Shown one piece after another: positions 1 through 20,000 of a DNA stretch of 20,000 nt. Source of the DNA: an uncultured virus (IMG/VR IMGVR_UViG_3300016467_000405). Its lineage: Duplodnaviria; Heunggongvirae; Uroviricota; Caudoviricetes. The DNA lies in the IMG/VR virus record IMGVR_UViG_3300016467_000405. One strand, given 5' to 3'. The position numbers and the translations under genes are program-made. Every line of letters starts with the position of its first letter. Within the stretch, counting starts at the first letter, position 1. The notes under the pieces are model-generated. The model was not told where the DNA came from, searched no databases, and saw only the letters and a program-made list of their open reading frames with translations.

Positions 1-88
1 ACGGATGGCGGCCCGGAAGGGAACCAAGGGAAACCACATGCGGCCTATACCTACCATAGGCCGCCAACCAACCCGAGAGACTACAACA

Positions 89-970
89 ATGAAAACCAAA
101 ACCTTTAAGACCGAAACCTATACGCGCTTGATGGATATCGCCGCCGCTATCCAAACTAGTGATTCTGTAGCTATCCTAGGCCTGATTAATCAATTGATTG
201 ATCAAAAAACCCGCGAGAATAAACCCGCGTGGATTCGCGAGATGGGCAAACTAAAAGCCATCATCCAGACAGACAAACCCGCCTATCCCATTTTTAAGCT
301 TGATGGTAACGGAAAGCTCCCATTTGCTACCTTCTCATCATTACCCGGTGTGACTTGTCCCGGTGCCGGTGATTGTCTGGAATGGTGCTATAGCTTTAAA
401 GCTTGGAGGTATCCCGCCGCGTTTGCTCGTATGGCACAAAATGCGTGGTTAATGCGGGTTCACCCGGATAAAGTCGAAAAGGCCTTTAAAGGCCTTCCCA
501 ATGGGATCACGCTCCGACTATATGTTGACGGTGACTTCGCGCATGTTGCTGATGTTAGGTTTTGGATGGAGCGCCTACGCGCACGGCCTGACGTTGCCGC
601 ATATGGCTACTCTAAATCATTCACCGAGTTGCTCGCATATGCGCGGCTTGGTTTGGGTTTCCCGTCACTTGGTTTGGGTTTCCCGTCAAACTACACTCTC
701 AACCTATCAGGTGGCCACGCGCACACTATACCCACCGTGGAGCAAATGAAATTACTCCCAATCACCCGTGGATCATTTGACGCGGTATCGATAGGCCGGA
801 AAGTCAAATCCACTGACCATGGCACGCGGGAAACCAATGCGGCGATACGTGCGGCCGTATCCGGGAACGTGTTCCCTTGTCCCGGCAAGTGTGGATCATG
901 CACGCCAAAGGGGCACGCATGCGGCTCGGAGCGCTTCCGTAATATCCCTATCGTGATAGCCGTACATTGA
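89..970 (+). CDS. Gp88-like Cys-rich phage protein (possible radical-SAM-like Fe-S protein)
   Basis: ORF 5..970; ATG at 89 preceded by GAGAG is the likelier start. Motifs GNGKL, FSSLPGVTCPGAGDCLEWCY (CX5CX3C), RLYVDGDF, YGYSK and C-terminal CPGKCGSC..HAC match my recollection of the phage Gp88 family. Confidence 0.6.
   Translation: MKTKTFKTETYTRLMDIAAAIQTSDSVAILGLINQLIDQKTRENKPAWIREMGKLKAIIQTDKPAYPIFKLDGNGKLPFATFSSLPGVTCPGAGDCLEWCYSFKAWRYPAAFARMAQNAWLMRVHPDKVEKAFKGLPNGITLRLYVDGDFAHVADVRFWMERLRARPDVAAYGYSKSFTELLAYARLGLGFPSLGLGFPSNYTLNLSGGHAHTIPTVEQMKLLPITRGSFDAVSIGRKVKSTDHGTRETNAAIRAAVSGNVFPCPGKCGSCTPKGHACGSERFRNIPIVIAVH
647..688 (+). repeat. Perfect 21-bp tandem duplication (CTTGGTTTGGGTTTCCCGTCA x2), in frame
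   Basis: Units 647-667 and 668-688 are identical and give LGLGFPS-LGLGFPS. Confidence 0.95.
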
Positions 971-986
971 ACCTTAATCAACCCAC

Positions 987-1004
987 GGGCGGCCTAGGCC
1001 GCCC
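987..1004. other. Perfect 18-bp GC-rich palindrome between genes
   Basis: GGGCGGCCTAGGCCGCCC equals its own reverse complement; no U-tract follows. Confidence 0.8.
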
Positions 1005-1022
1005 CCTATCGGAGCCAATACC

Positions 1023-1286
1023 ATGACAACAAAAGAAGAATATCTAGCGGCTGTCGCCGTACGTGCCACCATGGGCTTTTTGAATACATTCAACAAAGCG
1101 AACATCCGAGGCCATTTAGAAAAACAAGGCCTATCCGAGGCCGACAGCATTACGCTAACCCGCGTGATATACGAACAAGCCGCACCATTCTTTGATAATC
1201 CCGAAGACGTACCCGAGGGGTATGAAGAAGGGGAGGACTATCGGACTATCGTTATCTATGACAGCGCAAGTAATTTATGGAAGTAA
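1023..1286 (+). CDS. Hypothetical protein (87 aa)
   Basis: GGAG at 1011-1014 upstream of ATG; co-oriented with neighbours. Confidence 0.7.
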   Translation: MTTKEEYLAAVAVRATMGFLNTFNKANIRGHLEKQGLSEADSITLTRVIYEQAAPFFDNPEDVPEGYEEGEDYRTIVIYDSASNLWK

Positions 1287-1290
1287 AACC

Positions 1291-1434
1291 ATGCAAGTAA
1301 TAATCGCCGTTCTAGCTTTCGTATCCTTCACCCTTACCATTATCGGGTTATCGGATTGTGAGCCGCTTATAGCGGGTGCCGGAATTGTCGGACTTGTGGC
1401 CACCTTCATGTCGGAGGATATCGCCGCCCTATAG
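1291..1434 (+). CDS. Small two-TM membrane protein (47 aa)
   Basis: ATG 4 nt after the previous stop; two hydrophobic segments (MQVIIAVLAFVSFTLTIIGL, LIAGAGIVGLVATFM). Confidence 0.55.
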   Translation: MQVIIAVLAFVSFTLTIIGLSDCEPLIAGAGIVGLVATFMSEDIAAL

Positions 1435-1543
1435 GGCGGCACGGGGGCCTAGACTTCCGCTCTTCGAGCGGTTCCGGGCTTAGACTTCTGTTATCAAGCC
1501 GCTACCGGGCAAAATTTTAACCTTCCCAAAGGGAATTCCCCAT

Positions 1544-1699
1544 NNNNNNNNNNNNNNNNNNNNNNNNNNNNNNNNNNNNNNNNNNNNNNNNNNNNNNNNN
1601 NNNNNNNNNNNNNNNNNNNNNNNNNNNNNNNNNNNNNNNNNNNNNNNNNNNNNNNNNNNNNNNNNNNNNNNNNNNNNNNNNNNNNNNNNNNNNNNNNNN
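1544..1699. other. Assembly gap (156 N)
   Basis: Run of n characters. Confidence 1.
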
Positions 1700-1824
1700 A
1701 CACGTTCGACATTCAACCCGGCGGCTTCAAGTACCTATACCCTATAGCCGCTCCCGAGCGGATCGAGCCGCGCCCGGTGGCGCATGGCATCATCGCAAGA
1801 AAAGTATTGTAAGGAGAGACACAA

Positions 1825-2274
1825 GTGAACATATTCATCCTAGATCAAGACCCCATACGCGCCGCCCAATTCCACGCGGACAAACACGTTAACAAGATGA
1901 TCCTAGAAAGCGCGCAGATGCTCTCGACGGTCCTAGGGGGTCGCTACAAGCCGACTCATGCCAATCACCCTTGCACCCTGTGGACAGGCCGCTCACGGGC
2001 AAATGCGTCATGGCTAATCGCGCTGACGTACGCATTGAATCAAGAGGCGCAAAAACGCTACGGACACGAACGGAACCACAAGTCGCTCGCCGTGATTGAT
2101 GAACTGGTGAACTCACAGGCCATAAATGGCCTACCCGATGAAGGTCTGACCCCATTCGCTCAAGCCATGCCAGATGAATTCAGAAGGCCAAACGCGGTCG
2201 ATGCCTACCGTGCCTATTATCGTTCCAAGCCGTTCGTATCATGGGACAAGGGTACCGCTCCCGACTGGTGGTGA
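1825..2274 (+). CDS. Pyrimidine-dimer DNA glycosylase / endonuclease V-like family protein
   Basis: GTG start after AAGGAGAG; N-terminal MNIFILD..P..AA..H.DKHV.KMILESAQMLST, YKPTH.NHPC..W, TPFAQAMPD and AYRAYY motifs typical of this phage family. Confidence 0.8.
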   Translation: MNIFILDQDPIRAAQFHADKHVNKMILESAQMLSTVLGGRYKPTHANHPCTLWTGRSRANASWLIALTYALNQEAQKRYGHERNHKSLAVIDELVNSQAINGLPDEGLTPFAQAMPDEFRRPNAVDAYRAYYRSKPFVSWDKGTAPDWW

Positions 2275-2323
2275 AAAATATTTTTCAAAACCTGTTGACA
2301 GGATATTTTATTTAGTTCAGACT
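2275..2323 (+). promoter_or_regulatory. Putative sigma70-type early promoter
   Basis: AT-rich UP-like tract, TTGACA at 2295-2300, 17-nt spacer, CAGACT at 2318-2323; followed by hairpin AGGGATCG-C-CGATCCCT (2333-2349) and GGAG RBS. Confidence 0.6.
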
Positions 2324-2368
2324 TACATTCACAGGGATCGCCGATCCCTAGCAAAACGGAGAATTAAC

Positions 2369-3247
2369 ATGCAAGTATTATCAAACAACGAACTGTTCCG
2401 CGCCGCTCCTTCAATCTTCGCGAGCCAAGCGCACCACTCAACCTCTGAGCGTTACGAGTTCCTGCCGACCATTGATGTGGTCGATGCGCTACGCGCTGAA
2501 GGGTTCCAACCTGTACAGGCATTCCAAGCCAAAACCCGAATGGTTGACCGCCGCCCATTCGTTAAACACACGATTCGCTTTCGCCATGAGTCACACAACT
2601 TCAAAGAAGAACGCGGCTCCGAGTTTCATCTGCTCTTGCAGAATAGCCATGTCGGCTCCTCATCATTCCAGATTCAGGCCGGGGTATACCGCATGGTCTG
2701 CTCTAACGGTATGATCATTGCCGACAGCGTGTTAGACACGCACCGGGTACGCCACTCTGGGCGTAAGGCTACGCTCGACAACTGTATTGAAGGGGTATAT
2801 CGCATCGTGGATGGTGTCGAGACGGTGGAAGATCAGATCGCTGACTGGCAGACTCGTGTCCTGCCGGAGCCTGTTCAGATGGTGTTCGCTAAAGCCGCCG
2901 CTCAACTGCGTTGGGGCGATGATGCACCGATCAAGCCGCGCCAGTTACTCTCTCACCGCCGTTGGGCGGATCGTGGGGATGACCAATGGACCGTGTTCAA
3001 TCGTGTGCAGGAGAACCTCCTGCGTGGCGGACAGCATGGCGTAGGTGCGACAGGCCGCAACATGACCACTCGCGAGGTCAAGTCTATCGACGAGAACAAC
3101 CGCCTGAACAAGGCACTCTGGACCCTGAGTACTGAACTTGAAGCCCTGTTGAAAGCGGCCGAGTTTTTCCAAGTCTCCATCTCATCTCTCCTTCAACGTA
3201 ATTATCCCGCGCCATGGACGGCGCACCTTTTAGGAGAGATGAGATGA
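2369..3247 (+). CDS. DUF932 family protein
   Basis: ATG 2369 after GGAG; APSIFA..H.S.SERY...PT..VVDALR.EGF.PV, KH.IRFR, LL.NSH.GSSSFQ..AG.YR.VCSNG, DQWTVFNRVQEN, LNKALW motifs. The C-terminal ~28 aa look like a non-homologous extension. Confidence 0.85.
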   Translation: MQVLSNNELFRAAPSIFASQAHHSTSERYEFLPTIDVVDALRAEGFQPVQAFQAKTRMVDRRPFVKHTIRFRHESHNFKEERGSEFHLLLQNSHVGSSSFQIQAGVYRMVCSNGMIIADSVLDTHRVRHSGRKATLDNCIEGVYRIVDGVETVEDQIADWQTRVLPEPVQMVFAKAAAQLRWGDDAPIKPRQLLSHRRWADRGDDQWTVFNRVQENLLRGGQHGVGATGRNMTTREVKSIDENNRLNKALWTLSTELEALLKAAEFFQVSISSLLQRNYPAPWTAHLLGEMR

Positions 3248-3458
3248 AAGTATGTCCTGAATGTGGAAGCGCAGAGTTTATAACGACAGGCGTCGAACGC
3301 CACGATTGGATAGTCGATGGTGACGGTCAGTTTATTGATGACCTTGGATGCTTTGATGCAAAACGAGGTGAAAGCGGAATGCAATGCCGTAAATGCGAAG
3401 CCGAGTTTACCGGGCCACATGAGTTGAAGGAGAGATGAGATGGAGACTTGGAAAAACT
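3162..3458. repeat. Perfect 36-bp inverted repeat pair (3162-3197 / 3423-3458)
   Basis: AGTTTTTCCAAGTCTCCATCTCATCTCTCCTTCAAC at 3162-3197 is the exact reverse complement of 3423-3458. Confidence 0.95.
3244..3438 (+). CDS. Small zinc-ribbon protein
   Basis: AGGAG RBS, ATG 3244; CPECG...CRKCE. Confidence 0.7.
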   Translation: MKVCPECGSAEFITTGVERHDWIVDGDGQFIDDLGCFDAKRGESGMQCRKCEAEFTGPHELKER

Positions 3459-3664
3459 TGAATGTGTTAGTACGCGAAGCACCTAGCTATGTATCGCCTG
3501 AAGAACACAGAAGATTAGAGCGCGTAGCAGTAGGACGTATCTGTCGTTGTGGTGATTGTATTTGTTGTCAAGAATATAAGAATCACAACTACCAAGAGTA
3601 TAAAAATCACAAGCATAAATGGGAATGGGTTGTAGATGAACTGGCTAACAATGAAAACGCCTGA
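3440..3664 (+). CDS. Hypothetical Cys-rich protein (74 aa)
   Basis: AAGGAG RBS; CRCGDCICC; internal duplicated QEYKNH. Confidence 0.65.
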   Translation: METWKNLNVLVREAPSYVSPEEHRRLERVAVGRICRCGDCICCQEYKNHNYQEYKNHKHKWEWVVDELANNENA

Positions 3665-3821
3665 CCTCAAGCATATCGCCTACAAAAACAGGCGCTATCG
3701 GGTAGCGGATGATGGCACGGTGTACATCTGGCGCACGTTGGACAACTCATATGAGATGGCATGGCGCAAAGTGACTGACCCGCAACTGATCGAAACCATT
3801 AAACAATTGGTGAAACGATGA
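3651..3821 (+). CDS. Hypothetical protein
   Basis: Overlap-coupled to both neighbours (ATGA at 3818). Confidence 0.55.
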   Translation: MKTPDLKHIAYKNRRYRVADDGTVYIWRTLDNSYEMAWRKVTDPQLIETIKQLVKR

Positions 3822-4015
3822 ATAGAGATAAGATCATGGAACTGGCAACGGCAGAAGCCGGGCCGCATTGGGGTACAGAAAGCCACATGGTGCGCTTCGC
3901 TTGGCGAATTAGAGAGGAAACTTTAGAAGAAGCCGCCAAAGTTGCTGAGAAATTTCATGCCTGCGCCGCTGATTGCGCTCAAGCCATTAGGGATATTGGG
4001 GACAACGATGATTGA
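3818..4015 (+). CDS. Hypothetical phage protein
   Basis: ATGA coupling; LEEAAKVAE...CAQAIR motif common in small phage proteins. Confidence 0.7.
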   Translation: MNRDKIMELATAEAGPHWGTESHMVRFAWRIREETLEEAAKVAEKFHACAADCAQAIRDIGDNDD

Positions 4016-4079
4016 ACTAGTCGCATTTACATTGGGGTTTGCCGTAGGATACACGGCTTGGGTTTTGGTTTGGGATTAA
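4008..4079 (+). CDS. Putative 23-aa hydrophobic peptide (MIELVAFTLGFAVGYTAWVLVWD)
   Basis: GGGGA RBS, start overlapping the previous stop, single TM-like segment; not in the ORF track. Confidence 0.4.
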   Translation: MIELVAFTLGFAVGYTAWVLVWD

Positions 4080-4081
4080 TG

Positions 4082-4260
4082 ACGGTGAGGGCATAGCCCT
4101 CTGGGGGTAGGCCATGAGTGCCCCGCTTGCGAATAACCGTGGCAGTTTGGTATCGGTCTAGTCTGCATTATGGCAAAGAGGTTTACTCATTTTCCTCCGA
4201 GTCTCCGGTGCATCCTCTCCGCCGAGGATCAAACCCTTTCAGGTGGGTGGTCAAACCTGA
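4082..4260 (+). ncRNA. Candidate structured intergenic RNA
   Basis: About 200-nt gap between genes with several hairpins found by eye (see findings). Confidence 0.3.
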
Positions 4261-4281
4261 CTAATTCTTAAAGCGCAGGCT

Positions 4282-4464
4282 GTGCCTGTGGTAGCTACTC
4301 TGAGGTGTATCGTGTCCGTTGTGTTTGACTTGCTGATTGTCATTGGGTTTGTGTTAATATTCTCAAGCGCACCCATGGTGGGTGTTGGATGTTTACTTGT
4401 AGCATGCATCGTGTGGCTGTGGCTTTGCCCGGATGCCTATGATCACAACTGGGAGGATGAATGA
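4282..4464 (+). CDS. Small membrane protein
   Basis: Two hydrophobic segments; stop overlaps next ATG; start uncertain. Confidence 0.5.
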   Translation: MPVVATLRCIVSVVFDLLIVIGFVLIFSSAPMVGVGCLLVACIVWLWLCPDAYDHNWEDE

Positions 4465-4664
4465 TGGCTAACTACATTAAGCAATTGCAAGATGACAAGG
4501 TCCGCCTGTCGGCGGCAACCAATGCGGCACTCACAGGTCTCGCGGATATGTTGGCCTACCTTCACTCAGATAAGTTCCATGAAGACACTACGGTGCAGGT
4601 ACAGGACATGATTAACAGGATCAGGTCCACGCAGGAGGCGATCTATGATGAGGGGTTCAAATGA
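4461..4664 (+). CDS. Hypothetical protein
   Basis: GGAGG RBS, ATGA coupling at both ends. Confidence 0.7.
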   Translation: MMANYIKQLQDDKVRLSAATNAALTGLADMLAYLHSDKFHEDTTVQVQDMINRIRSTQEAIYDEGFK

Positions 4665-4846
4665 AGACCTATGAAATTAAGTTCGGTCCTGAGCGGCATA
4701 TGACCTACACCTGTAAGGCACCATCTGAAGAAAGCGCGAGAGAAAAGTTCTATGCCATGGTGGATGGGCTAATCGATGAATGCGAGGACGGAGAGGAAGA
4801 ATACGGATGGATGACCGAATGTCTAGTCACAACACGAGTGAAATGA
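4661..4846 (+). CDS. Hypothetical protein
   Basis: GAGG RBS, ATGA coupling. Confidence 0.65.
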   Translation: MKTYEIKFGPERHMTYTCKAPSEESAREKFYAMVDGLIDECEDGEEEYGWMTECLVTTRVK

Positions 4847-4995
4847 ATGAAGTCCCGTGCCCCACATGTGGGGAACTCTGCCCGATAGAGAGACTGGATC
4901 AACACGTAGAAATCATCGACTGCTGTAACCGCAAGTTCGTAGTGCGAGTGGATGGCAAATTAGCGAAGAGGTTTGAGAATGACCACACAAATTAA
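4843..4995 (+). CDS. Small Cys-rich hypothetical protein
   Basis: ATGA coupling at 4843; CPTCG...DCC. Confidence 0.55.
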   Translation: MNEVPCPTCGELCPIERLDQHVEIIDCCNRKFVVRVDGKLAKRFENDHTN

Positions 4996-5962
4996 ACTCC
5001 CTGATGACGCGGTCATCGTTCACCCGGTGGACTTGGCAAATTGCCTTGGCAATTACTTGTTGATCACGGGCGAGGATGGCAAGCCGGAGCCGGGCACCGA
5101 TCTCCCTGAAGATATCTACCTGCGGTACGAACCGACTAAGGAACTGCTGTACGTAGACACCAAGCTATTCGCTTGGCTTGAACTGGAAGAGACCATGAAA
5201 GTCTGGAGAAAGTCACAGCAATACTGCGGACCCATGGTCAAGCGCATGGCATCAGGTACGGGGCGTATCCTTCAGCCGACTCATGTGGTGGTGTTCGATC
5301 TTTCAGAGAAACCCGAGGAGCGCACCGCTCCCATCAAGCCACGCCGGGGCAAGCCGCTTCAGATTGAGCGTGTCAGGGCACGGGAAGCCGTAGCCAAGAA
5401 GGCACAGGAGAATGCGTTCTCTCTGCACCGTAGGATGAATGAGCTTCGGGTTGAGTATGGTAAGCACCCCTTGCTGAAGGAGGTGGAAGACATCCTGCGT
5501 GAGGCACGCAAGACTCTGGAAGAAGCCACTCGCCTGACCACCAAGGGAATGAAACGCGGCCCGGCCAAGGGTAAGAAGAAGCGGAAGCATGTTCCACAGG
5601 AAGAACGTATCAAGCTCGACACGATTGATATCTTTGTGAAGGAGAACATCCATGCCATTCACCGCATCCTCAAGCGGTTCGTTATGACCGGGGGTAAGCA
5701 GAAGTGGGAGGACAAGAACTTTAAGCCGCGCCTTCCCGAGGCGGACTGGGTTGGGCGCTACGAAGAAGCTTCCAATGAAGAGAATGGATACACCACCAAG
5801 ACTCTTTATATCCCGGTGTCGGTGCTGAAGGCCATGCCTGAACTGGGTGAGTACACGATGGACTATCGGTTCGTCCACAAAAGGTATCGCCGGGTCGGTG
5901 ACCATACTGCGTATTGCGCGGTGTTTGACTTCGGTAGAAAGTTCATTGGTGTTGACAGTTAA
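4979..5962 (+). CDS. Hypothetical protein with an internally duplicated domain flanking a basic coiled-coil
   Basis: GAGG RBS before ATG 4979; LRYEP..ELLYV...KR.....VVVFD and GRYEE..KTLYI...KR.....AVFD. Confidence 0.75.
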   Translation: MTTQIKLPDDAVIVHPVDLANCLGNYLLITGEDGKPEPGTDLPEDIYLRYEPTKELLYVDTKLFAWLELEETMKVWRKSQQYCGPMVKRMASGTGRILQPTHVVVFDLSEKPEERTAPIKPRRGKPLQIERVRAREAVAKKAQENAFSLHRRMNELRVEYGKHPLLKEVEDILREARKTLEEATRLTTKGMKRGPAKGKKKRKHVPQEERIKLDTIDIFVKENIHAIHRILKRFVMTGGKQKWEDKNFKPRLPEADWVGRYEEASNEENGYTTKTLYIPVSVLKAMPELGEYTMDYRFVHKRYRRVGDHTAYCAVFDFGRKFIGVDS

Positions 5963-5979
5963 TGTGATGTGTATAAGAT
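5952..5979 (+). promoter_or_regulatory. Putative sigma70-type promoter upstream of the HNH-AP2 gene
   Basis: TTGACA (5952-5957), 16-nt spacer, TAAGAT (5974-5979). Confidence 0.5.
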
Positions 5980-6109
5980 AGAGACTATCGCTGTGACAGG
6001 CGAATGCAGATGAAAGAGTTCTAGTGTAATGGTCCTGTGTTTTGAGGTTGGGTACTCTGCACCCTCTGTCACCCTTAAAATGCGGGGCCTCCCTACCCTA
6101 GGTGAAAAT

Positions 6110-6655
6110 ATGAGAATCAAACCGATTGATGTTGAGCTGATGCGATCTCTGTTGGAGTACGCACCAGAGCTTGGAGGTTCTTGCTTAAAGTGGCGAGTGG
6201 ATGTGATAGGCGGGAACGGCGGTGTTTGTGTCAAGGCTGGCACTAAGGCCGGATTCTTGGAAGGCGGTGGTTATTGGGGTGTTAGGGTGCAAGGGGAAGC
6301 ATATAAAGCGCATCGATTGGTGTGGGCATTGGTTAAAGGGCGCGATCCAATTGTTGCCATAGACCACACGAATGGAGACTGTAAAGACAATCGCATAGAA
6401 AATTTGCGGATGACTCCAGAAGGGCAGAAGCAAAACATGCAAAACGCACGCAACCAAATTAACAATACTTCTGGGTGTAGAGGTGTGGATTGGAATAAAC
6501 GGACGCAAAAATGGCGCGCAAGGATAAGATCTGGAGGTGTCAGCTATTTTGTTGGTTATTTTGATACTCTCGAAGAAGCCAACGCGGCGTATCTTGAAGC
6601 TAAAGCAGCGCTTCATACGTTCCAACCTGTTCCGAGAAAAACTAATGGTGGATAA
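6110..6655 (+). CDS. Free-standing HNH homing endonuclease with C-terminal AP2 DNA-binding domain
   Basis: AHRLVW, IDHTNGDCKDNRIENLR...QN..N (HNH), NTSGCRGV.W.KRTQKWRARI...VGYFDTLEEA..AY (AP2); ATG 6110 after AGGTG preferred over 6029. Confidence 0.9.
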   Translation: MRIKPIDVELMRSLLEYAPELGGSCLKWRVDVIGGNGGVCVKAGTKAGFLEGGGYWGVRVQGEAYKAHRLVWALVKGRDPIVAIDHTNGDCKDNRIENLRMTPEGQKQNMQNARNQINNTSGCRGVDWNKRTQKWRARIRSGGVSYFVGYFDTLEEANAAYLEAKAALHTFQPVPRKTNGG

Positions 6656-6839
6656 ACGATGGGCTTTTATTTTATCTGGTGGCGTAGAGATAACGCATCT
6701 ATACAACGAAGACGGGACCATGATAGGTATGTTGCTTGAAACAGATTTTGAGGTAGCAGAATGTTATAGCCCGCAGGAGGTGACTAGCACAATTGACCGC
6801 TGGATTGGAATGACGCACTTCAGCGCGAACATTCATTAA
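6645..6839 (+). CDS. Hypothetical protein
   Basis: Fills the gap between the HNH gene and the next gene on the + strand. Confidence 0.5.
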   Translation: MVDKRWAFILSGGVEITHLYNEDGTMIGMLLETDFEVAECYSPQEVTSTIDRWIGMTHFSANIH

Positions 6840-6857
6840 AACAATTGGAGATGAACG

Positions 6858-7076
6858 ATGTTGAATTTAACTGAAGCCTTCGGCTCATGGATTTTGGACA
6901 CCCGCAGGGGGTTGCTGTTCGGCCTGAGCGTGGGCCTCCTGTCCGCATGGATCGTGTGGAAGATGATGTTCGGCACGGTCACTTTCCTTTCTAGCCGGGA
7001 CTTTGAATGTGCCATGGCTGTTCCTGATGGGCTGGGCACCAAGTGTATTGAGTACCATGCGAAGAGGGTGAAATGA
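6858..7076 (+). CDS. Small single-TM protein
   Basis: GGAG RBS; hydrophobic GLLFGLSVGLLSAWIVW; C-terminal Cys pair. Confidence 0.65.
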   Translation: MLNLTEAFGSWILDTRRGLLFGLSVGLLSAWIVWKMMFGTVTFLSSRDFECAMAVPDGLGTKCIEYHAKRVK

Positions 7077-7321
7077 ACAGCTACGAGCGGCGTAAGAAAG
7101 AGTCACCTGCCTACTGGGTGGACATCTACGGAGTTCTCAAGGAAGTGAACTGGGCCAAGAAGCCTGATGTTAGACACCGTCCACTCACATGGGCGGACAC
7201 CCCGATCAACAAGGAACGCTTGAAGGAACTGTGGATACAGGCAGAAGGTAAGCCCCTGCCGTTTGCCCGGCTCGTTGAGCGGGAACATTCAATTAAAGAA
7301 TGGGAGATTGAAGATGAGTGA
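7073..7321 (+). CDS. Hypothetical phage protein
   Basis: ATGA coupling; C-terminal FARLVEREH.I motif common in small phage proteins. Confidence 0.65.
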   Translation: MNSYERRKKESPAYWVDIYGVLKEVNWAKKPDVRHRPLTWADTPINKERLKELWIQAEGKPLPFARLVEREHSIKEWEIEDE

Positions 7322-7661
7322 ATACAGTCAGGTAATCCCGGCGCAATCGGGAAGCTATGTGTTACAAACGCTAGACCTACGGGAATCGCATGGATGTATC
7401 GAAATAGTTAAGATCCCTATTGTGGCGTGGGTGGTGACGTATAGTCGCAGTGAGACCGACGACATCCAGTATCCGTTTGCAACGCCTGTGACTTTTGAAG
7501 GTGTAACGTATGCCAAAGACCCGCTGAAGGGGCTTATCATCATGGATGCAGATGGCGCCGTGCATGATCCTTTTATGGGTTGGTGGCCTACGTTGGAAGA
7601 GTATGAGCAATATGTGAGAGAAGCCGATGAACACAAAAGAATGCAAGCAGAAGATCTTTGA
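7314..7661 (+). CDS. Hypothetical protein
   Basis: GGAG RBS before ATG 7314; IPAQSG.YVL...PIVAW motif. Confidence 0.65.
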   Translation: MSEYSQVIPAQSGSYVLQTLDLRESHGCIEIVKIPIVAWVVTYSRSETDDIQYPFATPVTFEGVTYAKDPLKGLIIMDADGAVHDPFMGWWPTLEEYEQYVREADEHKRMQAEDL

Positions 7662-7785
7662 GGTCTTGGATGACACTTTGGAAGGTCTGTACTACAAATT
7701 GACCATGGAGACGGAGCTCAGCACGGACGAAATCAAGGAATTGATTGACGAAGTTTTAGGCGAGCTTGGTTATGGAAACAGCTAA
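7627..7785 (+). CDS. Hypothetical acidic protein (52 aa)
   Basis: Read by eye: MNTKECKQKIFEVLDDTLEGLYYKL...GYGNS; below ORF-track cutoff. Confidence 0.45.
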   Translation: MNTKECKQKIFEVLDDTLEGLYYKLTMETELSTDEIKELIDEVLGELGYGNS

Positions 7786-7895
7786 GTGCAAGAAGTGTTA
7801 TGACCACCATCCCGTCGATAACTATCGGGGGATGAAGTTCTATGTGTGCCCCGTGTTGAACCGGGTCATCCTTTTAAATGATGGAGAACAAAACA

Positions 7896-8360
7896 ATGAA
7901 AAGAAACCTGACCAATACGGGGAAGATCCTGCAAACGCTTGATCGTTCCTTCGGGCTGACCCGCGCTGAACTTGCTAACCGACTCGGTGAGTCGAGAGAT
8001 ACCATCAGGAAGACCCTGCATGTCATGCTCAAGGATGGGCGCATTGCGCGTGTGATCGGTGACGATGGAGTAGAGATCTACAACATCACGGATGTGGGGA
8101 AAGCCGCGCTCACTAAAGAACTGGCCCGCGCCAGCCTGTCTGAACCTGCACCGAAGGTGTGGAAGGAAGATACTTCTATTATCAAACCTATTATCAGTGC
8201 CCCCCAAAAAAGCCATGACGCGTGGGCTACGTTGGTAGAAGAAGCTGAACAGCGTGGGTTCGCCAAGGGCTACGCCGAAGGCATCAAAACCTCACAGGCG
8301 CAGGCATATCAAGATGCCAAGTTGGACATTGTTAAAAAGCTCGTAGGGGTAGTGACATGA
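7896..8360 (+). CDS. Winged-helix DNA-binding protein
   Basis: GGAG RBS before ATG 7896; KILQTL....GLTRAELANRLGESRDTIRKTLHVMLKDGRIARV...YNITDVGK wHTH pattern. Confidence 0.7.
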   Translation: MKRNLTNTGKILQTLDRSFGLTRAELANRLGESRDTIRKTLHVMLKDGRIARVIGDDGVEIYNITDVGKAALTKELARASLSEPAPKVWKEDTSIIKPIISAPQKSHDAWATLVEEAEQRGFAKGYAEGIKTSQAQAYQDAKLDIVKKLVGVVT

Positions 8361-8608
8361 TGGGGTTAATCCTTGCCGGAACTATGGTCCTCACACCTAC
8401 GGGGCGTGAGTATATTCAACCCATGGGCGGAGACAGCTACAACATTTGGTCCAGTAACGGCATCACTCAGGTACGTGACTTCGGTGGATGGACTCAGATT
8501 AAAACGCCTGATGGTAGCACCACAACGATCTGGCCTGACAATGCGCGTGAGGTTCCTGTACTGCCTGTAGTTCCAGTTGGGACGGAGGATGGTGATGGAC
8601 AAGAATAA
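8357..8608 (+). CDS. Hypothetical protein
   Basis: ATGA coupling with the upstream gene. Confidence 0.55.
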   Translation: MMGLILAGTMVLTPTGREYIQPMGGDSYNIWSSNGITQVRDFGGWTQIKTPDGSTTTIWPDNAREVPVLPVVPVGTEDGDGQE

Positions 8609-8828
8609 GTTCAAAGGCCGCCCGTTCAGCGATGAGGATGTGAAGACTATCGTGGAGGAGATTACGTTTCTTCTGGATGGTGGTTATCGCAGGAATGATA
8701 AGGAGCAGATTGAACGTGGGCTGGAGGTAGCTCTGGAATCGGTGGCTCCCGAGTGTTGGAAGCGTTGGGCGCTGACCCCGCAGAAGTTTGTGATTCAGGA
8801 GATTTATGCGATGGGAGGTGCGGCATGA
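8595..8828 (+). CDS. Hypothetical protein
   Basis: GGAGG RBS; stop overlaps thyX ATG (ATGA). Confidence 0.6.
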
Positions 8829-9448
8829 GTGTTGAGTTAATCGCAATCACTCCCGAAGCAGAAAAGCTCATCGCCTACTGTGCAAGGGTATCGAGTCCGA
8901 ATCAGGAGAATCCTGAGTATGCCAAGCTGTTGGCCTACTGCATCAAGCATAAGCATTGGTCTATCTTCGAGCAAGCCTCGATGACCGTGGAGATTGAAAC
9001 AAGCCGGATGATCTCGGCACAGATACTCAGGCATAGATCGTTCCAGTTTCAGGAGTTCAGCCAGAGATATGCCAAGGCTCAGGACTATGTACCGTACGAA
9101 GCTCGTCGGCAAGACGAGAAGAACAGACAGAATTCGATTGATGATCTGAGTGATGAGATTAAAGCCGAGTGGCTGGTTCGCCAGAAAGAAGTCTTCGCTA
9201 TGTGTATGGGGGATTATAAGTGGGCCTTGGATCACGGCATCGCCAAAGAGTGTGCAAGAGCTGTACTTCCTATGCAGACTGCGACTAGACTGTACATGAC
9301 GGGATCGATTCGGTCTTGGATTCATTATCTGGAGTTACGTACTGGGCCTGATACTCAGCTTGAGCATCGCGAAATCGCGAACGAGATCAAGGCCATTTTT
9401 GTTAGAGAGCTACCTGTGGTAGCTGAAGCGCTCGGATGGACCGAGTAG
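8825..9448 (+). CDS. thyX: Flavin-dependent thymidylate synthase
   Basis: GGAGG RBS, ATG 8825; [26 protein letters not shown] (RHRX7S ThyX motif), [23 protein letters not shown]. Confidence 0.95.
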
Positions 9449-9597
9449 AAGAGTTACGCCGCCTCACCATTTTAATCAATGGCTGTATGGGAGTACTTTG
9501 AGGCGGCACCTTGTTATGGGATCACTGACCATTTTTTAAAAACGCCAAAGTAAGAAGGGGCGCAGGTTGGTGTTCCCACCCTATTGGAGAATGAACT

Positions 9598-9828
9598 ATG
9601 AGTAAGAACACTGGAGGCCCGGCGTTTCCGGGATTACACCCGTCAAAGGAATGCACTTATAAAGATTCTGGCATGACCCTCCGCGACTACTTCGCGGCCA
9701 AGGCGATGCAGGGGATTATTACAGCGGGAAAATATGGTGGTGTTATTGGCGTAAACGGGTATGAGTTTTCATTGGCAAAGATGGCATACATAACGGCCGA
9801 TGCCATGCTTGCGGAGAGGGAGAAATGA
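9598..9828 (+). CDS. Conserved phage hypothetical protein
   Basis: GGAG RBS; TGGPAFP...GMTLRDYFAAKAMQG...AY..ADAML.ER family signature. Confidence 0.85.
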   Translation: MSKNTGGPAFPGLHPSKECTYKDSGMTLRDYFAAKAMQGIITAGKYGGVIGVNGYEFSLAKMAYITADAMLAEREK

Positions 9829-10214
9829 GCGAAGCAAAGTACCAATACTTTTGCACAAAATGCGGTACGGAGAGAGACAGTTTGCTAGATCATCCCGCTA
9901 TAGGGATTGGTGGTTATTCATGGAATTGTCCACGCTGTAATGGTCCTGTTGATTCTCGCGAGGTTGTTATGAGCGAAGCACCGAAGAAGATTTGGTATGA
10001 CTCTGATCTGGCCCGACTCGTAAACGAACGAGGACTTGAAAATGACATCCCATACATCCGCGCCGACATTGTTGATGAGTTGGTGGAGGCGTTGGAGCAC
10101 ATCGAAGAATACTGGAATAGAGATTCAAACATTTCAGCTATGTCCGATGCGCTCTGGCACATCATCGAAGTAGCACAAGCCGCACTCGCAAAGCTGGAGG
10201 AGAGCCATGATTAA
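9825..10214 (+). CDS. Hypothetical protein, Zn-ribbon N-terminal module fused to a second module
   Basis: CTKCG...CPRC, then internal MSEAPKKIW...YIRAD; ATGA coupling. Confidence 0.65.
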   Translation: MSEAKYQYFCTKCGTERDSLLDHPAIGIGGYSWNCPRCNGPVDSREVVMSEAPKKIWYDSDLARLVNERGLENDIPYIRADIVDELVEALEHIEEYWNRDSNISAMSDALWHIIEVAQAALAKLEESHD

Positions 10215-10506
10215 GTTAGGCCCTATTGTCATTTACACGGGCGAATACCTGAATGGTTGGCGAATGGTCGGGGTTGGATGGCGGGTAACGTGGTTCTTTG
10301 GTTTTAGCGTGAATGAAAAGCTGTTGAAAGATGACGTACTAGAGGAGAGCCATGAGTGAAGGATTTATGTTACTCCAACAGCGCAAAACTGTTGGCTACA
10401 TGGCTCTGTGGGATGGTTTCAAAATATCCGCTTACAAGAAACCGAGTTGGTTCTATTTAGCTATGATGCAGTGTTGCTTTGGGTGGAAGTGGGAGGAGAG
10501 CCATGA
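10197..10506 (+). repeat. Three copies of 14-bp GAGGAGAGCCATGA at consecutive gene junctions
   Basis: 10197-10210, 10342-10355, 10493-10506. Confidence 0.9.
10207..10359 (+). CDS. Small hypothetical protein (50 aa)
   Basis: GAGGAG RBS; MIKLGPIVIYTG...VLEESHE; below ORF-track cutoff. Confidence 0.6.
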   Translation: MIKLGPIVIYTGEYLNGWRMVGVGWRVTWFFGFSVNEKLLKDDVLEESHE

Positions 10507-10510
10507 CTGA
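10352..10510 (+). CDS. Small hypothetical protein (52 aa)
   Basis: GAGGAG RBS; MSEGFMLLQQ...KKPSWFYLAMMQCCFGWKWEESHD. Confidence 0.65.
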   Translation: MSEGFMLLQQRKTVGYMALWDGFKISAYKKPSWFYLAMMQCCFGWKWEESHD

Positions 10511-10802
10511 CAAAGAACTTATAGAACTCGCGGCGAAAGCGGCGGGGATTGATATTAAGTGGAAAGAATGGGTGACTGACAAAGAATGGAACCCCCTAAC
10601 CGATGACGGTGACGCGCTGAGGTTGGCGGTGAAGTTGAATCTTGGCGTTAATGTTACTAGTGGGTTGAAGTGGACCACTATTACCTTCTTTGGTCCGCAG
10701 CATGACATGCCATACATAGAAGAAAAACATGGTGATGACCCATACGCAGCAACCCGACGCGCTATTGTCAGAGCCGCCGCTGAAATTGGGAGGACGTTAT
10801 GA
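10503..10802 (+). CDS. Conserved phage hypothetical protein
   Basis: MTDKELIELAAKAAG...WNPLTDDGDALRLAVKL...AATRRAIVRAAAEIG family signature. Confidence 0.85.
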   Translation: MTDKELIELAAKAAGIDIKWKEWVTDKEWNPLTDDGDALRLAVKLNLGVNVTSGLKWTTITFFGPQHDMPYIEEKHGDDPYAATRRAIVRAAAEIGRTL

Positions 10803-11011
10803 CTGACAAAATAATAATCCACTGTGACGAATGTGATTCGACTGATGTTTTACACGAAGAAGTTCAGTCAGCACCGAAAGAAGTCCACAAGACAATGAGT
10901 GATGTGATTGCATCCAATTCAAGAGCGTTAATTTCTAATGGTCTGTATGTATACCGTACCTACAGACTCGTCTGTAAAGAGTGTGGGTTGATTAAGAAAT
11001 ATCAGGTGTAG
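10799..11011 (+). CDS. Small zinc-ribbon protein
   Basis: GGAGG RBS; CDECDS...CKECG. Confidence 0.65.
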   Translation: MTDKIIIHCDECDSTDVLHEEVQSAPKEVHKTMSDVIASNSRALISNGLYVYRTYRLVCKECGLIKKYQV

Positions 11012-11013
11012 CA

Positions 11014-11271
11014 ATGACTAAAAAAGCGCGTGAGTTGTTGGAACGAGTGCTGGCTGGCATGGATAGGTATGGAGACATTTACCCAGAAACGCTTGAAGAA
11101 ATCCGCGCCTATCTCGCAGAGCCAGAGGTGAAGCGAGAGGCGTTGAGTGAGGATGAAGTAAAAAACTATCTTTGTCGCATACCGTGGATGGAATCTTTGG
11201 AAAGGGTTGCATTTAAGTATGGTGTCCGCTTCGCAGAAAAGCACCACGGGATTGGAGGTGGGGATGAGTAG
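11014..11271 (+). CDS. Hypothetical phage protein
   Basis: AGGTG RBS; RELL..., EIRAYLAEPE, LSEDE, GVRFAEKHHGIGG modules. Confidence 0.7.
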   Translation: MTKKARELLERVLAGMDRYGDIYPETLEEIRAYLAEPEVKREALSEDEVKNYLCRIPWMESLERVAFKYGVRFAEKHHGIGGGDE

Positions 11272-11710
11272 GGAAAGAGAGCTATTGAGGCGACTTTTGA
11301 GTAATTGGGAACATCCATGCTCAGGACGTTTTGGAGATTTGTTTGATGAAGTGCGTGAACTCCTCTCCACCTCAGAGCCAGAGCAGGATGAACCTGTCGG
11401 AAATTCCGACACGTTGTTAGAGCAGGATGATGCGCCTGTGGCTTATCTGTATGACTTGGATGCTTACTGCGATCACCGACCGGAACAGGACGTTTTGACT
11501 AAAAAAATACCGAAAGGTATTCCGTCAGAGTACCTCAAGAATGTAAGGCCGCTCCATATTCACCCCGCCCCACGGGAGCCTTTTGTGCGGTTGAGTGAGG
11601 AGGAGATCAGCGAAATAGGGGCAAGCATTCCGCCAAAGATGGATCTAGCGGAAGCAAAAAAGAAATTTGCCCGAGCCATTGAGGATGCGTTGGAGGAAAA
11701 GAATAAATGA
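11264..11710 (+). CDS. Hypothetical modular phage protein
   Basis: GGAGG RBS; ERELL..., PEQDEPV, PVAY, RLSEEEI, FARAIE..L.EKN modules. Confidence 0.7.
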   Translation: MSRERELLRRLLSNWEHPCSGRFGDLFDEVRELLSTSEPEQDEPVGNSDTLLEQDDAPVAYLYDLDAYCDHRPEQDVLTKKIPKGIPSEYLKNVRPLHIHPAPREPFVRLSEEEISEIGASIPPKMDLAEAKKKFARAIEDALEEKNK

Positions 11711-11886
11711 AAGACGTAAATGATTGGGTAGCTCAGCCACACCCGGAAGATATAAAGCGTATGGAGGAGAGAAGTTTTGTGCGGTTGAGTGAGGAGGAAG
11801 TAAACAACCTGACCTACGCTCCGCTGGAGCCGTATGAACTGATCTGTGCAGTGGAGAACCTACTAGCAAGAAAGAACAATGGATGA
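11707..11886 (+). CDS. Small hypothetical protein (59 aa)
   Basis: ATGA coupling, GGAGG RBS; shares FVRLSEEE with the upstream gene. Confidence 0.6.
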   Translation: MKDVNDWVAQPHPEDIKRMEERSFVRLSEEEVNNLTYAPLEPYELICAVENLLARKNNG

Positions 11887-12052
11887 AGAACTGGAACGGT
11901 GGAAAGCCGAGCGTGAGGCAGAGGTAGAGCACCTCAATGCTGAGATATGCAAAGCCGAGTCTTACCTGCGGTGCTTACGCCAGCTCAAGGATGCGGCAAT
12001 GATGTGTAGCTACCCGCGAATGAGAATGAAGGTGGAAAACGATGACCGATGA
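11879..12052 (+). CDS. Small hypothetical protein (57 aa)
   Basis: Read by eye: MDEELERWKAEREAEVEHLNAEICK...; overlaps both neighbours. Confidence 0.5.
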   Translation: MDEELERWKAEREAEVEHLNAEICKAESYLRCLRQLKDAAMMCSYPRMRMKVENDDR

Positions 12053-12308
12053 CTGGGTTGAGGCCGAGGAGGAAATGAGTAGCGAGTTTTGGTACGACAC
12101 ACCCAAGGAGGTGAGGGATAAAATCCGCGCATCAAAACTGGGTAATCGGAACAGGTGGAGGGAGGATCTCACACCGAAGTATGAGGAAGTGAAGAAGCTG
12201 GTGGCTGATGGCGTGCAGGTGTCCTGTGCTTGCGAGGCTGTAGGGATCACACGAGATCAGTATTACCGTAGGCGGAGGATCGAGATGAACGGGAGGGACA
12301 GGGTATGA
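12042..12308 (+). CDS. Putative small DNA-binding protein (NUMOD3-like + HTH)
   Basis: EVRDKIRASKLGNRN resembles NUMOD3; LVADGVQVSCACEAVGITRDQYYRRR resembles an HTH. Confidence 0.55.
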   Translation: MTDDWVEAEEEMSSEFWYDTPKEVRDKIRASKLGNRNRWREDLTPKYEEVKKLVADGVQVSCACEAVGITRDQYYRRRRIEMNGRDRV

Positions 12309-12523
12309 GCAAATACGCTGAGGGAAACTACCTCATCATTGGGTTCGACCCGATGGGTACGAAGCTGTTCACTAAGCTGGCCGCAAGTCAGAACCATCTG
12401 GGTGCGATTGATGAAGGCGAACAGGCGATTCAGGATCAGGTCTGTGCAAGCTACGTCACGCTGAGAGTTCAGCACAATTCAAAGACGGTGGAACAACAAC
12501 TGTGGGAGAAGAGGAATGACTAG
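12305..12523 (+). CDS. Hypothetical protein
   Basis: ATGA coupling. Confidence 0.6.
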   Translation: MSKYAEGNYLIIGFDPMGTKLFTKLAASQNHLGAIDEGEQAIQDQVCASYVTLRVQHNSKTVEQQLWEKRND

Positions 12524-12815
12524 ACATAAGCACGCTGATGTAATCATCGCTTGGGCGAATGGTGAGGATGTTGAGCAGAGAAATCTGGATTCAGATCGTT
12601 GGTTTCCTGTGAAAGCGGAACACCCTATATGGTACGCACATGCCGAATACCGCATCAAACCCAAGATCGTGAAGAAGCAAGCAAATGTAGCGGTCTACAA
12701 ACTTAAGGATGGAAGCTATAAAGTCCAGCTTCTCTTCTTTGGTGATATGCACTTCACAATCGAAGGATCTACGATGGTAACTAGGCAACCCATCGAGTGG
12801 GAGGAAGAAGTATGA
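12516..12815 (+). CDS. Conserved phage hypothetical protein
   Basis: HKHAD.I.AWA.G..VE.......W......P.W.....YRIKP signature. Confidence 0.75.
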   Translation: MTRHKHADVIIAWANGEDVEQRNLDSDRWFPVKAEHPIWYAHAEYRIKPKIVKKQANVAVYKLKDGSYKVQLLFFGDMHFTIEGSTMVTRQPIEWEEEV

Positions 12816-13000
12816 ACGAAGAAACCATAGACGCCTGCATTAAAGAGCTGGTCCAGATCAGAAGAGGGCTGAACTTACTGGCTGACCAGAAGATCATGAA
12901 TACCGGGAAGGGTGACTTCTTTATGGATGGTCAGGTGAACGGGCTCAACATAGCGATTGCTGCGTTGGAAGATTTTAAATTGGGAGAAGATGATGTTTGA
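12812..13000 (+). CDS. Hypothetical protein
   Basis: GGAGG RBS, ATGA coupling. Confidence 0.6.
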   Translation: MNEETIDACIKELVQIRRGLNLLADQKIMNTGKGDFFMDGQVNGLNIAIAALEDFKLGEDDV

Positions 13001-13187
13001 CGAGACCTGCAAATGGATCAGGACTAAAGATCTGGTCTGGGATACGCAGTGCAAACATCAAGTAGGGACACCGCGTAAGTGGGAACCCATCGAAGGCATG
13101 GCCTGCATCTGCTGTAAGAAACCTGTGGAGGTGATGAGTGACGCCGGAAGCGAAAGTAAAGAAAGACATCAGGAAAATCCTAGATGA
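12990..13187 (+). CDS. Small Cys-rich hypothetical protein
   Basis: TCKW......WDTQC......C.CC.KP motif. Confidence 0.6.
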   Translation: MMFDETCKWIRTKDLVWDTQCKHQVGTPRKWEPIEGMACICCKKPVEVMSDAGSESKERHQENPR

Positions 13188-13440
13188 GTACGGTGCTTGG
13201 CACTGTATGCCTATGGGTACTGGCTACGGTAGGAGCGGGGTCCCTGATCTGCTTGCTTGTTATCTCGGAAACTTCATTGCCATCGAAGCAAAGGCAGGGG
13301 ACAATAAGCCCACCGCACTGCAAGTGCGAGAACTCGAACGAATCAAAAAAACCGGAGGCTACGCCTTGTTGGTCAACGAGTCCAACATTGATTACCTAAG
13401 GCAACTTTTAGAGAAGATTAGGCAATGCCCACAATCATAA
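13138..13440 (+). CDS. VRR-NUC domain nuclease (putative Holliday junction resolvase)
   Basis: TPEAKVK, GYGRSGVPDL, FIAIEAKA..NKPTALQ...L..I...GG.ALLVNE. Confidence 0.88.
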   Translation: MTPEAKVKKDIRKILDEYGAWHCMPMGTGYGRSGVPDLLACYLGNFIAIEAKAGDNKPTALQVRELERIKKTGGYALLVNESNIDYLRQLLEKIRQCPQS

Positions 13441-15266
13441 CTTGTGATATCGAGTCGTTTTACGACCGGGATTATTCCCTATCCAAACTGGCCACGGAAG
13501 GCTACGTTAACGACAAGCGGTTTGAAGTGATCGGTGTTGGGGCGAAGGTGAATGGAGGAGAGACTCAGACCTTTACGGGCCCCCGTAAGCAGACTGCTGA
13601 ATGGTTGGACCGATTCAATTGGGAGGACGCCTATGTCCTCTGCCATAACACCCTGTTCGATGCCACGATTCTTTCGTGGAAGTTTGGAATCAAACCCAAG
13701 ATGTGGCTGGACACCCTGTCCATGGCCCGCGCTCTGCACGGTACGGAAGTCGGCGGATCGCTCAAGGCTCTGGCTGAATACTATGGTGTCGGTGAAAAAG
13801 GCACCGAGGTAATGAACGCGCTGGGTAAGCGCCGCATGCAGTTCAGGGAACCCGAGCTCGAAGCGTACATGCTGTACTGCAAGAATGACGTAGACCTGAC
13901 CTACGAGATATTTAAACGGATGGCCCCCGCCTTTAATAAGGAGGAGATTAAGTTAATCGATATGACGATTCGCATGCATACGGAACCTAAGATGCTGCTG
14001 GATCAACAGGTGTTGAAGGACCACCTGTACAACGTGCGGGCGAAGAAGGAAGAGTTGATGGCGAAGATCGCCACGGATAAATCCGAGCTCATGTCCAATC
14101 CGAAGTTCGCCGAGGCTCTTATAGCACTAGGTGTTACACCTCCGATGAAGACTTCTCTGCGCACGGGTAAGGAGACTTATGCCTTTGCCAAGTCGGATGA
14201 GGAAATGAAGGCATTACTGGAACACCCGAACCCTGAGGTGCAAGCTCTGGTGGCGGCAAGGATCGGTGTGAAGTCTACGCTGGAAGAGACCCGCACTCAG
14301 CGGTTCATTGATATGGCTGACAGGTTCGGCAAGCTCCCGGTTCCTCTCAAGTACTATGGCGCGATGACAGGGCGTTGGGCGGCTACGGATGGAACCAATC
14401 TTCAGAATATTCCCAGAGGTTCCGTACTCAAGGAAGCGATCACTGCACCCGAAGGGTGGAAGATTGTCGGCGCCGACTTGTCCAATATCGAACTTCGTGT
14501 GGGCCTGTACTTTGCAGGTCAGATGGACAAGCTGAATCTTCTGGCTAATGGTGTGGATCTTTATAAAGACTTCGCATCTGCTGTGTTCGGTGTGGGGTAT
14601 GACGAGGTGGACGATGATCAAAGATTTATCGGGAAAACCTCGCAGTTGAGCCTTATTTACGGTACGGGGCCCGGCAAGCTTCGGAACGCAATCAAGATGA
14701 TGTCAGGTAAAGACATCGGTGAGGCGGAAGCCAAGCGTATCGTAGACATCTACCGTAGGGACTACTCGCGTGTGAAGGAGTCTTGGTATGAGGGCGATAA
14801 GATGCTCTACGCCATGCGGGATAATACAGCCGCTGTGTTTGGCGAAGCGATCCCCCTGCCTGTACTGGGTGCTGCTGGCATTCAGCTTCCTTCAGGTTTG
14901 TTCCTTAAATACCCGGATCTCAAGCAGCATGTGAATGAGATGCAGAGGAAAGAGTGGAGCTACGCGCAGCGCAAGGAGAGGGTGCGTATCCATGGCCCCA
15001 AGTGTTTTCAGAACACGATTCAGGCGTTGGCTCGGTGCGTAATGGGTGAGTCGATGGTGCGTATTGCCAAGAGACTGCCTGTAGCTTTAACAATTCACGA
15101 TGCGGTGTACTGCATGGTGCCGGATCAGATTGTGGACAAAGCTAAGAAGTTCATCGTACAGGAGCTGAAGCGCCCACCCGAGTGGGCCACTGAACTACCT
15201 CTCGACGCCGAGGTAGGAGCGGGGCAAAGCCTTGCATTCAAGATGAAGAAACTGGAGGGAGTATGA
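13425..15266 (+). CDS. polA: Family A DNA polymerase with 3'-5' exonuclease domain
   Basis: ExoI DIES, ExoII HNTLFD, ExoIII YCKND; TGRW, NLQN, motif A DLSNIELR, motif B RFIGKTSQLSLIYG, motif C IHDA. Confidence 0.93.
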   Translation: MPTIITCDIESFYDRDYSLSKLATEGYVNDKRFEVIGVGAKVNGGETQTFTGPRKQTAEWLDRFNWEDAYVLCHNTLFDATILSWKFGIKPKMWLDTLSMARALHGTEVGGSLKALAEYYGVGEKGTEVMNALGKRRMQFREPELEAYMLYCKNDVDLTYEIFKRMAPAFNKEEIKLIDMTIRMHTEPKMLLDQQVLKDHLYNVRAKKEELMAKIATDKSELMSNPKFAEALIALGVTPPMKTSLRTGKETYAFAKSDEEMKALLEHPNPEVQALVAARIGVKSTLEETRTQRFIDMADRFGKLPVPLKYYGAMTGRWAATDGTNLQNIPRGSVLKEAITAPEGWKIVGADLSNIELRVGLYFAGQMDKLNLLANGVDLYKDFASAVFGVGYDEVDDDQRFIGKTSQLSLIYGTGPGKLRNAIKMMSGKDIGEAEAKRIVDIYRRDYSRVKESWYEGDKMLYAMRDNTAAVFGEAIPLPVLGAAGIQLPSGLFLKYPDLKQHVNEMQRKEWSYAQRKERVRIHGPKCFQNTIQALARCVMGESMVRIAKRLPVALTIHDAVYCMVPDQIVDKAKKFIVQELKRPPEWATELPLDAEVGAGQSLAFKMKKLEGV

Positions 15267-15685
15267 CCAGACCTTTGTACGAGAAGAAAGAACACCGTGA
15301 GGCCGCCTACAAGGCGGCTATGGAGATTGAAGATAAGACAAACGCCAAGGTAGAGATGGGTCCGCCTATGGCGCACTGGGACTTCATTATTCATGCAAAG
15401 AACAAACCTGTAGCGATTGCCGATTTCAAGGAGCGGTACAACACGCACGACAAGTACAAGACCTACTTCGTTTCTGAGAAGCGGGTGAAGAACCTGCTGA
15501 ACGAAGCGGTGGAACGTAACCTTAAACCTGTTCTGTTCGTGCGGTGGACTGATGGCCTTCGGTGGTTACAGATTGCTCCCAATGCGCATGTTGACCGCAC
15601 CATAGGTGGAAGGTACGACCGGGGTGATTCGGCGGATGTGGAGTATATGCTTCACTATTGGTCAAAAGATTTCCAGAGCGTATAA
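15263..15685 (+). CDS. Putative PD-(D/E)XK-fold nuclease
   Basis: ATGA coupling; WDF.......IADFKER...Y.TYFVSEK..VLFVRWTDG...GGR.DRGD..DVE. Confidence 0.5.
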   Translation: MTRPLYEKKEHREAAYKAAMEIEDKTNAKVEMGPPMAHWDFIIHAKNKPVAIADFKERYNTHDKYKTYFVSEKRVKNLLNEAVERNLKPVLFVRWTDGLRWLQIAPNAHVDRTIGGRYDRGDSADVEYMLHYWSKDFQSV

Positions 15686-15713
15686 TAAGGCTTTCCATCT
15701 TCAAGGATGAGTT

Positions 15714-16391
15714 ATGAGCCGGACGCCCGGACCATGGAGCTATAGCTCCCTCAAGCTGTTTGAGCAATGCCCTCGACGCTACCAAGCGGAGAAGGTCACC
15801 AAGGAAGTGCCGTTCACACAAAACGAAGCTGCCCTGTACGGTGAGCAACTGCACAAGGCCGCGGAAGAATATATCCGTGATGGCAAGCCTATCGACCCGA
15901 GGTTTGATTTCATCAAGCCTTATCTGGATAAGCTCAATGCCATTGAAGGTGTGAAGTTTTGTGAGATGAAGTTGGGGGTGAAACGTGTGGAAGGACGATT
16001 GGCTCCTTGTGACTTTTTCGATTCCGATGTTTGGTTTCGTGGCGTGGCAGATTTGGTTATCCTCGATGGGGACCGGGCTTGGGTAGTGGACTATAAGTCA
16101 GGTAAAAGCGCCAAGTATGCAGATACCCGGCAGCTTGCCTTGATGGCGGCGGCATTGTTCTTGAAGTATCCTGAGATCAAAAAGATCAAAACTTCTTTGC
16201 TGTTCGTAGTGTCCAAGGAGTTTGTTAAGGAAGACTTTCAGAAAGAGTTCGGCCTTAGCGTGTTCTCTGAACTGAATGGCCTGTTGACCGCAAGGGATAC
16301 AGCCTATGAAACGGATGTATGGAACCCAAGACCTAACGGTCTGTGCCGTAAGTGGTGCCCCGTTAAATCCTGCGCGCATTGTGGAGAATGA
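15714..16391 (+). CDS. Cas4/RecB-like PD-(D/E)XK exonuclease
   Basis: WSYSSL..FEQCP, G..LH...E, RGVADL, VVDYKSGK, QL.L.A, C-terminal C..C....C Fe-S/Zn cysteines. Confidence 0.85.
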   Translation: MSRTPGPWSYSSLKLFEQCPRRYQAEKVTKEVPFTQNEAALYGEQLHKAAEEYIRDGKPIDPRFDFIKPYLDKLNAIEGVKFCEMKLGVKRVEGRLAPCDFFDSDVWFRGVADLVILDGDRAWVVDYKSGKSAKYADTRQLALMAAALFLKYPEIKKIKTSLLFVVSKEFVKEDFQKEFGLSVFSELNGLLTARDTAYETDVWNPRPNGLCRKWCPVKSCAHCGE

Positions 16392-16669
16392 TGATGCCTA
16401 GAGTACCACCCGAGAAACGGGATTACGCACATGAACGTGCGTTGGAAAAGAAGAAGCCCGGTGCTTTTGAAGCACGGATGGAACGTCAGCGCGCACGCAG
16501 GGCGCTGGATAAGAAGGGTGTGGATCGTACTGGCAAGGACGTAGCCCATGTGAAATCTCTTGCTCATGGTGGCAGCAACGCAGATGGCGTGAAGCTGGAA
16601 AGCCCGAAGAAGAACAGGACCTTTGCTCGACTGTCGAGCGGTAAACCTAAAGCGAAGTACGACAAGTGA
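16388..16669 (+). CDS. Small HNH-like protein
   Basis: RDY..E, R..ARR, GKDVAHVKSLAHGGSN........KNR.F; GGAG RBS; start among three tandem ATGs. Confidence 0.7.
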   Translation: MMMPRVPPEKRDYAHERALEKKKPGAFEARMERQRARRALDKKGVDRTGKDVAHVKSLAHGGSNADGVKLESPKKNRTFARLSSGKPKAKYDK

Positions 16670-16896
16670 TTTTAAAAACCCGAGCGATCAGGGATCTTGC
16701 CCGAGAGTGTGGCTTGCCTGATCATGTGATTGACCAGTACTTTGATGAGCTTACTCGGTTCGTCTGGCGCATTGCCAAGAAAGAGCGTAACTTCTGCCAG
16801 ACCAAAATTCGCGGCTGGGTGTTTAATCAGGACATCGGCAAGCCGCCGATCCTTGAGGTATTGAAAGATGAGGAGGAAGAGTACGAGTTACTCTAA
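16666..16896 (+). CDS. Hypothetical protein
   Basis: GTGA coupling with the upstream gene. Confidence 0.55.
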   Translation: MILKTRAIRDLARECGLPDHVIDQYFDELTRFVWRIAKKERNFCQTKIRGWVFNQDIGKPPILEVLKDEEEEYELL

Positions 16897-16953
16897 ATAA
16901 TTTGATTGGTTTATGGAAGTCGCGCCCCCTAAGGGCACAGTAAAGGAGAATAT

Positions 16954-19458
16954 ATGGAGATCGTACAAAACCGTGCGGTGCTCGTGAACACGCGCAAACC
17001 ACACTTGATAACAGAAGTAGTTGAGAAGGCTACCGTAGTCAAACAAGTCCCGCTGCCCAATGGGCAGGTGGGATCTACCGTAGCTGTGCCATGGACTTTG
17101 CGGCATACCAAGATCCTGCATAACCTTGGGTTCAAGAAGGTACCTTCCCCGATCACGGGAAAGTATGAATGGCCGGGTCTTTATAAACCTTTCTCACATC
17201 AACGGGACACGGCAGCGTTCCTTACGCTCAACCCTAGGGCCTTCTGCTTGAATGATATGGGCACTGGCAAAACTTGCTCTGTTGCATGGGCTGCTGACTA
17301 TCTGATGAACCTTGGCATCATCAAGCGCGTGCTGATCGTAGCCCCCCTGTCCATTCTGGACTGTGCGTGGAGGGCGGACCTTTTCAAAACGCTGATGCAC
17401 CGTAGGGTAGATATCGCCCACGGTAGCGCCGCCAAGCGCCGTGCAGTCATTGCTTCTGATGCGGAGTTTGTTGCCATCAACTATGACGGACTCGAGATCG
17501 TCCACAAAGAAATCATGGAAGGTGGGTTCGACCTCATCGTGTGTGATGAAGCTTCCGCATTAAAGAACCAACAGACCAAGCGTTGGAAGCTGATGAACCA
17601 GCTCCTGCGTCCTGAAACATGGCTGTGGCTCCTGACAGGTACGCCTGCGGCGCAGTCTCCTGATGAAGCTTATGGTCTGGCTAGGCTGGTCAACCCGCAA
17701 GGTGTGCCGAGGTTCTACGGGTCATTCCGTGATCAGGTCATGCTGAAGGTTTCACAGTTTCGATATGTTCCACGGCCCGAAGCTCAGAGCATCGTGCATA
17801 AAGCCTTGCAACCTGCGATCCGTTTCACCAAAGAAGAGTGTCTTGATCTTCCCGAGATGACCTATGTGGATCGGGTTGTTCCGCTGACCACGCAGCAAGC
17901 CAAGTACTATGAGAAGCTAAAGGCACAGTTGTTGATTCAAGCTGCGGGTGAAGAGATAAGCGCAATCAATGCAGCGGTTGAAATGAACAAGCTCCTGCAA
18001 GTGTCTTGTATAGCGTATAATACACCCGTACTCACGGACGCTGGTTGGGTTCCAATCCAAGATGTAATCGCTACCCATAAAGTATGGGACGGCGAAGACT
18101 GGGTAACTCAGGATGGGGCGGTTTTTCGTGGGGTTAAGGAAGTAGAGAAATGCTGGGGGGTTTCCATGACGGAAGATCACTTGGTGCTTACTACTGATGG
18201 GTGGATAGAAGCAGGGGATATCACAGATGGCGAATCCGGCATTGAATTTACTAGGGCAAAAGTTCGGTTACCTGACTGTTATAGCAAGAGCTGGGACTAC
18301 GGTTGGTATTTCGACCCAATGCGCAACATGGCTGTGCCAATGCGATTGCGGGAACCAAATTGTGCGGCGCAGTCAGTATTTGAGGGCGAAGCATCGAAAG
18401 CATCCGAGGAGCTGCGGGTGTCATCATGGCAACGAGACCCACAGGATGAGCAAAAGTCGTGTGTATTCCAATTATCACAATATGCTGGCACGGTGCTTAG
18501 ATCCGCAAGACAAAAATTATCGAAACTACGGAGCGCGGGGAATAACTGTCTGCGAGCGGTGGAAAGAATCGTTTACGAATTTTTGGGGCGACATGGGGCC
18601 GACACATCAACATGGGCTCACATTAGACAGAATAGACAACGATGGTCCGTATTCCCCAGAGAATTGCAGGTGGGCTACCCCGACTCAACAGGGGCGCAAT
18701 ACACGAGGGAACGTACTTATAGCTACACCGAAAGGTCCTATGCCAATAGCACAAGCAGCGGAAGAGTATGGATTGAAGAAAGGGACCCTATTTCGGCGGT
18801 TGAAAGCGGGATGGCCCGTAGATTTGGCTCTGACGCTCCCCGTAGACAAAAGCAAAAAACTTACGACCTACTTAACAGTGGACCCCGGTCTCGGTTTGTT
18901 GTAATAGGAAGTGAAGGGCCTCTCATCGTCCATAATTGCGGAGCTGTTTATGCAGACAGTGGCGCCGTAGTCGAGTTCGACTGTACGAACCGCTTGAATG
19001 AATTGAAAGAGATCATCGAGCAGGCCAGCCATAAGACACTCGTCTTTGCTAACTTCACACACAGCATTGACACTATTCAGGCGTTTTTATCTAAACACGG
19101 TATCACTAATGACACGATCAACGGCAGTGTGCCGTTGAAAAGGCGCTCAGAACTGGTAGAGCGATTCCAAAAGACCAATGACATTCAAGTGCTGGTCATT
19201 CAACCTCAAGCCGCTTCGCATGGGATCACTCTGCATGCAGCCAACACTGTCATCTGGTGGAGCCCTATACCTAGCCTTGAATACTACCTGCAGGCCAACG
19301 CTCGTGTGCATCGAGCCGGACAAAAGAACCCCTGCACCGTAGTCCACCTCATGGGATCTGGCGTAGAGAAGCAGATGTACAAGCGCCTTCAAGGAAAGAA
19401 GGATGATCAAGAGAGTCTTCTGGCCATGTATAAAATTGTGATCGGTATACAAAAATGA
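16954..19458 (+). CDS. SNF2-family (SF2) DNA helicase precursor containing an intein (834 aa; ~524 aa after splicing)
   Basis: AAGGAG RBS; PFSHQ, motif I DMGTGKT, Ia LIVAPLS, II DEAS, III LTGTP, V SHGITLHAA, VI QANARVHRAGQ. Confidence 0.93.
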   Translation: MEIVQNRAVLVNTRKPHLITEVVEKATVVKQVPLPNGQVGSTVAVPWTLRHTKILHNLGFKKVPSPITGKYEWPGLYKPFSHQRDTAAFLTLNPRAFCLNDMGTGKTCSVAWAADYLMNLGIIKRVLIVAPLSILDCAWRADLFKTLMHRRVDIAHGSAAKRRAVIASDAEFVAINYDGLEIVHKEIMEGGFDLIVCDEASALKNQQTKRWKLMNQLLRPETWLWLLTGTPAAQSPDEAYGLARLVNPQGVPRFYGSFRDQVMLKVSQFRYVPRPEAQSIVHKALQPAIRFTKEECLDLPEMTYVDRVVPLTTQQAKYYEKLKAQLLIQAAGEEISAINAAVEMNKLLQVSCIAYNTPVLTDAGWVPIQDVIATHKVWDGEDWVTQDGAVFRGVKEVEKCWGVSMTEDHLVLTTDGWIEAGDITDGESGIEFTRAKVRLPDCYSKSWDYGWYFDPMRNMAVPMRLREPNCAAQSVFEGEASKASEELRVSSWQRDPQDEQKSCVFQLSQYAGTVLRSARQKLSKLRSAGNNCLRAVERIVYEFLGRHGADTSTWAHIRQNRQRWSVFPRELQVGYPDSTGAQYTRERTYSYTERSYANSTSSGRVWIEERDPISAVESGMARRFGSDAPRRQKQKTYDLLNSGPRSRFVVIGSEGPLIVHNCGAVYADSGAVVEFDCTNRLNELKEIIEQASHKTLVFANFTHSIDTIQAFLSKHGITNDTINGSVPLKRRSELVERFQKTNDIQVLVIQPQAASHGITLHAANTVIWWSPIPSLEYYLQANARVHRAGQKNPCTVVHLMGSGVEKQMYKRLQGKKDDQESLLAMYKIVIGIQK
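18007..18936 (+). mobile_element. Class 1 intein (310 aa, helicase residues 352-661)
   Basis: Block A CIAYNTPVLTDAGWVPIQDV, block B MTEDHLVLT (TxxH), block F KTYDLLNSGPRSRFVV, block G LIVHN followed by +1 Cys. Removal restores NKLLQVS|CGAVY. Confidence 0.92.
18227..18904 (+). CDS. HNH-type homing endonuclease overprinted in the +1 frame inside the intein
   Basis: AGGGGA SD at 18213-18218, ATG 18227, TAA 18902-18904; LLGQKFGYLTV, WLCQCDCG, SCGC, NM..RC, YGARGITVCERW, F..DMG, TLDRIDNDGPYSPENCRWAT..QQ.RN, C-terminal HTH-like AEEYGLKKGTLFRRLKAGW. Confidence 0.9.
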   Translation: MANPALNLLGQKFGYLTVIARAGTTVGISTQCATWLCQCDCGNQIVRRSQYLRAKHRKHPRSCGCHHGNETHRMSKSRVYSNYHNMLARCLDPQDKNYRNYGARGITVCERWKESFTNFWGDMGPTHQHGLTLDRIDNDGPYSPENCRWATPTQQGRNTRGNVLIATPKGPMPIAQAAEEYGLKKGTLFRRLKAGWPVDLALTLPVDKSKKLTTYLTVDPGLGLL

Positions 19459-20000
19459 AATATCTAAGTGTGTGTTCGGGAATAGAAGCAGCAACAGTCG
19501 CTTGGCATGAGCTTGGTTGGGAGGCTGTTGGGTTTTCAGAGATTGAACCGTTTCCATCGGCGGTTCTAAAACATCATTATCCAAACGTCACCAATTTGGG
19601 TGACATGACTAAATATAAGGAGTGGAACATTGGAACAGAAAGATTGGATATCCTCGTTGGAGGAACACCCTGCCAATCATTCTCAGTCGCAGGACTCAGA
19701 AAAGGATTGGATGACCCGCGCGGTAACTTGGCCCTCACCTATTGCGGAATTCTTGACCACTTTCGACCAACTTGGTTCGTCTGGGAAAACGTCCCCGGCG
19801 TCCTGTCATCAAGCGGAGGACGGGATTTTGGTTCCTTCCTCGGGGCGGTGGCAGAACTCGGGTATGGGTTCGCATACAGAGTGCTGGACGCTCAGTTCTT
19901 CGGAGTGGCCCAAAGACGCCGCCGTGTGTTCGTTGTCGGATACCTTGGAGACTAGAGACCTCCCGCAGCGGTTCTTTTGGGATACTGCGCCGCGCAGAGA
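19455..20000 (+). pseudogene. C5 cytosine DNA methyltransferase, N-terminal part, interrupted by TAG at 19953-19955
   Basis: Motif I YLSVCSGIEA, II FSEIE, IV GGTPCQSFS, VI WENVPG, VIII QRRRRVF; stops at 166 aa before the TRD and motifs IX/X; homologous-looking RPPAAVL continues after the TAG. Confidence 0.7.

Follow-up and report, generated by a model that had tools for sequence, protein, structure and literature searches.

The SNF2-family helicase gene in the window (the whole 20,000-nucleotide stretch of uncultured-virus DNA analysed here) is interrupted by a predicted class-1 intein whose mobility nuclease is, very probably, the product of a separate 225-codon gene lying in the +1 frame in the middle of the intein. 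A first-pass annotation, made from the sequence alone, had proposed that a nuclease gene is overprinted on this intein and that the helicase-frame translation of the shared DNA acts as a stop-free spacer. Its coordinates for the helicase frame, the splicing blocks, the nested ORF and the Shine-Dalgarno (SD) sequence all proved correct on re-checking, and the proposed arrangement is supported by related loci, 72/86 of which have the gene at +1 and none in frame.

Anatomy of the helicase intein

The helicase precursor ORF, taken from the ORF list (16954..19458, + strand, stop codon included), encodes 834 aa, of which 351 form the N-extein, 310 the intein and 173 the C-extein. Pfam recognises SNF2-rel_dom at residues 100–335 and Helicase_C at residues 681–789, and the ORF corresponds in PHROGs to phrog_62, DNA helicase (E 1e-103). 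The intein (18007..18936, + strand) is read in the helicase frame and occupies the site LLQVS/C...HN/CGAVY (slashes mark the junctions); these 310 residues are precisely absent, at a conserved site, from 52 intein-less homologues. The N-terminal Hint lobe, intein residues 1 to ~95 (18007..18291, + strand), begins with C1 (codon 18007–18009) and includes the T55xxH58 motif of block B (T55-E-D-H58, 18169–18180), while the C-terminal lobe, residues 281–310 (18847..18936, + strand), contains block F (TYDLLNSGPRSRFVV, 18859–18903) and block G, ending in H309-N310 (18931–18936). Across 57 inteins, G13, D28, G29, T55, H58 and W66 are invariant in the N lobe and D287, N290, G292, P293, R294, R296, F297, V298, V308, H309 and N310 in the C lobe, with C1 present in at least 90%. 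The residue following the intein, the nucleophile of the last splicing steps (+1 extein Cys, 18937..18939, + strand), is Cys in all intein-bearing homologues and S, A, T or V in all intein-less ones. The intein-less junction expected in the first-pass annotation, KLLQVS/CGAVY, needs correcting: natural alleles read LLQ(V/I)S-[S/A/T/V]-GAVY, and none reads ...S-C-GAVY.

In the predicted model of the intein the two ends are confident and the middle is not. The N-terminal lobe has pLDDT 91–97, except for one block at 75, and the C-terminal lobe 95–96, compared with block means of 37–59 for the helicase-frame spacer between them (intein residues 96–280; 18292..18846, + strand), a stop-free, disordered linker of 185 aa without conserved protein sequence. 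Mean identity to the window is likewise 29.9% in the spacer, as against 54.5% and 64.8% in the Hint lobes. The idea that this spacer holds a functional domain was rejected on its low pLDDT, its low identity and a helicase-frame dN/dS of 0.84–2.15. An intein profile matched the solved inteins NEQ068 and PI-MtuI (E ~2e-5), and the model superimposed on the Mtu RecA mini-intein 3ifj with Z 15.0 and rmsd 2.5 Å over 114 aligned residues. Of 88 chains compared with the model, 73 reached Z≥8, and among those listed nearly all were inteins or Hint domains. General family searches were less sensitive: no Hint family was detected by Pfam in either frame, and the NCBIfam model TIGR01445 scores the intein below its own cut-off. 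In the HMM searches proposed for the two frames (Hint and HNH), Pfam found neither family; the intein emerged from the solved-intein profile and the fold, and the HNH label from PHROGs. On the profile match and the predicted model, the insert is identified as a class-1 intein with a Hint fold built from its N- and C-terminal segments. A fractured gene or split intein was also considered and rejected, as a single 834-codon ORF runs through.

The nested gene and its translation signals

The nested gene (18227..18904, + strand; 678 nt, +1 frame) encodes a 225-aa, HNH-labelled, His-Me-finger-like putative nuclease. Eight nucleotides upstream of its ATG at 18227 lies the SD-like sequence AGGGGA (18213..18218, + strand), with a predicted anti-SD pairing energy of −6.5 kcal/mol. 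An SD at or below −5 kcal/mol precedes 53/55 related nested genes, compared with 25% of control positions (Mann-Whitney p 1.5e-24), and the start codons of these 55 genes are ATG (46), GTG (7) or TTG (2). A scan of 17600–19600 found no promoter or terminator; because there is no promoter-like site inside the gene, its expression would depend on the helicase transcript.

The two ends of the nested gene differ in how they accommodate the intein. The gene had been described as starting right after the N-terminal Hint segment, but it starts at intein residue 74, inside a lobe that is confidently predicted to ~95. In the resulting 5′ zone (18227..18291, + strand) both frames are under constraint, with the last part of the Hint N-lobe (..RAKVRLPD..) overlying the first part of the nuclease (..GQKFGYLTV..); both motifs are conserved, and pLDDT is 91 for intein residues 81–90 and 93 for nuclease residues 11–20. 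At the 3′ overlap (18859..18904, + strand) block F lies over the disordered C-terminal tail of the nuclease and its stop codon. Nuclease residues 213–225 have pLDDT <50 here, whereas block F is invariant. The gene had been said to end within block F, and its stop at 18904, against 18859–18903 for the block, agrees with this.

Under the proposed mechanism, ribosomes reading the helicase frame would produce an 834-aa precursor, in which the Hint lobes (residues 1 to ~95 and 281–310) would fold around the disordered, unconserved 185-aa linker and splice out the entire 310-aa insert, leaving a 524-aa helicase. Other ribosomes would initiate within the same mRNA, at AGGGGA and the ATG at 18227, to make the nuclease. 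This nuclease would presumably cut intein-less helicase alleles, and repair would copy in the intein with its nested gene (homing).

The two frames share a single mRNA in which the scan revealed no internal promoter, as would also be so if the nuclease were not independently translated: a programmed +1 shift near 18220 could yield a fusion of helicase-N, Hint-N and nuclease, or two shifts an in-frame intein containing a nuclease domain. Such frameshifting is, however, very improbable given the conservation of start codons with an SD in 53/55 loci, the homology of the nuclease N-terminus to the N-terminus of free-standing genes, and the ordinary RNA structure around the nested start, which shows no departure from shuffles (z −0.05).

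Selection on the two reading frames

The two frames of the overlap bear different marks of selection. When the codons of the nested ORF were shuffled synonymously, 0/20,000 shuffles left the helicase frame stop-free, 10.7 stops being expected; the claim that the frame is open beyond chance therefore stands, with an accidental probability of ~2e-5. The third frame has 18 stops over the overlap in the window. Among non-redundant related loci the helicase frame is open in 55/55 and the third frame in 0/55, and homologues with stops in the intein frame, named beforehand as grounds for abandoning the proposal, were not seen, although retrieval of the loci relied on an intein-frame profile, with tblastn for ranking, so that copies with helicase-frame stops could be under-sampled. 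All five free-standing homologues (5/5) are closed in the equivalent frame, with 4–39 stops each.

Substitutions fell at positions 1, 2 and 3 of the nested-gene codons in the ratio 1009/818/2488, summed over 28 non-independent pairs. Calculated per frame over the overlap, as had been suggested for this locus, dN/dS in the same 28 non-independent pairs was 0.06–0.27 for the nested frame and 0.84–2.15 for the helicase frame. The two frames are open beyond chance, and the nested one is under purifying selection and has its own predicted translation signals: they constitute a dual-coding pair. Under the proposed mechanism, selection therefore preserves the amino-acid sequence of the nuclease but, in the helicase frame, only the absence of stops.

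These data also bear on whether the nested ORF is a decaying endonuclease relic without function, the intein alone mattering. Mini-intein derivatives carrying remnants of the gene do exist (L102, L145, L116 and L117), yet this explanation is scarcely credible for the gene in the window: it is contradicted by the dN/dS of the nested frame, by an ORF intact in 73/73 complete full-size loci and by a confident model of the protein (pLDDT 84.9).

Related loci and mobility

The search for relatives with the same two-frame layout was productive. Besides the 72 full-size loci with the gene at +1, the 86 related loci comprise one with the gene at +2, seven complete mini-inteins (four with remnants of the nuclease ends) and six loci cut by contig ends. 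The 55 non-redundant loci lie in 22 SNF2 helicases and 26 family-A DNA polymerases, the host gene of the other seven being unassigned, and the +1 layout occurs in the isolate phages APSE-1, Caulobacter GB2A and Shewanella SFCi1. Simpler searches recovered little: a DNA-level search of phage records gave only a 55-bp match, and viral contigs searched with a single intein protein gave no related loci. A search with the helicase alignment returned 80 loci, mostly intein-less alleles, of which only one (L006) has this intein as judged by match length; a second with a longer match (L078) is not an intein-bearing helicase ORF.

Conservation of the layout decides against an artefact, in which a pair of compensating indel errors, one near 18227 and one near 18900, displaced an in-frame endonuclease domain. 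The +1 layout recurs in 72/86 independently assembled loci, isolate phages included, and the in-frame version in none; an accidentally open frame has the low probability given above; and, where free-standing homologues begin, the nested gene shows a start codon and an SD of its own. The probability left to sequencing error is negligible, and the idea is in practice refuted.

The separately encoded nuclease would make this a mobile element, and the distribution of the intein is consistent with this. The exteins of the window are 97.1% identical to those of the intein-less allele P0005, and P0004 (with intein) is 99.2% identical to P0080 (without). Intein and extein similarities are discordant: against P0002 the window has 92% identity in the exteins and 51% in the inteins, against P0003 62% and 72%, respectively. 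On an extein tree (FastTree, no bootstraps), at least 7 intein gains or losses were counted, compared with ~39 when labels were shuffled. Complete mini-inteins and intein-less alleles coexist with full inteins among these relatives. As far as sequence comparison can tell, the patchy distribution and the incongruence of intein and extein fit ongoing homing. It is plausible, moreover, that a free-standing gene invaded a mini-intein, because free-standing homologues share the same ends and no in-frame form was found.

Nature of the nested protein

From N- to C-terminus, the nested protein comprises a Cys4 beta domain, a putative beta-beta-alpha-metal domain and a helix-turn-helix (HTH). It belongs to a large phage family labelled HNH endonuclease (phrog_374, E 7.7e-59; phrog_3377, E 1.2e-53), and its model has 156 BFVD matches at E≤0.001, several of them named HNH or homing endonuclease. 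Other searches were less direct. No HNH hit was obtained in Pfam or NCBIfam at E≤1, and Foldseek comparison of the model with the PDB gave nothing at E≤0.001, the best match being the Gme HNH nickase (E 0.94). An HMM search of solved structures at E≤10 returned only I-HmuI (E 0.13) and two HTH proteins, with no PacI. In a structural comparison with 48,161 chains, the central domain nevertheless matched PacI best, though weakly (Z 5.9, rmsd 2.8 Å, 75 residues, 19% identity).

The model places strands at residues 132–135 and 147–150 and a helix at 152–157. R135, invariant in 52/52 sequences, aligns with the His of the I-HmuI DH motif, in an alignment that is itself weak (E 0.13); the position of the canonical catalytic His, the general base, is accordingly taken by Arg. 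Y142, also invariant, is located in the loop that joins the two beta strands, an arrangement shared with PacI; N146 and N158 are likewise invariant, and D/E134 and D137 are kept in 47/52 and 44/52, respectively. Catalysis is not assured, because an invariant Arg aligns with the general-base His of I-HmuI. PacI, however, is described as a His-Me finger that lacks the catalytic His and uses a loop Tyr instead (PMC4081073, PMC5714182), and by analogy Y142 could stand in for the His here.

An alternative in which the nested protein is selected, but for something other than homing of the intein, has to be weighed against this background. The protein might be an inactive DNA-binding protein, with the C-terminal HTH as a point in favour, or a nuclease with another role, such as the exclusion of competing phages, sheltering in the intein. 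The invariant R135 where I-HmuI has its catalytic His is in keeping with lost activity, and a survey of His-Me fingers states that two groups with neither the His nor an equivalent Tyr are probably no longer functional nucleases (PMC5714182). Several features nonetheless make a non-homing role unlikely. Some mobility function is needed, because the intein and its nested gene move together and their similarities are discordant with those of the exteins; Tyr142 is invariant in the inter-strand loop, as in PacI, where Tyr replaces His; D/E134, N146 and N158 are conserved; and mini-inteins that have lost the gene exist, as in a homing cycle.

With the nested protein taken as the mobility nuclease, a more ambitious account may be put forward, tentatively and as one we would sooner doubt than defend. 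The protein would belong to a large family of PacI-like His-Me-finger phage homing nucleases with an invariant Arg for His and the invariant loop residue Y142 doing the chemistry; one ancestral +1 invasion of a mini-intein would have created a composite that has since jumped between two unrelated replication genes, PolA and SNF2 helicase, without a change of phase; and ~20 codons of the 5′ overlap would be doubly constrained, encoding a strand of the Hint fold and, in the other frame, the first strand of the nuclease.

Relation to known systems

The layout is already in print, both in GenBank, as P45/P46 of APSE-1, and in papers of 2025–26 on out-of-frame intein endonucleases. The P45 intein of Hamiltonella phage APSE-1 (NC_000935) is a member of this intein family, with 29.6% identity across the full 310 aa, and its nested ORF, P46, is a member of this nuclease family (41.6%). 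P46 too is in the +1 frame and occupies the corresponding position between the splicing blocks; the host gene P45, however, is a family-A DNA polymerase and here it is an SNF2 helicase. Gosselin, Arsenault & Gogarten (bioRxiv 10.1101/2025.01.02.630785) have described non-canonical inteins of actinobacteriophages in which a separate frame encodes the homing endonuclease. As presented there, these resemble the present case in that the intein is contiguous and a nuclease gene on the same strand, but out of frame, lies between its splicing blocks, as well as in the proposed invasion by a free-standing endonuclease and in signs of continuing transfer. The same-strand case in that account involves an endonuclease VII-like gene in ‘frame 3’ and hosts such as the terminase large subunit, in contrast to another nuclease family, the +1 frame and SNF2 helicase and PolA hosts here.

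A dnaX intein of cyanobacteria whose LAGLIDADG endonuclease is out of frame (Phillips, DeSimone & Gogarten, bioRxiv 10.64898/2026.09.14.751524) is reported to show a similar pattern of selection, with low dN/dS in the overlapping-frame endonuclease and apparently raised dN/dS in the extein frame, and a similar coexistence of full inteins, mini-inteins and empty alleles. It differs, on that description, in its LAGLIDADG nuclease, its +2 ORF and its cellular host gene. The same paper credits the first proposal of an out-of-frame endonuclease to Gorbalenya 1998. The fractured genes of Dassa et al. 2009 (PMC2677866) are described as having a free-standing endonuclease gene at the intein's endonuclease insertion point, the end of which overlaps the downstream intein part, but there the host gene and intein are in two ORFs joined by trans splicing, whereas here the frame is open and the intein contiguous. 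In the ShiLan-domain insertion in a phage methylase (Arsenault et al. 2025, PMC11855218) a stop-free insert likewise hides an out-of-frame HNH; that insert is described as lacking a splicing domain and a detectable ribosome-binding site, unlike the present one with its full Hint domain and conserved SD. PacI (PDB 3m7k / 3ldy), to which the nested protein has its weak structural match, is a restriction enzyme and not a mobile-element nuclease.

The out-of-frame intein endonuclease is therefore more than a curiosity confined to cyanobacterial dnaX and a handful of actinophages: a single family accounts for at least 55 non-redundant loci, spread over two replication genes of environmental and isolate phages. 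For models of intein evolution, the arrangement supports a splicing domain that came first and an endonuclease gene that came later. The frame-specific pattern of selection offers a clean test for other overlapping genes, and the unusual active-site make-up of the nuclease is a lead for enzymologists.

There are consequences for annotation as well, since such inteins resemble endonuclease-free inteins with long linkers. The warning that gene callers would miss the nested gene was justified: 0/8 nested proteins are present in a collection of 15 billion proteins, and 1/3 annotated phage records lists the gene. Even the GenBank entry for APSE-1 P46 covers only the last 140 codons of a 216-codon ORF.

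A putative nuclease gene overprinted on a helicase intein

The outer ORF of the locus (834 codons, 16954–19458, + strand) encodes an SNF2-type helicase (Pfam SNF2-rel_dom at residues 100–335, Helicase_C at 681–789; PHROGs phrog_62, E 1e-103), and the + strand sequence between the helicase halves carries the residues of an intein: a first Cys at 18007, T-E-D-H at 18169–18180, TYDLLNSGPRSRFVV at 18859–18903, and a final His-Asn at 18931–18936, with Cys next. Nested within the outer ORF, one base out of step, is an ORF of 225 codons (18227–18904, +) with AGGGGA 8 nt 5′ of its ATG. The first-pass annotation had proposed a splicing intein with a separately translated, overprinted HNH nuclease, and its coordinates were all correct on re-check. 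Pfam detected neither Hint nor HNH in the helicase or nested frame, and the sole NCBIfam match was a sub-threshold intein N-terminal model. In PHROGs, the nested ORF matched phrog_374 (E 7.7e-59) and phrog_3377 (E 1.2e-53), both labelled HNH endonuclease.

That the helicase frame is open beyond chance, as had been argued, was upheld by two controls. Synonymous-codon shuffling of the nested gene, preserving its protein and codon usage, left the helicase frame stop-free in 0/20,000 replicates (10.7 stops expected), and in a natural control, five free-standing homologues from isolate phages, the corresponding frame is interrupted by 4, 17, 23, 31 and 39 stops. The third frame over the window's nested gene has 18 stops.

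Selection was compared among eight helicase-group loci, whose 28 pairwise comparisons are not independent. Within the overlap, 1009, 818 and 2488 substitutions lie at nested codon positions 1, 2 and 3, and the suggested per-frame comparison gave dN/dS of 0.06–0.27 (where computable) for the nested frame versus an apparent 0.84–2.15 for the helicase frame; the N-terminal Hint part outside the overlap behaved as a normal coding region. The window and the related locus L006 share 77% identity in the nested protein and 51% in the intein-frame translation. Across 66 intein-bearing helicases, mean identity to the window was 29.9% for the middle of the intein, compared with 54.5% and 64.8% for its N and C lobes and 56.0% for the exteins.

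Predicted structure of the intein

A model of the intein built with 57 aligned relatives supports the earlier description of splicing lobes around a motif-less middle. pLDDT was 91–97 over residues 1 to ~95 (one block 75) and 95–96 over 281–310, and the confident parts superposed on solved mini-inteins, best on Mtu RecA (Z 15.0, rmsd 2.5 Å, 114 residues). Z reached 8 or more for 73/88 compared chains, nearly all inteins or Hint domains among the matches listed, and the sequence profile matched NEQ068 and PI-MtuI (E about 2e-5). Because block-mean pLDDT falls to 37–59 between the two confident Hint lobes, the helicase-frame middle is predicted to be a disordered linker. The nested gene had been placed after the N-terminal Hint segment; its start in fact falls at intein residue 74, within the confidently modelled N lobe, so that ~20 codons are predicted to be constrained in both frames (..RAKVRLPD.. 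of the intein over ..GQKFGYLTV.. of the nuclease). At the 3′ end of the overlap, intein block F lies atop a predicted disordered tail of the nuclease.

Conservation of the two-frame layout

A tblastn search of phage records matched both frames to one stretch of DNA in the APSE phages, in four Caulobacter phages and in Shewanella phage SFCi1. Vibrio phage 97.13 gave a more distant match, and every match lies inside a DNA polymerase gene; the APSE-1 record annotates P46 ‘HNH endonuclease’ nested within P45 ‘DNA polymerase’. In the window itself, the phage's own family-A DNA polymerase (13425–15263, +, 613 aa), the intein family's other host gene, has no intein.

Metagenomes scanned with an intein-frame profile yielded 80 further loci, making 86 with the window, L001–L004 and L006. 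Relatives shared the layout: 72/86 had a complete full-size intein with an intact nested gene at +1, one had it at +2, and none had it in frame with the intein; 6/86 were cut by a contig end. Complete mini-inteins, which had been suggested as a search target, accounted for 7/86, four of which retain nuclease-gene remnants and appear to derive from the full element by internal deletion. These mini-inteins, ~135–156 aa, keep remnants of both ends (L102, 2001–2468; L145, 412–852) or of the 5′ end only (L116 and L117, both 2001–2405). The +2 case is the Vibrio phage 97.13 polymerase intein (2501–3355 of L004), whose nuclease is more distant and whose terminal His-Asn is followed by Ser.

Dropping copies ≥97% identical left 55 loci, hosted by SNF2 helicases (22) and family-A DNA polymerases (26), with seven lacking a host assignment. 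The host frame was open in 55/55 and the third frame in 0/55 (mean 13.5 stops), in a set found and ranked via the intein frame, where copies with stops in that frame could be under-sampled.

Nested genes in these loci start with ATG (46), GTG (7) or TTG (2). Anti-SD pairing over the 17 bases 5′ of the start was ≤−5 kcal/mol in 53/55, versus 25% of positions drawn at random from the corresponding host genes (Mann-Whitney p 1.5e-24). Neither promoter-like nor terminator-like sites were found in 17600–19600, nor unusual RNA structure around the nested start. The simplest reading of these signals is that the nested gene would be translated by internal initiation on the helicase mRNA. With conserved layout, nested-frame constraint, SD pairing and Hint fold in agreement, the dual-frame arrangement of intein and nested gene is real and well supported.

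The nested protein

The nested protein is modelled with confidence (pLDDT 84.9) and comprises an N-terminal beta domain and a central domain, followed by a helix-turn-helix at the C-terminus. Four Cys are conserved in the beta domain: C39 and C41 are invariant, and C63 and C65 occur in 51/52 relatives. Its designation as an HNH endonuclease held at the level of database labels, in PHROGs and in BFVD, where several of 156 matches (E≤0.001) are depositor-named HNH or homing endonucleases, but the canonical catalytic His is absent: in a weak profile alignment with the I-HmuI HNH motif (E 0.13 only), that His faces R135, invariant in 52/52 relatives. All relatives likewise share Y142, N146 and N158, and 47/52 have D/E134. 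Foldseek returned no significant match among solved structures, and the best structural match among 48,161 chains was the HNH restriction enzyme PacI (Z 5.9, residues 73–162); solved-structure support for HNH identity is thus thin. The known His-Me finger PacI lacks the His, and a Tyr in a loop takes its place (PMC4081073, PMC5714182); by analogy, a PacI-like active site would be a reasonable proposal for the nested protein. We term the protein ‘HNH-labelled’ and do not class it as a canonical HNH.

Two further ORFs of the window have endonuclease matches. A free-standing HNH_3 + AP2 gene of a different family (6029–6652, +; phrog_99, E 1e-54) brings the phage's endonuclease-type genes in the window to at least two. 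A 100-aa ORF directly 5′ of the DNA polymerase and overlapping its start (13138–13437, +) matches phrog_93 ‘endonuclease’ at positions 351–445, with no Pfam match; the N-terminal end of the helicase intein matches positions 3–52 of that same PHROG.

Probable mobility and precedents

Intein-less alleles had been suggested as a search target and were found: the best 120 helicase protein matches included 67 with the insert, 52 lacking exactly these residues and one with a 156-aa mini version. The Cys foreseen at the empty junction was not there; the residue after the insert is always Cys in intein-bearing alleles and Ser, Ala, Thr or Val in empty ones. Helicase homologues of 1,110–1,170 aa (P0002, P0011, P0015, P0038, P0093 and L092, 90–3440) appear to carry a second, more upstream intein, which Pfam places at residues 196–485 of the L092 ORF (PF14890, PF13403, PF07591); precomputed Pfam lists give Hint domains in P0015 and P0093 only, its presence in P0002, P0011 and P0038 being judged from length alone.

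On the extein tree (FastTree, local supports only) the window's sister is intein-less P0005, with 97.1% extein identity, and the two fall in a clade where 18 of 20 members have no intein. P0004, which has the intein, and P0080, which does not, share 99.2% identity. Inteins and exteins give discordant similarities across compared pairs (window and P0002, exteins 92%, inteins 51%; window and P0003, 62% and 72%; P0004 and P0006, 96.7% and 57.8%), and the extein tree needs at least 7 intein gains or losses, versus ~39 with shuffled labels. Near-identical empty and full alleles with such discord form the pattern that would be expected of a homing element. Judged from sequence, the mechanism first proposed, with predicted splicing, separate translation and cutting, offers the best explanation of the locus.

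The layout is already in print, and the present family is an additional, widespread case of it. Gosselin, Arsenault and Gogarten (bioRxiv 10.1101/2025.01.02.630785) describe actinophage inteins with the endonuclease on the opposite strand or in another same-strand frame, the latter an endonuclease VII-like gene, and propose that free-standing genes invaded inteins. Phillips et al. (bioRxiv 10.64898/2026.09.14.751524) report, for the intein of cyanobacterial dnaX, an out-of-frame LAGLIDADG gene whose selection signature matches that seen here, and attribute the original idea to Gorbalenya 1998. Also described are an HNH hidden in a methylase that has no intein (Arsenault et al. 2025, PMC11855218) and a split-intein version (Dassa et al. 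2009, PMC2677866). PMC549080 cites the APSE-1 intein as one carried by a phage, and PMC7313666 notes its variable loss; our literature search found no paper on the P45/P46 overlap or on the present nuclease family inside inteins.

At 19455–20000 (+), where the window ends, a C5 cytosine methylase ORF (PF00145, profile positions 1–163 of 324) stops at 19955 and is overlapped by a +1-frame ORF, from 19630 to the window end, matching DNA methyltransferase PHROGs (phrog_16143, E 1.3e-7); the pair may reflect either a frameshift or another gene arrangement in two frames.
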